A program made the position numbers and the translations under genes. Positions 1 through 64,000 of a stretch of 64,000 bases of DNA are shown here, piece after piece. This DNA is from an uncultured Bacteroidales bacterium. Lineage in GTDB: Bacteria > Bacteroidota > Bacteroidia > Bacteroidales > WCHB1-69. The first letter of the stretch is position 1; each line of letters starts with the position of its first letter. The stretch is from the NCBI GenBank assembly GCA_900317715.1, contig ONHS01000003.1, positions 7,954-71,953 on the forward strand. Direction: 5' to 3'. The notes under the pieces are model-generated. The model ran no database searches and was not told the origin of the DNA. It saw only the letters and a program-made list of their open reading frames with translations.

Positions 1-976
1 TATTTACGTTATCTTGATGATTTTCACCACCTTATGGTTAGGATTCTTGGGCGGAAGCGATGACTACATCAAAGTGTTCAAGAAAAACAAGGAAGGGCTT
101 TCCCCACGCAAGAAGCTGATTGGTCAGATTCTGTTGGGTTTGGTCGTGGGTATCGTCATGTACTTCCATCCCGATGCCATGATTTGTGAGAAAAGCGTGC
201 AAAAGCAACAGGTGACACAAGTGTCGGCCACCGAGCTGTTACAAGTTGAGAATCAGGAAAATGTTCATACGCCAAGACTCTTTGACGAACCGCACCACTC
301 TTCCAAAACAACCATTCCGTTCTTTAAAAACCACGAACTCGACTATGCGGCGCTGACTCGCTGGTTGGGTGATGAAACCGGCAAATGGTCATTTCTGTTC
401 TTCATCCCCATCATTGTCTTTATCATCGCGGCAGTCTCGAACGGTGCAAACCTCACCGATGGCTTGGACGGACTAGCCACCGGCACCACGGCACCCATAG
501 CGGTAGGTATCGCACTGCTTGCCTACGTGTCGGGCAACGTCATCTTCGCCTCCTACCTGAATATCATGTACATACCGAATATCGGGGAGTTAGTGATCTT
601 CATGTCCGCCGTCATTGGCGCCTGCATCGGCTTCTATTGGTGGAATTGTTATCCCGCGCAGGTGTTCATGGGCGACACCGGCAGCCTCACCCTCGGCGGC
701 ATCGTGGCCGTCTCGTGCATCATCATCCGTAAGGAATTGCTCATTCCCATTCTCTGTGGTATCTATCTGGCACAGTCCATTTCCGTCATCATGCAAGTCT
801 CCTACTTCAAATACACCAAGAAAAAATATGGTGAAGGCCGCCGTATCTTCTTGATGGCCCCCCTCCACCATCATTACCAGAAGAAAGGCCTCCACGAATC
901 GAAAATCGTACAACGGTTCATCGTCGTGAGCATGCTCCTCGCCGTACTGACATTGGTGACCTTGAAGATAAGGTAA
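1..976 (+). CDS. mraY: Phospho-N-acetylmuramoyl-pentapeptide transferase MraY, 5'-truncated by the window edge
   Basis: The frame is open from nt 2, upstream of the track's TTG at 14. Multi-TM protein with MraY-type motifs (GGSDDYIKV, NGANLTDGLDGLA, MGDTGSLTLGG, APLHHHY). Stop TAA at 974-976. Confidence 0.93.
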   Translation, partial: IYVILMIFTTLWLGFLGGSDDYIKVFKKNKEGLSPRKKLIGQILLGLVVGIVMYFHPDAMICEKSVQKQQVTQVSATELLQVENQENVHTPRLFDEPHHSSKTTIPFFKNHELDYAALTRWLGDETGKWSFLFFIPIIVFIIAAVSNGANLTDGLDGLATGTTAPIAVGIALLAYVSGNVIFASYLNIMYIPNIGELVIFMSAVIGACIGFYWWNCYPAQVFMGDTGSLTLGGIVAVSCIIIRKELLIPILCGIYLAQSISVIMQVSYFKYTKKKYGEGRRIFLMAPLHHHYQKKGLHESKIVQRFIVVSMLLAVLTLVTLKIR

Positions 977-982
977 CTTTGA

Positions 983-1108
983 ACTTAGACTTAGACTTAA
1001 ACTTAGACTTAGACTATTCCCTACTCCCTTCTCCCTATTCCCTAAACCCTAAACCTTAAACCTTAAACCATAAACCTAAAACCAAAACCAAAACCAAAAC
1101 CAAAAACC
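983..1108. repeat. Degenerate short tandem array: ACTTAG hexamers, then TATTCCC/TAAACCC/TAAACCT heptamers, then AAACCA hexamers
   Basis: Read directly from the sequence. It fills the whole mraY/murD-like spacer. TAA recurs at 7-nt spacing on the + strand. Confidence 0.9.
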
Positions 1109-1111
1109 ATT

Positions 1112-1669
1112 ATGCCTACGAAAAAAAACAACAGTTTCCGCTTATTCGAACAAGCCCGCGAAACCTCTAACCCGCGCGTGGGAACGCTTTCGGACCAGCT
1201 TATCCGACTGCGTCAGAAGAACATCGCCGAATCTCTGTCCGACTTTGAGGGCAGTGCACATAAATTGGAACATATCAAGAGTTTTTCCGGTGTGGATTTC
1301 GTGGACGACGCGCGTTCCAACACCTCCAACGCTGTCTGGTTTTCGCTGCAATCCATGACCAAACCCACCGTTTGGATCACCAATATCGACTCTCCTGAGT
1401 TACTGACCGACGATATCATGACGCAAGTGCAAGAGAAAGTGAAAGAGGTTGTACTGCAAGGCGTCTATAACATCGACGTGTACCAAAAAATTGCCGAAAA
1501 AGAGATTCCGGTTATGATGACCATGAGCATGGAAGATGCTGTCAATCACGCATTTTACGCATGCCAGAAAGGCGATTTAGTGTTATACGCACCAGGGGTC
1601 CACGGCAATGGACAGGTCACCTTCCGCGAACGCGGCGACCGTTTCAAAGCAGCTGTAGCCCAACTTTAA
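1112..1669 (+). CDS. Stand-alone MurD C-terminal-domain-like protein (185 aa); a truncated or diverged murD
   Basis: ATG at 1112. It sits in the canonical murD slot between mraY and ftsW. It aligns by eye only to the C-terminal domain of UDP-MurNAc-L-Ala:D-Glu ligase (GSAHKLEHI...VDFVDDARSNTSNA versus the usual G.PHR.E....NDSKATN, and TFRERGDRFKAAV at the C-terminus). The N-terminal and central ATP-binding domains are absent. Confidence 0.7.
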   Translation: MPTKKNNSFRLFEQARETSNPRVGTLSDQLIRLRQKNIAESLSDFEGSAHKLEHIKSFSGVDFVDDARSNTSNAVWFSLQSMTKPTVWITNIDSPELLTDDIMTQVQEKVKEVVLQGVYNIDVYQKIAEKEIPVMMTMSMEDAVNHAFYACQKGDLVLYAPGVHGNGQVTFRERGDRFKAAVAQL

Positions 1670-1681
1670 AACCGAACGATT

Positions 1682-2863
1682 ATGAGCGCTGACATCACCG
1701 TGCCGAAAGGCTCTTTTCTTCAGAAAATCAAGCTGAATTCTGACAACGTGATTCCTATCGTCGTCTTTTTCCTAACGGCGATATCCATTGTCATGGTATA
1801 TAGTATGCGCGGCAATGTGGTGCTCAATCACCTCAAGCACATACTGTTCGCATACGTCGGCATGTTCGCGATGTACCGTATCGACTATCGGAAACTGGGC
1901 GTCATTGCCCCGTTTTTGCTCATCACAGCCGCTGTTCTGCTCCTGCTCACCATGCTGTCGCAGGCAGTGCGCGGCATTACCATCTTCGGGCGCGACGTGC
2001 AGACTTTCTACGTCATCGGATTTCTCATCATCTTCTACATTTCCAACTACATGGCACGTCAGTACCATAAATTCGGAGAAATCTCAAGCTCCAATGTCAA
2101 ATACCTCTTCGGATTGCTGCTGGTCTTCTGCCTCGGTATAGCTTCCATGAACATGTCCACCTCTATCATCCTCTTTGGCACAGGATTGGCCATCTTTTTT
2201 GTTGGAGGGATGAGGACAAGGGACATTTTTGGATTAATCGGCATCGTGACCGTGGCGCTGATTTTAGTGGTGATTGTGGTGTCGCAGTTGAGCGATGAAA
2301 AAAAGAGCCGCATCGGTCGTATGTCAACTTTCATCAACCGATGGGAGTACTACATCACCAAAGAAAATGTAAACGGCTACGGTGACCAAATGATCTTGGC
2401 ACGGGCCGCCATCGCACGCTCAGGATTCAACCCCGCCGGACCGGGAAAGGGCGTCATCAAGAACAGACTTCCTGAAAAGGAAACCGACTACGCCTTTGCC
2501 TCCCTGTACGAAGAAACGGGCATCGTAGTGGGCATTATCGTGCTGTTCTCCTACCTCATCATCTTCTATCGAGCGCGAAAAATCTCCATGGAAGCCACCG
2601 GCACTTTCGGACGACTATTGGCCTTCGGCATCGGCTTCTGGTTCACATGCCAAGCGCTGGTGCATATCGGAGTGAACTGCGAACTGCTGCCCACCACGGG
2701 ACAAACCCTGCCGTTCATCAGCAGCGGCGGCGCCTCCCTGTTCGTCTCCGGCTGCGCCATCGGCATGCTCCTCAACGTCGGTAAAGTCTCCTACCTCGAA
2801 AGCCAAAAAGAAGACCCGATGACCATCCTTCGAGGAAACCCAACCCCTACCATAAACCATTAA
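1682..2863 (+). CDS. ftsW: FtsW/RodA (SEDS) family peptidoglycan polymerase / cell-division protein
   Basis: ATG start. About 10 TM segments. SEDS-type C-terminal motif (LPTTGQTLPFISSGGASL). Located in the dcw position after murD. Confidence 0.88.
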   Translation: MSADITVPKGSFLQKIKLNSDNVIPIVVFFLTAISIVMVYSMRGNVVLNHLKHILFAYVGMFAMYRIDYRKLGVIAPFLLITAAVLLLLTMLSQAVRGITIFGRDVQTFYVIGFLIIFYISNYMARQYHKFGEISSSNVKYLFGLLLVFCLGIASMNMSTSIILFGTGLAIFFVGGMRTRDIFGLIGIVTVALILVVIVVSQLSDEKKSRIGRMSTFINRWEYYITKENVNGYGDQMILARAAIARSGFNPAGPGKGVIKNRLPEKETDYAFASLYEETGIVVGIIVLFSYLIIFYRARKISMEATGTFGRLLAFGIGFWFTCQALVHIGVNCELLPTTGQTLPFISSGGASLFVSGCAIGMLLNVGKVSYLESQKEDPMTILRGNPTPTINH

Positions 2864-2865
2864 CG

Positions 2866-3010
2866 TATAACCCTCTAACCCTTTAACCTTCTAAACCATA
2901 AACCATAAACCCTAAACCATAAACCCTAAACTCTAAACCCTAAACTCTAAACCCTAAACTCTAAACTAATAACCCTTTAACCGCCTAACCGTCTAACCCC
3001 CTCTCAACCC
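2866..3010. repeat. Degenerate heptamer array (ATAAACC / CTAAACC / CTAAACT family)
   Basis: About 20 consecutive 7-nt units read directly. TAA falls in all three + frames. It fills the ftsW/ABC-F spacer. Confidence 0.92.
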
Positions 3011-3016
3011 AAAAGA

Positions 3017-4948
3017 ATGATCCAAATCAATAAACTTTCGGTGAACTTCACGGGAGATTTCCTTTTTAAGGACATCTCTTTCGTGGCAGGCGACAAAGAC
3101 CGCATCGGGCTGGTGGGTCACAACGGCGCGGGAAAATCCACGTTACTGAAAATCATCCACCGCGACCTGGAACCTGCATCCGGCACGATGGTCATCACCT
3201 CCGGCCACCGCGTGGGCTATCTGCCGCAGGAACTGGTCGGAAACTCCCCGCTATCCGTGTGGGAAGAAGCCGTCTCCGCCTTCTCGGAAATCAAAGTGAT
3301 GGAACGCAAAATGCAACAGATTTCCACAGAACTTGCTGAACGCACCGATTACGAATCCGAAGCATACGCTAAGCTGACCCAACAGCTTTCCGACCTCAAC
3401 GACCGATATAACCATCTGGGAGGCAATACGATGGATGCCGAAACCGAAAAAGTGCTGCTCGGTATGGGCTTCCTACGCGAGGAATTCCATCAGCCCATGT
3501 CCTCCTTCAGTAACGGCTGGCAGATGCGCGTCTGCCTTGCCAAAATCCTCCTGCAAAAACCCGAAATCATCCTCCTCGACGAGCCCACGAACCATCTCGA
3601 CATCGAATCTATACAATGGCTGGAAGAGTATTTAGCCAATTACGACGGCTGCGTGATTCTGGTCTCCCACGACCGCGCCTTCCTCGACCGCGTCACCAAC
3701 CGTACCGTCGAAATCACCTTAGGCACCATCCAAGACTATAAATGCAGCTACTCCAAATATGTGGAGCAGCGATTGGAACGCATTGAAAGCCAACAATCTG
3801 CATACGAAAACCAACAGAAAGAGATTGCTCAAATCGAACGTTTCATCGAACGTTTCCGCTATAAAGCCACGAAGGCACGGCAAGTGCAAAGCCGCATCAA
3901 AATGCTGGAGAAAATGGACCGTGTGGAAGTGGATGAATACGACAAAAGTTCCATTTCGTTCAAATTTCCGCCCGCGCCGCACTCCGGATTGGTCGTAGTG
4001 GAGAGTAAGAACCTCAGCTTGGGCTACGACACGAAGCCACACGTGCTCACAAATGTGGATTTCCGCTTGGAACGCGGCGAGCGCGTGGCGTTCGTTGGGC
4101 GTAACGGCGAAGGCAAATCCACCATGGTGAAAGCCATCGTGAACGCACTCACGCCCGAAAGCGGAGAGTTAGAACTTGGTTATCAGGTGGTTGTGGGTTA
4201 CTACGCCCAAAACCAAGCACAACTTTTGAATCCGGAAAAAACGGTGTTTGAAACCATCGACGATGTGGCGGTAGGCGATATCCGACCGAAAATCCGCACC
4301 ATCTTGGGCAGCTTCCTTTTCGACACGGAAGACACGGAAAAGAAGGTGAAAGTGCTGTCAGGTGGAGAAAAAGCCCGCCTCGCCTTGGCAAAACTGCTGC
4401 TCTCCCCCTTCAACCTACTCATCCTCGACGAGCCGACCAACCACCTCGACATGCCCTCCAAAGACGTGCTCAAGAACGCCCTTTTGCAATATGAAGGAAG
4501 CCTGATCCTGGTCTCCCACGACCGTGACTTCCTGCAAGGATTGACCTCCAAAGTGTATGAGTTCAAGAATCACCAGATGCACGCCTTCACAGGTGATGTC
4601 TATGACTTCTTGGCACAACGCAAAATGGAGAGTCTCAACGAGTTGCAGAGTCGGAATGTTGCCTCCAACAACGGGGCTGCTGGCGAAAAGACAACCTCCA
4701 ACAAAGAGCAATGGGAACAGCGCAAGCAGCGCGAAGCCGATGACCGCAAACGTAAAAACCGCCTCAAAAAGATTGAAGAGGAGATTGCCTCTTTGCAGCA
4801 AAAGCTCGCCGACACCGAAGCGCAATTGGCTGACCCCGAGCATCATGCCGAAGCCATCGCCTCCGGCGAACTCTACAACACCTACGAATCCCTGAAAAAC
4901 ACCATCGAAGAGAAAGAGATGGAGTGGCTGGAGTTAAGCGAAGCATAA
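3017..4948 (+). CDS. ABC-F family ATPase (two ABC cassettes, no TM domain, K/E-rich coiled-coil tail)
   Basis: Two Walker A motifs (GHNGAGKST, GRNGEGKST), two Walker B motifs (ILLDEPTNHLD, LILDEPTNHLD) and the signature LSGGEKARLAL. The charged C-terminal coil is typical of Uup/YbiT-like ABC-F proteins. Confidence 0.9.
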   Translation: MIQINKLSVNFTGDFLFKDISFVAGDKDRIGLVGHNGAGKSTLLKIIHRDLEPASGTMVITSGHRVGYLPQELVGNSPLSVWEEAVSAFSEIKVMERKMQQISTELAERTDYESEAYAKLTQQLSDLNDRYNHLGGNTMDAETEKVLLGMGFLREEFHQPMSSFSNGWQMRVCLAKILLQKPEIILLDEPTNHLDIESIQWLEEYLANYDGCVILVSHDRAFLDRVTNRTVEITLGTIQDYKCSYSKYVEQRLERIESQQSAYENQQKEIAQIERFIERFRYKATKARQVQSRIKMLEKMDRVEVDEYDKSSISFKFPPAPHSGLVVVESKNLSLGYDTKPHVLTNVDFRLERGERVAFVGRNGEGKSTMVKAIVNALTPESGELELGYQVVVGYYAQNQAQLLNPEKTVFETIDDVAVGDIRPKIRTILGSFLFDTEDTEKKVKVLSGGEKARLALAKLLLSPFNLLILDEPTNHLDMPSKDVLKNALLQYEGSLILVSHDRDFLQGLTSKVYEFKNHQMHAFTGDVYDFLAQRKMESLNELQSRNVASNNGAAGEKTTSNKEQWEQRKQREADDRKRKNRLKKIEEEIASLQQKLADTEAQLADPEHHAEAIASGELYNTYESLKNTIEEKEMEWLELSEA

Positions 4949-4961
4949 ACACAAAAATTTG

Positions 4962-4969
4962 TATCTTTG
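4962..4969 (+). promoter_or_regulatory. Bacteroidetes-type -7 promoter box TATCTTTG
   Basis: Exact TAnnTTTG match 28 nt upstream of ATG 4997, followed by the recurrent GCCGC. Confidence 0.5.
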
Positions 4970-4996
4970 CCGCTTAAATTTGAATATGCCACTGAT

Positions 4997-5977
4997 ATGA
5001 GAAATCAGAAATTATTAATCGCATTTATTGGGGTATTGGTGCTCTTTTCGGCTTGCGACCGCAACAAGAAAAAATCGGTAGAAAACAAAGAAACGACCAT
5101 AGCGCTTCCCGCTTTCAACAACGATTCTGCCTATCTTTTTGTGAAGATGCAGACCGACTTCGGACCGCGCGTGTTAGGCAGCGATGCACATGCCAACTGT
5201 CAAGTGTGGTTGCTTAAGAAGCTGCAACAATATTGCGATACCGTTTACAATCAGAACTTTACGGCTAAAACTTACGACGGCAAGCAGTGGCCCTGCGCGA
5301 ACCTCATCGGCAGTTTCGGACCTGAGAAGACCAAGCGCATCGTCTTGGCAGCACATTGGGACTCCCGTCCCTTTGCCGACCACGATCCGAATCCCAGCAA
5401 CCGCGAAACGCCCATCGACGGCGCTAACGACGGGGGCAGCGGCGTGGGCGTTCTGCTCGAAGTGGCTCGACAACTTCATGAAAATCAACCCAATGTAGGT
5501 GTCGATATCGTCTTCTTCGATGCCGAAGACTACGGCCCGAAGGAAAGCGACCACATCCCCGGCGACTGGTGGGGACTGGGCGCACAATATTGGGCAAAAA
5601 ACCCTCATATCCAAGGATATACGGCTAATTATGGCATTCTGCTCGACATGGTAGGTACGCCCAATGCACAGTTTATGCAGGAGCAGTTCTCCCTCCGCGA
5701 CGCGGAAAGCATCGTGCGCAAAGTCTGGTCCACGGCCTACCAACTCGGTCACGGACAGTACTTCCAGAACAAGCCCGGCGGCGTGATCACCGACGACCAC
5801 TACTACGTCAACAAATATGCGCCGTTCAAGATGATCGACATCATCCATTACGACGCGGCTTCCGGCACTGGCTTTGACCCCGTATGGCACACCACCAACG
5901 ACAATATCCAAAATATTGACAAAAACACGCTCGGCGTGGTGGGCACCACTTTATTGCAAGTTCTTAAAAACGAATAA
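4997..5977 (+). CDS. Glutaminyl-peptide cyclotransferase (M28-fold, type II QC-like) lipoprotein
   Basis: The track start at 4967 is TTG. The in-frame ATG at 4997 gives MRNQKLLIAFIGVLVLFSAC, a lipobox. Metal-site motifs of the M28/QC fold are present: HWDSRPFADHD, GANDGGSGVGVLLE, VFFDAEDYG. Confidence 0.78.
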   Translation: MRNQKLLIAFIGVLVLFSACDRNKKKSVENKETTIALPAFNNDSAYLFVKMQTDFGPRVLGSDAHANCQVWLLKKLQQYCDTVYNQNFTAKTYDGKQWPCANLIGSFGPEKTKRIVLAAHWDSRPFADHDPNPSNRETPIDGANDGGSGVGVLLEVARQLHENQPNVGVDIVFFDAEDYGPKESDHIPGDWWGLGAQYWAKNPHIQGYTANYGILLDMVGTPNAQFMQEQFSLRDAESIVRKVWSTAYQLGHGQYFQNKPGGVITDDHYYVNKYAPFKMIDIIHYDAASGTGFDPVWHTTNDNIQNIDKNTLGVVGTTLLQVLKNE

Positions 5978-5983
5978 TTTACG

Positions 5984-7270
5984 ATGAAAGTATTTAAATT
6001 CGGTGGGGCTTCCGTGAAAGACGCCCCCGCTATTGAGAATCTGAAAAACATCCTGCAACGCTATGATAATGAGCAGCTTGTGGTGGTCATTTCCGCCATG
6101 GGCAAAACGACAAACTTCATGGAAAAGCTGTTGGACGCTTACTATCATTCGCCAGAAAAGGTAGAAGATCTCGTAGATGAGCTTCGGGCGCAACACGAAG
6201 GCGTGGCCGCGCAACTCATGGGCGAGAACAACCCGTTCCTCCCCCACTCCGACCGACTGTTCACACTGCTCAACGAACAGCTGAGCCGCCCGATTTCCGA
6301 CAACTTCGACTATGACTACGACCGCATTGTCAGCTTCGGTGAGCTACTCTCCACCACGCTCATCGCCGTCTATCTCGACACGCAACATCTTGAAACTAAA
6401 TGGCTTGACGCACGTCAGCTGATTCGTACCGACAACACCTACCGCGAAGGTCACGTCGATTGGACCGTGACGCAAAAGCTGGTCTGCAACACCATCAATC
6501 CGTACTACCAAGACAGGACACACGGCATTGTGTTGACGCAAGGCTTTATCGCAGGAACCGCCGAAAACCAGACCACTACGTTGGGTCGCGAGGGCTCCGA
6601 CTATTCCGCCGCTATTTTGGCTTATACTCTTGATGCTGAATCGGTTACCGTATGGAAAGACGTTCCGGGCATTCTCAATGCCGACCCGAAACGCTTCTCT
6701 AACGCGGTCAAAATCGACACGCTGACTTACCATGAAACGGTGGAACTGGCCTATTACGGCGCAAGCGTCATTCACCCGAAAACGCTTAGACCGCTGCATA
6801 ACAAGCAGATACCCTTGTTCGTGAAATCCTTCTTCCATCCTGAAAACGAAGGGAGTAAGATCACGCAAGAGGCTGAAACGGTAGAAGTTCCGTCCTACAT
6901 CGTCAAAGACAACCAACTGCTGATTTCCGTCTCTCCACGCGATTTTTCCATCATAGGCGTCGAAAACTTATCCAAAATCCTGGACATCTTGTCCGAATAT
7001 CGTATCAAAATCAACCTGATACAGAATTCCGCGCTCACTTTCTCCGTCTGCACCGACAATGTTCCCCTGCGCCTGCGTCCATGCCTTGAAGCCTTGAGCA
7101 AAGAGTTTGTGGTGAAATTCAACGAAGGCATCCAACTGGTCACCATTCGTCACTATGACCAAGATTCCGAACAAAATGCACTGAAGATATTTGACAAACA
7201 AGAAGTTATTATCCGTCAAAACAACCGCCACACCATCCAACTCGTACTCAAACCCACAACTCTCCCATAA
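5984..7270 (+). CDS. lysC: Aspartate kinase
   Basis: MKVFKFGGASV N-terminus and a GREGSDYSAA motif. The C-terminal regulatory half is ACT-like. Starts 6 nt after the previous stop. Confidence 0.9.
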   Translation: MKVFKFGGASVKDAPAIENLKNILQRYDNEQLVVVISAMGKTTNFMEKLLDAYYHSPEKVEDLVDELRAQHEGVAAQLMGENNPFLPHSDRLFTLLNEQLSRPISDNFDYDYDRIVSFGELLSTTLIAVYLDTQHLETKWLDARQLIRTDNTYREGHVDWTVTQKLVCNTINPYYQDRTHGIVLTQGFIAGTAENQTTTLGREGSDYSAAILAYTLDAESVTVWKDVPGILNADPKRFSNAVKIDTLTYHETVELAYYGASVIHPKTLRPLHNKQIPLFVKSFFHPENEGSKITQEAETVEVPSYIVKDNQLLISVSPRDFSIIGVENLSKILDILSEYRIKINLIQNSALTFSVCTDNVPLRLRPCLEALSKEFVVKFNEGIQLVTIRHYDQDSEQNALKIFDKQEVIIRQNNRHTIQLVLKPTTLP

Positions 7271-7275
7271 CAACC

Positions 7276-7340
7276 GTCAAAATCAATATCATAAATCAAA
7301 AGTCATAAGTCAAACGTCAAACGTCATACGTCATACATCT
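7276..7340. repeat. Degenerate heptamer array (GTCAAAC / GTCATAC / GTCATAA family)
   Basis: Read directly. On the complementary strand it reads GTATGAC/GTTTGAC, with TGA at 7-nt spacing. Confidence 0.85.
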
Positions 7341-7358
7341 CAAAAAAATTTTTTCAAG

Positions 7359-7388
7359 TTGACTTTTTGAAACAAAAGTGTATTTTTG
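7359..7388 (+). promoter_or_regulatory. Promoter: -33 TTG (7359-7361), 19-nt spacer, -7 TATTTTTG (7381-7388)
   Basis: Matches the Bacteroides sigma-A consensus TTTG...TAnnTTTG. Lies 47 nt upstream of ATG 7435. Confidence 0.6.
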
Positions 7389-7434
7389 CAGGGTTAAAAA
7401 AAAAGATAATTTTTCACATTAATATCTTAAAATT

Positions 7435-9153
7435 ATGAAGAAAACTTTACTTGTTTTAGTTGCTGCGATGCTGACTTCCATGTTGGCATCCGCGCAAATC
7501 ACGGACACCATTGTGTCTTTAACCCCTTCCAACCGCAATGTGGTGATTGAGGAATACACCGGCATCAACTGCGGTTATTGTCCTGACGGTCACCGCAGAG
7601 CCAATGAAATCATGGCTGCGCACCCCGACAGAGTATGCGTCATTAACATTCACGAAGGCGGCTATGCAGCTAACACATACACCACCCAGTTCGGTACTGC
7701 TTTGGCCAACCAAACGGGCTTGACCGGCTATCCGGCAGGTACTGTGAACCGTCACGTCTTCGCCGGTTCCGTCACCGACTTGAACAGAGGACAGTGGGCA
7801 TCTGCCACCAACAATATGTTGGGGACAGCTTCTCCTGTGAACATCGCCGCTGACGGTACTTTGGATTGGACTACGCGCACGCTGAACATTCGCGTCCAAT
7901 TGTATTATACCGCAGCTCAAACCGTCACTTCCAATGCATTAAACGTGGCTATCTTACAAGACAATGTGTTGGGTTCCCAAAGCGGTATGTCCGCCAACCC
8001 GGATCAAGTTGTTGGAAACCAATACAATCACATGCACATGTTGCGTCACCTGATTACGGGTCAATGGGGTGAGACCATCTCCACTATCGCTCCGGGTACG
8101 CTGGTTGAGAAAAATTACGAATATGTGATTCCCGAACAACTCGGCTCCCCGAATGCTATTGATGCCGTTTTAGAGGATTTGCAATTTGTTGCTTTTGTTT
8201 GTGAAGGCCATCAAGAAATCCTTACGGGTATCCACGTTCCCGTTGAATACATCAACATGCCCGCTATTTACGGTCGTATGGTGGCTATGAAGGCTGGTTC
8301 CAACATCACTTGTGATAATCAAGGAAACGCCTATTTTGAGCTTAAGAACTTAGGAAGTGCCCCCATCACCTCAATAACCTATAACTACACCGTAAACGGC
8401 ACTCAATCCACCTCAACTTGGACAGGAAACATTGCTTCCATGTCAACCGAAGAGATTGACTTGCCTACATTTGACATCAATTTGAACACTAACAATAGCA
8501 TCTCAGCACAAGTGACGACTATTAACGGTGAAGCTGCGACTGTTGAAGCCAAGAACATGACGTTAAAAAAGAACGTCTATACCGGTGGTGGCCGTATGAT
8601 TTTCAAACTCGTGACCGACCGTTACGCTAGCGAAACCACATTCAAAATCTTTGATCCGAACGGCAACGTTGTTCTCTCCGGTGGTCCTTGGGCAAACCTT
8701 TCTGCAAACGGCACGACCATCCGTGAATTTGAATTCAATCCTTCAACAACGGGTTGTTATCGTTTGGAGGTTTATGACTCCTATGGCGATGGCATCAGTG
8801 CAGGTACCGGTAATGGATATTTCCAACTGTTTGCAGAAGATGGCTCCCAGATTTTCCGCGACAATGGCAAATTCGGCAGCCAAGCCACTTACATGATTGA
8901 CGTAGCTTATCCTGCTGGTGTTGAAGAATATACGACAGAAACGGTCATCTATCCGAACCCCGCAACGGATGTCATCAACGTCATGACTTCTGACAATGTT
9001 GAGCGCGTTGAAATCTACAACATGCAAGGTCAACTTGTGAAAATGGAAATGAATGTTGAAAATATTTCCATCCGCGACCTGTCCAATGGTGTTTACATGT
9101 TGAAGCTCACCACGGACAAAGGTTCCTCCATGCACAAGATTGTCAAGAAATAA
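7435..9153 (+). CDS. Secreted Omp28-related / thioredoxin-like protein with a T9SS C-terminal sorting domain
   Basis: Signal peptide ending ASA|Q. EEYTGINCGYCP motif. A YGDG beta-sandwich region. The last ~68 aa (VIYPNPATDVINV...GVYMLKL...KIVKK) match the type-A T9SS CTD pattern. Confidence 0.82.
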   Translation: MKKTLLVLVAAMLTSMLASAQITDTIVSLTPSNRNVVIEEYTGINCGYCPDGHRRANEIMAAHPDRVCVINIHEGGYAANTYTTQFGTALANQTGLTGYPAGTVNRHVFAGSVTDLNRGQWASATNNMLGTASPVNIAADGTLDWTTRTLNIRVQLYYTAAQTVTSNALNVAILQDNVLGSQSGMSANPDQVVGNQYNHMHMLRHLITGQWGETISTIAPGTLVEKNYEYVIPEQLGSPNAIDAVLEDLQFVAFVCEGHQEILTGIHVPVEYINMPAIYGRMVAMKAGSNITCDNQGNAYFELKNLGSAPITSITYNYTVNGTQSTSTWTGNIASMSTEEIDLPTFDINLNTNNSISAQVTTINGEAATVEAKNMTLKKNVYTGGGRMIFKLVTDRYASETTFKIFDPNGNVVLSGGPWANLSANGTTIREFEFNPSTTGCYRLEVYDSYGDGISAGTGNGYFQLFAEDGSQIFRDNGKFGSQATYMIDVAYPAGVEEYTTETVIYPNPATDVINVMTSDNVERVEIYNMQGQLVKMEMNVENISIRDLSNGVYMLKLTTDKGSSMHKIVKK

Positions 9154-9183
9154 GGTTATTTATTCCGTTTTTTGAAATAAAAA

Positions 9184-9211
9184 AGGCCGGCAGCAATGTC
9201 GGTCTTTTTTT
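9184..9211 (+). terminator. Rho-independent terminator
   Basis: 9-bp stem AGGCCGGCA/TGTCGGTCT (two G-U pairs), GCAA tetraloop and a T7 run. Lies 31 nt after the stop at 9153. Confidence 0.7.
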
Positions 9212-9234
9212 GTAATACCACCCCGAAAAAAACG

Positions 9235-9242
9235 TATTTTTG
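9235..9242 (+). promoter_or_regulatory. -7 promoter box TATTTTTG
   Basis: Exact TAnnTTTG followed by GCCGC, 43 nt upstream of ATG 9285. Confidence 0.55.
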
Positions 9243-9284
9243 CCGCTTCAAAAAATCAGACAACGGAGAAGGATTTATTTTACT

Positions 9285-10082
9285 ATGGCTAAAAAATCAA
9301 AGGCAAGAAAATTTTGGAAGATATTCGGCAAAACCGTTCTTATATTATTTATAATCAGCATTTTACTCCCAATATTATATCGTTGGGTCAATCCGCCTGT
9401 AACCACATTTCAATTGGTACAAGCCGTTCATAACCGTACCGGCATCCATAAGAAATGGGTACCCATTGAGAAAATCTCTCCCTACATGTACCGCGCCGCC
9501 ATCGCGTCGGAAGACAACTACTTCCTCGGGCACCGCGGCTTTGATGTCGTTGCGTTGAACACCGTAATGGAAGAGCGCAAAAGTGGTCGCAGACACCGTG
9601 GCGGCAGTACCATTTCACAACAAACCGCCAAAAACGTATTCTGCTGGCCGAAAAGCTCTTGGGTGCGCAAAGGGGTTGAAACCTATTTCACCTTCCTGAT
9701 CGAGACTTTCTGGTCGAAAGAACGCATCATGGAAGTTTATTTGAACGTGATTGAGATGGGACCCGGCATCTATGGTTCCGAAAAAGCAGCGCAAACCTAT
9801 TTCAACTGCCATGCCTCTCAACTCACAGCACACCAAGCGGCTTTGATTACCGCCTGTTATCCTAGTCCGCAAAAGCGCAATCCCGCCAAACCCACCTCCT
9901 ACCTGCTCGGTCGTGCCGCCAATATTGAAGCTAAAATGGCCAGATATGGAACGCCCAAATTCACAAAAGAATACTGCGACCAAGTCAGGGGACGTTACTT
10001 GGTTGCCGTGGCAAAGATGGAAATGCGAAAAGACAAATCGTCAAATTCGAAGAAAAAGACAAAAACAAAAAAACAGCGGTAG
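9285..10082 (+). CDS. mtgA: Monofunctional biosynthetic peptidoglycan transglycosylase
   Basis: The track start at 9240 is TTG. ATG 9285 gives MAKKSKARKF plus a TM segment. GT51 motifs ASEDNYFLGHRGFD and GGSTISQQTAKN are present. Lysine-rich C-terminal tail. Confidence 0.87.
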   Translation: MAKKSKARKFWKIFGKTVLILFIISILLPILYRWVNPPVTTFQLVQAVHNRTGIHKKWVPIEKISPYMYRAAIASEDNYFLGHRGFDVVALNTVMEERKSGRRHRGGSTISQQTAKNVFCWPKSSWVRKGVETYFTFLIETFWSKERIMEVYLNVIEMGPGIYGSEKAAQTYFNCHASQLTAHQAALITACYPSPQKRNPAKPTSYLLGRAANIEAKMARYGTPKFTKEYCDQVRGRYLVAVAKMEMRKDKSSNSKKKTKTKKQR

Positions 10083-10095
10083 ATGCTACCGCTGT
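10058..10095 (-). terminator. Rho-independent terminator of the lpxD-lpxC operon, embedded in the 3' end of the convergent mtgA
   Basis: On the minus strand: ACAGCGGTA-gcatc-TACCGCTGT (9-bp perfect stem) followed by TTTTTTTGTTTTTG. Lies 56 nt after the lpxC stop. Confidence 0.7.
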
Positions 10096-10150
10096 CCAAA
10101 ACCATTAACCTATGTAAGACAATGAAAATTAATTCATAATCATTTTACTC

Positions 10151-11080
10151 TTACGCAGGTTGTATCAAAAAGTTACAACTTTCCATAATTTTTTTTGCGA
10201 ATGATGTATTGGCGAAGTGTCCAGGACGATTCGCGATGATCTCCGCACGCAACGGAACCCCCAGTAAATAAAGGTCTCCGATGAGATCCAGGAGCTTGTG
10301 GCGCGCCGGTTCATTCGGGTGACGCAAGTTGGTATTATTCAAAATATGGTCGGGTGTAACGGTGATGTCTTTCTTATGGAAGAAATCAGCCAGCTGGGTT
10401 AACACCTTGTTGTCCGGCACTTTATCCACAAAAACGATGGCGTTGTCAAGGTCGCCGCCACGCACCAAATTATTCTGGATCAGGAATTGCAACTCGTCCA
10501 AAAAGACGAATGTGCGGCAGTTGAAAACATCCGGAACGAAATTTTCCAGATTGTCCAACACAGCCTGTTGTTCGGCCAGCACCTTCGTACCATAATCGAC
10601 ATTCACGGTCATTTTGAAACGTTCTGCGGGCTTGATGGTCAGCTCAATATCCTTTTCAGGCACAGAAAAAGAGATTTCCTCCGTCACAATGCCGACCTTC
10701 TTGGGCTGGTCAAGGGTTTTGAGTCCTACATCTTTCAACATCTCCACATAAATGCGGGAACTGCCGTCCAGGATGGGGGTTTCAGGACCGACCGTTTTCA
10801 CGAGCACATTGTCGATACCAAGGCCTGCCATTGCAGCCATAAGGTGCTCAATAGTATGTACTTGCGCGTCACCTTCTCTGATAGAGGTGCCGCGAGATGT
10901 GTCAAAGACCGTTAACGGAGTGGCCTTGACCACAGGGTTTCCAGGCAGGTCGGTACGCTCGAAACAGATGCCCGTATCAACGGCCGCAGGCACGAAAGTT
11001 ACCGTCACCTGTTGACCCGTATGTAAACCTCTCCCCGATACAGAAACCGGGGAGGCAATGGTGGTTTGCAATCTTGTCAT
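10151..11080 (-). CDS. lpxC: UDP-3-O-acyl-N-acetylglucosamine deacetylase, stand-alone (no FabZ domain)
   Basis: ATG start. LpxC motifs present (VSGRGLHTG, HTIEHLMAAMAGLGIDN, HKLLDLIGDLYLLG). At 309 aa it is a complete LpxC domain only. Confidence 0.9.
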   Translation of the reverse strand: MTRLQTTIASPVSVSGRGLHTGQQVTVTFVPAAVDTGICFERTDLPGNPVVKATPLTVFDTSRGTSIREGDAQVHTIEHLMAAMAGLGIDNVLVKTVGPETPILDGSSRIYVEMLKDVGLKTLDQPKKVGIVTEEISFSVPEKDIELTIKPAERFKMTVNVDYGTKVLAEQQAVLDNLENFVPDVFNCRTFVFLDELQFLIQNNLVRGGDLDNAIVFVDKVPDNKVLTQLADFFHKKDITVTPDHILNNTNLRHPNEPARHKLLDLIGDLYLLGVPLRAEIIANRPGHFANTSFAKKIMESCNFLIQPA

Positions 11081-11085
11081 GAAAA

Positions 11086-12108
11086 TTACTGATTTTTCTT
11101 TTGGTTGTTTATATATTGTTGATATAGTTCGGGTAATTTGCGGCGCAACACGATGAGTTTGCGCTCTTCAGAAGCCGGAACGGCCGGACTTCCAAGATAG
11201 ACGCCCTGCTTGAGGGAGTGCGTCACGCCAGACTGTGCTCCGATGATGGTGCCATCGTCGATGGTGATATGCCCGGAGATGCCCGCTTGGCCAGCTACAA
11301 TGCAGCGGCTGCCGAGTTTCGCGGAACCCGCCACGCCTGCCTGAGCGGCAAAAGCGGTACCCTCGCCCACCGTGACATTGTGTGCAATCTGCACCAAATT
11401 GTCGATCTTCACGTGGTCGTGGATGCGCGTAGAGCCCATCGTCGCACGGTCGATGCAGGTATTCGCACCAATCTCCACATGATTGCCGATTTCCACGTTG
11501 CCAATCTGCGGAATTTTGAGGTATTCGCCGTTCTGGGCAGCGAAGCCGAAGCCGTCGGCGCCGATAACCGCCCCAGCGTGCAGGATGCAGTCCGTACCGA
11601 TGTGGCACTCCTCATAGACCTTCACGCCCGCATAGAGCGTGGTACGCGCACCGATACGCACGCGGTCGCCGATGACCGTCTGCGGGTAGATGCTTGCGCC
11701 GTCGCCGATTTCAGCGCCGTCGCCGATGCTCACGAACTCGCCGATATAGACGTTCTGCCCGATTTTGGCAGTCGGGGAGATGCACGCCTTGTCGGAGATG
11801 CCGGTCTTGCGCGGTTTGTTCTCCTGATAGAAATTCAGCAGTTGCGCGAAGGCGAGGTAGGAATTCGCCACCTTGATGAGGGTGCAGGGCACCTCTTGTT
11901 CAGGGACAAAATCCTTGTTGACGATCGCAGCAGTGGCTTTCGTCGTGTATATATATTGTGTGTATTTCGGATTGGAAAGGAAGGTCAAGCCGCCGGGCAC
12001 GCCCTCTTCGATTTTGCATATTGTAGTGATTTCAGCGTTGGGATCTCCGATGATCTCGGCGGAAATCAATCCTGCAATTTGAGCTACGGAATACTTCATA
12101 TCTGACAT
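11086..12108 (-). CDS. lpxD: UDP-3-O-acylglucosamine N-acyltransferase
   Basis: ATG start. N-terminal LpxD domain followed by long left-handed beta-helix hexapeptide repeats. Stop is 5 nt before the lpxC start. Confidence 0.9.
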   Translation of the reverse strand: MSDMKYSVAQIAGLISAEIIGDPNAEITTICKIEEGVPGGLTFLSNPKYTQYIYTTKATAAIVNKDFVPEQEVPCTLIKVANSYLAFAQLLNFYQENKPRKTGISDKACISPTAKIGQNVYIGEFVSIGDGAEIGDGASIYPQTVIGDRVRIGARTTLYAGVKVYEECHIGTDCILHAGAVIGADGFGFAAQNGEYLKIPQIGNVEIGNHVEIGANTCIDRATMGSTRIHDHVKIDNLVQIAHNVTVGEGTAFAAQAGVAGSAKLGSRCIVAGQAGISGHITIDDGTIIGAQSGVTHSLKQGVYLGSPAVPASEERKLIVLRRKLPELYQQYINNQKKNQ

Positions 12109-12119
12109 TTTTCAGGCGG

Positions 12120-12127
12120 CAAAAGTA
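12120..12127 (-). promoter_or_regulatory. -7 promoter box TACTTTTG (minus strand) for lpxD
   Basis: Exact TAnnTTTG followed by GCCGCC. Very short leader before ATG 12108. Confidence 0.5.
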
Positions 12128-12146
12128 CACTTTTTTTCGTTATGAC

Positions 12147-12179
12147 AAGGTAGGGGCGAATAATCATTCGCCCTACCTT
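12147..12179. repeat. REP-like hairpin, GTAGGGGCGAA...TTCGCCC(C)TAC family
   Basis: AAGGTAGGGGCGAA-taatca-TTCGCCCTACCTT, a 13-bp stem with one bulge. Confidence 0.8.
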
Positions 12180-12233
12180 TAGCCAACAGCCAAAGTTTTT
12201 TTTCGAAGGTGTTGTGCATATCAAAAAAAAGTG

Positions 12234-12241
12234 TATTTTTG
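12234..12241 (+). promoter_or_regulatory. -7 promoter box TATTTTTG for tRNA-Ser
   Basis: Exact TAnnTTTG followed by GCCGCC, 25 nt upstream of the tRNA 5' end. It is an inverted near-copy of the lpxD promoter segment. Confidence 0.55.
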
Positions 12242-12266
12242 CCGCCGATTTCAGAAATGAAACCAC

Positions 12267-12353
12267 GGAGAGGTGGGTGAGTGGCTGAAACCACCAGTTT
12301 GCTAAACTGACGAAGGGGTAACTCTTCCGCGAGTTCGAATCTCGCTCTCTCCG
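12267..12353 (+). tRNA. tRNA-Ser (anticodon GCU), class II with a long variable arm; no encoded CCA
   Basis: Folded by hand. Acceptor stem GGAGAGG/TCTCTCC (one G-U pair). Anticodon loop TTGCTAA. Variable arm GAAGGGGTAACTCTTC. T-arm GCGAG-TTCGAAT-CTCGC. Discriminator G. Confidence 0.9.
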
Positions 12354-12360
12354 CGACCTT

Positions 12361-12388
12361 GTAGGGGCGAAAGATTTTTCGCCCCTAC
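12361..12388 (+). terminator. Perfect 12-bp hairpin (GTAGGGGCGAAA-gatt-TTTCGCCCCTAC) 8 nt after tRNA-Ser; probable terminator or processing hairpin, REP family
   Basis: Read directly. Same family as the hairpin at 12147-12179. Only a weak T tract follows. Confidence 0.55.
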
Positions 12389-12413
12389 GTTCGTTTAAAA
12401 CCCACCTCACCCT

Positions 12414-12448
12414 ATTCATCATTCATCATTCTACATTCTTCATTCCGC
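12414..12448. repeat. Degenerate heptamer array (ATTCATC family)
   Basis: Five units: ATTCATC ATTCATC ATTCTAC ATTCTTC ATTCCGC. Confidence 0.85.
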
Positions 12449-12462
12449 ATTGACAAATTCCG

Positions 12463-12470
12463 TATCTTTG
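12463..12470 (+). promoter_or_regulatory. -7 promoter box TATCTTTG
   Basis: Exact TAnnTTTG 20 nt upstream of ATG 12490. Confidence 0.5.
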
Positions 12471-12489
12471 CCCCCAAATTATCACTATT

Positions 12490-13209
12490 ATGGATTCCGC
12501 AATGAATACGAACCCGTACTTGTCTCCCAAAATGAAGATGGCTGATGCTATCAATCAGTACCACAGCCTGTTAACCGTGCTCCCGCGACTCGGCATTCCC
12601 CTTGGTTTTGGCGAGAAAAGCATAGAACAGCTCTGCACCGAACAGCACGTTTCGCTGCCGCTCTTCACCCTTATCAGCCGCGTCTATATCCAAACCGACT
12701 ACTACCCCTCCATCGAGGAGCTGAGACAATGTCCCATGAACGACATCCTGCAGTATCTGCAACAATCTCATCAAGACTACTTGGAGAACAAATTTCCTCA
12801 TATCGAGCAGCATTTCAACGCGTTGCTTGAGCCGATGGATAAGAAATACAGCACGCTGATCGTCAATTTCTACAAGGAATTCAAAAAGGAGGTGGTGAAG
12901 CATTTCCAATATGAGGAGAAAGTTGTATTTCCTTATATGCGGCAGATATTATCTGAAAATGAGACAGATAACGGCGAACATCACCACAAATCCGCGTTCC
13001 AACAGCAGCACGATGACATTGAGGACACCCTCAACGACCTCACCAATCTGTTGCTGAAATACATTCCTGCGGAGGTTTCTTCCTCGGAACGTGTTGATAT
13101 GTTGTTAGATATGTACGCGCTTTCCAACGACATCGGGAAGCACGCCATGATGGAAGACCGCATTTTGCTGCCCTATATCCAGTACTTAGAATCTCAGAGC
13201 CATGATTAA
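12490..13209 (+). CDS. Hemerythrin-like (HHE cation-binding, RIC/ScdA-like) domain protein
   Basis: ATG start. Repeated His/Glu/Asp helix motifs (SHQDYLENKFPHIEQH, KHFQYEEKVVFPY, HDDIEDTLNDL, KHAMMEDRILLPY) typical of di-iron hemerythrin-like four-helix bundles. The family assignment is tentative. Confidence 0.6.
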   Translation: MDSAMNTNPYLSPKMKMADAINQYHSLLTVLPRLGIPLGFGEKSIEQLCTEQHVSLPLFTLISRVYIQTDYYPSIEELRQCPMNDILQYLQQSHQDYLENKFPHIEQHFNALLEPMDKKYSTLIVNFYKEFKKEVVKHFQYEEKVVFPYMRQILSENETDNGEHHHKSAFQQQHDDIEDTLNDLTNLLLKYIPAEVSSSERVDMLLDMYALSNDIGKHAMMEDRILLPYIQYLESQSHD

Positions 13210-13792
13210 GATCGCCATTGCTGAACCTTCACAGATGCTGCGCAACGGCCTCGCCGACCTCTTGCGCGACGTGCCCGACACGGAGGTGGTCTTCTCCACG
13301 GACAACCTGAACGCATTGTTTTCCAGAATGCCGGCGTTGCATGCGGACATTCTGATTATCAACCCGTTGCTCTTCGAGTACAGCCACCGCGCCACGCTCC
13401 GCGCCGAATTCGACAACCATCCCGAACTGCGCCTCATCGCTCTCGTCACCTCTTACCTCGAATCCCAGCATCTCCGCCAGTTCTCCGGCATCATCGAACT
13501 CAACGACGACCTCCAGCGCGTGAAATCGACCATCAACCAGGTGGTCAACACCCTCCAATCCGACGGCGACGAACCTGACACCGACCCCCTCTCCGACCGC
13601 GAAAAAGAGGTCCTCATCTGCCTCTCCAAAGGTCTGAAAAACAACGAAATAGCAGATACTCTCAACATCTCCGTCCACACCGTCATCACCCACCGCAAAA
13701 ACATCGTCCGCAAAACCGGCATCAAATCCGTCGCGGCGCTGACGGTATATGCGATATTGAACAATTTGATTGAAGAAAAAGACATCATTTAG
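13202..13792 (+). CDS. LuxR/FixJ-family DNA-binding regulator with a degenerate (pseudo-)receiver domain
   Basis: ATG overlaps the upstream stop by 8 nt (ATGATTAA). C-terminal LuxR HTH (LSDREKEVLICLSKGLKNNEIADTLNISVHTVITHRKNI). The N-terminal REC-like fold lacks the acidic pocket (IAIAEPS instead of DD; ILIINP instead of the phospho-Asp motif). Confidence 0.8.
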   Translation: MIKIAIAEPSQMLRNGLADLLRDVPDTEVVFSTDNLNALFSRMPALHADILIINPLLFEYSHRATLRAEFDNHPELRLIALVTSYLESQHLRQFSGIIELNDDLQRVKSTINQVVNTLQSDGDEPDTDPLSDREKEVLICLSKGLKNNEIADTLNISVHTVITHRKNIVRKTGIKSVAALTVYAILNNLIEEKDII

Positions 13793-13985
13793 TTAGCAGT
13801 TAGCAGTTAGTAGTTAGTAGTTAGCAGTTTATGCCGAAAGAGCCACTATATATTAAACTACTTCCTTGAGCAGCCCCGCTAGGGGCAAGAGCTAGGTAGC
13901 CAGGGGTGAGCGCAGCGAAACCCCTGGGACGGATGACGACGATGACACGATGATGCGATGAATGACGATGATGAATAACGAATAC
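13793..13985 (+). repeat. Structured intergenic repeat (MITE/REP-like), copy A: TTAGCAG/TTAGTAG heptamers, a ~105-nt core with two stem-loops, then a GATGA-rich tail
   Basis: Core 13828-13932 is near-identical to 15944-16046 and, in inverse orientation, similar to 39261-39368. Stem-loops GCCCC-gcta-GGGGC and CCAGGGG-n14-CCCCTGG. Confidence 0.85.
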
Positions 13986-13994
13986 CCAGACAAT

Positions 13995-15914
13995 ATGAAT
14001 AAAATAATCACCCTAATTATCACATTATGCCTCGCGTGGTCGATGGCCACCGCGCAGGCCCCCGACCCCTACGCCGGTTACGACCGCGTGACCCTCTATG
14101 ACAGCATGACCGTGCGCATGGAGGAGAACGGTCTCAGCCACTACCTCAACCATCAGCGTTACAGAGTGTTGAGTGATGTTGGCTGCCGCGACAACAACAC
14201 GATCATCGTCGATTACGACCCGCTGTCAGCCTACTGCGAAATCCGCGACGTGGTCATCTACCGCCACGATGGCACGGAGGAGCACCCCGATTTCATGGTG
14301 TGCGACTACCCTGCCCCCGCCCACATGATCTATTGGGGCGCACGGCAGAAGATGGTCGCCCTCGGTCGCCTCGAAATTGGCGACGAGGTGGAATTCCTCA
14401 CCTACAAGAAAGGGTTTACCTACGCGCTGCTGCAGGGCGAGGACCCCGACGCGAAGTACATTCCGCCCATGCGCGGCCACTTCTACGACATCGTCCCCTT
14501 TTGGAGCAGTCAGCCCGTGAAGGAGAAAGTGTATCAAGTCAGTGTGCTGACCAACAAGAATTTGCAGTACAAGATCTACAACGGGAATCTTGCCGTGAAA
14601 ACCACGAAGGATGGCGACCGCACCCTCTTCACCTTCTCAAGCACGGACTATTTCCCGTTGAAGACCCCGCGCTACACCGTGGCCAACAACGACATTGAGC
14701 CAAAGCTCATCGTGACCACCGCGCAAAATTGGGAGGCTAAGTCGATGTGGTTTTACGGCGTAAACGAAGATTTTGGCAGTTTCGAGGCCACGCCGGAAAT
14801 CCAGGCCAAGGTCAACGAGCTGCTGAAGCCGGCCAAGACCGAAAACGACAGTTTGGACATCCTCACGCACTGGGTGGCCGACAACGTGCGCTACTCCGGC
14901 ATCTCGATGGGCGAAGGCGAGGGATTCACGCTCCACAAGTGCGAGATGACCTTCCGCGACCGCTGTGGTGTCTGCAAGGACAAGGCTGGCATGCTCATCG
15001 GCATGTTGCGGGCGGCGGGCTTCAAGGCCTACGCTGCCATGACGATGGCCGGCGAGCGCATCGAGGACATCCCCGCCGACCAATTCAACCATTGCATCAC
15101 GGTGGTACAGCGTCGCAACGGCAACTACCAACTTTTGGATCCCACGTGGGTTCCGGGCGTGCGCGGCGAACTCTGGTCCAGCGCGGAACAGCAACAGAAC
15201 TACCTGATGGGACTGCCTAAAGGCTCGAAGTTGGGACTTACCCCCGTCTCCGACCCGAAGAACCACTACGTGCGCATGACCGCCCAGACCGAAGTCACCA
15301 AAAAGGGCTCGCTCAAGGGCACCGTCACCATCACCGCCGACCGGCAGAGCGACCGCACCGTGCGCGGTGTCTTCTACGGCTTCCGCACCGAATGGCGACG
15401 CAATGTGGAAGAGATGCTCTATGCGCAGTACCCCAACGCGAAACTCAAAAGCGTGAAATACACCAGCGAGGACGACTACCTCAAACAACCGGTAAGCATC
15501 ACCTACACGTTCGAAATCCCTGACTACGCGATTGTTACGGACAACGAGGTGATCGCCACGCCCTTCCTCGCCAACGGCTTCTACACCTTCGCCATGCGTC
15601 ACCTCTTCTACGACATCAGCTTGGAGAAGCGCGACTACCCCTTCACTGACCGTTGCTCCCGCTACGTCGCCATCAACGAAACGATGAAGGTGCCATCGGG
15701 TTACACCCGCGTGAGCACGCCCCAATCGCAGCAGTTCGTCACCCCAACCATCTCGTTCAAAGGCGGTTACCAAATCGGCTACAACATGGTCACCTTCACC
15801 GAAAACATCACCCTCGGCAAGCGCGTCTATGAGGCTTCCGAATGGCCCTCTTTCCGCAAAGCCGTGCAATGCCAACGAGGGTATATGGGGAATCCGGTGG
15901 TGTTCATCAAATAG
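13995..15914 (+). CDS. Exported DUF3857-like / transglutaminase-like cysteine-peptidase-fold protein
   Basis: The track start at 13962 lies in the GATGA repeat. ATG 13995 gives a signal peptide MNKIITLIITLCLAWSMATA|QAP. Transglutaminase core Cys (GVCKDKAGMLIGMLRAAG), then His (FNHCITV) and Asp (LLDPTW). GC-rich gene. Confidence 0.78.
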   Translation: MNKIITLIITLCLAWSMATAQAPDPYAGYDRVTLYDSMTVRMEENGLSHYLNHQRYRVLSDVGCRDNNTIIVDYDPLSAYCEIRDVVIYRHDGTEEHPDFMVCDYPAPAHMIYWGARQKMVALGRLEIGDEVEFLTYKKGFTYALLQGEDPDAKYIPPMRGHFYDIVPFWSSQPVKEKVYQVSVLTNKNLQYKIYNGNLAVKTTKDGDRTLFTFSSTDYFPLKTPRYTVANNDIEPKLIVTTAQNWEAKSMWFYGVNEDFGSFEATPEIQAKVNELLKPAKTENDSLDILTHWVADNVRYSGISMGEGEGFTLHKCEMTFRDRCGVCKDKAGMLIGMLRAAGFKAYAAMTMAGERIEDIPADQFNHCITVVQRRNGNYQLLDPTWVPGVRGELWSSAEQQQNYLMGLPKGSKLGLTPVSDPKNHYVRMTAQTEVTKKGSLKGTVTITADRQSDRTVRGVFYGFRTEWRRNVEEMLYAQYPNAKLKSVKYTSEDDYLKQPVSITYTFEIPDYAIVTDNEVIATPFLANGFYTFAMRHLFYDISLEKRDYPFTDRCSRYVAINETMKVPSGYTRVSTPQSQQFVTPTISFKGGYQIGYNMVTFTENITLGKRVYEASEWPSFRKAVQCQRGYMGNPVVFIK

Positions 15915-16090
15915 TTAGCAATTAGCAGTTAGTAGTTAGCAGTTCATGCTGAAAGCTCCCACATATATTCAACTACTTCCTTGAGCAGCCCCGCTAGGGG
16001 CAAGAGCTCGGTAGCCAGGGGTGAGCGCAGCGAAACCCCTGGAACGAATGGCGATGATGAAGCGATGAATGATGCGATGAATGACGATAA
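15915..16090 (+). repeat. Structured intergenic repeat, copy B
   Basis: Begins immediately after stop TAG 15912-15914. Same architecture and orientation as copy A. Confidence 0.85.
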
Positions 16091-16165
16091 AATAATTATG
16101 CATTATGAATTACAAATTATGAATTTAATTGTGCATTATGCATTATGAATTATGAATTTATAAAG
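16091..16165. repeat. Degenerate heptamer array (ATTATGA / ATTATGC family)
   Basis: Read directly. TGA at 7-nt spacing on the + strand. Overlaps the spurious TTG/ATG-extended start of the next gene. Confidence 0.85.
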
Positions 16166-16168
16166 AAC

Positions 16169-17845
16169 ATGAGTAAACGATACATTATTACAATTTTGGC
16201 GGTATGCATGATGGCAACCGCATTCGGCAAAGCCCCCGAAAAGGACGCCGTCTATAAGCTCATTTCCAAGAGCTACACGTTGAACACGGACGGTTCCACA
16301 GAGTTCCGCAAGCGCACGGAGCTGCAGATTTTCACGCGGATGACGTTCGACCATTTCGGGGAGACATTCATCACCTACAACCCTGATTTCCAGGAGCTCA
16401 TCATCAACGAGGCGTACACCATCCGCAAGGACGGCAGTAAGGTGGAGACCCCTGCCAACGCCTTCAACCCGATGCTACCGGACGGCTGCACAAAGTGTGA
16501 GCGGCTCAACGGCATCCGCACGATGGTGGTGACCCACACGGCTTTGGAATACGATGCCCTCATCGTCCTCGACTACACCATCCGCTCCAAGAACTTCTTC
16601 TTCCAAGAGCTGTTGGAAAAGGTGGATTTGCAGGAGGAGGTGCCGGTGGAGAAGTATGTTATCCGTGTGACAATACCAAATTACAAGACCTTGTCTTTAT
16701 CTTTAAATGGTGAACATTCCAAAGTATCTGGTGACGAGAAAGACAATATGATTACCGTCGAAAACACGTTCACTAATCTGCCGGAACGTCCTACTGACGA
16801 TTACATTCAATCAAGAGATTTCTCATCTCTAACATTTTTTACACTGGATAAAGAGGATGATCTAGTCAACAAGATTATGCAGCAAAATTCCATGCAGAAA
16901 TTTGACAACCCGCAAATTATAGACTTCTTCCGCAGCCGTTTTACCGAAGATATATCTGACATGGATAAGGTGCTGTATGTCAGAGATTATATCCATGACA
17001 ATATCCATACTAACCATTTGGATGCCAAAATGTTAAATTATATGTTCGCCTCGCCGCAGCAAGTGTGGGAAAGCAACTGTGCTTTGCCGATAGAAAAGAA
17101 CATTTTATTGGCTGGAGTGCTGCAAAGTTTGGGATATGATGCAGAGCTTGCGTTCAAGAACAACACACTGCCGACCGATTTAGAAACGGTTGTGCGGTTG
17201 CATTACGAATTCAATACTTGGATGTTTACGCACTACATCTCCGCAAATGAGGCAGAAGATTTGAGTTTGGAAGCCTATTTTGCACCTGCCTCGCTTACCC
17301 TACAAAGTGGTAAACTTGAAGAGGTATATGCGCAACCTATCGACATCAATGTGGCATCCGAAATCACCTTTGAAAACGGACAATTGAACGCCCCAAAGGT
17401 GGATGTCACGAAAAAACATGTCTTTTCACCGCTTATGTGCACTTTACAAATGCAGGATGCCAATGTTTCAAAAGTGTCTGTTTCCCCACTCAGCAACAAA
17501 TACTATGAACTGACCATCGATGACGGCAACTACGGCACGCAAATCCAATCTGTAAACATTCACAACGATCGCAATTACGACATCAACACTGGCCAATCCG
17601 ATGAAAAGTACAGCTACACCATCACGCTACCTTCCAACGTCCGTTGCCTGACGAAACCTGTGCACAAAGAAATCACCGTCGAAAACGCCAAATTGCTGAT
17701 TGATGTTCAGATTGATGGTCAGACGGTGAAGATCACACGGCAGTTAAGTCTGCCTCAGGAGGGCATTTCCGCCAAGAACGTGAAGAAGTTCAAGGCGATG
17801 ATGGGAGAGTGGGACGCGCCACTGAAGGTGGTTTTTTCCCTGTAA
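16169..17845 (+). CDS. Exported DUF3857-like protein, paralogue of 13995-15914 with a diverged transglutaminase-like core
   Basis: ATG 16169 gives the signal peptide MSKRYIITILAVCMMATAFG|K. The N-terminal domain resembles the upstream paralogue by eye (Y.L...S.......G......R...ILS/IFT pattern). A possible core Cys lies in WESNCALPIEKNILLAGVLQSLG. There is a sharp GC drop near 16665. Confidence 0.72.
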   Translation: MSKRYIITILAVCMMATAFGKAPEKDAVYKLISKSYTLNTDGSTEFRKRTELQIFTRMTFDHFGETFITYNPDFQELIINEAYTIRKDGSKVETPANAFNPMLPDGCTKCERLNGIRTMVVTHTALEYDALIVLDYTIRSKNFFFQELLEKVDLQEEVPVEKYVIRVTIPNYKTLSLSLNGEHSKVSGDEKDNMITVENTFTNLPERPTDDYIQSRDFSSLTFFTLDKEDDLVNKIMQQNSMQKFDNPQIIDFFRSRFTEDISDMDKVLYVRDYIHDNIHTNHLDAKMLNYMFASPQQVWESNCALPIEKNILLAGVLQSLGYDAELAFKNNTLPTDLETVVRLHYEFNTWMFTHYISANEAEDLSLEAYFAPASLTLQSGKLEEVYAQPIDINVASEITFENGQLNAPKVDVTKKHVFSPLMCTLQMQDANVSKVSVSPLSNKYYELTIDDGNYGTQIQSVNIHNDRNYDINTGQSDEKYSYTITLPSNVRCLTKPVHKEITVENAKLLIDVQIDGQTVKITRQLSLPQEGISAKNVKKFKAMMGEWDAPLKVVFSL

Positions 17846-17855
17846 AGATGTCCAG

Positions 17856-17920
17856 TCTTCCTCTGGTCTTCCTCTGGTGTAACTCTGGTGTAACTCTGGT
17901 GTTCTCTGGTGTAACTCTGA
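17856..17920. repeat. Tandem 11-mer array (TCTTCCTCTGG x2, TGTAACTCTGG x4 degenerate)
   Basis: Read directly. Starts 10 nt after the stop. Confidence 0.9.
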
Positions 17921-17933
17921 TCAAACCATTGTA

Positions 17934-17955
17934 GAGACGTTGCGCGCAACGTCTC
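17934..17955. repeat. Perfect 22-nt palindrome GAGACGTTGCGCGCAACGTCTC (TGTAGAGACG...CGTCTC hairpin family)
   Basis: Read directly. Related hairpins occur at 18024-18047 and 20501-20530. Confidence 0.85.
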
Positions 17956-18016
17956 CACAACGGCACGAAAAGAATGTTTGGATATATTGTTTTTTATTAC
18001 CGATAGATTACATGAT

Positions 18017-18047
18017 AAAAAAAAGAGACGCGATGAATCGCGTCTCT
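18017..18047 (-). terminator. Rho-independent terminator of the DUF975 gene
   Basis: Minus strand: AGAGACGCG-attcat-CGCGTCTCT followed by T8. Lies 19 nt after the stop. Confidence 0.8.
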
Positions 18048-18065
18048 ATTACGGGGACTACCCCA

Positions 18066-18782
18066 TTATTCGGTAACATCCGCAGATGTTTCTTCTTCCT
18101 CAATAGGTGTATTTTCTTCAGCAGGTTCGCTTTCTTCCTCTTCACCCTCAAACTCCGCACGAACCTTTTCGTAGAATTTGAACACGGTCATCTCCATGTA
18201 AGGTTCTAGCCAAAGAAATCCGATGAAGAGTGTGAAAATACAAAGAATGGCCCATCCTAAGAAACTGAGGTAAAGCACAAACAGATCCCATTTGTGACCT
18301 TTCATCATCATGCGGCTCTTTTGGAGCACTTCCGTGGCGGAAAGTTCCGGATTGTCATAGAGCACGAAGGGAACGATGGCGTATGCAAAACAAAGGATGA
18401 TGCCAGGAATAACCAATAGAATAAATCCAGCTATAACGGCCAAAGCCATCAGCACAAATGTTCCTAACACATGCCCGAAACGTTTGTATCCAAGGAACAA
18501 GTCTCCGATGTCGGCGGGCAAATCCTGGCGTGAGGAATTCAAATAGGCAACATAGTAACCAAATTGCAGCGGCAAGGCCAAAATCGTCAACAAAACGCCT
18601 GACCCCGTCATTATCACGGCCAGCGTAGTGAATGAACTACCCGTGAAAATTTCGCCAAACTGTGTGGTACTGGAGGCTATACCGGCCAACAGAATGTACA
18701 AAAACGTGAGTCCCACAAATGAACCCCATTTACCTCTTAATGTGGCTAAAGCTTCTTCTTTTAAATCGTTGATTTTTCCCAT
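18066..18782 (-). CDS. DUF975-family integral membrane protein with an acidic C-terminal tail
   Basis: ATG start. N-terminus ALATLRGKWGSFVGLTFLYILLAG and 4-5 TM segments, typical of DUF975. C-terminal tail is E-rich. Confidence 0.7.
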   Translation of the reverse strand: MGKINDLKEEALATLRGKWGSFVGLTFLYILLAGIASSTTQFGEIFTGSSFTTLAVIMTGSGVLLTILALPLQFGYYVAYLNSSRQDLPADIGDLFLGYKRFGHVLGTFVLMALAVIAGFILLVIPGIILCFAYAIVPFVLYDNPELSATEVLQKSRMMMKGHKWDLFVLYLSFLGWAILCIFTLFIGFLWLEPYMEMTVFKFYEKVRAEFEGEEEESEPAEENTPIEEEETSADVTE

Positions 18783-18798
18783 AATATTTGATATTTTT

Positions 18799-18811
18799 AT
18801 TGATAATCAAT
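18799..18811. promoter_or_regulatory. 13-bp perfect palindrome ATTGAT-A-ATCAAT in the DUF975 leader
   Basis: Lies 16 nt from ATG 18782. A 12/13 copy lies at 19015-19027, 16 nt from ATG 19044. Confidence 0.4.
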
Positions 18812-18818
18812 TTTGACG

Positions 18819-18826
18819 CAAAAATA
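18819..18826 (-). promoter_or_regulatory. -7 promoter box TATTTTTG (minus strand) for the DUF975 gene
   Basis: Exact TAnnTTTG 37 nt upstream of ATG 18782. Confidence 0.5.
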
Positions 18827-18968
18827 CAAAATCTTCCAAACACATTTAAGGATGCAAAAATAGCAAAAGGTTGCAGAAAAACGAAAAAAAAATTTTCACT
18901 TTTCGTTATCAACACTTTTTGTTCAAAAAAAAATCCACTTTTTTTTGCCCGCTTTTTTAGAAAAAAAA

Positions 18969-18976
18969 TATTTTTG
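18969..18976 (+). promoter_or_regulatory. -7 promoter box TATTTTTG for the PurF-like gene
   Basis: Exact TAnnTTTG preceded by an A8 run. Lies 68 nt upstream of ATG 19044. Confidence 0.5.
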
Positions 18977-19014
18977 CAACCCGTTGGAAGCAATGATTTT
19001 CTAACACTCATCTT

Positions 19015-19027
19015 ATTAATAATCAAT
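19015..19027. promoter_or_regulatory. Near-palindrome ATTAAT-A-ATCAAT in the PurF-like leader
   Basis: 12/13 identical to 18799-18811, with identical spacing to the start codon. Confidence 0.4.
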
Positions 19028-19043
19028 TAAAAACATCAAAATT

Positions 19044-20456
19044 ATGGGTGGATTTTTCGGGGTTGTTTCAACCAAACCTTGCATATCAGATTTATTTTAC
19101 GGGGTGGACTATCACTCTCATCTCGGAACAAGACGCGGCGGAATAGTTACGTATCAACAAGATGCAAAGCTTTTCCGCCGCTCTATTCATAACATAGAAA
19201 ATACCTATTTCCGGACCAAGTTCGGCGACGAACTGGGAAAATTCCAGGGCGAATCCGGTATAGGTGTTATCAGCGACACAGACGCGCAACCTATCGTGGT
19301 GAACTCCCACCTTGGCCGCTTTGCCATCACAACGGTGGCGAAAATCAACAACGTCGCAGAATTGGAGAAGGAATGTCTGGATGCCAACCAACAATTCACC
19401 GAATTGAGCTCCGGCGCCACGAATCCCACAGAGCTCGTGGCTTTGATGATTACACGGAAACATGATTTCGTGGAAGGCATACAATATGTATATAGTAAGA
19501 TTAAGGGTTCTTGCTCCATGCTGATCCTGACGGAAGACGGCATCATTGCCGCACGCGACTACTACGGCCGCACGCCCATCGTCATCGGCAAAAACCACGT
19601 CGGTTACGCAATTGCCTCCGAAAACCACAGCTTCGCCAACCTCGACTATGAAACTGAGTATTTCGTGGGTCCCGGCGAAATCGTGAAAGTGACGGCCAAC
19701 GGTTACCAACAGATGCTCGCTCCGAACGACAAGATGCAAATCTGCTCCTTCCTGTGGATTTACTATGGCTATCCTTCAGTGAATTACGAGGATATCAACG
19801 TCGAAAGCGCTCGTTATCGCCTCGGCTACGCCATGGGCAAATCCGATGACACAGAGGTTGATTTCGTGGCCCCCATTCCCGACTCTGGTATCGGCATGGC
19901 CATCGGCTACTCCAACGGCAAGCAAATCCCCTACCAACGTGGCATCGTGAAATACACGCCCACTTGGTCACGTAGCTTTATGCCCTCCAACCAAGAGCAA
20001 CGTGAGCATGTGGCGAAGATGAAACTGCTGCCTAACAGAGACTTACTGAAAGGCAAACGCGTGGTTTTCTGCGACGACTCCATCGTGCGCGGCACGCAAT
20101 TGCGCGACAATGTGAAGATGATGTACGAATACGGCGCCAAGGAGGTGCACATCCGTATCAGCTGTCCACCCCTGCTCTACGGCTGTGAATTCCTCAACTT
20201 CTCCGCTTCCAAAAACGTGTTGGAGCTCATCACCCGCCGCGTCATCAAAGAACTCGAGGGCGACGACAACAAGAATCTGCAACGCTACATGGACAGCACC
20301 ACGAAGGAATATGCCAACATGGTGGAAATCATCCGCAAACATCTCGGCGTTGACACCTTGAAATTCAACACTTTAGACACTATCACCAACTCCATCGGAC
20401 TTCCCAAGGATCGCATCTGCACCCATTGCTTCGACGGCTCTTCCTTTGGTTTCTAA
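19044..20456 (+). CDS. Amidophosphoribosyltransferase-like protein (class II amidotransferase fold plus PRTase) lacking the N-terminal catalytic Cys
   Basis: ATG start. N-terminus is MGGFFGV where PurF has MCG. PRPP-binding motif VVFCDDSIVRGTQL present. Overall PurF-like length of 470 aa. Confidence 0.75.
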   Translation: MGGFFGVVSTKPCISDLFYGVDYHSHLGTRRGGIVTYQQDAKLFRRSIHNIENTYFRTKFGDELGKFQGESGIGVISDTDAQPIVVNSHLGRFAITTVAKINNVAELEKECLDANQQFTELSSGATNPTELVALMITRKHDFVEGIQYVYSKIKGSCSMLILTEDGIIAARDYYGRTPIVIGKNHVGYAIASENHSFANLDYETEYFVGPGEIVKVTANGYQQMLAPNDKMQICSFLWIYYGYPSVNYEDINVESARYRLGYAMGKSDDTEVDFVAPIPDSGIGMAIGYSNGKQIPYQRGIVKYTPTWSRSFMPSNQEQREHVAKMKLLPNRDLLKGKRVVFCDDSIVRGTQLRDNVKMMYEYGAKEVHIRISCPPLLYGCEFLNFSASKNVLELITRRVIKELEGDDNKNLQRYMDSTTKEYANMVEIIRKHLGVDTLKFNTLDTITNSIGLPKDRICTHCFDGSSFGF

Positions 20457-20500
20457 CAGCTACTTCCACATCGAATATCCACAAATATTATAATTTTCCT

Positions 20501-20530
20501 TGTAGAGACGGTGAGCGCACCGTCTCTACA
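20501..20530 (+). terminator. 13-bp perfect hairpin TGTAGAGACGGTG-agcg-CACCGTCTCTACA, a possible terminator without a U tract
   Basis: Lies 45 nt after the stop at 20456. Member of the TGTAGAGACG hairpin family. Confidence 0.45.
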
Positions 20531-20550
20531 ATTGTTATAAAAGACAAATT

Positions 20551-21198
20551 ATGGCCACAGATAATTTTCTCCTTCTCGGACAAAAGAAACGGATGATCGA
20601 ACAGTTGCGACAAAAGGGCATCACGGATGAAAACGTGCTCCAGGCGTTCGACAAAATGGAACGGCACCGGTTCTTGGAATCTCTGTTGTGGCCACAGGCC
20701 TACGAAGACATCGCCATCAAGCTCACCACCGACCAAACCATCTCCAAGCCTTCCACCGTGGCATTTCAATCCCAACTGCTGGAAGTCTCAAAAGGGACAA
20801 AAGTACTGGAAATCGGCACCGGCTCGGGCTTCCAAGCCGCCATTTTGTACGCCATGGGCGCGAAAGTTTATACGGTTGAGCGTCAAATCGCCTTGTTCAA
20901 GCGCACGAAACCACTGCTGGAGAAGCTCGCACCATCGGTCGTCACCTACTACGGCGACGGTTTTAAAGGCTATCCGCAATTCGCGCCTTACGACCGCGTG
21001 ATTGTGACGTGTGGCGCCCCCGACATCCCGCAGGCACTTCTCGACCAGCTTGTTATAGGTGGCATCATGGTCATCCCCGTCGGCACGGAGTCCCAAATCA
21101 TGAAGAAAATTGTAAAAATCAGCGACACAGAGTACGAAGAAACCGATTATGGGGATTTTCTCTTCGTCCCGATGCTGAAAGAGCGCGTGAGAAAATAA
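20551..21198 (+). CDS. pcm: Protein-L-isoaspartate O-methyltransferase
   Basis: SAM-binding motif VLEIGTGSGFQAAIL plus DRVIVTCGAPDIPQALLDQL..GGIMVIPVG. Confidence 0.9.
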   Translation: MATDNFLLLGQKKRMIEQLRQKGITDENVLQAFDKMERHRFLESLLWPQAYEDIAIKLTTDQTISKPSTVAFQSQLLEVSKGTKVLEIGTGSGFQAAILYAMGAKVYTVERQIALFKRTKPLLEKLAPSVVTYYGDGFKGYPQFAPYDRVIVTCGAPDIPQALLDQLVIGGIMVIPVGTESQIMKKIVKISDTEYEETDYGDFLFVPMLKERVRK

Positions 21199-21206
21199 TC
21201 GACAGA

Positions 21207-21608
21207 TTACTCGGTGTAATCGCTGACACCCGAAGCGGTAAACTTCGCGGACGCAACTGTGCGATACGAGCCATCCGCATTCACCGTGGCAATACCATAT
21301 ACAAAAAAGTCCGGGTCCTTAAGCAGCGAAGAGAGATACGGTATGTCAATTTTTGCCATTTGCTCTTGAAAATAATTTCTCGCTTGTGCGTCGTTTTCAG
21401 ATAGAGAAGCACTCTCAAATTCAACACTCTCGTTGAAACTCACATTCTCTTTGAAGTATTTTTCAATTGCCTGCCAATCAGACCCTTCCACAGAACCATA
21501 TTGGTAAGCCATACATCCGATTGTATATTTAGTGACCACCGGTTCCTGCTTGCAAGCACCCAAAACCAGCGACAAACACACGACAACTGCAAAAACGATT
21601 TTTTTCAT
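21207..21608 (-). CDS. Hypothetical lipoprotein (133 aa)
   Basis: The track ORF extends to 21731. The internal ATG at 21608 gives MKKIVFAVVVCLSLVLGAC, a lipobox, and is preceded by a -7 box. Function unknown. Confidence 0.6.
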   Translation of the reverse strand: MKKIVFAVVVCLSLVLGACKQEPVVTKYTIGCMAYQYGSVEGSDWQAIEKYFKENVSFNESVEFESASLSENDAQARNYFQEQMAKIDIPYLSSLLKDPDFFVYGIATVNADGSYRTVASAKFTASGVSDYTE

Positions 21609-21633
21609 CTTTAATATTTTACGTAACAATTTG

Positions 21634-21641
21634 CAAAAATA
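21634..21641 (-). promoter_or_regulatory. -7 promoter box TATTTTTG (minus strand)
   Basis: Exact TAnnTTTG 26 nt upstream of ATG 21608. Supports the shorter start. Confidence 0.5.
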
Positions 21642-21697
21642 GCAGTTTCCCATCAAAAAGAATGTGACTTTTGAAGATATAATTAACATCTTTTTGT

Positions 21698-21705
21698 TAC
21701 TTTTG
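21698..21705 (+). promoter_or_regulatory. -7 promoter box TACTTTTG
   Basis: Exact TAnnTTTG 21 nt upstream of ATG 21726. Confidence 0.5.
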
Positions 21706-21725
21706 CAGCTTAAAAATGAAGAGTT

Positions 21726-22439
21726 ATGCAAGTTACCGGTTTTTTATTCGCCGCAGGATTAGGCACGAGACTTTATCCCTTAACTGCCTCTAAGCCAAAG
21801 GCTTTGGTGCGCTATCAAGGTAAAACATTGTTAGACAATGCCATAGAGAAGCTTTTGGATGCCGGTGTCACAGACATCATCGTCAACATCCATCATTTCG
21901 CAGACATGATGATGGAGGCGATTCTTCATCATCCGTATGCGAACCGCATCCGCATTTCCGACGAGCGCGCCTACCTACGCGACACGGCCGGCGGGGTGAA
22001 GTTTGCCGAACCCCTTTGGGATAAAAGCGACTTGCTGCTACTCTATAATGTTGATATTCTGTCAGATATAGACTTGAAAAAACTCATTGACTATCATATT
22101 GATCAACAGGCAGAAGCCACTTTAGCCGTTCGTAATCGTTCCACGCAACGCTATTTTCTCTTCGACCCTGATCAAAACCAACTCTGCGGCTGGCAAAATG
22201 TGAAGACCGGCGAAAGAATCGATGTCCGGGAAACAGGAAATACAAAGCCTTTGGCTTTCAGCGGAATACATGTTATGAACAGAAAACTCGCCCAAAACAT
22301 CCCTTCTGTAGAAAAATCTTCCATCACACAATTCTATCTTTCCATGGCCGCAAACCACCGCATTCTGGGTTATGAACACAATGAAGACCACTGGCAGGAT
22401 GTCGGGAAATTTGAAGAGTTTCGTAACTTGTTGTCATAG
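21726..22439 (+). CDS. Sugar-1-phosphate nucleotidyltransferase (MurU-like NTP-transferase family)
   Basis: N-terminal AAGLGTRLYPLTASKPKALV glycine-rich loop of the NTP_transferase fold. About 237 aa. Confidence 0.7.
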   Translation: MQVTGFLFAAGLGTRLYPLTASKPKALVRYQGKTLLDNAIEKLLDAGVTDIIVNIHHFADMMMEAILHHPYANRIRISDERAYLRDTAGGVKFAEPLWDKSDLLLLYNVDILSDIDLKKLIDYHIDQQAEATLAVRNRSTQRYFLFDPDQNQLCGWQNVKTGERIDVRETGNTKPLAFSGIHVMNRKLAQNIPSVEKSSITQFYLSMAANHRILGYEHNEDHWQDVGKFEEFRNLLS

Positions 22440-22526
22440 CCGAATTTACGATTCGATATTTTTTCTATACTCTTTTTTTTCAAAAAATCAAGAGGCGAAA
22501 AATATTTTTTTTAACTTTTTTTTTGT

Positions 22527-22534
22527 TAATTTTG
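22527..22534 (+). promoter_or_regulatory. -7 promoter box TAATTTTG for dnaA
   Basis: Exact TAnnTTTG in an AT-rich, T-run-rich spacer. Lies 87 nt upstream of ATG 22621. Confidence 0.45.
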
Positions 22535-22620
22535 CGAGTTGAAATTTTGAGAAGATACCTTTCTCTAATAAGCTCTATTAAAGGATTATAGATTTTATAA
22601 ACAGAAGTTGAAACTGCAAA

Positions 22621-24078
22621 ATGGAAAAAGAGATACCCTCTACTATATCGGTCTGGGAAAGTTGTTTGGAAATCATCAGGGATACGGTTTCCCCTGAGGT
22701 GTTTGCCACTATTTTCGAGCCAATCAATGCTGTGTCCTTGGAGAACAAAATGCTCACGTTGGAACTGCCAAGTCTCTGGTACAAAGAGATTCTCGAGGAA
22801 CAATACGTTGATTTGCTTCGCACAGCCATCCGCAAACTGCTGGGCAACGACGCGAAGTTACGCTACAAAGTGCTCATGGAACGTGGTCAATCCCCCGCGC
22901 AAAACGCTTCCATCACCATCTCCTCCACTTCCCGCAAAGCGGTGAAGAACCCTTTGATGATGCCCCCGCTGGATGTCAACGCTATGGACCGCAAAGATAT
23001 CCCCGGACCGTTCATCGTACCCGGAATCAAGAAACAGCGCATCCCTTCCAACCTCTCCGAGACCCTCACTTTCGACAATTATGTGGTGGGCGACTGCAAC
23101 CGTCTGGCCTGCGCCGCCGGCATGTCCATCGCCAAAGCCCCCGGCCAAACGCCTTTCAACCCTCTCTTCATCTACTCCGAAGTTGGATTAGGTAAAACAC
23201 ACTTAGTCAACGCAATAGGTATCCAAACCAAGATCAACTTCCCCGATAAAATCGTCATCTACGTCAGCGCCGACACCTTCTACCAACAGTACATGGAGGC
23301 CGTCAAAAGCGATAACCTCAACGATTTCTACTGGTTCTACGAAGCGGTGGATATGTTGATCATCGACGACATCCAATTCATCTCCGGCAATAAAACAAAG
23401 ACGCAAGAAGCTTTCTTCCAGATATTTAACCATCTGCATCAGCTCAAGAAGCAGATCATCATGACCTCCGACAAATCGCCGGTGGACATCACCGGTTTTG
23501 AACCTCGTCTGCTAAACCGCTTCAAATGGGGTCTCGCTACCGACCTGCAAGTACCTGATTTAGAGACTCGTACCGCCATTATCACCAAGAAACTGGAAAA
23601 CAACGGCATCGAATTCTCGAAAGAGGTGATCGACTATCTGGCGTTGCGCATCACCGCCAACACCCGCGAACTGGAAGGCGCCATGATCGCTATATTGGCG
23701 CAAGCTTCCCTCAATCACCGCGACATCACCCTCGATCTCGCCCGCGAAATGGTGGACAAATACGTCAAATCCACCGCCAAGGAAATCTCTATCGAGTACA
23801 TCCAGAAAATCGTATGCGACTATTTCGGCTTCTCCGTGGATGCCATCAACGCCAAGACCCGCAAGCGCGAAATCGTGCAAGTACGCCAAATCAGCATGTA
23901 CTTCGCCAAAAAATACACGCATCTGCCCCTCTCCGTCATCGGAGCCTACTGCGGAAACAAGGACCACGCAACGGTTTTGCACGCCTGCCGCACCATCCGA
24001 AACCTCAGTGAGACAGACAAAAAGATGAAACAATATATTTCAGATATTGATAAAAAAATGAAAATTGGAAATATATAG
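22621..24078 (+). CDS. dnaA: Chromosomal replication initiator protein DnaA
   Basis: AAA+ Walker A (EVGLGKTHL), Walker B (LIIDDIQF) and the domain IV motif (DHATVLHACRTI). Confidence 0.95.
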   Translation: MEKEIPSTISVWESCLEIIRDTVSPEVFATIFEPINAVSLENKMLTLELPSLWYKEILEEQYVDLLRTAIRKLLGNDAKLRYKVLMERGQSPAQNASITISSTSRKAVKNPLMMPPLDVNAMDRKDIPGPFIVPGIKKQRIPSNLSETLTFDNYVVGDCNRLACAAGMSIAKAPGQTPFNPLFIYSEVGLGKTHLVNAIGIQTKINFPDKIVIYVSADTFYQQYMEAVKSDNLNDFYWFYEAVDMLIIDDIQFISGNKTKTQEAFFQIFNHLHQLKKQIIMTSDKSPVDITGFEPRLLNRFKWGLATDLQVPDLETRTAIITKKLENNGIEFSKEVIDYLALRITANTRELEGAMIAILAQASLNHRDITLDLAREMVDKYVKSTAKEISIEYIQKIVCDYFGFSVDAINAKTRKREIVQVRQISMYFAKKYTHLPLSVIGAYCGNKDHATVLHACRTIRNLSETDKKMKQYISDIDKKMKIGNI

Positions 24079-24100
24079 ATGTTTTGTAAAAAATAATACT

Positions 24101-24108
24101 TATATTTG
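24101..24108 (+). promoter_or_regulatory. -7 promoter box TATATTTG for recJ
   Basis: Exact TAnnTTTG 27 nt upstream of ATG 24135. Confidence 0.5.
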
Positions 24109-24134
24109 CAGCCTCGAATAATAGCATCATTAAG

Positions 24135-25994
24135 ATGAAGAAACATTGGGTAAAAAAAGAGCTTCCAGACGAATCCGTAGTTACGCAACTATGTGAGCAT
24201 CTGCAACTTGAGCGGCCTCTCGCCACTCTGTTGGCTCAGCGTGGCATCACCACGGTGCAGCAAGCGCGTGACTTTTTTGAACCCAATATTGAGCAATTAC
24301 ACGACCCTTTTCTGATGAAAGACATGAACATCGCGGTGGATCGGCTCTCCAAAGCCATCATCCACGATGAGAAAATCATGGTCTATGGCGACTACGACGT
24401 GGACGGCACCTCCGCCGTGGCATTGGTCTATTCGTTCCTGTGCGAAATCCGCGGCATCGACGCGCATGAGTACATCAAATTCTACATTCCCGACCGCTAT
24501 ACGGAAGGCTATGGCATCACGGAAAAGGGCATCAACTACTGCAAGGAAAACGGCATCAACTTGCTGATTTCCCTGGACTGTGGCATCAAAGCCAACGACA
24601 TGGTCGATCTGGCTAACCAATACGGCATCGATGTCATCATCACCGACCACCACCTCGAAGGCGAAACGCTGCCCAACGCGCTCGCCATCCTCGACCCCAA
24701 ACGGAAAGATTGTACCTACCCTTACAAGGAACTCTCCGGTTGCGGCGTCGGCTTCAAGCTCGTGCAGGGTTACTGTTTCAAAAACGAACTGCCTGACGAA
24801 CTATGGCTGAAACGCATGGACCTCGTGGCGGTGAGCATCGCTTGCGACATTGTGGCCATCACCGGCGAAAACCGCATCCTCGCCCACTTCGGCTTGGAAA
24901 TGATCAACAAAGTGCCCCGCATGGGCATCCGCACTATCCTCGACCAAGCGGGCATCAAGATGAGAACTTATCCGCCTTTCCGCGAAGATACCTTCTTCAC
25001 GAGAGTCATATCTATCTCCGACTTAGTGTTTTACGTCGGACCGCGTATCAACGCCGCCGGCAGAATCAAAAGCGCGAAAGAGTCCGTCCGTCTCTTCATT
25101 GTGGAAGACGAGGACAAATCAATGGAGATCAGCACCCGCATCAACAAGCAGAACAACGAACGGAAGCAGAAGGACAAAAACGCCACGGAAGAGGCGATGG
25201 ATATGATCCGCAATTCGCACGAATTCGAGAACAGAAAGAGCATCGTCATCTATAACCCGCAATGGGAAAAAGGCATCATCGGTATCGTTGCATCACGTTT
25301 GGTGGAGGAATTCTACAAACCCACCATCGTGTTAATGCGCTCAGACGACGGCCTGATCACCGGTTCCGCACGTTCCGTCAAGGAATTCAACATTTACGAC
25401 GGCATTGATTCTTGCGCCGACCTGCTGGAACACTTCGGCGGACACAAATACGCGGCAGGTCTTACCATGAAAGAGGAAAATTACGAAGAGTTCTCACAGC
25501 GTTTTGAAGAATATGTAAAGGATAATCTGGACGAATCGTCATACGAACCCGAGATTTCCGTAGATATGATGCTGAAACTCTCCGAAATCACTCCGAACTT
25601 CCTCAACCAGCTGAAGAAATTCGCTCCGTTCGGACCCGGCAACATGGAACCCGTCTTTGAAACAGACGGCGTGGTAGATGAAGGCAACGCCCGTATCGTG
25701 GGTGACAAGCATTTGAAATGCAGATTGTTAAGTCCTTACGAAAGAAGCAACTCCTTTGACGGTATCGCCTTTAACCAAAAGGCCCAGCTACCCATCATCA
25801 GCAACTCAAAACCCTTCAATGTCCTCTATCATGTGGAGGAAAACCGATGGAACAATACGGTGAGTACACAGCTCAATATCAAGGACATAGAGCCAGCTAC
25901 ACTGGAAACAGCACATAACGAGGCATCCTCATCATCACAGAACGATTACACCTACCGCACCAGCAGCGACAAAAAAGAGGATTTTTCTGCATAA
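24135..25994 (+). CDS. recJ: Single-stranded-DNA-specific exonuclease RecJ
   Basis: DHH family motifs (VYGDYDVDGTSA, ITDHH) and DHHA1 (GGHKYAAG). 619 aa. Confidence 0.92.
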   Translation: MKKHWVKKELPDESVVTQLCEHLQLERPLATLLAQRGITTVQQARDFFEPNIEQLHDPFLMKDMNIAVDRLSKAIIHDEKIMVYGDYDVDGTSAVALVYSFLCEIRGIDAHEYIKFYIPDRYTEGYGITEKGINYCKENGINLLISLDCGIKANDMVDLANQYGIDVIITDHHLEGETLPNALAILDPKRKDCTYPYKELSGCGVGFKLVQGYCFKNELPDELWLKRMDLVAVSIACDIVAITGENRILAHFGLEMINKVPRMGIRTILDQAGIKMRTYPPFREDTFFTRVISISDLVFYVGPRINAAGRIKSAKESVRLFIVEDEDKSMEISTRINKQNNERKQKDKNATEEAMDMIRNSHEFENRKSIVIYNPQWEKGIIGIVASRLVEEFYKPTIVLMRSDDGLITGSARSVKEFNIYDGIDSCADLLEHFGGHKYAAGLTMKEENYEEFSQRFEEYVKDNLDESSYEPEISVDMMLKLSEITPNFLNQLKKFAPFGPGNMEPVFETDGVVDEGNARIVGDKHLKCRLLSPYERSNSFDGIAFNQKAQLPIISNSKPFNVLYHVEENRWNNTVSTQLNIKDIEPATLETAHNEASSSSQNDYTYRTSSDKKEDFSA

Positions 25995-26018
25995 ATCGCT
26001 TAACAACAGACTATTAGC

Positions 26019-27137
26019 ATGAAAATAGCCGTCAACACACGACTGCTCCTGAAAAACAGACTTGAAGGCATCGGACATTTTTCTTACGAAAACCTTCGTC
26101 GAATCACGAAAGCACATCCCGAACATCAATTCTATTTCCTGTTTGACCGTCCATACGACGATTCTTTCGTCTTTAGCGATAATATCACCCCTATGGTAGC
26201 CTATCCCCAGGCTCGCCATCCTTATTTGTGGTATCTGTTTTTTGAGTATGGTATTCCATGGAAGCTCAAAGAGATAAAACCTGATTTATTTCTCTCTACC
26301 GATGGCTGGATCCCTACAAAGCTCGACATCCCCGTCGTGAATGTGATTCACGATTTGAATTTTGTGCACCATCCTGAATTCATCAAGCCCGTGGTGCGCC
26401 GCTATTACGATCGTTTCTTCCCGAAGTTTGCGCGCAACGCCACACGACTGGCCACCGTTTCTGAATTCAGCCGTCAAGACATTCACGATAGTTATCAGGT
26501 TCCTTTGGATCGGATTGACGTGGTCTTCAACGGAGCCAATCCCATCTATGCCCCTCTCGATGAACAGCAGCAAAGGCTTGTCAAACAAGAATATACGAAC
26601 GGGTGCGACTTCTTCCTATTCGTAGGCTTAATTCATAAGCGCAAGAACTTGGACAACATTTTCAGGGCTTTTGATGCCTTCAAGGGCCATACCGCCAGTA
26701 ACGTGAAATTGGTGGTCGTGGGCGACAAAAAGTGGTGGGCTGGAGAGATAGAGGACACCTATCTTCAAATGCAATATCGAGAGGATGTCGTGATGCTTGG
26801 CCGTCAACAATTAGACACCCTGAGCAAGCTCACCGCTTCTGCCATCGCGCTCGTATATGCCTCATTATTCGAAGGTTTCGGGATACCCATTGTGGATGCC
26901 TTTAATGCGCACACACCTGTCATCACCTCTAACGTCACCTCTATGCCGGAAATCGCCGGAGATGCCGCTTTGATCGTGGACCCATACAAACCCGAGTCCA
27001 TCGCCGAAGCCATGATCCGTATTTTCGAAGACGAAAACCTTCGAAAAACACTGATAGAGAAGGGAGATGCCCGAAAAGGTATCTTCACTTGGGAGCGTTC
27101 AGCCGAGCGGCTATGGCAGTGTATAGAGAAAGCCTAA
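26019..27137 (+). CDS. Glycosyltransferase, GT4 (GT-B fold) family
   Basis: The C-terminal half has the EGFGIP..DA motif (LFEGFGIPIVDAF) and the typical GT1/GT4 layout. Confidence 0.8.
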   Translation: MKIAVNTRLLLKNRLEGIGHFSYENLRRITKAHPEHQFYFLFDRPYDDSFVFSDNITPMVAYPQARHPYLWYLFFEYGIPWKLKEIKPDLFLSTDGWIPTKLDIPVVNVIHDLNFVHHPEFIKPVVRRYYDRFFPKFARNATRLATVSEFSRQDIHDSYQVPLDRIDVVFNGANPIYAPLDEQQQRLVKQEYTNGCDFFLFVGLIHKRKNLDNIFRAFDAFKGHTASNVKLVVVGDKKWWAGEIEDTYLQMQYREDVVMLGRQQLDTLSKLTASAIALVYASLFEGFGIPIVDAFNAHTPVITSNVTSMPEIAGDAALIVDPYKPESIAEAMIRIFEDENLRKTLIEKGDARKGIFTWERSAERLWQCIEKA

Positions 27138-27143
27138 GCGCAT

Positions 27144-27175
27144 AAAAAAAGCAGGGATAATTCCCTGCTTTTTTT
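27144..27175. terminator. Bidirectional rho-independent terminator
   Basis: A7 - GCAGGGA-taat-TCCCTGC - T7, between the convergent genes ending at 27137 (+) and 27194 (-). Confidence 0.85.
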
Positions 27176-27193
27176 ATGTATCTGGATAATCTA

Positions 27194-28138
27194 TTAGAAT
27201 TTACTCTCGTTGTCCAACAACATTTTGTTTTTCTTGTTGTATCCGAGAATCAACATCGTCTCGAAGAGCATGCAAACCACCATGATAACGATAGCGACCA
27301 CTACCATAGTAGCATGATTGGCTTTGGTGTAGAAGGCACCTTCACGGAAGAATGTGCTGTACAGGATGAAATTCATCACCCACACGCTACAAAGCAGGAA
27401 GCCCCACCAAATAGCCATATAAAGGCTGGAATTATCCACTTTATTCTCATTACGAACCACCACGTCAACATTTTCCAACGCGTAATCCGTCTCTTCCCAA
27501 ATCTCCTTGAAGAAGGAGAGGGGTTTCACGAGATTATAAATGGGAACGAACCAAGCAACGTATGACATCCAAGGTTTCATACCGCTGTTCATCCAAGGAG
27601 CGATGGCACGCAAATTCTTATTGTTTTTAGAACCCCAGAAAGCGAAAAGGAGCGTTTTAGCCAAGAAAGCAACGATAGTCAAACAGGCAATCACCCAGAA
27701 TTTCTTCTTTGCCGCATTGTTGGCTTCATTCAAATTATCCCAATTCTGCTGAGCGGGCATATATTGCGTCTCCAGTTCAGCAAGTGATTTCAAATGTTCT
27801 TCTTGAGCTTTTTGCTTATCAGCCAAAGTTTGTTTGGTGTTTTCGATGCTCTCGCTCAACGCTTTCTTCTCATCCTTATTAGTCGCCGTTTTCTGTTGCA
27901 GCGTGTCTAACTTATACTGATAGTAAGCCACTTCTGCGCTGTCTTGGCGCAAAGGGTGCTGAGCCATCGCATAATCCTCATACAACTTATTGTAATGATT
28001 GCGTTCTTGGATTACGGCTGAATTCGTTTTGTCAAATTTCATCAAAAACAGCATAGAAATGATGAAAAGGACCAAAACCACCACATTACAAAGCAGAATA
28101 ACTTTGCCCAAACCGGTGTTGTCTGTCAATTTTTTCAT
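27194..28138 (-). CDS. Membrane protein with a central coiled coil, DUF4328-like
   Basis: ATG start. TM segments flank a long Q/K/E-rich helix. The C-terminal WFVPIYNLVKP motif resembles DUF4328. The family call is tentative. Confidence 0.6.
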   Translation of the reverse strand: MKKLTDNTGLGKVILLCNVVVLVLFIISMLFLMKFDKTNSAVIQERNHYNKLYEDYAMAQHPLRQDSAEVAYYQYKLDTLQQKTATNKDEKKALSESIENTKQTLADKQKAQEEHLKSLAELETQYMPAQQNWDNLNEANNAAKKKFWVIACLTIVAFLAKTLLFAFWGSKNNKNLRAIAPWMNSGMKPWMSYVAWFVPIYNLVKPLSFFKEIWEETDYALENVDVVVRNENKVDNSSLYMAIWWGFLLCSVWVMNFILYSTFFREGAFYTKANHATMVVVAIVIMVVCMLFETMLILGYNKKNKMLLDNESKF

Positions 28139-28207
28139 ACTTGAATTTATTTTATATTACTAATTTTCAATATTTTACAGCGTAAAGATATTTTACATTA
28201 AGCGTAG

Positions 28208-28215
28208 CAAAAGTA
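28208..28215 (-). promoter_or_regulatory. -7 promoter box TACTTTTG (minus strand)
   Basis: Exact TAnnTTTG 70 nt upstream of ATG 28138. Confidence 0.4.
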
Positions 28216-28270
28216 ATAAAAAAATCTATACCTTAACGCACTGTTGAAAAAAAAGGAAAATCTATCTCTA

Positions 28271-28966
28271 TTACTTGAAAAAATGCTTTTTCTTAAACCT
28301 GAGATAGGCGCTCTCATTGAAACGATAATACTTCGGGGCGCGAGGTGATTTGGGCAATTGGGTAAGTTCTAGAATATTGGTTACCAGCCCGATAGCGACC
28401 CAATGCTTCTGGAAATTCCGACGATCGATTTTGCAATTGTAAACCGACGACCAAAGCCGTCCGAGTTCGGGAAGAGTGAACTCATCTTCCAGAAGATAGA
28501 AAAAATAGGGGGAGAGCTTGATTGAGGTGCGCAACGACTCGATAGCCTTTTGCAACACCTCAGCATGGTCAAACGCCAATTCCGGCAATTCGTAAATATT
28601 AAACCACTGGGTATCAGCAGCATCGTCACCAGCTTGCGCTTCACCGCCATGTATGAAAGAGTAATAAACGACTGAAATCACACGTCCTCGCGGGTCGCGA
28701 TTCACGCCACTGCATGAGAACAACTCTTCCGTATATCGGGGCACGATGCCCGTTTCTTCCTTCAGCTCGCGCAACGCAGCCTCCTTCAAGGTTTCATCCT
28801 CATTCAAGAAACCGCCAGGCAATGCCCACATCCCTTTGTATGGGTCATTTCCGCGTTGCACCAAAAGCACCTGCAACGACTTCCCGTCAAAACGATACAC
28901 CACGTTATCCGCCGCCACCGCCGGCCGCCAATAATCGTATTGGTATTTTTTTGTGTTACTATCCAT
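28271..28966 (-). CDS. NUDIX hydrolase with a C-terminal winged-helix domain (NrtR-like architecture)
   Basis: Nudix box GGFLNEDETLKEAALRELKEETGI. The C-terminal ~90 aa resemble the NrtR wHTH region. Confidence 0.8.
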   Translation of the reverse strand: MDSNTKKYQYDYWRPAVAADNVVYRFDGKSLQVLLVQRGNDPYKGMWALPGGFLNEDETLKEAALRELKEETGIVPRYTEELFSCSGVNRDPRGRVISVVYYSFIHGGEAQAGDDAADTQWFNIYELPELAFDHAEVLQKAIESLRTSIKLSPYFFYLLEDEFTLPELGRLWSSVYNCKIDRRNFQKHWVAIGLVTNILELTQLPKSPRAPKYYRFNESAYLRFKKKHFFK

Positions 28967-29002
28967 TGTTTTGATTTTATTCTATGAACATTCCCCAAAA
29001 GC

Positions 29003-29044
29003 CAACAGCCAAAAGCCAACAGCTAACAGCTAACAGCCAAAGAC
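29003..29044. repeat. Degenerate heptamer array (CAACAGC / TAACAGC; complement TTAGCTG family)
   Basis: Six units read directly. The last ~7 codons and the TAG stop of tex lie inside the array. Confidence 0.85.
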
Positions 29045-31161
29045 AGGCTTATCCGCTTGCGTTCCACCTCAACGCCCTCCACCTTCACCATCACTTGTTG
29101 ATTGAGATGCACGACTTCGTTGGGGTCGGAGATGCGGCGGTCGCTCAACCGACTGATGTGGATAAGACCGTCCTGATGCACACCAATATCGACGAAACAA
29201 CCGAAGTTGGTGATATTCGTAATGATGCCAGGAAGCACCATTCCAGGTGTTAAATCATTGATAGTATGTACGTTCTTGTCAAATTCAAACATCTCGAACT
29301 GAGAGCGCGGGTCACGACCCGGTTTCGCCAACTCCTTCATGATGTCCTCCAAGGTAGGAAGCCCCACTTTGTCTGTGATGTATTTCGTCAAGACGATCTG
29401 CTGTCTAAGTTCCTTGTTTTTAATCAAATCCGCAATGGAGCAGTTCAAGTCCTTCGCCATTTTCTCGACCACCTTATAGCTTTCCGGATGCACTGCGCTA
29501 CCATCCAATGGATTTTCCGCTTCGCGAATGCGCAGGAATCCAGCCGCCTGTTGAAAGGCCTTCGCGCCAAAACGCGGCACCTTCTTCAACCCTTCGCGCG
29601 AAGTAAAAGGACCGTTCTCGTTGCGATAATCGACAATGTTCTGCGCCAGGGCGGGTCCCACACCCGAAACATACGACAGCAGTTGCTTACTGGCCGTGTT
29701 CAACTCCACGCCCACATAGTTCACGCAACTCTCGACGGTCGTTTGCAGACTCTCCTGCAACATCTTTTGGTTCACATCATGCTGGTACTGCCCTACCCCG
29801 ATGGATTTCGGGTCGATTTTCACCAACTCGGCCAGCGGGTCCATCAGTCTGCGACCAATAGATACAGCACCGCGCACGGTCACATCGTAATCCGGAAACT
29901 CCTCGCGCGCCACGGGCGATGCCGAATAGACCGACGCACCGCTCTCGTTCACCATGTATGCTTTCACATCGCGCTCGAACGGAATGTAACGAACGAAATT
30001 CTCCGTCTCCCGTCCTGCGGTACCATTGCCAATAGCTATCGCATCCACTTGATACTGAAGCACTAAGCGTTTCAACTTGTCGGATGCCAACTTATATTGC
30101 CCCACCGGCGGATGCGGGTAAATCGTCTCGTTGTAGAGCAGTTTTCCTTGCGGATTGAGGATGACGACTTTGCAACCCGTGCGGAATCCCGGGTCGATGG
30201 CCAACGTGGTCACCTGTCCCAACGGAGCGGCCAACAGCAGTTGTCGTGCGTTTTTCGTAAACACTGAAATAGCCTCTTTATCAGCCTTTTCCTTGTAGAA
30301 TTTGCGCATTTCCGTCTCCATTTGCGGTTGCAGCAGTCGTTTGTAGCTATCCGTGACAGCCATCCACACCTGCTGCGCCCCGTTGCTGTTGTTCTTGATG
30401 AGACGGTGTTTCAAGTCTGCGAGCGTACGTTCCTCGTCGGGCGCGATATGCAAGCGCAGGATGCCTTCCTCCTCGCCACGAAACATGGCTAAAATGCGGT
30501 GTGACGGGGCCTTGGCGAGCAATTCCTCCGCATTGTAATAGATGCGGTACTTCTCTCCTTCGTCGATTTTGTCCGGAATCTTGCGTGTGGAGATACGGCT
30601 GTAACGCAGAAAGGTGCTGCGCAAACGGGCGCGAACGCCGGTATTCTCGCTGACCAACTCCGCGATGATGTCGCGCGCACCGGCCAGCGCCTCCTCTTCA
30701 GAAGCCACGCCTTTCTCCTCACTGACATACTTGGCCGCCTCGCGTTGCAGATCAATCGGACGTTGCTGCCACAACAGTTTTGCCAACGGCTGCAAACCTT
30801 TCTCGACAGCCACGGTGGCGCGCGTCTTACGTTTGGGCCGATATGGCAGATAGATATCCTCCAGCACACTTATCGTGTCGGCCTGCTCGATTTTCTCGCG
30901 CAGCTCGGGGGTTAATTTCCCTTGTTCTGTAAGAGAATCCAAAATGGCTGCCCTACGCTTGTCCAACTCTAACCATTTGGCATACAGATCTTTAATATCG
31001 CCAATCTGCACCTCGTCCAACGAACCAGTCGCCTCCTTGCGATAACGGGAAATAAAGGGGATGGTGGCACCCGTCTCCAAAAGATTCAAAGTGTTCTGCA
31101 CCTGCTCCTCCGTGAGATTCAAGGCCTGCGCAATCCGTAAAGCGTAATTCTGCTCTGCCAT
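29023..31161 (-). CDS. tex: Tex-like transcription accessory protein (YqgF/HHH/S1 domains)
   Basis: ATG start, 712 aa. N-terminal Tex domain (IPFISRYRKEATG), a YqgF-like core and a C-terminal S1 domain (GMVLPGIITNITNFGCFVDIG). Confidence 0.92.
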   Translation of the reverse strand: MAEQNYALRIAQALNLTEEQVQNTLNLLETGATIPFISRYRKEATGSLDEVQIGDIKDLYAKWLELDKRRAAILDSLTEQGKLTPELREKIEQADTISVLEDIYLPYRPKRKTRATVAVEKGLQPLAKLLWQQRPIDLQREAAKYVSEEKGVASEEEALAGARDIIAELVSENTGVRARLRSTFLRYSRISTRKIPDKIDEGEKYRIYYNAEELLAKAPSHRILAMFRGEEEGILRLHIAPDEERTLADLKHRLIKNNSNGAQQVWMAVTDSYKRLLQPQMETEMRKFYKEKADKEAISVFTKNARQLLLAAPLGQVTTLAIDPGFRTGCKVVILNPQGKLLYNETIYPHPPVGQYKLASDKLKRLVLQYQVDAIAIGNGTAGRETENFVRYIPFERDVKAYMVNESGASVYSASPVAREEFPDYDVTVRGAVSIGRRLMDPLAELVKIDPKSIGVGQYQHDVNQKMLQESLQTTVESCVNYVGVELNTASKQLLSYVSGVGPALAQNIVDYRNENGPFTSREGLKKVPRFGAKAFQQAAGFLRIREAENPLDGSAVHPESYKVVEKMAKDLNCSIADLIKNKELRQQIVLTKYITDKVGLPTLEDIMKELAKPGRDPRSQFEMFEFDKNVHTINDLTPGMVLPGIITNITNFGCFVDIGVHQDGLIHISRLSDRRISDPNEVVHLNQQVMVKVEGVEVERKRISLSLAVSC

Positions 31162-31176
31162 CTTGATTGTTTTTTT

Positions 31177-31325
31177 GACTTATGACGTTGGACGTATGAT
31201 TTTGATTTATGATTTATGACGTTGAAAATATAACTATTTACTCGTAATCTTATCTCAAGTCACACGTCACACGTCACACGTCACACGTCACACGTCATAA
31301 AACACACGTCACACGTCAACGTCTC
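31177..31325. repeat. Two opposed heptamer arrays: GACTTAT/GACGTAT/ATTTATG (31177-31233) and GTCACAC/GTCATAA (31259-31325)
   Basis: Read directly. The GACGTAT family is the reverse complement (by rotation) of the GTCATAC family, giving an imperfect long inverted repeat. Confidence 0.88.
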
Positions 31326-32189
31326 TTACTCTTTCACAATCTCTAACAATTCAATATCGAATTCCAGCGGGGTGTAGGGCGGAATTCCGCGAGTGCCTTC
31401 GCCGTATGCCAAACTGGAGGGGATGAGCACCGTCACCTTGTCGCCAACACGCATGTCTGCCACCGTAGCATCCCAACCAGGAATCACCTGACCGGCACCT
31501 ACCATGAAGACGAACGGTTCACCGCGATCCACAGAGCTGTCAAACTTCGTTCCATCTGTAAAACGACCTGTATAGTGCACTTTCACCGTCTGCATGGGTT
31601 CCACTTTATCGCCATTACCCTTCTTGACCGTCTTCACATAAACACCTGACTTTGATTGCACCATGCCCTTATGACTCTGAAGATATGCGTCAATTTCCTC
31701 TACTTCCTTCACTTTGCGCTCATCCAATTGGGCTTCATATTCAGCTTTGGCTCTCTCAAAATCAACTTTTTTCATCAAGCCATACAATTTCACATCCAAA
31801 TAGAGCGGATCTTCGCCAAATTCGTATTCTTGTCCAGGATTCATCATCTTCTCGAAGAACTGTTTCCCGTCCAAAATGAAAGTGGCGCTGTCACCTACGT
31901 GCATCATGCGCAATGCTTCAAACATATCTCCTTGATAGAGAGAGTCCATCACCATTTCATTGGGCATCATCGGGAAGAGGAGTGAATCGCCGGCGCGAAG
32001 GGACATCAAAAGACCCACCAAGTCGCCCGTATGAGGCTGAGCAGCGGTATCGTGAATATCGCCGTGGAATTGGTAGTAGATACCTGATTTGTCTTTTTTG
32101 AATCCTTTGTATTTGCTACAAGCGCCAAAGGCCAAAACAGTGATTAAAGCCAAGCCTAACAAGGCTAAAGTTCTTACGTTTCTTTTCAT
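31326..32189 (-). CDS. FKBP-type peptidyl-prolyl cis-trans isomerase lipoprotein
   Basis: The track start at 32198 is TTG. ATG 32189 gives MKRNVRTLALLGLALITVLAFGAC. C-terminal FKBP domain (VKVHYTGRFTDGTKFDSS...GQVIPGWD...LEFDIELL). Confidence 0.88.
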   Translation of the reverse strand: MKRNVRTLALLGLALITVLAFGACSKYKGFKKDKSGIYYQFHGDIHDTAAQPHTGDLVGLLMSLRAGDSLLFPMMPNEMVMDSLYQGDMFEALRMMHVGDSATFILDGKQFFEKMMNPGQEYEFGEDPLYLDVKLYGLMKKVDFERAKAEYEAQLDERKVKEVEEIDAYLQSHKGMVQSKSGVYVKTVKKGNGDKVEPMQTVKVHYTGRFTDGTKFDSSVDRGEPFVFMVGAGQVIPGWDATVADMRVGDKVTVLIPSSLAYGEGTRGIPPYTPLEFDIELLEIVKE

Positions 32190-32228
32190 TTTCTTCAATT
32201 TTATACGATTAACAATAATTTTATCTCT

Positions 32229-33089
32229 TTATTCTTCAATATTAAGCAATTCCAATTCATAAACGACAGGTGTGTAGGGAGGAATGTTGAATTCCTCGCT
32301 GCCTCTCTCCCCATACGCCAATGAAGACGGCACCGCCATCGTGATACGATCTCCCACGCTCATAATGGGCAATATCGCATCCCATGCTATGGCCGCTTGC
32401 CCCTTTCCCAACTCAAAGGTTAACGGCGAAGCAGGATCCATGCATGAGACAAACACACTGTTATCCAATCGCAAACCACGATACAAGACCTGAACTTTCT
32501 GATCTTTAACGGGTTTAGTGCCTTCTTCCACTTTCGTATTATAGTAATAATAAATGCCGTGATAGGTAGAATAATCCAAAAAATATCGATCGACGTACTC
32601 CCAAATCAAGGAATCTTCTTTTTGACGGATTCGCTCCATTTGTTCATTATACATTTCCTCTGCCCTATCTAAATTCTGCTTCAATGTGATTTTCAGCAAC
32701 TTAACATCCGCATAGATGGGAGCCTTCCCGTAGGGATAGTCCCCCATGCACAGGAATTCTTCGTAAAACTTACGGCCGTCAAAGATAAAAGTCGCACTGT
32801 CTCCCAAATGCATACTACGAAGTGCGCTGAAGATATCCCCACGATAAAGATTGTCAATTACCATGTTATTGTGGGTCATCGGTGTGATAACCGCATCGTC
32901 GGTGCGCAGACACATGTTCACCACCACGAAATCGCCCATGTCCGGTTTCGGGTTTTGCTCATTTATCTGATGGAACTGATAGTAAAAACCTGACGAATCG
33001 CGTTTGAATCCGCTGTATTTCCGACAAGAAACCGTCGAAATGCACAACACTGACACCAATATCCATATAAGACGATTGTGTTTCATCAT
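32229..33089 (-). CDS. FKBP-type PPIase-like lipoprotein (diverged)
   Basis: Lipobox ISTVSC. Same two-domain layout as 31326-32189. Diverged FKBP C-terminal domain. Confidence 0.8.
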   Translation of the reverse strand: MMKHNRLIWILVSVLCISTVSCRKYSGFKRDSSGFYYQFHQINEQNPKPDMGDFVVVNMCLRTDDAVITPMTHNNMVIDNLYRGDIFSALRSMHLGDSATFIFDGRKFYEEFLCMGDYPYGKAPIYADVKLLKITLKQNLDRAEEMYNEQMERIRQKEDSLIWEYVDRYFLDYSTYHGIYYYYNTKVEEGTKPVKDQKVQVLYRGLRLDNSVFVSCMDPASPLTFELGKGQAAIAWDAILPIMSVGDRITMAVPSSLAYGERGSEEFNIPPYTPVVYELELLNIEE

Positions 33090-33091
33090 GA

Positions 33092-33676
33092 TTAATAGTT
33101 ATAAGGGTTTGCAAGAAATTTTTCTTGTGATGGTTTTTGATTTTCGGTAAGATGGATTTCCATCATAATCGGCTGAAGACCTTGGATACGGTCGCCATCG
33201 CCGGCCACGCCGTAAGCCAGATACGACGGAATCACAAGCCGTGCTTTGGCATCGGGCCGCAACATCTGCACCGCTTCGTGCAATGCGTCAATTCCTTCAG
33301 AACGATTTACAACGAAATGCTGAGGTCCAAGACTGTCAGAGCAATATATCATCTCACCCGTAAGTAAAAAAGTGCGGTACTCCAGATTCACCGGATCACC
33401 TTCTTTATACAAATCGCCTTTGCCGGGGTCGAGAATTTCAATATAAAGTCCTGATGGCGTACGTTGCATTTGCCAGCCATAACGCTGGATGAACATCTGC
33501 ATCTCCTCGTTCTCACGCCGCATAATGTTCTTGTTGCCTTCCACGTAAGGAGCATCTTTGTCGTCCTTTGTCCCTTCGGAAGAAGAAACAACACTGCCCG
33601 TGGTCTTCTGGTCACAGCTTACCATCAGACCACACGCTGATACAAGCAACATTATGATAATGAAATACTTACGCAT
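33092..33676 (-). CDS. FKBP-type PPIase-like lipoprotein (short, diverged)
   Basis: Lipobox LLVSAC. FKBP-like C-terminus (VNLEYRTFLL.G...LVIPSYLAYG). Confidence 0.75.
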   Translation of the reverse strand: MRKYFIIIMLLVSACGLMVSCDQKTTGSVVSSSEGTKDDKDAPYVEGNKNIMRRENEEMQMFIQRYGWQMQRTPSGLYIEILDPGKGDLYKEGDPVNLEYRTFLLTGEMIYCSDSLGPQHFVVNRSEGIDALHEAVQMLRPDAKARLVIPSYLAYGVAGDGDRIQGLQPIMMEIHLTENQKPSQEKFLANPYNY

Positions 33677-33678
33677 AC

Positions 33679-34695
33679 TTATTTTTCCAGCTGCGCATTC
33701 TCACGAATGGCTTTCTCGAAATGGGCGATGGCCTCCTCCATTGTGCCGTGGTAGAAAGCACCCGCCGCGTTGGCATGTCCGCCGCCCTCGAAATACTTGC
33801 GGGCGAACAGGTTCACATCCACGATGCCTTTGGAACGGAATGAGACACGGATGCGGTTGTCGCGTTCGGTGAAAAAAGCGGTGTAATGCACGGATCCCAA
33901 TGATAGGCCGTAATTCACAAAACCTTCTGTATCACCGATTTGGAAGCCATTATCCGTCAAATCCTTCTTGGTCAAGTACATATACGAAACGCCAAGTTCC
34001 GGAATCACCTTCAGCCGCTGTGACAGGGCAAGTCCCAGCAATTTCATGCGGCTTTCGGTGTAGTTATCATAGACTTTGCGATGGACGTCCTCGCCGTTCA
34101 CACCCGCCTCGATCAGCTTGCGCAACACCGTATAGGAATCAGGAAAGTCGCAAGTGTAGGACATTGAGCCCGTATCGGTGATGATGCCCACGTAAAGGCA
34201 CTCGGCTATCTCCTTCGAAGGCGTTTTATCGGGAGCGAGGTACTTGTAGAGAAAGTTATATACCAGCTCGGAAGCGGAAGTCGTCAAATGGGTGGAGTAC
34301 ATCACGTCGCACTTGATGTCGGGCTGCACGTGGTGGTCGATGAGCACCTTAAAACCCGGGAACTTGCTGATGGCGTTCTGCAAGTCCTGGCCGGCGCGAT
34401 GCGGCGCGTTCATATCGACGACATACAGCATGTCCGCCTCTTTGATACGCTTTCGCGCCTCGGTGAGATTCTCCTGCGCCACAAGGATATTCTCCGCTCC
34501 AGACATCCATTGTAGGAAATTGGGGAACGGGTTCGGGGATATCACCGAAACGGTGTATCCGTCGTCCTTGAAATAGTGGTACAACGCCAGCGCACTGCCC
34601 AAAGCATCCCCGTCGGGATTGAAGTGGAAAACAATGGCGATTGTCTTCGTATCTTTCAGTGCCACACGCACTTTCTGTATATCCTGCTCTTCCAA
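33679..34695 (-). CDS. nrnA: DHH/DHHA1 phosphoesterase NrnA-like (oligoribonuclease / pAp phosphatase); proposed TTG start
   Basis: Motifs HFNPDGDALGS, VVDMN, IDHH, GGGHANAAGA. The track ORF runs to 34851 through hairpin repeats. A -7 box at 34716-34723 and the in-frame TTG at 34695 give a typical 338-aa protein. Confidence 0.8.
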   Translation of the reverse strand: MEEQDIQKVRVALKDTKTIAIVFHFNPDGDALGSALALYHYFKDDGYTVSVISPNPFPNFLQWMSGAENILVAQENLTEARKRIKEADMLYVVDMNAPHRAGQDLQNAISKFPGFKVLIDHHVQPDIKCDVMYSTHLTTSASELVYNFLYKYLAPDKTPSKEIAECLYVGIITDTGSMSYTCDFPDSYTVLRKLIEAGVNGEDVHRKVYDNYTESRMKLLGLALSQRLKVIPELGVSYMYLTKKDLTDNGFQIGDTEGFVNYGLSLGSVHYTAFFTERDNRIRVSFRSKGIVDVNLFARKYFEGGGHANAAGAFYHGTMEEAIAHFEKAIRENAQLEK

Positions 34696-34715
34696 AGTAT
34701 CAGATTTTGAAAGCG

Positions 34716-34723
34716 CAAAAATA
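34716..34723 (-). promoter_or_regulatory. -7 promoter box TATTTTTG (minus strand) for the nrnA-FKBP operon
   Basis: Exact TAnnTTTG 21 nt upstream of TTG 34695. It lies inside the track's extended ORF. Confidence 0.5.
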
Positions 34724-34777
34724 CGAAAAAAATGGTTTGCCTCTTCATTCTTATTCTTATTTGTATTTGGCGTAGGG

Positions 34778-34854
34778 GACGACGCTTCCAAGCGTCGCAA
34801 AAAAATATCATTCGCTTCCAAGCGTCGCAGGAAAAATTTGCTTCCAAGCATCGC
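34778..34854. repeat. Three tandem ~30-nt units, each carrying a GCGACGCTTGGAAGCG(TC) hairpin (third unit degenerate)
   Basis: Read directly: GACGACGCTTCCAAGCGTCGC / TTCGCTTCCAAGCGTCGC / TTGCTTCCAAGCATCGC at about 30-nt spacing. Confidence 0.85.
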
Positions 34855-34862
34855 AAAACCGC

Positions 34863-34891
34863 GTCAACGGTCCAACGTTGGAAACGTTGAC
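34863..34891 (-). terminator. Hairpin GTCAACG-n15-CGTTGAC 3 nt after the stop of 34894-36645; a possible terminator
   Basis: 7-bp stem with an internal CCAACGTTGG palindrome. No clear U tract. Confidence 0.4.
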
Positions 34892-34893
34892 TC

Positions 34894-36645
34894 CTACTTT
34901 ACCAGCACCACCCATTCGTAATAATTCATTTCCCAAACGCTATCGGAGGCCATCCGTTTCAATTCCAACTTGTTGAAACAGACCAACAAACTGTCGGTGC
35001 GATAAATCAGCAACTCGTCCTCATGATCCTTTATCCAAGACCTCGAAGGCGACACGTCCGGACAACCAATCCTTTGTAACTGCTCCCGGAAAATCTGATT
35101 TGCCGAAATAGTCCGGCCGTTTCCAATCGACAGTTGTTCATCCGCATTGGCTGGGTTTGGTGTCCCGTACATCTGGCGGTAGCCACTCACATCCACAGGC
35201 CCGTAAGTCTTGCGCGATAAATAAACACTTGGGACTATTTCCTCGATTACAACTTCTTCCTCTAACTGTTCGCGGGCTAATTCTTCCGACCATGCAGAAG
35301 CATATTTGGAGGTTTTTTCCGACAACGATGCCAGATAGTCAGACTTCCGGGCGATACCGAACTCGCTCTTCAAGAGCACCGTGTCGTTCCTGTTGTCCAA
35401 ATAGTTGAGCGACTGATATAGTTTCCGATGTTCCACCATACGCAAGGTGTCGGCAGGATCAGGGGTAGGCAACCGCAAGGTGCCGTCGTCGTTCAGGCGG
35501 TCGAGTTGCTCGGCCATGGTGCGCACGCGCTGGATTTGTGCCCGTTGCGCGATCTTCTCGCCACGGAGACTCGGCACCAGCACCGTCAGCAACACGACGG
35601 CCAACGATCCCGCTGCCAACGCGAAATAGCCACGGCGGTTGCGGAACAGGAACACCAGCACGCACGCCGTCATCAACGCTCCGACCAACAGCAAATAATA
35701 GCGCGACTCGGTCAGACCGTAGTCCGCCAAACGACGGGCAACCCCTGTCCAGAAGAGTGCCAGCAGCGGCAAGACGAACAGACTGAAATGGTCATAGAAC
35801 CACTTGAAGGGTCGCGGTTCCGTCAGTATCTGCAACATCTTGGCCAACAAGAAAATCACGAAGAAAACCGTCACCATGATAGCGACCCCGCCCTTCGGCA
35901 AGTTCCAGGTGAAAAGGATTTTGGCGGCATAGACATAGAGTACCACCGTGTAAATCAGCAATGCCGGTGTCAGCACCCAATTCAGCAGAACGGCCCAGAA
36001 ACGGCGGATCTCGATGGTTTCGGGACGGTCCTCCATCGCGAAGAAGAGCACGGGTGCTAATCCGCAGAACAACAGCAACGCCGTTTGTTCGTACCAGCCA
36101 TCCCAGACTTTGTGAGGAATTTCGAAAAGCGACTTGATCGTATAAGCGATGGCGGCATACAGCAGATAGAGGATTCCCGCGACGAGCAACGCCCGCACCG
36201 CCGACCAGACCATTTGCACGTTACGCTGCACAAACGGTTCGTTTTCGGTGAGCCGATGCCGCACGCACAACCACAGCGGAAGCGCCGCCAGCACGGCAAT
36301 CCAATAGGCGATTTCCTCCACCCAGTCGAGGAGGAACGGCATGGCGAACCCGGCCACCATCCCCGCGAGCGGCAGCATGTAGAGCAGCAGACACCCGATG
36401 CCGCGTTTGCGCAACGGTTGCAGCGAATAGGCCGCCACCACCATAAACGGCGCCAGTGACATCGGTCGGAACCACCACGGCGCAGGTTCGTTTTTCACAT
36501 CAAATATGTCCGGATGGGAACTTCCATAACATCCAGCCACGCAGACATATAGCAGGATGACAATCTCCACGGGATGCGCCTTCACGGCATCCCACACAGC
36601 CGCCAGTCCCCGTTGGATTTTCTCTTTTAACGTTATCTTTTCCAT
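34894..36645 (-). CDS. Large polytopic membrane protein with a C-terminal soluble domain (possibly DUF4153 family)
   Basis: ATG start. About 10-12 TM segments over 380 aa, then a ~200-aa hydrophilic domain. GC-rich. The family assignment is from memory only. Confidence 0.65.
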   Translation of the reverse strand: MEKITLKEKIQRGLAAVWDAVKAHPVEIVILLYVCVAGCYGSSHPDIFDVKNEPAPWWFRPMSLAPFMVVAAYSLQPLRKRGIGCLLLYMLPLAGMVAGFAMPFLLDWVEEIAYWIAVLAALPLWLCVRHRLTENEPFVQRNVQMVWSAVRALLVAGILYLLYAAIAYTIKSLFEIPHKVWDGWYEQTALLLFCGLAPVLFFAMEDRPETIEIRRFWAVLLNWVLTPALLIYTVVLYVYAAKILFTWNLPKGGVAIMVTVFFVIFLLAKMLQILTEPRPFKWFYDHFSLFVLPLLALFWTGVARRLADYGLTESRYYLLLVGALMTACVLVFLFRNRRGYFALAAGSLAVVLLTVLVPSLRGEKIAQRAQIQRVRTMAEQLDRLNDDGTLRLPTPDPADTLRMVEHRKLYQSLNYLDNRNDTVLLKSEFGIARKSDYLASLSEKTSKYASAWSEELAREQLEEEVVIEEIVPSVYLSRKTYGPVDVSGYRQMYGTPNPANADEQLSIGNGRTISANQIFREQLQRIGCPDVSPSRSWIKDHEDELLIYRTDSLLVCFNKLELKRMASDSVWEMNYYEWVVLVK

Positions 36646-36671
36646 ATTTAATTGATTTTCATTTCTTTCTG

Positions 36672-36679
36672 CAAAAATA
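36672..36679 (-). promoter_or_regulatory. -7 promoter box TATTTTTG (minus strand)
   Basis: Exact TAnnTTTG 27 nt upstream of ATG 36645. Confidence 0.45.
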
Positions 36680-36690
36680 AGAATTATCCG

Positions 36691-37515
36691 CTACCACGGC
36701 TTGTGCCGTTTCAAAAAATCCTCTTTCTCCTCTTGGCTGAACGTCTGCGGCCCGATAGCACCACCGCCATATTGGAAAGTGCAATGGTCGTTATAGGGAA
36801 TCAGATCCAGATTCTCCATAGCAGTGGATTTCTCCTCGTCCGTCATAGATCGACTGTTGATAATATAATCATACCTTCCCATTCCCACTCGGCGAAACCA
36901 GATTTTCACCAAATCGGGGGTGGTTTGAGAATATTCTATGCCGACACAACCCATCTTCTTAAGTCGCTGGCGGATGCCGTCGTATTCCTCCTGGGTCAGC
37001 CCCACCACGCACATCAACGAATCCCTTTTTTCACGCGCCTCTTCGTTCCAAAAGTTTGAATAGTGGTGTTCGTTGCCCTCTCCTGCGCACACATGGAACA
37101 TCTCCAGCCTATTCCCCTTGAATTCCAAGGTGACAGCACAACTGTCGGCAACAGCACTTTGAAGATAGCGGTGCAACTCTTCCATTTCGGTATGGTGCTT
37201 CTCATAATGCTTGGTCATGATGTCGGGATTGCATCGCCGCTCGGGTGCCACTGCAAGGACATAAACGATCACCAACAGCACATTAAGTCCTCCCCATATC
37301 ACCGCAAGCCGTTGCCAAATATTTCGCCAACGCAACCCCATAATGAAAAACACTATCGACAAGCCAATCGCCAGCGGCGGGATCCAACTGAAGATTAAAG
37401 AAATTACAAAGCCGAGAAAGTCATCCACCCGAAACAGCACGATGACTGCGGTGACGACGGCGAACGGAATCAGCTTCAATATCCCGAAAATGGTTGCTTC
37501 TGTTTGCTCTTTCAT
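36691..37515 (-). CDS. Hypothetical membrane protein (3 N-terminal TM segments plus a ~170-aa cytoplasmic domain)
   Basis: The track start at 37536 is GTG. ATG 37515 gives MKEQTEATIFGILKL... No recognisable domain. Confidence 0.6.
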   Translation of the reverse strand: MKEQTEATIFGILKLIPFAVVTAVIVLFRVDDFLGFVISLIFSWIPPLAIGLSIVFFIMGLRWRNIWQRLAVIWGGLNVLLVIVYVLAVAPERRCNPDIMTKHYEKHHTEMEELHRYLQSAVADSCAVTLEFKGNRLEMFHVCAGEGNEHHYSNFWNEEAREKRDSLMCVVGLTQEEYDGIRQRLKKMGCVGIEYSQTTPDLVKIWFRRVGMGRYDYIINSRSMTDEEKSTAMENLDLIPYNDHCTFQYGGGAIGPQTFSQEEKEDFLKRHKPW

Positions 37516-37529
37516 AATACTGTATATTA

Positions 37530-37706
37530 CTACCACCCACTAATTTGCATACTTATATTTACCCATTCCAAAATGATTATTACGCAAATCGCCATCGTCA
37601 ACACCAACAATAACGCAATCTTCCATCTTTTCTGTGCAATCGCGAACACACTCACTACCGGCGCCACCCACCAATATTTCAACATCAAATTGGATATCTC
37701 GTTCAT
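37530..37706 (-). CDS. Candidate small membrane protein (58 aa, two hydrophobic segments)
   Basis: Hand-translated: MNEISNLMLKYWWVAPVVSVFAIAQKRWKIALLLVLTMAICVIIILEWVNISMQISGW. ATG at 37706, TAG at 37530-37532. It is below the track's size cutoff. Confidence 0.3.
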   Translation of the reverse strand: MNEISNLMLKYWWVAPVVSVFAIAQKRWKIALLLVLTMAICVIIILEWVNISMQISGW

Positions 37707-37785
37707 TTCTGTTGTTATTATTTTGATTTTTGGTGATAAACCATTTCAGTAGGCGGCGTTTCCTGTGTCGCTAAACATTTTTTTT

Positions 37786-37804
37786 GCAACGTTGGAAACG
37801 TCGC
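37786..37804. repeat. REP-like hairpin GCAACGTT-GGAA-ACGTCGC, related to the GCGACG...CGTCGC family
   Basis: Read directly. Flanked by T8 on the + strand. Lies 32 nt after the creD stop. Confidence 0.6.
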
Positions 37805-37835
37805 CTACTACCTACATTAACCAACAGTCGAACAC

Positions 37836-39197
37836 TCACTCCTTGTACCATTTCACCTTCAGCGACACGAACATCAGCACCGCCAAAATCACAAAGATGC
37901 CGAGGCTGCCGAAGAGCAGGGCGTAGGTCTCCATCTGGAGCAACACATACATGAAGACGTAGAGCAGAAGAAGCAGGGCACCCACCATCAGCGCGGTTTT
38001 GCGGATTTTCAGGATGCCCGCCAAGTAGCCCGTGATCAGCACGATGGTCATCAGCATGGCGATGAGATACGACCAAAGGAAGGGGATGTGCTCGCTGAAC
38101 GAGAGCAACAGCGTGTAGAACACCAGCAACGCGGCACCGATGAGCAGATACTGTACCGGGTGGATGGGCGTCTGCCGACGGTACTCCACGAAAAAGACCG
38201 TGGCGAAGGTGAGGAAAATGAACAGGTAGGCGTACTTCACCGTGCGCGTGGTCTGCTGGTACTGTAACACCGGTACCCTCATCATCACCCCGAACTCGTT
38301 CTTCTTCATGCTTACGCTGTGCGAGCCCCCGTCGCCGTACACCCATTGGGTCACCGACTGCCCGAAGTCGCGGTTGAGGGCCAGCACCTTCCACGTCGAG
38401 GTGAACCCACTGTCCGACACGGTCCGCTCGTTCGGCAGGAAGTTGCCCTGGAAGCTCGGCGTGGCACAGTTGGAGGTCAGTTGCACGGAGGTGCTGTTGC
38501 CCACCGGCAGGAACATCAGCGACTCCGAGCCCTTCAGCGACAACTGCACAGAGTAGGTCGCAGATACCGAATCTTGCATCTCTCTCACAGGCACACGGCA
38601 GCACAACACTGACCCCAACTCCTCGTCTTTGTCGGATCTCATCGTATATTCATTTCCGTTCAGCCGCAACACCACATTCTCCGACAGCCCCCGGAAGTCG
38701 CTCAACGAAATCAGCACCTCCGCCTTCGAGATGTCATAGACGGAATCCACATATTCCGACAGATTTGGCAGTTGTAGACTGCCGTCCAATGTCAGATCCG
38801 CGGTATAGACGGTCACATCGAAGTTGCCGCGATGCCGTTTCTCCGTCTTCACATCGCCCTTCACCTGCAAGGATTCAGGCAGAAGATATACATCCTTATG
38901 GTAGTTTTTACTGGGGATACGCACCACCGGTCCGATTACCCGCTGCGGCGCACTCCACATCTGCTCCACATCTTTCTCGGCCTCCACCTGGGTCGCGTTC
39001 CGCTCATTCACCACGTGCAGGATGATTTGCTGCGGAATAAGCAGAATAAGGCTGATAAGCCCGATGAGGAGGAGCTTCAGCAGCATACGGTCGCTGCGCT
39101 TCATTCTTGATTTTTCCTGCGTGGCAGGTCTTGTTTGTTCTGCTTGCGGTGTCGTCACCGCGGTTGTCGTTTCTGTTGTTTTTGTTTCTGTTGTCAT
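37836..39197 (-). CDS. creD: CreD-like cell-envelope integrity inner-membrane protein
   Basis: ATG start. T/E-rich N-terminal extension, one TM, a large periplasmic domain, then 5 C-terminal TM segments, which is the CreD family layout. Motifs LLKLLLIGLISLILLIP and SFSEHIPF. Confidence 0.78.
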   Translation of the reverse strand: MTTETKTTETTTAVTTPQAEQTRPATQEKSRMKRSDRMLLKLLLIGLISLILLIPQQIILHVVNERNATQVEAEKDVEQMWSAPQRVIGPVVRIPSKNYHKDVYLLPESLQVKGDVKTEKRHRGNFDVTVYTADLTLDGSLQLPNLSEYVDSVYDISKAEVLISLSDFRGLSENVVLRLNGNEYTMRSDKDEELGSVLCCRVPVREMQDSVSATYSVQLSLKGSESLMFLPVGNSTSVQLTSNCATPSFQGNFLPNERTVSDSGFTSTWKVLALNRDFGQSVTQWVYGDGGSHSVSMKKNEFGVMMRVPVLQYQQTTRTVKYAYLFIFLTFATVFFVEYRRQTPIHPVQYLLIGAALLVFYTLLLSFSEHIPFLWSYLIAMLMTIVLITGYLAGILKIRKTALMVGALLLLLYVFMYVLLQMETYALLFGSLGIFVILAVLMFVSLKVKWYKE

Positions 39198-39240
39198 ATT
39201 TTTGGATTTTTGGTGAATAATATCGAATGTACGTTCATTG

Positions 39241-39400
39241 TATCATCATATCCTCGTCATTCGACCCAGGGTTGCGGCCAGAGGCCTTACCCTGGGCTAC
39301 CGAGCTCTTGCCCCTACGGGGCTACTCAAGGAAGTAGTTTAATATATGTGGGAGCTTTTCGGCATAAACTGCTAACTTCTAACTACTAACTGCCAACTAT
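39241..39400 (-). repeat. Structured intergenic repeat, copy C (inverse orientation, co-oriented with creD)
   Basis: The reverse complement aligns with copies A and B. Stem-loops GCCCC-gta-GGGGC and CCCAGGG-n18-CCCTGGG, the latter shifted and compensated relative to A/B. Confidence 0.8.
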
Positions 39401-39409
39401 CAAAAAGTA

Positions 39410-39424
39410 CTTTGCGCTACAAAG
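39410..39424. promoter_or_regulatory. Operator-like motif CTTTGCGCTACAAAG, within the conserved 22-mer AAAAGTACTTTGCGCnnCAAAG
   Basis: Second copy of the motif at 40517-40531. Lies just after the regulator stop and upstream of copy C and creD. Confidence 0.45.
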
Positions 39425-39442
39425 TTTTATACCAAAAAAATT

Positions 39443-39745
39443 TTACTCTCCCCGGCACCCCTGCAAAAAACGCTCCAGCGCGGCGATGTGCGCGGCGAAG
39501 GCTTCCCTGCCCGACTCTGTAATCACGTACGTCGTGTTCGGCTTGCGACCGATGAACGACTTCTCACAGCGGATGTAGCCCGCTTCCTCAAGATGACGGG
39601 TATGGCTGGCCAAGTTGCCGTCGGTGAGCTCCAACAGCGACTTCAGCGTGGCAAAATCCGCCGAACCATTCGCCGCCAACACCGACATGATGCCCAACCG
39701 GATCTTGTTCTCGAAAGCCTTATTCAAACCATCAATAATCGCCAT
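39443..39745 (-). CDS. Small winged-helix transcriptional regulator (ArsR/MarR-like, 100 aa)
   Basis: ATG start. HTH region FATLKSLLELTDGNLASHTRHLEEAGYI, then a wing RKPNTTYVITESG. Confidence 0.8.
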   Translation of the reverse strand: MAIIDGLNKAFENKIRLGIMSVLAANGSADFATLKSLLELTDGNLASHTRHLEEAGYIRCEKSFIGRKPNTTYVITESGREAFAAHIAALERFLQGCRGE

Positions 39746-39812
39746 ATCATTATTTATTTACATTGTACCATTACACAACAGTCTTACTAACTTATCCTTA
39801 TCACTCCTGATT

Positions 39813-39862
39813 CACAAGTTTCAGATTTCAAGTTTCAGGTTTCAAGTCACAAGTCACAAGTC
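39813..39862. repeat. Degenerate heptamer array (CACAAGT / TTCAAGT / TTCAGGT)
   Basis: Read directly. The minus strand has TGA at 7-nt spacing immediately after the stop at 39863. Confidence 0.88.
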
Positions 39863-40504
39863 TTACTTCTTCCGTTCAAACATCAAAACATAGGCAATCC
39901 CAAACACAACATGCATCACACTAAACCCCAAGAACCAGAACAGCAAAGCATGTGACATGGTAAAGCAGTCGATGATGCCAATGAGGAGCTCCGCATAGCC
40001 GAGGTAGCGCAAGATAGGATAAGTATAGTGACTGCAATTAACGAGCGCAAGACCGTAAAACAAAAGCATAATGGAAGAGGTTAATCCGTAATGTCCTTGC
40101 ATCACTAATGCCATGCTTAACAACCCACCAGCGGCCAATGGAATAAAGAAATCTAGAAGCATCTGCATCATACGCTTATCAAAAACAAAACGCAAATGGT
40201 GACGCCTGGACTTCGCAATGGCAAAAACGAACATGGTGAGCAGACAAATCGCAAACAATGCGATAGCAATGAGAGCGGCAATGCGAATCTTGCTCGGCGT
40301 GTCTAAAACGGCATATCGTTGCAGGTTTTCGAAGCATGGGAGCGCATCCGATACACCGATTACCGCCGCCGCCATCCAGGAAGCCACGCCTGCAAGCAAC
40401 CCGATAATAACGATTGACCAACCGCTAATCGCCTGAAAACGAGACGACTTACTCATCATCTCACGAATATCATCCAATGTCTGTTTAACCTCTTTTTCTT
40501 CCAT
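39863..40504 (-). CDS. Hypothetical polytopic membrane protein (213 aa)
   Basis: ATG start and about 6 TM segments. First gene of the putative membrane-protein/wHTH/creD transcription unit. Confidence 0.65.
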   Translation of the reverse strand: MEEKEVKQTLDDIREMMSKSSRFQAISGWSIVIIGLLAGVASWMAAAVIGVSDALPCFENLQRYAVLDTPSKIRIAALIAIALFAICLLTMFVFAIAKSRRHHLRFVFDKRMMQMLLDFFIPLAAGGLLSMALVMQGHYGLTSSIMLLFYGLALVNCSHYTYPILRYLGYAELLIGIIDCFTMSHALLFWFLGFSVMHVVFGIAYVLMFERKK

Positions 40505-40516
40505 ATCTTAAAAGTA

Positions 40517-40531
40517 CTTTGCGCCGCAAAG
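40517..40531. promoter_or_regulatory. Perfect 15-bp palindrome CTTTGCG-C-CGCAAAG overlapping the -7 box; a candidate operator
   Basis: Read directly. Lies between the -7 box (40527-40534) and ATG 40504. Confidence 0.5.
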
Positions 40532-40534
40532 ATA
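40527..40534 (-). promoter_or_regulatory. -7 promoter box TATCTTTG (minus strand)
   Basis: Exact TAnnTTTG preceded by an A8/T8 run. Lies 23 nt upstream of ATG 40504. Confidence 0.55.
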
Positions 40535-40575
40535 TACTTTTTTTTGATACATACAAGTCGTTGATGTTTTTTTTT

Positions 40576-40675
40576 GCTGTTGGCCATTAGCTATTAGCTG
40601 TTAGCTGTTAGCTGTTAGCTGTTGGCTGTTGGCTGTAAGCTTCAACTACTAACTACTAACTACTAACTGCTAACT
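40576..40675. repeat. Opposed heptamer arrays: GCTGTTA/GCTATTA x9, then CTACTAA x4-5
   Basis: Read directly. CTACTAA is the reverse complement of TTAGTAG, so the two halves form an imperfect inverted repeat. Confidence 0.9.
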
Positions 40676-40707
40676 AAAAAAAAGCGACCGATTCGAAAAC
40701 CGGTCGC
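40676..40707 (-). terminator. Rho-independent terminator ending the rpoBC-DUF3467 transcription unit
   Basis: Minus strand: GCGACCG-gttttcgaat-CGGTCGC followed by T8. Lies 33 nt after the stop at 40740. Confidence 0.8.
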
Positions 40708-40739
40708 CACAAAATTTATAAAAAAGTTGAACGTAGTCG

Positions 40740-41045
40740 TTATGCGAGACCGCCGCCGCTCATGAACGGAGGCATCTGGTTCGGACGATCTTGGATAGCA
40801 CCGAACTGCTCCTCATACTTGGAAACGTTGTCCTGCAACGCGCGAAGCAAACGTTTGGCATTCACAGGGGTCATGATCACGCGGGAGCGCACCACAGCCT
40901 TCGGGATGCCCGGGGAGAGCGAAGCGAAATCCACAAAGAACTCATTCTCAGAATGGGAAAGGATTGCCAAGTTGGAATATACACCCTTCGCAACTTCCTC
41001 ACTGATCGTCAAATCCATTTTTTGTTCTTTCTTATCTTCAGCCAT
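40740..41045 (-). CDS. DUF3467 domain protein
   Basis: ATG start, 101 aa. Motif YSNLAILSHSENEFFVDF. Located in the conserved Bacteroidota position downstream of rpoC. Confidence 0.8.
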   Translation of the reverse strand: MAEDKKEQKMDLTISEEVAKGVYSNLAILSHSENEFFVDFASLSPGIPKAVVRSRVIMTPVNAKRLLRALQDNVSKYEEQFGAIQDRPNQMPPFMSGGGLA

Positions 41046-41104
41046 TTTCTATATCCTCTTTAATAAGTTATTACTTTAGATAATTGTTATTGTTTAGGAT
41101 TCGA

Positions 41105-41176
41105 GACGTATGACGTATGACTTATGACGTTGGGTTATTCAATACATCATACGTCCTACGTCACACGTCTTACGAC
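41105..41176. repeat. Opposed heptamer arrays: GACGTAT/GACTTAT, then CATACGT/CCTACGT/CACACGT
   Basis: Read directly. The two arms are reverse complements with periodic mismatches. The array abuts the rpoC stop. Confidence 0.88.
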
Positions 41177-44100
41177 TTAATCTTCCTCTTTAGATGCCAT
41201 CAAAGATTCATACTCTTCCTTCGAACCAACCTCGATATTCTGATAAGCGCGGATACCCGTACCTGCCGGAATCTTCTGACCGACAATGACGTTCTCCTTC
41301 ATACCGATCAGGCTGTCGGACTTGGCGTTGATAGCAGCCTCGGTCAGCACCTTCGTCGTCTCCTGGAAGGATGCAGCGGAAATGAAGCTGTGGGTCTGTA
41401 GAGAAGCGCGGGTGATACCTTGCAGAATCGGCTTACCAGTAGCAGGACGTGCGTCGCGGGTCACCACCAAGCGCATATCTTTACGCTTCAGCAATGAGTT
41501 GACATCACGCAGCTTCTTGGCAGAGATGATCTGACCTTTGCGAATCGTGTCGGAATCGCCGGCATCTTCGACCACCTTCTTATCCCAAATCTGGTCGTTC
41601 TCCTCTTGGAAGTCGATCTTATTGATGAGCTCGCCTTGCAAGAACTTGGTGTCGCCCGGATCCTCGATTTCCATCTTGCGCATCATCTGACGCACAATGA
41701 CTTCGAAGTGCTTGTCGTTGATCTTCACACCTTGCAGACGGTACACCTCCTGAATCTCATTGATGATGTACTCCTGCACTTTCTGTGCACCCTTGATGTT
41801 CAAGATGTCCACAGGGGTGAGAGAACCTTCAGACAGCGGCGTACCAGCCTTCACGAAGTCGTTCTCTTGAGCCAAAATCTGCTTGGAAGTCGGGATGAGA
41901 TAGGTCTTCGCACCCTCGCCAGAATCCACACGCGGGGTAATCTTCACGACACGGTTACCACGTTTCAGCTTCTTCTCGAAGGAAACGACACCGTCGATTT
42001 CAGACACCACAGCGGGATCGGAAGGATTACGAGCCTCGAACAACTCAGTCACACGCGGCAGACCGCCCGTGATATCGCCGGACTTACCGAAGGAACGCAG
42101 AATCTTAACCAAGATCTCACCAGAATCGATGACTTGACCCTCTTCCACTGCTAAACGGGCACCCACAGGAACGTCGAAGCTCTTGATGATGTCACCATCT
42201 TCGTCAACGATGTTGATACTCGGGTTCTTCGTCTTCAGACGGCTCTCGATGATCACCTTATCGTGGATGTTGGTCTGCTCATCGGTCTCCACGCGGTAGG
42301 TCACGCCTTCAATAATATCGTTGAACTGAACCTTACCGGCCACGTCAGACAGAATCACTGCATTGAACGGATCCCAATCAGCGATCAGGTCGCCCTTCTT
42401 GATGCTGTCACCGTGTTTGAAGTAGAGGTTAGAACCGTAAGGCACGTTCGCAGAGGAGAGTGCCACACCGGTTTTCACATCGATGATCTTGATTTCTGCC
42501 GTACGGCCGATCACCTTGTAGTAGAACTTGCCAGTGTCGTCGGTCTTCTCCAAAGCACGCAACTCGTCGATGCTCAACACACCGTCGTAAGAAGCCATGA
42601 TGCTACTGTTGGCAGCCACGTTACCTGCGACACCACCGACGTGGAACGTACGCAGAGTCAGCTGTGTACCAGGCTCACCGATAGATTGTGCGGCAATCAC
42701 ACCGACAGCCTCACCAATCTGCACCATCTTGCCAGTAGCCAAGTTACGACCGTAACACTTCTGGCAGATACCGTGCTTGGATTCGCAGGTCGGGACGGAA
42801 CGGATTTCCACCTCCTCAATAGGAGAATCTTCAATGATCTGACAATATTTCTCGGTTAACTCCTCACCGGCGCGAATGATCAACTCGCCAGTCTGAGGAT
42901 GATAAACGTCATGCAATGTCACACGACCTAACAGACGGTCGTACAACGTCTCCACCACTTCCTCGTTGTTCTTCAACGCGCTCACGGTCATACCGCGCAG
43001 CGTGCCGCAGTCTTCCTCATTGATGATCACATCGTGGGAGACATCGACCAAACGACGGGTCAGATAACCTGCGTCAGCGGTCTTCAATGCGGTATCAGCC
43101 AAACCCTTACGAGCACCGTGCGTAGAGATAAAGTACTCTTGCACTGAAAGGCCTTCCTTGAAGTTAGACAAAATGGGGTTCTCAATAATCTCGCCGCCGG
43201 AAGAGCCAGCCTTACTGGGCTTTGCCATCAAACCACGCATACCGGACAGCTGACGAATCTGTTCCGCAGAACCACGGGCACCAGAGTCGCGCATCATGTG
43301 CACGGGGTTGAAGCCCTGGCGGTCCTCCTCGATTTCCTTCATTAAAATCTTGGACAGACGCGCGTTGCACTGTGACCACACGTCGATGACCTGGTTGTAA
43401 CGCTCGGTGTTGGTAATGAAACCCATGTTATAGTTCATGGTGATTTCATCAACCTGAGCATTAGCCTCAGCAATCAACTTCGGTTTCTCAGCAGGCACAA
43501 TCACGTCACCGAGGTTAAACGACATACCGCCTTCGTATGCCATACGGTAACCGAGGGTCATGATGTCGTCAAGGAACTGGGTACAGGATTTGTTACCGCA
43601 CTTAATCAGCACGTCACCGATGATATCGCGCAACGCCTTCTTAGTGAGCAACATATTGATATAGCCATATTCTTTAGGCACCACTTGGTTGAACATCACG
43701 CGACCCACGGTGGTGTCAACAATCTTTTGGGTACCCTGCCCGTCGATATCGACACGGCATTTGATTTTGGCGTTCAGATGAACTTTCTTTTCGTTATAGG
43801 CAATCATCACCTCTTGCGGGCCGTAGAAGATACCACCTTCGCCGGGAACCTTATGGTCTGGAGTAGAAGGCAGTTCCTTCGTGATGTAGTACAGACCCAA
43901 GACCATGTCCTGAGAAGGCACGGTCACAGGTGCACCGTTAGCCGGGTTGAGAATGTTGTGGGATGCCATCATCAGCATCTGAGCCTCCATGATAGCGGCA
44001 TTGCCCAGCGGGACGTGCACAGCCATCTGGTCACCGTCGAAGTCGGCGTTGAATGCCGTACAGCACAACGGGTGCAAACGGATAGCCTTACCCTCGACCA

Positions 44101-45463
44101 AACGCGGCTGGAAGGCCTGGATACCCAAACGGTGCAACGTAGGAGCACGGTTCAACAATACTGGGTGACCCTTCAGGATGTTTTCGAGGATTTCCCACAC
44201 GACAGGATCCTTACGATCCACAATCTTCTTCGCAGACTTCACCGTCTTCACAATACCTCTTTCGAGGATTTTACGGATAACGAACGGTTTGAACAACTCG
44301 GCAGCCATATCCTTCGGCAGACCGCACTCATTCAAGTGCAAGTCGGGACCAACGACGATAACCGAACGACCAGAGTAGTCAACACGTTTACCGAGCAGGT
44401 TCTGACGGAAACGTCCTTGTTTACCTTTCAAGCTGTCAGAGAGAGATTTCAACGCGCGGTTGGATTCCGTTCTCACAGCACTGGATTTCTTGGAATTATC
44501 GAACAAGGAATCAACAGCTTCCTGCAACATACGTTTTTCATTACGCATAATCACATCGGGAGCCTTAATTTCCATGAGGCGTTTCAGACGGTTGTTACGA
44601 ATGATGACGCGACGATAGAGGTCGTTCAAATCGGAAGTGGCGAAACGACCGCCATCCAACGGCACCAAAGGACGCAACTCCGGCGGAATCACCGGCACCG
44701 TCTTCACAATCATACGCTCCGGACGGTTGTCGGCGCGCTTGCGGCTGTCGCGGAAAGCCTCAAACACATGCAGACGTTTCAGCAAGTCTTTCTTACGCTG
44801 TTGTGAGGTCTCACGATTGGCGCGATCACGCAACTCGTAGGATTCAGCATCCAAATCCACCATGCAAAGCAGATCATACAATGCTTCGGCACCCATCTTG
44901 GCGATGAACTTGTTAGGATCAGTATCATCAAGCAGACGGTTATCAGCAGGCAACTTCTCGTACAAGTCGAAATACTCCTCTTCAGTAAGCAGTTTGCCCT
45001 TCTTGATCTCATCGCTTTCCATGATACCGCCTTGGATCACGATATATTTCTCGTAATACACTACAGCTTCCACCTCTTTGGTGGCCAAACCCAAAAGAGC
45101 ACCAATCTTGTTCGGCAATGACTTGAAGAACCAGATATGCGCCACGGGCACAACCAATTGGATGTGACCCATACGCTCACGGCGGACTTTACGCTCGGTA
45201 ACTTCCACACCGCAACGGTCGCAGATGACCCCTTTGTAACGGATTCTCTTGTACTTACCGCAATGGCATTCCCAGTCTTTCATGGGACCGAAAATCTTCT
45301 CGCAGAACAAACCGTCACGCTCAGGCTTCAGCGTTCTGTAGTTGATGGTTTCCGGTTTCAGAACCTCACCGTGAGACTGTTCCAGAATAGTCTCCGGGGA
45401 AGCCAGACTGATGGTTATTTTATGAAACTCTTTACGGGTATTATTATCTTTTCTGAGAGCCAT
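41177..45463 (-). CDS. rpoC: DNA-directed RNA polymerase subunit beta'
   Basis: 1428 aa. Zinc-finger CHCGKY...CDRCGVEV and the catalytic [12 protein letters not shown] motif. Confidence 0.98.
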
Positions 45464-45485
45464 TTTCTTTCAGATGTTTTATTTC

Positions 45486-49289
<3,804 letters not shown>

Positions 49290-49360
49290 GGCTGTTAATT
49301 TTTTAATTGACGAAAATACTGATTATTAACAGAATACCAATCAGCAGGTATTATAAAACA

Positions 49361-49408
49361 GCAATAAGAACAAGGCTTCCACACGTGGTGGAAGCGTTGT
49401 TCTATTGC
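49361..49408 (-). terminator. Long hairpin in the rplL-rpoB spacer; a probable attenuator or partial terminator
   Basis: Core GCTTCCAC-acgtg-GTGGAAGC, extended by AACAAG/GTTGTT and GCAATAAGAAC/GTTCTATTGC. A T-rich stretch follows on the minus strand. Confidence 0.6.
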
Positions 49409-49426
49409 TTAAGGTATGAGTTGAAA

Positions 49427-49804
49427 CTATTTAATTTCAACCTCTGCACCAGCTTCTTCGAGAGACTTCTTCAAAGATTCAGCTTCGTCTTTGGAGATGC
49501 CTTCCTTGACAGCCTTAGGTGCGCCGTCAACTAACTCCTTAGCTTCCTTGAGGCCGAGGCTGGTGAGTTCCTTCACCAACTTCACAACCTGCAGCTTGTT
49601 GCCACCGGCTGCCTTCAAGATTACGTCGAACTCGGTCTTCTCTTCAGCTGCGGCTGCGCCACCTGCTGCGGGACCTGCTGCTACTGCAACTGCTGCTGCA
49701 GCGGGTTCGATACCGTATTCTTCTTTCAAAATTTGAGCTAACTCGTTAACTTCTTTAACGGTCAAGTTCACTAATTGTTCTGCAAATGCTTTCAAATCTG
49801 CCAT
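49427..49804 (-). CDS. rplL: 50S ribosomal protein L7/L12
   Basis: 125 aa. Ala-rich hinge and a conserved C-terminal domain ([13 protein letters not shown]). Confidence 0.97.
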
Positions 49805-49856
49805 AATTGTTATTTTTTTTATTGTTTTTACTAAATTGAATTATTTGTTTTTTGTT

Positions 49857-50375
49857 TTATGCTCTCTCAGAAAGAGTTTTAACGATACCGGCCAACTTGC
49901 CGCCACCTGACTGCAAAGCAGAAACAACTTGTTTTGCAGGTGATTGCAGTAATGCCACGATGTCGCCGATCAATTCCTCGCGAGACTTGATGCTGCAAAG
50001 CATCTCCAGTTGGTCATCGCCAATATAGACAGCCTCTTCAATGAAGGCAGCCTTGATGAGGGGCTTTGCATTTTTCGCCCGGAAGTCCTTTATCAACTTC
50101 GCAGGCACGTTACCCGTGTTGCACAACATCACAGCCGTCGGGCCATTCAAAGTTTCATACAACTCTGAATAATCCTTCTCTGACTGCTCCATGGCGCGTT
50201 TCAAAAGGGTATTCTTCACCACTTTCAACTTCACGTCCTTGCTGAAGCACAACTTGCGTAACTGGTTGACTGTGCTAACCGTAAATCCGGAAATATCCGT
50301 TACATACACGTGAGAATAGTTAGCCAAGTCCTGAGCAATTTCTTCAATAATTTGACCTTTTTGTTCTTTTTTCAT
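49857..50375 (-). CDS. rplJ: 50S ribosomal protein L10
   Basis: 172 aa. Position and sequence are typical of L10. Confidence 0.95.
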   Translation of the reverse strand: MKKEQKGQIIEEIAQDLANYSHVYVTDISGFTVSTVNQLRKLCFSKDVKLKVVKNTLLKRAMEQSEKDYSELYETLNGPTAVMLCNTGNVPAKLIKDFRAKNAKPLIKAAFIEEAVYIGDDQLEMLCSIKSREELIGDIVALLQSPAKQVVSALQSGGGKLAGIVKTLSERA

Positions 50376-50389
50376 ACTAACTAATCTTT

Positions 50390-51085
50390 TTAGATGGTAA
50401 CTGATTTCGGATCAACTTGCACGCCAGGGCTCATCGTCGTGGAAAGATAGATACTCTTGATGTAGGTACCCTTTGCGCTTGTCGGTTTCAACTTGATCAC
50501 CGTTGACAACATTTCACGAGCATTGTCGGTCAATTGATCAACGCTGAAACGGTTTTTACCGATAGACGTGTGGATAATACCGTATTTGTCAACCTTGAAG
50601 TCGATCTTACCGGCTTTCACCTCAGATACGGCTTTTCCGATTTCCATCGTCACGGTACCGGATTTCGGGTTCGGCATCAAGCCACGCGGACCGAGGATTC
50701 TACCCAGCGCACCGATCTTCGGCATCACGCTCGGCATGGTGATGATGACATCAACATCCGTCCATCCTTGCTTGATTTTATCTACATATTCCTCTAAGCC
50801 CACGAAATCAGCGCCCGCAGCCTTTGCTTCTTCCTCCTTATCGGGAGTACAGAGCACGAGAACACGCACTTCCTTACCTGTGCCATGAGGCAGAGTCACG
50901 ATACCACGCACCATTTGGTTGGCCTTTCTCGGGTCAACGCCCAGACGGACGTCGATGTCGAAAGAAGCATCAAACTTGGTGTACGTGAGATCTTTCACCA
51001 CCTGGATAGCTTCCGGCAAAGCGTATATCTTGCTCTTATCAAATTTAGCAAAAGCCTCTTTGCGTTTTTTTGATATCTTAGCCAT
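50390..51085 (-). CDS. rplA: 50S ribosomal protein L1
   Basis: 231 aa. Motifs LPHGTGK and [10 protein letters not shown]. Confidence 0.97.
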
Positions 51086-51107
51086 TTGTTTTGATTTTAC
51101 TTGTTAA

Positions 51108-51557
51108 TTAATTTTGCTCAAAAGGATTCTGGCCACCTTTCACATTGACACCCATGCTGCGTGCAGTACCTGCAACCATAGACATAGCAGACTCGATCGT
51201 AAAGCAGTTCAAGTCTTTCATCTTGATTTCAGCGATGGCGCGCACTTGGTCCCAAGTGATCGTCCCCACTTTCGTGCGGTTCGGCTCTCCTGATCCCTTC
51301 TGAAGTTTGGCAGCCTCCATAACCTGGACAGCAACCGGCGGCGTTTTGGTAACAAAGTCAAAGGATTTATCCTTATAGACCGTGATGATCACAGGAATGA
51401 CTTTGCCAGCTAAATCCTGCGTACGAGAATTGAACTGTTTGCAAAATTCCATGATATTCACGCCCTTGGAACCTAAAGCAGGACCTACCGGCGGTGACGG
51501 ATTGGCGGCACCTCCCTTAATCTGTAACTTAATTAAGCCAGCAACTTCTTTTGCCAT
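51108..51557 (-). CDS. rplK: 50S ribosomal protein L11
   Basis: 149 aa. Motif PPVGPALG. Confidence 0.97.
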
Positions 51558-51596
51558 TGTTTTTAATTTAAAATGTTTGTAACTGATGCACAGACG

Positions 51597-52151
51597 TTAT
51601 ATTTTTTCAACTTGCATAAAACCGAGCTCAAGCGGGGTCTTACGTCCGAAGATTTTCACCGTAATCTTCAGCTTCTTTTTCTCAGTGTCAATCTCTTCGA
51701 TGATACCGTTAAAAGTGTTGAAAGGTCCGTCGATAACTTTCACCTCCTCACCTACTAGATAAGGCTGTAACAAGAACTCATCCTGTGTGGAGAGCTCGTC
51801 TACTTTACCCAACAGACGAGAAACTTCATCTTTGCGCAACGGAATAGGAGGATCGCTTTTACGTTTGCATCCGACAAATCCCAACACGCCAGGAATTTCA
51901 AGCAGCTTGGCACAAACCTCCTGAGTCATGATTGCCTCGACAAAAATGTAACTCGGGAAATAATTGCGCTCCTTCACCACTTTCTTTCCGTTTTTCGTGC
52001 TGTGAAAAACTTTCTCCGTAGGGATCAGAACCTCAAAGACAGAATCCTTGAGACTGGAAAGTGCAACTTCACTGTCAATGTTCTGTTTAACCTTCTTCTC
52101 CGTTCCCGTCACGGATTTAATCACATACCATTTACGCTCTAATTCAGCCAT
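51597..52151 (-). CDS. nusG: Transcription termination/antitermination factor NusG
   Basis: The track start at 52157 is TTG. ATG 52151 gives MAELERKWYV. Contains an NGN domain plus a KOW motif (GEEVKVIDGPF). Confidence 0.93.
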   Translation of the reverse strand: MAELERKWYVIKSVTGTEKKVKQNIDSEVALSSLKDSVFEVLIPTEKVFHSTKNGKKVVKERNYFPSYIFVEAIMTQEVCAKLLEIPGVLGFVGCKRKSDPPIPLRKDEVSRLLGKVDELSTQDEFLLQPYLVGEEVKVIDGPFNTFNGIIEEIDTEKKKLKITVKIFGRKTPLELGFMQVEKI

Positions 52152-52191
52152 GTTCAAGTTACTTTAGGATATAATGCCTGTTATAAAGAAA

Positions 52192-52380
52192 CTAAACAGT
52201 TGGGAACATCAAGTTCATTCCCAAATTGAAGAGGCTATCCATCAAAAACACGATAAACGCGATTATAAGGGAAGCAATGGATACCACTACAACACTATTT
52301 CCAAGTTCTTGCATGGTCGGCCAGGTCGTTTTATGAACCAGCTCATCATACGTCTCTTTAAAATAATTGACTATCTTCAT
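52192..52380 (-). CDS. secE: Preprotein translocase subunit SecE
   Basis: 62 aa with a single C-terminal TM. Motif ELVHKTTWPT. Lies immediately upstream of nusG. Confidence 0.88.
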   Translation of the reverse strand: MKIVNYFKETYDELVHKTTWPTMQELGNSVVVVSIASLIIAFIVFLMDSLFNLGMNLMFPTV

Positions 52381-52562
52381 TTCTTTATATTTTTTCTATT
52401 TTTCAAATTTTCGCTCAAATTTCCGCGTTTTCAACACCTCTACCCTACTCCAAATTGAATAGATTTGCGTTTACAACGCCACTCAACACAATCTATATCA
52501 AGCAGTTAAAAATCAACCCACACATTCTTTCCATTCCAAATAACGATTTTTAAACAAGCTGG

Positions 52563-52570
52563 CAAATATA
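52563..52570 (-). promoter_or_regulatory. -7 promoter box TATATTTG (minus strand), candidate secE-nusG promoter
   Basis: Exact TAnnTTTG preceded by an A8 run. Implies a leader of roughly 175 nt. Confidence 0.4.
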
Positions 52571-52690
52571 GCATTTTTTTTAATCAAACCCCCACTGTTG
52601 AAAAAAAAATTTCACTATGGCACGCTTTTTGTAGTAAAAATCGTTAACCATCTGAGAATCAAAACCTAATCTCTTAATCCTCCCACAGAT

Positions 52691-52778
52691 CTTCCATCTT
52701 ACTTCTTCCATCATCCATCTTCCAACATTCATCATTCATCATTCTTCATTATGCATTATGAATTATGAATTATGAATT
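52691..52778. repeat. Opposed heptamer arrays: CTTCCAT/CATTCAT, then CATTATG/AATTATG
   Basis: Read directly. ATGAATT is close to the reverse complement of CATTCAT, giving an imperfect inverted repeat. Confidence 0.88.
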
Positions 52779-52806
52779 AAAAAAGGGACTCCCTTCCGGA
52801 AGTCCC
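52779..52806 (-). terminator. Rho-independent terminator of the OmpA-family gene
   Basis: Minus strand: GGGACTTCC-gg-AAGGGAGTCCC imperfect hairpin followed by T6. Lies 25 nt after the stop at 52831. Confidence 0.7.
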
Positions 52807-52830
52807 TTCTTCTAACGAGAATAGTAATAA

Positions 52831-54348
52831 TTATCTTTTGACGATTCTAAAGATAGCAGCACGATGCTCTTCGCGGCTAGGATCCGTGATGTTTTGTCTG
52901 TTTTGAGGATCGTTCACCGTATAAGAGGCAGTTTCAATTTGATCGGGAGACACGCCCTTCTGGATGAAGAGATTTCTAACGTTGTTAGCTCTTCTTTGAG
53001 CGAGGTCACGATTATGTTGTTCTGAACCTAAATCGCAAGTATAACCTTCAACGATGAGCTTCAAAGAAGGATTAGCCTTCAAGATAGCTACGGTTCTGTT
53101 GATATTGTCGTTATAATCAGCAATCTTAGGAATATCTTTATCTAAGTCAAAGAGAATCTTGGTCTTGGACAAAACGTCGCTCAACTCATTGATAGCGGCT
53201 TTGTCTTCAGGAGTCAGATAATCGTCATCATCATTCAACTGATCGCAAACAGGAACAATGTAGATGTACTGAGGATCTTGTTTGATAATGATAGGCTCAT
53301 TAGCCTTCTTCTTGAGTTCTTCCAGAATTTCTTTTTCGATATCCTTCTTGGATTTCTCTTCAGGAGTAGCACAACACTTGAAGTGGAAACCAGCCTTTAC
53401 ACCAACTTGGAGAAGATTCCATTTCGTTTGGTTTTTCTTAATCTCGTTGTTTTGATAAGCCACGTTGAGCATATCAGAACCGAGCGTACCATTGAATTGG
53501 ATGTCACCATTGTTAGCAAGACCTAACAGAGGAGTTTTTTCTTTAGGAAGAATATCCAAGAAACCATACTTACAGTAAGCACCAACGTAGAAATCAGTCT
53601 TTTTGCTGATAGCGAAAACACCACCGAAATCGGCGACGATGTCAGCAGAAACTCTCATTTTCACATTGCGGCCTTTGCCAGTATAAGAAGCTTCACCAAA
53701 GTGGTTGTTCATCTTAATTTGACCATTTTCTTCATGAACGATATACCATTGGTTATAAAGGTCTTCATAACCACAGGTAGTAATGGTACCTTCACCTACG
53801 TATTTGTTGTACGCTTTGATAGGAATATAAGCCTGAACACCGAGAGCTGCATAGATACCATTACGGCCATCAAAACGCCAGTCGAAATGAGCTTTCAAAG
53901 GAACTTCAACTGCCCAAACAACTTCTTTTTCTTTCAAACCGTTAGCATCATAATACAGATCATAAACAGGATTGTAATTCACTGGTTGAGCAAAAGCAGG
54001 ATCGTTAGGATCGCTGTAACCCGGGATTACACCACTCTTGGAGAAGGAAGCCTTAGCACCAATGCGGTTCAAACCAGTACCGATGCTCAAGCCCCAATGT
54101 TCGTTGAAGAAGTAAGCATAGTCAATATCTAACATCGTGCTATGAGAATAGTATTGGTTAATACCAGCTCTTCTGTAGATATTGTTAGTCCAAGCCTCAC
54201 CCGCATGAATGTTAACGTGATGAGGGCAGAAGGTAGAAGTCTCATAATTGTCCGAATTAACTCCGGCATTATTTTCAGTTTGTACCTCTTGACCAAAAGC
54301 GGTACACATCGCGAAAATAAGACTGACTAATAATAAATTCTTTTTCAT
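52831..54348 (-). CDS. OmpA-family outer-membrane protein (N-terminal beta-barrel plus C-terminal OmpA-like peptidoglycan-binding domain)
   Basis: Signal peptide ending AFG|Q. Aromatic-rich beta-strand region. C-terminal IVEGYTCDLGSEQHNRDLAQRRANNV motif. Confidence 0.88.
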   Translation of the reverse strand: MKKNLLLVSLIFAMCTAFGQEVQTENNAGVNSDNYETSTFCPHHVNIHAGEAWTNNIYRRAGINQYYSHSTMLDIDYAYFFNEHWGLSIGTGLNRIGAKASFSKSGVIPGYSDPNDPAFAQPVNYNPVYDLYYDANGLKEKEVVWAVEVPLKAHFDWRFDGRNGIYAALGVQAYIPIKAYNKYVGEGTITTCGYEDLYNQWYIVHEENGQIKMNNHFGEASYTGKGRNVKMRVSADIVADFGGVFAISKKTDFYVGAYCKYGFLDILPKEKTPLLGLANNGDIQFNGTLGSDMLNVAYQNNEIKKNQTKWNLLQVGVKAGFHFKCCATPEEKSKKDIEKEILEELKKKANEPIIIKQDPQYIYIVPVCDQLNDDDDYLTPEDKAAINELSDVLSKTKILFDLDKDIPKIADYNDNINRTVAILKANPSLKLIVEGYTCDLGSEQHNRDLAQRRANNVRNLFIQKGVSPDQIETASYTVNDPQNRQNITDPSREEHRAAIFRIVKR

Positions 54349-54387
54349 AATATCTTTTACTTTTTTTATTCTGAGATGATTGTGAAA

Positions 54388-54420
54388 CCGGGGCTTAGCG
54401 GCCGGAGCCGCTAAGCTCGG
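54388..54420 (-). terminator. Strong hairpin between the giant T9SS gene and the OmpA-family gene
   Basis: CCGGGGCTTAGCGGC-cgga-GCCGCTAAGCTCGG, a 14-bp stem with one mismatch. Only a weak U tract. May be a terminator, attenuator or processing site. Confidence 0.5.
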
Positions 54421-54431
54421 TATTCAACATA

Positions 54432-54677
54432 CTATTTTACGATAACGAATTTAACAGTCTTGATTTCATTTGTACCCGTCAAGATACGACCGAAGTAAGT
54501 ACCTTGTGCCTTGAATCCTTCAATCTTAGTGATCGGAGTCAAATCAGTCACGTGGTTGATAAGAGCACCAGTCACGCTGTAGATGTCGAGGACTGCACCT
54601 TCGAGTTCTTCAGCTGTCAAATCAAGTTCGATAGTGATTTCTTGACGAACATTTGCAGGAACAGGATAAACCTTGAC
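54432..54677 (-). other. T9SS C-terminal sorting domain (CTD) of the giant protein
   Basis: The last 81 aa are VKVYPVPANVRQEITIELDL...LDIYSVTGALI...GTYFGRILTGTNEIKTVKFVIVK. This is the same pattern as the CTD of 7435-9153. Confidence 0.8.
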
Positions 54678-57600
54678 AGTAGAAACTGCATTGAAGTACA
54701 TTTCACAAGTCTTATAGGTAATCATGTTGCCGTTAGCATCTTGTTCAATCAATTCAACTGAATAGAATCCGTTCAGACCACCGATCTCTTGATAGTTAGA
54801 ATAGATAGCGCCAGGAATTGCAACACCATTTCTGTACCACTGGAAGCCCACGAAGGTGTGACCACCGTTGGTTGCAGGATTGTTGTTCACAACCACAACG
54901 TCGTTCCATCTTTGATCCATGATCGGGAGAGAACCACCGAATGCGTAATCACCAGCAAGTACACGTACTACGATGTCGTATGAACAACCATCCACTGTGA
55001 AGACTGCAGTGTAGTCACCAGGAGCAGAAGGAGCTGCGAATGTAGCAGAGTTGTTGCTGATCGTGCCAGCATCTTGTAAACCGTTGTTATAAACCACGGT
55101 GAATGCAGCTTGAGGATTACCGGAAATCATGTTGAAGTGGATGGTCACTTGACCATTGTCATTACAACCTGATTCGAAGAAGTTCTCAGAGAATTCAATT
55201 TCGTTGACGAAGACAGTAGCAATAGCATCTGCAGTGAATGAAGTGTTCTCGCAGTAAGCGTCAGCAACCAAATTAATTCTGTAAGTGGTTTGTTCGCTCG
55301 GAGCGACGAAGATGCTAGCCGTGTTAGCCATTGTAGTAGCAGCAGCAACAACATTACCATTGCCATCAACAACCTCATATTGGAACGGAGCAACACCGGT
55401 GAATGCGATAACGAGTTCAACAGATGCACTAGGATCGTTAGAACAGATTGATGCGCCATCACCACTGGTGAAGGTAGCCGTAGGCAGTTCGTGGATGGTA
55501 ATTGCAGCAGCAACAGCACCAGTATTGGTCAATTGACAACCGCTACCAATGTTACCAACGAAGGTCGGAGTATAGGTGTAAGTACCAGCTTGAGTAGGCA
55601 GATCGTATGAATTGCCACCGAGACCGCCAGACACGTCAGTCGTGTTGCCGTTTTCATCAGTAACAGTCCATTGGATATGACCACCAGTGTAGTAAGCATA
55701 ATCGAATGCACCACCTTGGATAGCAGCCTGCAAGGTAACGAGGTCGCCGATACAACCGTCTAACAGATGTGAGCTGTAAACGTGAACCTCGGTCCAAGAA
55801 GGATTACCAACAACATTCACAACCTCGACGTTAGAGGATTGAGGTTGACAGTTGTAACCAGAAGTTGAAACGACAACCTGATAGCTGTAGTTGCCAACAG
55901 TGTTCAGAGTCTCAGTAATCTGGTTCATAGCAGTGGTGACAGGAGTATTAGAGTGTGCAATGACACCGTTAGAGAGCCAATTGAAGGTCATATTACCGTA
56001 GATGTTGCTGTTCGTCACACCATTGACAGTATTGTTGTAGTTGGTAACAACACCAGTGAGAGTAACAGAACCGCCTTCGCAGATAGCAAGACCATCAGCA
56101 GAGTTCAAAGCCACAACAGGTTGTTCAGCAACTTGGACAGTCACAGGAGCAGACCAAGTAGAAGCGCAACCGAGGTTGTTGTTTTGAGCAACTCTCAAGG
56201 TGTAGGTGTAAGAACCAGCTGCATTGAGAGGTTGTACGAAGGTATTAGCAACAGCGCCTTCAACTTCAATACCGTTGATAGCCCATTGATAGGTGATATC
56301 GCCAGGAATGTTGCTGTTAGCGGTAACGTTTGCAGTCAAAGTGGTGGTACCACCAACACACATTTCAGTGTGGTCAGCAGCGATAGTCACTGTAGGAGCA
56401 GCAACAACTTGAACAGGAGCAGCGATAGTAGCTGTAGCAGAACAAGAAGCGCTTGCATTGGCAGCAGAGACGATAACGCTTGCACTGATTGTACCAACGT
56501 TTGCAATAGAAGCGGTAACAGTGTTAGCATTCACAGCTTGTTGTGTACCGTTGACCGTCCAAACATAGTTGTAAGAACCAACAGGAGCAACGTGAGCGGT
56601 GAAGGTCACTTGACCGTTTGCACATACATAGTTATTATCAGCAGTGATGGTAACTGAAGGAGCAGCCAAGACATTCACTTCGTGAGCCTCAGAAGTTGCG
56701 GTACATCCAGTATTGTCGGCACGAGAGATCGTGACGGTGAAGTAATAAGGAGTAGCAGCATCGTTAGCAGCAACAGAAGGAACGAAGGTAGGAACAGCAG
56801 TGGTCTCAGTACCTTGAGCAGCACCAGTCCAATTCCATACGTAGGTGTAAGCAGCACCTTCAACACCACCAGTGACGAATGCATTCAAGGTGAGGTCACC
56901 GCCTTCACAAACCGTATTAGCACCGTTGATTGTCACAGAAGGACGTGCAACAACATTTGCAGGAACAGTGTTGGAGACAGTTGAACAACCATTGATAGCG
57001 CTGGTCACAACCACATAGTAATCGTAAGAATCACCGAGGAGGAGATCTGAAGTGGAGTATTGTGCAGCATTTGCACCTTGGATAGCAACTGCATTGTCAC
57101 CATTCACAATTCTGTACCATTGATAGCTCAAAACATCACCAGTGATAACATTGTTCACAGTAGCAGTGAGAGTAAGGTTACCACCTTCGCAGACATTGCC
57201 GAAACCAGCGATGTCAACAGTGTAAGAAGGATTGATGCTAACCAGCGTATTGATATTTGCAGAAGCATTGTTAGCGCAACCAATACCGGTTTGAGCGATC
57301 TCAACAGTGTAAACATCATTGTCACCATAGTTGAGAACAGGGATGTTCAGAGTTTGGTTGGTCTCACCATTCATAATAGTACCATTCTTGTACCATTGAT
57401 AAGTGATGTCACCATAACCGCCAGTCACATTAGCCTTGATAGCCGTAGAACCACCGTTACAAACAGTAGTAGCATAACCGTTCACGACAGAGATCGTCAC
57501 GACAGGATCAGCAACAATGCTGTAGTTGACAGGATCAGAAGTGGATTGACAACCATAGTTAGAGGTGACAGTCACCCAGTATGAGTAGTTGCCAGCAGCA

Positions 57601-60600
57601 TCCTCAGAAGAAGTGGTGAATGAAGGAGTATTAGCAACAAACTCAGTAGTAGTATTCGTATTTCTATACCATTCGTAAGTGTAACCATTCAGACCGTTCA
57701 CACCTGCAACACCACCGTCAACAACTGCGGTGAGAGTAGCGGTACCGCCAACACAAGTGATGTCATTGCTAATAGTAGCAGTAACAACAGGATCAGCAAC
57801 AACCGTGATAGCAGGAGCAGCAGCAGTCACGTTACAACCAGGATTAGCAGTAACAACCACAGTGAAGTTGTAAGCAGTTTCGCGAGCAACCTCAGCAACA
57901 GTGTAATCAGCGCTGTTAGCACCGAGGATCACAGCATTGTCCTTATACCATTGATAGCTATAAGCAGCGAGAGGAGTAACATTTGCATGTAAGGTGGTAG
58001 AACCGCCATCGCAAATGGTAGTATTACCCTCAACAGTAACAGCCACAACAGGAGTAGGAACAACCGTCACGATTGCATCAGCAGAAGCAGATGAAGTACA
58101 ACCAGACATCGGCACGATTGCAGTTGCAGTGTAAACGTAGATGGTAGCGTCACCATCAACCGTGACAGGAGACTCGGTCAGAGTAGCCTGATGAGCGTCA
58201 GAGATGACAACACCATTTCTAGTCCATTCGTAAGAAGCACCCGCAACAGCGTTAGAGACAGCCAAAGTAACTTGACCACCGTCGCAAATCGTAGCGTTAT
58301 CAACGGTTACGACAGGAGTAGCAGGAACTGCATTCACAGTGATATTGATAGTATCCGTAGCAACACAACCAGAGGTGCTTTGAGAAGCCGTCACGATGAA
58401 GGTCTCAACACCAGCGGTGGTAGCATTGAAGGTATAAGCAGAACCTTGGAAACCATTGTTCCAGTTGTAGTTCACATCGCTATTGTTCCAACCGGTAACT
58501 TCAGCAGTGATAACGGTAGTACCGCCAACACAGATTTCAGTCTCGGTAGCAGTGAGCTGCATTTGAGGAGCCTCAGCAACAGTTACGTCGTAAGACATAG
58601 ACTCAGTTGAACAAATACCAGAAACCGTAGCAACAACCTTATAAGAACCAGCTGCGGTAACAGTGATATGATCAGCAGTAGGAACATTGTTCATAGCAAC
58701 ACCATCCTTGTACCAAGCGTAGGTGATGGCAGAAGCAGGAGCGGTTGCCGTAACATTTGCATACAGAGTGGTGTTACCACCGTCGCAGAAGTTATTGACA
58801 CCAGAGATGACAACAGACTCAGGAGCGGAGATACCAACATAGTAAGCATAAACGATACGACCATTGTACATAGCGTACGGTAATGCACGTTCAGATACAC
58901 AACCTTCTTCGCTGGTAACAGTAGCAGAGAGATAGTGAAGACCTTCTTCTGCATTGAAGATGATTTGAGCAGTATTCATACCAGGAAGTTCGAAACCATC
59001 CATGTACCAAGTCACTTGCATGTTATCAGTGCCCTGAGCAATGATAGCTGCAATTTGAGAACCAGTACAGATAGAATCAGCAGAAACAACCACGATAGGA
59101 GTAGCAGGACGAGGATTGACGTTGATCGTAATCTCACCAACAGCTTGACATGTGCCAGCAGCGTTAGTAACAGTTGCAGTCACAGTGTAAGTGGTGGTGG
59201 TATCAGGTTGTACGTCGATCGTAGTAGCGTGGCTACCAGTTGACCATACGAATTCAACATTGCCAACCCAACCATTTTGCTCAACAGAGAGAGTGGTATG
59301 TTCACCTTCACAGATGTTAGTAGCAGTAGCGCTCACGAGAACTTGAGTACCGAATGCTTCAACCGTGAAGTTATCAGAAGTCATAGAGCAACCTTCTGCA
59401 GTTTCGAGGGTCACGTTGTAAACGCCAGCCTCAACCACATGGGTAGCACCGACAGTACCGTCGTTCCAAGTGAAGGTACCTTCAACATCAGAATGAGCGG
59501 TCAAAACAGTAGAATCATTTTGACAAATGACATTGTTACCTGTGATAGTCACAGTGGTAGGAGCAGGAGTGACAACCACAGCAGGAGCAGCAACAGCATC
59601 TGCAGAGACGCATTGTTCATTGCTGATAGCCTTGACAGAGTAGTTGTAAACACCAGCCTCATTGAAGTTAACCGTAAGAACTGCTTGGTTCTCACCAGCG
59701 ATCACATGACCGTTGTTGTACCAAATGTAAGCAGTAGCGGTTGAATCAGCCGTAGCGGTGAAGGTCACCTGCTGACCTTGGCAGATAACAGTATCAGAAA
59801 CTGTCACAGCAGTAATAACAGGCAGCGGGTTAACAACGATGGTAACCTGACCCTCAGCGGTACAAGAACCGTTGTTGTTGGTAACAGTAGCAGTCACATG
59901 ATAAGTGGTGGTAGCAGCAGGAGTGACATCAACCGTAGAAGCGGTGCTGTTGCCAGCCTGAGCATCCCATTGATAAGTCACATTGCCTTGCCAACCTTCT
60001 TGGTCAACAAACAGAGTGGTATGTTCGCCCTGACAAATAGCGGTAGCAGAAGCGCTCACCAAGATGTCAGTACCGAAGGACTCAACAGTGAAAGGTTCAG
60101 AAGTCATTTCACAAGCCTCTTCCTCAGTGGTGCTAACCGTTACAGTGTAAACGCCAGCAGGAACCTTGATAGAAGACTCGTGAGAACCGTTAGACCAAGT
60201 AATGATACCCTCAACATCAGAGGAAACGGTCAAAACAGTGCTGTCACCCTCGCAAATCACATTGTTACCAGTGATAGTAACTGATGTAGGAGCAGGATTG
60301 ATCGTAACCATAGCTTCAGGAGACATCGCAGAAACACAACCTGAACCCGGGAAGGTAACGATAGCGCTATAATAATTGGTCGTCACATGATTGTCAGTGG
60401 TGAAGACATTCTCAGTGAAGATAGGCAGATGTGCACCTTCGATTTCGAAGCCATTTCTGTACCAAGTGTAGACACCTGCTTCGTCATTGTCTTGGTCAGT
60501 AGAAGCAGCCACGATAACTTGAGCGCCGTTACAAACAACGTCGTCAACTGCGATAACTTCAGTAATCACAGGAACAGGAGCAACATTGATGATAATCTCG

Positions 60601-63600
60601 TCATTAGCGGAACAAGTAGAGTGGGTTTGGAATACATCAACACCGATGATGGTAGTATCAGTAAGTGTAGTAGTATAAGTAGGTGAAGTAGCACCAGGGA
60701 TGTAGTAACGATATTGAACAACGCTAGTGTCATACAAGAAGTGTTCATAATCGTTATAAGCAGGATCATAATCGTAAGCGCTGATAACTTGTTGTTCGCG
60801 GATTTCATACCAATGATAGGTAAGGTTCTCAGCATTGTAATCATCCAAGTTAGCAGTCAAAGTAACTTCACCATTAGTACAGATGTTGGTTTCAGTAGCT
60901 GTGATGTTCACAACAGGTTGAGTGAAGACATAAACGAGGTATTCCTCAGAATGTGCTTGACAACCGTCTGCGATATCGTCACGCCATACGTCAACAGTGA
61001 ATCTGTAAGGTTCGTCGCGAGGATACAGATACTCAGCGAAGAAGTTGTTATCGCCAAGGTTGTAACCCATATTATCTCTGATTTGGCCAGATTCGTACCA
61101 AGTGTAGTGCAGATGACCCACATTGTAACCAACAGTGTCAACATTTGCAATCAAGAATACAGAATCGGTTTCGCAGACGAATTGATCGCCAGTGATTTGA
61201 GGTCTAGGATTCGGGTAAACGATAACAGGAGTCGTGGTAGAAACAGGAAGTGAAGTACAACCAGCTTCAGGGAAGGTCACCATAGCGGTGTAGTTGTATT
61301 GTTGAACATTATTGTCGATGATAGCAGGAGTATCGAAGATAGTACTTGCAACAGCACCTTCTAACACATGACCATTTCTGAACCAAGTGAAAATACCGTC
61401 GGTACGATCGCTGTTAACAGTAGCGGTAACGGTGATTTGTGAACCGTAACAAATATTCTGAGCAGAAGTGGTAACTGAAGTGATAACAGGGATAGCGTTA
61501 ACAACAACAGGAAGTTCGTTAGAAGTAGCAATACAACCAGAGGTGAGTTGTTCAACAACCAAAGTGTAGTTGTGAGTACGAACACCTTGAGGAACGTAAG
61601 TGTAGCTCATACGAGTTGCACCAGGAATAGCAACATTGTTGTCATACCATTGGAAGGTGAGCATATCTTCATTCCAATCAGCGAGAGCAGCAGTAAGAGT
61701 AATCTCACCACCTTCGCAGATGTTGTTCTCAGTAACATTGATTGTCACAACAGGATTAGCGTTGACATAAACGAGAGCTTCGCTGGTAGCGCTGCAACCA
61801 TATTCGTTCTCGATAGAAACGCTGAAGCTGTAAGGATAATCTCTATAAGGTCTGCTAATAGAAATGGTATCATTAGTAGTTTGAGCAAACATATCATTGT
61901 TTTCGAACCACTTATACTGAACACCCGTAGGAACAGAAGGATAGAGATTAGCTACAAGAGTAATGTTGTTAATAGTATCAACACAAACGATAGGATCGGT
62001 AACGAGTTCAACAACAGGATTCGGGTTAACCGTGAATCTATTCATCAACTTCACGTCAGACTCACAACCAGGCTCGTCTTGTGCAACAGAAACAGCGTAA
62101 ACATATTGAGTAGGTTCATTGTTGAGAGCGGAAACAACCTCAGTAAAGGTAGGAGCGGTTGCACCCTCGATGACAGCACCATTACGATACCAAGTGTAAA
62201 CAGGATTGTTGTTCACACCACCAGTAACGTTAGCAGTCAACACAACTTGATAACCGTCACAAACAACATTTTCAGTAGGAATGTTGTTAGAAATTGAAGT
62301 AACAACAGGATCAGCAACGACATTTACATTCAAAGTGTCAGAAGTACCAACACAACCAGAGGTGAGTTGATTAACAACGAATGTATAATTGTGGTTACCT
62401 TCTGCAGGAGCATAAGTGTAGCTCAAAGTAGTTGCATTAGAAATAGCAACACCATTGTCAAACCATTGATAGGTGAGTTCATCTGCATTCCAATCAGCGA
62501 GAGCAGCAGTCAAAGTGATTTCACCACCGTTACAGAGGAGGGTATCAGTAACTGCAATGTTCACGACAGGAGCAGCATTCACATAAACCAAAGCATCAAC
62601 ATGTGAAACGCAACCGTATTCGTTTACGAGTTCAACTGCGAAGCTGTAAGGATAATCTCTGTAAGGTTTCGTGAAGTAATAAACGCTATCCATCGTTTGC
62701 GCAACGAGAGCATTGTCTTCAAACCACTTGTAAGAAATAGCAGTAGCAGGCATCGGATCAACATTTGCATAAAGAGCAATATTGTTAGTATCCTCAACAC
62801 AGACAATAGGATCAGTAACAAGTGCGATAGAAGGATTCGGGTAAACAACAACTGCATGGTCGAAGGTGAAGACTTCAGATTCGCAACCAGAAGCGGATTG
62901 TTGAACCTTAACAGCATATACATAGCTTGTAGGCTCATTGTCAATAGCGACAGGAGCATCAACTAAGATATATTCGTTGGAGTTTTCGATAACTTCACCG
63001 TTGCGGTACCAAGTGTAAACCTCGCCACCATCAACACCGCCGCTGATAATATCAGCAACCATGGTAACAGTTCTGCCTTCGCAGATGGTATCATTACCAC
63101 CTAAGTCGTTAACAGCGGTAACAACAGGAATATCGTTGACAACAACGCGGAAAGTATCGTAAGCAACACAGTATTCAGTGTTGACATCCATCAGGTGAGA
63201 AACCATCACGATATAGTCGGTGGTGCGAGCGGGCTCGAAGGTCTCAATCTCATGAGTAGCACCGAGGATACGGTTTTGGTTGGTAGCACTGTTCTTGAAC
63301 CATTGATAAGTTAACATCGGATCATTGTAGTTCTCCAAGTTTGCACGAAGAGTAACTTCACCACCTTGACAAATCTCGTTGGCATCGCCAGTGATATGAG
63401 TGTAAGGTCTGGTATAGACATTAACTTCGAAAGGAGCAGAAATGGTAGTACAACCATCGCCATTGGTAACTTCAACCGTGTAGATATAAGGATTCAAATA
63501 AGTAGGAACCATCTTCTCTGCATAGTTGTTATCCCAACCTGCGATATTGTCTCTGCGTTGGCCGCTCTCATACCAAGTATAAGTAGCGTCAGGATCAGCA

Positions 63601-64000
63601 ATACCGTCAACCCAAGCGGTGAGGACGACATTGACGTCTTGAGGTCCGAAGTAGCAAACATTCGGGTTACCATCGATTGTGACGATCGGGTTACGACGCA
63701 CGTGGATAGTATCAGAATTAACCTCAACAAGCTCACAACCAGGAATGTCATAAACCATATAAGCGCTGTAAACGTAGTCAACAGGATCACTGTCATAAAT
63801 ACCAGCTTGAGCGCTGAATTCAGGACCATGGATATCATTCAAATCGATACCATTGAGTCTCCAAACATATTCATGATCGTAATCAACGATGTAATTACCA
63901 GTAGGATTACCATTTGCATCAAGTGAATCAACCAATGCTTGGATATTCAATTGAGCACCCTCACAAACGTTGGTGGTCGGAAATGCAGGATTAGCATTGA
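54432..64000 (-). CDS. Giant cell-surface repeat protein (more than 3188 aa, N-terminus outside the window): roughly three dozen Ig-like ~80-90-aa modules plus a type-A T9SS C-terminal sorting domain
   Basis: The track start at 63950 is TTG, and the frame stays open to nt 64000 (..TNVCEGAQ-LNIQ..). Module signature C.GG..TL.A ... Y.W(Y/F).NG ... C is repeated throughout. Rich in T/V/N/A/G. Confidence 0.93.
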   Translation of the reverse strand, partial: NANPAFPTTNVCEGAQLNIQALVDSLDANGNPTGNYIVDYDHEYVWRLNGIDLNDIHGPEFSAQAGIYDSDPVDYVYSAYMVYDIPGCELVEVNSDTIHVRRNPIVTIDGNPNVCYFGPQDVNVVLTAWVDGIADPDATYTWYESGQRRDNIAGWDNNYAEKMVPTYLNPYIYTVEVTNGDGCTTISAPFEVNVYTRPYTHITGDANEICQGGEVTLRANLENYNDPMLTYQWFKNSATNQNRILGATHEIETFEPARTTDYIVMVSHLMDVNTEYCVAYDTFRVVVNDIPVVTAVNDLGGNDTICEGRTVTMVADIISGGVDGGEVYTWYRNGEVIENSNEYILVDAPVAIDNEPTSYVYAVKVQQSASGCESEVFTFDHAVVVYPNPSIALVTDPIVCVEDTNNIALYANVDPMPATAISYKWFEDNALVAQTMDSVYYFTKPYRDYPYSFAVELVNEYGCVSHVDALVYVNAAPVVNIAVTDTLLCNGGEITLTAALADWNADELTYQWFDNGVAISNATTLSYTYAPAEGNHNYTFVVNQLTSGCVGTSDTLNVNVVADPVVTSISNNIPTENVVCDGYQVVLTANVTGGVNNNPVYTWYRNGAVIEGATAPTFTEVVSALNNEPTQYVYAVSVAQDEPGCESDVKLMNRFTVNPNPVVELVTDPIVCVDTINNITLVANLYPSVPTGVQYKWFENNDMFAQTTNDTISISRPYRDYPYSFSVSIENEYGCSATSEALVYVNANPVVTINVTENNICEGGEITLTAALADWNEDMLTFQWYDNNVAIPGATRMSYTYVPQGVRTHNYTLVVEQLTSGCIATSNELPVVVNAIPVITSVTTSAQNICYGSQITVTATVNSDRTDGIFTWFRNGHVLEGAVASTIFDTPAIIDNNVQQYNYTAMVTFPEAGCTSLPVSTTTPVIVYPNPRPQITGDQFVCETDSVFLIANVDTVGYNVGHLHYTWYESGQIRDNMGYNLGDNNFFAEYLYPRDEPYRFTVDVWRDDIADGCQAHSEEYLVYVFTQPVVNITATETNICTNGEVTLTANLDDYNAENLTYHWYEIREQQVISAYDYDPAYNDYEHFLYDTSVVQYRYYIPGATSPTYTTTLTDTTIIGVDVFQTHSTCSANDEIIINVAPVPVITEVIAVDDVVCNGAQVIVAASTDQDNDEAGVYTWYRNGFEIEGAHLPIFTENVFTTDNHVTTNYYSAIVTFPGSGCVSAMSPEAMVTINPAPTSVTITGNNVICEGDSTVLTVSSDVEGIITWSNGSHESSIKVPAGVYTVTVSTTEEEACEMTSEPFTVESFGTDILVSASATAICQGEHTTLFVDQEGWQGNVTYQWDAQAGNSTASTVDVTPAATTTYHVTATVTNNNGSCTAEGQVTIVVNPLPVITAVTVSDTVICQGQQVTFTATADSTATAYIWYNNGHVIAGENQAVLTVNFNEAGVYNYSVKAISNEQCVSADAVAAPAVVVTPAPTTVTITGNNVICQNDSTVLTAHSDVEGTFTWNDGTVGATHVVEAGVYNVTLETAEGCSMTSDNFTVEAFGTQVLVSATATNICEGEHTTLSVEQNGWVGNVEFVWSTGSHATTIDVQPDTTTTYTVTATVTNAAGTCQAVGEITINVNPRPATPIVVVSADSICTGSQIAAIIAQGTDNMQVTWYMDGFELPGMNTAQIIFNAEEGLHYLSATVTSEEGCVSERALPYAMYNGRIVYAYYVGISAPESVVISGVNNFCDGGNTTLYANVTATAPASAITYAWYKDGVAMNNVPTADHITVTAAGSYKVVATVSGICSTESMSYDVTVAEAPQMQLTATETEICVGGTTVITAEVTGWNNSDVNYNWNNGFQGSAYTFNATTAGVETFIVTASQSTSGCVATDTINITVNAVPATPVVTVDNATICDGGQVTLAVSNAVAGASYEWTRNGVVISDAHQATLTESPVTVDGDATIYVYTATAIVPMSGCTSSASADAIVTVVPTPVVAVTVEGNTTICDGGSTTLHANVTPLAAYSYQWYKDNAVILGANSADYTVAEVARETAYNFTVVVTANPGCNVTAAAPAITVVADPVVTATISNDITCVGGTATLTAVVDGGVAGVNGLNGYTYEWYRNTNTTTEFVANTPSFTTSSEDAAGNYSYWVTVTSNYGCQSTSDPVNYSIVADPVVTISVVNGYATTVCNGGSTAIKANVTGGYGDITYQWYKNGTIMNGETNQTLNIPVLNYGDNDVYTVEIAQTGIGCANNASANINTLVSINPSYTVDIAGFGNVCEGGNLTLTATVNNVITGDVLSYQWYRIVNGDNAVAIQGANAAQYSTSDLLLGDSYDYYVVVTSAINGCSTVSNTVPANVVARPSVTINGANTVCEGGDLTLNAFVTGGVEGAAYTYVWNWTGAAQGTETTAVPTFVPSVAANDAATPYYFTVTISRADNTGCTATSEAHEVNVLAAPSVTITADNNYVCANGQVTFTAHVAPVGSYNYVWTVNGTQQAVNANTVTASIANVGTISASVIVSAANASASCSATATIAAPVQVVAAPTVTIAADHTEMCVGGTTTLTANVTANSNIPGDITYQWAINGIEVEGAVANTFVQPLNAAGSYTYTLRVAQNNNLGCASTWSAPVTVQVAEQPVVALNSADGLAICEGGSVTLTGVVTNYNNTVNGVTNSNIYGNMTFNWLSNGVIAHSNTPVTTAMNQITETLNTVGNYSYQVVVSTSGYNCQPQSSNVEVVNVVGNPSWTEVHVYSSHLLDGCIGDLVTLQAAIQGGAFDYAYYTGGHIQWTVTDENGNTTDVSGGLGGNSYDLPTQAGTYTYTPTFVGNIGSGCQLTNTGAVAAAITIHELPTATFTSGDGASICSNDPSASVELVIAFTGVAPFQYEVVDGNGNVVAAATTMANTASIFVAPSEQTTYRINLVADAYCENTSFTADAIATVFVNEIEFSENFFESGCNDNGQVTIHFNMISGNPQAAFTVVYNNGLQDAGTISNNSATFAAPSAPGDYTAVFTVDGCSYDIVVRVLAGDYAFGGSLPIMDQRWNDVVVVNNNPATNGGHTFVGFQWYRNGVAIPGAIYSNYQEIGGLNGFYSVELIEQDANGNMITYKTCEMYFNAVSTVKVYPVPANVRQEITIELDLTAEELEGAVLDIYSVTGALINHVTDLTPITKIEGFKAQGTYFGRILTGTNEIKTVKFVIVK
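58845..60299 (-). repeat. Two tandem ~729-nt (243-aa, three-module) super-repeats inside the giant gene
   Basis: NPAPTSVTITGNNVICEGDSTVLT at residue ~1218 recurs as TPAPTTVTITGNNVICQNDSTVLT at ~1461. The nucleotide string CATTGTTACC.GTGATAGT occurs at 59531 and 60260. Confidence 0.8.
60680..63143 (-). repeat. Three tandem ~815-nt (~272-aa, three-module) super-repeats inside the giant gene
   Basis: Residues ~270-545, ~545-817 and ~817-1090 repeat the same three module types. The identical 25-mer CATTCCAATCAGCGAGAGCAGCAGT occurs at 61671 and 62486, exactly 815 nt apart. Confidence 0.85.

Follow-up and report, generated by a model that had tools for sequence, protein, structure and literature searches.

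The right-hand end of a 64,000-nucleotide stretch of DNA from an uncultured Bacteroidales bacterium (hereafter the window) is occupied by a single giant reading frame on the minus strand, which raises the question of what such a protein is, how it leaves the cell and what holds it at the surface. Few bacterial proteins exceed the giant T9SS fibres in size. To our knowledge, only one of these fibres, grappling hook protein A (GhpA) of Aureispira sp. CCB-QB1, has both a solved structure and a known role. The explanation that best accounts for the locus as a whole, and which we consider quite probable, is a T9SS-exported surface fibre made of Ig-like beads and provided with a dedicated OmpA-type base.

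The reading frame extends without a stop over positions 54432..63998 of the minus strand, where it comprises 3,188 codons followed by TAG, and is open at the window edge. Beyond the window it stays open to the end of the contig (C96:74018), giving 3,877 aa and no stop in 11.6 kb. A full-length orthologue, P0002, is 98.7% identical and counts 5,489 aa with 57 modules; judging from this sequence, the complete product would measure about 5,500 residues, the window (54432..64000) carrying the C-terminal 3,188. The N-terminal 1,615 codons are absent from this assembly and the contig break falls inside the gene, at a site occupied in P0002 by three near-identical super-repeats of ~270 aa. No suffix-prefix overlap was found between C96 and other contig ends, nor did the rest of the assembly yield a counterpart of the missing 1,615 residues at 80% identity or more. 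P0002 and more than 40 other orthologues begin with MKKFMIFLLMAFLYLGTCQA, a putative Sec signal peptide as judged by eye and with a crude rule, the corresponding N-terminus lying outside both window and assembly. A lipoprotein signal was considered and rejected since several orthologues have Ser in place of the Cys of LGTC^QA.

The original prediction had described one unbroken frame of more than 3188 aa reaching from 54432 to the window edge, rich in T, V, N, A and G, crossed by many long antisense ORFs and more AT-rich than its surroundings. The ORF check and the composition count (V 12.3, T 12.3, A 9.6, N 8.4 and G 7.2%) agree with this description, and the gene contains 12 antisense ORFs of 100 aa or longer. 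The AT-richness is real but modest, with a GC content of 44.8% (GC3 38%) compared with a genome value of 48.8%. The gene is genuine and shows purifying selection: dN/dS against 10 orthologues is 0.16-0.32, the signal peptide and the tail are conserved among orthologues, and these are intact in many assemblies. Because of these dN/dS values and intact orthologues, the frame does not represent a pseudogene. Comparison of orthologues gave between 34 and 57 modules per protein, a variation observed in short-read metagenome assemblies, which can collapse repeats.

Most of the protein consists of modules arranged head to tail. A profile made from the protein itself detects 33 of them in the window part and 38-41 in the 3,877 aa, with a median envelope of 92 aa (range 76-137), slightly longer than the 80-90 aa first proposed for these tandem repeats. 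Their consensus, P.v.t...iC.Gg.vTLtAnv...tY.Wy.NG..i.g...t.t...g.Y.ytV.Vt..GC...s..V.V..P, contains the signature C.GG..TL.A...Y.W(Y/F).NG...C already noticed by the original prediction, which had left the module family unnamed. A name can now be given. Pfam Ig_7 (PF19081) matches eight stretches of the protein with 178.2 bits, against a gathering threshold of 27.3, and this profile search identifies the modules as the repeat family that also builds the GhpA stem. A literature search on PF19081 and Ig_7 returned only noise. About 29 canonical modules of ~92 aa, each with two conserved Cys, were delineated with Pfam and the self-derived profile at 55791..64000 (minus strand). Within this region a repeat search located three-module super-repeats of ~816-837 nt and 723-729 nt, which share 60-77% nucleotide identity. 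Tandem Repeats Finder reported nothing in the gene at a score of at least 100, the length and divergence of the repeats being beyond this program. The canonical array is followed by four atypical, membrane-proximal Ig-like domains at 54672..55790 (minus strand; residues ~105-480 of the tail model), recognized by profile and structure model. These domains are modelled as all-beta with a pLDDT of ~80-95, the last one having only the C2-type Cys, and the AF2 model of the tail as a whole is an all-beta chain of beads (pLDDT 84.8).

The two Cys of a module occupy fixed positions, C1 in 'iC.Gg.vTL' and C2 in 'GC', and 55 of the 57 modules of P0002 contain exactly two. The modules had been called Cys-bracketed, which holds as a sequence pattern; the bracket is however probably not closed within a domain. 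Strand topology and the example of GhpA make it more likely that the two Cys link each module to the next one (C1(n)-C2(n+1)) than that they bracket single modules.

The last 79 aa, ending ...GTYFGRILTGTNEIKTVKFVIVK (54435..54671, minus strand), correspond to a type-A T9SS C-terminal sorting domain (CTD), delimited by TIGR04183 and the tail model and preceded by a low-confidence linker (pLDDT below 50 at tail residues 481-489). The assignment to type A agrees with the original prediction and is borderline by profile score: TIGR04183 passes its cut-off of 23 only just, with 26.3 bits on the last 300 aa and 27.8 in a six-frame scan of the genome, and stays under it, at 19.5 bits, when the whole protein is the query. 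Pfam PF18962 (Por_Secre_tail) gives 19.1 bits on the tail, under its cut-off of 27. Among the 83 matches of the genome, ~81 of which exceed the cut-off, this CTD ranks low, at about the 73rd place. A type-B CTD was rejected, as the tail matched neither TIGR04131 nor CHU_C at E ≤ 1 and the protein is absent from the 25 type-B matches of the genome. The T9SS machinery itself is present, its core components all scoring above the NCBIfam cut-offs: SprA with 2,384 bits, PorU with 1,191, PorV with 475 and PorM/GldM with 307.

The closest characterized relative is GhpA (PDB 9flp, 9flw and related entries; Lien et al., bioRxiv 10.1101/2024.01.29.577165), a T9SS cargo of 52 Ig-like repeats with inter-domain disulfides, which is attached to the cell, has a heptameric and hollow stem and is accompanied by outer-membrane/peptidoglycan partner genes (bioRxiv 10.1101/2024.01.29.577165). 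The whole window protein aligns with GhpA in 11 stretches by phmmer (E 1.6e-74), and the best PDB fold match of the AF2 tail is a GhpA fragment, 9flw_A (Foldseek E 1.2e-14); the tail profile searched against PDB sequences had no match at E ≤ 1. Judged by alignment and modelled fold, the stalk is homologous to that of GhpA. Both proteins are giant T9SS cargos (5,898 aa for GhpA, ~5,489 here) exported through Sec, as predicted here from the orthologues, with stalks of ~52-57 Ig-like repeats bearing the same two-Cys signature, and downstream of both lie genes for a barrel in the outer membrane and for OmpA-like binding to the wall. They differ at either end and in their partners. GhpA carries a ~1,400-aa N-terminal hook, whereas the orthologue of the present protein has only a 116-aa domain before its modules, which begin at residue 137; no Pfam adhesin domain was detected in the first 420 aa of the full-length orthologue and no binding head was found. 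The CTD is of type A here, whereas that of GhpA is served by PorP. In place of ghpB (a PorP homologue) and ghpC (a PorE homologue), a single polypeptide combines barrel and OmpA_C without similarity to PorP or PorE. The hosts also differ, an anaerobic gut or rumen Bacteroidales in one case and a marine predator in the other.

An OmpA-family gene had been proposed next to the giant gene, and one is indeed found downstream, at 52831..54348 of the minus strand. Its 505-aa product was analysed with Pfam and AF2 and consists of a signal peptide, a predicted beta-barrel (aa ~43-324, modelled with moderate confidence, mean pLDDT 69.5), a linker helix and a peptidoglycan-binding OmpA_C domain (PF00691, aa ~360-505; 58.8 bits vs 27.2). 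Its top fold matches are the full-length E. coli OmpA model, the OmpA transmembrane barrel 1bxw and Pal, and no paralogue was found elsewhere in the genome. A PorP-like identity was tried and rejected: PorP/SprF families did not match the partner at E ≤ 1 and hhalign against the genome's own PorP returned a probability of 1%. The PorE model reached 34 bits, against a cut-off of 600, over the OmpA_C part only. No PorP gene adjoins the fibre gene.

The two genes are separated by an 83-nt spacer in which folding and spacer comparison reveal a conserved GC-rich RNA hairpin (54381..54429, minus strand), with a perfect inner stem of 10 bp, a dG of -28.5 kcal/mol and a z of -5.3. On its 3' side it has no good U-tract and an A-rich stretch, GAATAAAAAAAG, instead. 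The hairpin occurs in all 20 spacers examined, with stem sequences that differ by compensatory changes, and it probably sets the relative expression of the two genes; a sigma-70 promoter scan of the spacer was uninformative, as such scans are in Bacteroidota. Genomic contexts were compared through the OmpA partner and the shorter homologues. In each of the ten same-genus genomes having the fibre, its gene lies next to that of the partner, and this adjacency recurs in homologues of 41-45% identity placed in four unrelated neighbourhoods. Fibre gene, hairpin and partner gene are thus strictly linked. Neither gene was found in seven of the 18 same-genus genomes searched, and the cassette is therefore an accessory trait within the genus. 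The partner is most likely the dedicated base or anchor of the fibre, a role proposed by analogy with type-B systems, and not as a demonstrated rule.

These elements can be assembled into a pathway. A Sec-exported precursor of ~584 kDa, strongly acidic (pI ~4.1), would fold in the periplasm into a chain of ~57 Ig-like beads, and its type-A CTD would route it through the T9SS with SprA as translocon, PorV as shuttle and PorU as sortase. It would then be displayed as a long surface fibre, of ~200 nm if each bead contributes ~4 nm, its N-terminus pointing away from the cell and its four atypical domains and CTD lying close to it. The rod would gain stiffness, as that of GhpA does, from C1(n)-C2(n+1) disulfide staples joining each module to the next. 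The partner, transcribed together with the fibre gene and endowed with an outer-membrane beta-barrel and an OmpA_C domain, would connect the outer membrane with the wall at the site of the fibre's emergence, and the hairpin would tune the relative expression of the two genes. The earlier proposal of a very large, T9SS-exported, fibril-like surface protein is supported by a CTD over the NCBIfam cut-off, the T9SS core, the conserved signal peptide and tail, the homology to GhpA and purifying selection. As regards the alternative wording, adhesin or fibril-like, the fibril-like character is supported, whereas the adhesin remains conjectural; no head was found at the orthologue N-terminus. We infer both surface anchorage and an adhesive function.

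The preferred reading, an anchored fibre, has to be weighed against release of the protein. Outside Porphyromonas, numerous cargos with a type-A CTD leave the cell once this domain has been removed, as in the F. johnsoniae secretomes, and the product could accordingly be a matrix or biofilm fibre shed to the medium or onto vesicles, the OmpA-type gene being merely a co-expressed envelope protein. The resemblance of the partner to generic OmpA would fit such a scheme, as would the hairpin if it ended part of the transcription between the two genes. Gene order, spacing and hairpin are however strictly kept in homologues down to 41% identity in the four unrelated neighbourhoods, fibre gene and partner occur jointly or are both missing across the genus, the partner is without paralogue in the genome, and GhpA, the relative of solved structure, stays on the cell and possesses outer-membrane/peptidoglycan partner genes. 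We therefore regard release as unlikely.

The protein could also be a mobile adhesin of the SprB/RemA type, moved by the gliding machinery rather than forming a static fibre. The genome does encode GldJ (450 bits by itself and 462 when neighbouring matches in the frame are added, for a cut-off of 458), in a gene that adjoins a PorP gene as well as the PorU and PorV genes, together with GldB (222 bits vs 190) and GldM. SprB, too, is a T9SS cargo of giant size built from Ig repeats, and RemA of F. johnsoniae has a type-A CTD. By description, SprB of Flavobacterium johnsoniae (6,497 aa) is indeed a close parallel, a filamentous T9SS cargo of Ig-like repeats, and Pfam associates the Ig_7 family with such proteins. 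SprB nonetheless has a type-B CTD and depends on an adjacent PorP-like protein, SprF, neither of which was found here. Moreover, the peptidoglycan-binding domain of the partner suggests a fixed base and not a travelling one, the cassette, not found in the seven same-genus genomes, is an accessory trait, and the host, an uncultured anaerobe, is not known to glide. A gliding adhesin is accordingly improbable. That the locus is a decaying gene or a repeat assembly artefact is scarcely credible, for although the gene is cut by the contig end, lacks its first 1,615 codons in this assembly and has repeats open to mis-assembly, 11.6 kb without a stop, the low dN/dS, dozens of independently assembled intact orthologues with conserved signal peptide and tail, and in-window repeats just 60-82% identical in DNA all speak against it.

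The anchored fibre also invites comparison with the Ig-like stalks of the Bap, SasG and SiiE type, with which it shares a long tandem array, a strain-variable copy number and surface display. It differs from them by its export through the T9SS, by the conserved Cys pair in nearly every module and by the fact that no recognizable adhesive tip was found. More tentatively, and with a doubtful rating, the cassette could be the type-A-CTD counterpart of GhpA-GhpB-GhpC in anaerobic Bacteroidales of gut and rumen, namely a rigid, stapled, possibly multimeric ~200-nm rod served by one private barrel and wall-anchor protein, which could capture particles, protozoa or cells in the rumen.

The locus is a real and well-conserved example of an already known fibre type, and its family shows that uncultured Bacteroidales of rumen and gut commonly use the GhpA-type stalk, which in the present case is combined with a type-A signal and with one gene for the outer-membrane/wall partner. 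As a rule, type-A cargos are attached to anionic LPS and do not need a private partner. The question is thus raised whether a type-A cargo, thought to need LPS attachment only, also uses a private anchor. The strain-variable number of beads and the accessory distribution in the genus suggest that the fibre contributes to specificity for a niche or a partner, and the fibre provides a target for cryo-ET and proteomics of rumen isolates. O-glycosylation of the fibre is a possibility only: the Bacteroidota motif D[ST][AILVMT] occurs 18 times in the window part (13.3 +/- 3.5 expected, not significant) and is higher in the full orthologue, with 42 occurrences vs 23.5 +/- 4.7. The analysis is also of use for annotation, as such genes are now labelled 'PKD domain-containing' or 'hypothetical'. 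The NCBI name of one 54% identical homologue (P0071) is 'T9SS type A sorting domain-containing protein'.

The giant gene that occupies the minus strand from 54432 to the window edge (the fibre gene) is best read as encoding a surface fibre that leaves the cell through the T9SS and is served by a dedicated outer membrane/wall partner; the fibre would be anchored at the cell surface and its partner would act as the anchor. It is a further example of an already known kind of giant T9SS fibre. The frame is uninterrupted, as originally noted, with 3,188 stop-free codons (54432-63998) followed by TAG. It is still open at the end of the contig, reaching 3,877 aa without a start codon, and a TTG at 63950 suggested as the start by ORF listing was therefore dismissed as irrelevant. 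The contig, C96, of which the window is 7954-71953, ends at its own position 74018, inside the gene, and about 1,615 N-terminal codons, signal peptide included, are missing from this MAG. Among the other contigs of the assembly, none overlaps this end and none carries the missing N-terminal part. The protein database holds a full-length counterpart, P0002 (5,489 aa), 98.7 % identical over the whole length of the 3,877 aa; the contig break coincides with three near-identical super-repeats of ~270 aa in P0002.

The N-terminus of P0002 reads MKKFMIFLLMAFLYLGTCQA. It is followed by a beta-rich N-terminal domain of 116 aa, 57 modules (residues 137-5415) and the CTD, and no adhesin-type head was recognised within the first 420 residues. 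The mature full-length protein has a computed mass of ~584 kDa and a pI of ~4.1. The MAGs that supply orthologues are of rumen or gut origin and are labelled uncultured Bacteroidales (Hadza gut, buffalo and sheep rumen, goat omasum). Complete orthologues share the same signal peptide and tail and differ in length and module number: the shortest has 3,654 aa and 34 modules, the longest 5,523 aa and 57, a range that repeat collapse could partly explain, as most were assembled from short-read metagenomes. A pseudogene is rejected because these orthologues are intact and dN/dS over the last 657 codons, measured against ten orthologues, is 0.16-0.32.

A profile grown from one of the protein's own modules, circular by construction and hence with E-values that are descriptive only, finds 33 head-to-tail modules in the portion inside the window and 38-41 when the frame is followed to the contig end (3,877 aa). 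The tandem arrangement of about three dozen modules therefore stands, whereas their supposed size of 80-90 aa is slightly too small (median envelope 92 aa). The aligned modules have the consensus P.v.t...iC.Gg.vTLtAnv...tY.Wy.NG..i.g...t.t...g.Y.ytV.Vt..GC...s..V.V..P, the same as the signature first noticed, C.GG..TL.A...Y.W(Y/F).NG...C. Independently of our profile, Pfam-A now names the family as Ig_7 (PF19081, 'Ig-like domain CHU_C associated'; 178 bits, 8 stretches), with weaker matches to Ig_3, Ig_2 and PKD. Two PDB chains carrying the same repeat without cysteines also match the modules: 9ncf_S, an 'Immunoglobulin-like domain protein' (E 2e-18), and 9c2d_S, a 'tail protein' (E 6e-11). 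The compositional bias is as described (V 12.3, T 12.3, A 9.6, N 8.4, G 7.2 %), basic residues are scarce (K 0.6 %, R 1.6 %), and 12 antisense ORFs of 100 aa or longer are left open within the gene. The fibre gene is indeed modestly AT-richer, with 44.8 % GC (GC3 38 %) against 48.8 % for the genome. The OmpA-type partner gene has 40.3 % GC, and the low GC3 is common to both (38-40 %), against 55 % in rplJ and an overall GC of 48-51 % in other giant ORFs; the pair may have a history or an expression level unlike that of its neighbours.

The closest known relative of the stalk is the grappling hook protein A (GhpA) of Aureispira. A search of PDB sequences with the window protein (phmmer) retrieves GhpA over 11 stretches (E 1.6e-74), the two sharing the C..G...L and GC motifs. 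The last 560 aa, modelled with AF2 from 21 aligned homologues, form a predicted string of all-beta domains (mean pLDDT 84.8) whose top PDB match is GhpA fragment 6 (9flw_A, E 1.2e-14), the remaining matches being generic Ig/FnIII chains. GhpA (5,898 aa) has a Sec signal, an N-terminal hook of 1,400 aa, 52 Ig-like repeats and a T9SS sorting domain; it forms a heptamer 240 nm long, its disulfides connect nearby Ig-like domains, and its gene is followed by ghpB (PorP-like barrel) and ghpC (PorE/OmpA-like) (bioRxiv 10.1101/2024.01.29.577165). The likeness covers the stalk repeats, in sequence and fold. It does not make the fibre protein a GhpA orthologue: there is no hook head, PorP/PorE partners are missing, and the tests made gave no sign of the type-B route.

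This comparison bears on the cysteines, originally thought to bracket each module. The two-Cys pattern is real (exactly two in 55 of the 57 P0002 modules), with C1 in 'iC.Gg.vTL' and C2 in 'GC'. The distance from C1 to C2 within a module is variable (45-107 residues, median 63.5), whereas that from C2 to the following C1 is near-constant (median 27); C1 of one module lies a median of 156 residues from C2 of the next. The only GhpA disulfide named joins Cys2988 to Cys3140, 152 residues apart (bioRxiv 10.1101/2024.01.29.577165), which in the phmmer-aligned ranges are a C1-type position and a C2-type position one module on. AF2 secondary structure places C1 at the A'-B turn, the pole where the chain exits to the next module, and C2 in the F-G loop, the pole of entry, and the module next to the CTD retains a C2-type Cys only. 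Together these observations favour putative disulfide staples between neighbouring modules over an intradomain bracket.

The type-A sorting signal is recognised by profile, narrowly: TIGR04183 (cut-off 23 bits) scores 26.3 on the last 300 aa and 27.8 in a six-frame genome scan, but 19.5 when the whole repetitive protein is the query, and PF18962 reaches 19.1 against a cut-off of 27. Neither Pfam and NCBIfam profiles on the tail nor a genome-wide scan found a type-B CTD in the protein. NCBI annotates P0071, a homologue with 54 % identity, as 'T9SS type A sorting domain-containing protein', and the last 30 residues are near-invariant among orthologues down to ~44 % identity. In the AF2 model, a disordered linker (pLDDT <50) gives way to a small beta domain where the CTD match begins. 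The genome encodes the T9SS core above curated cut-offs (SprA 2,384, PorU 1,191, PorV 475, PorM/GldM 307 bits) and three PorP-family genes.

Downstream, across an 83-nt spacer, lies the predicted OmpA-family gene (52831-54348, minus strand), whose 505-aa product carries an OmpA domain (58.8 bits). In its AF2 model (pLDDT 69.5) a signal peptide precedes a beta-barrel (residues ~43-324), which a linker helix joins to an OmpA_C domain; the top fold matches are full-length E. coli OmpA, the OmpA barrel and Pal. No PorP similarity was detected with Pfam/NCBIfam profiles or by hhalign against the genome's own PorP, and the genome has no paralogue. Among 18 same-genus genomes, which are related and not independent samples, 11 have the barrel part: all ten with the fibre gene, the pair directly adjacent, and an incomplete eleventh with the barrel part at the edge of a contig. 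Searches of the remaining seven detected neither gene. More telling is linkage in unrelated neighbourhoods. Homologues with 41-45 % tail identity have a 492-514-aa OmpA-family gene immediately 3', beside AMP-binding/CysS or Cys_Met_Meta_PP genes instead of secE-nusG as here, and in one species extra genes separate the still-joined pair from secE. The spacer contains a hairpin (54381-54429, minus strand; -28.5 kcal/mol, z -5.3). A 9-13-bp stem of quite different sequence occupies the same site in 20/20 spacers examined, with compensatory changes in six of eight consensus pairs; the hairpin recurs in every orthologue (spacers in L017, L019-L030, L004-L012) and also in distant homologues. No good U-tract follows it and a simple terminator scan found no site in the spacer; it may attenuate transcription, stabilise the mRNA or mark a processing site.

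Release of the protein as a matrix fibre is possible. A gliding adhesin is improbable: GldJ and GldB are present in the genome, but the CTD is type-A, the partner has a wall-binding domain and the pair is accessory in distribution. GldJ clusters with PorP, PorU and PorV (C31:7207-15144) and GldB lies at C77:16135-17058; judging from these genes, this uncultured rumen/gut anaerobe may possess gliding-type machinery.

The 3.1-Mb genome contains ~81 type-A and ~20 type-B CTD ORFs, which is a very large number of T9SS cargos for a gut or rumen Bacteroidales. Its best type-A score (65.4 bits) falls at 8947-9150 on the plus strand (C96:16900-17103), within a 576-aa ORF. At least ten more giant ORFs (~900 to >5,158 aa) are built from the same module, on contigs C32, C101, C95, C38, C40, C92, C81 and C97; several run past contig ends, and those on C101 and C95 carry type-A and type-B CTDs, respectively.
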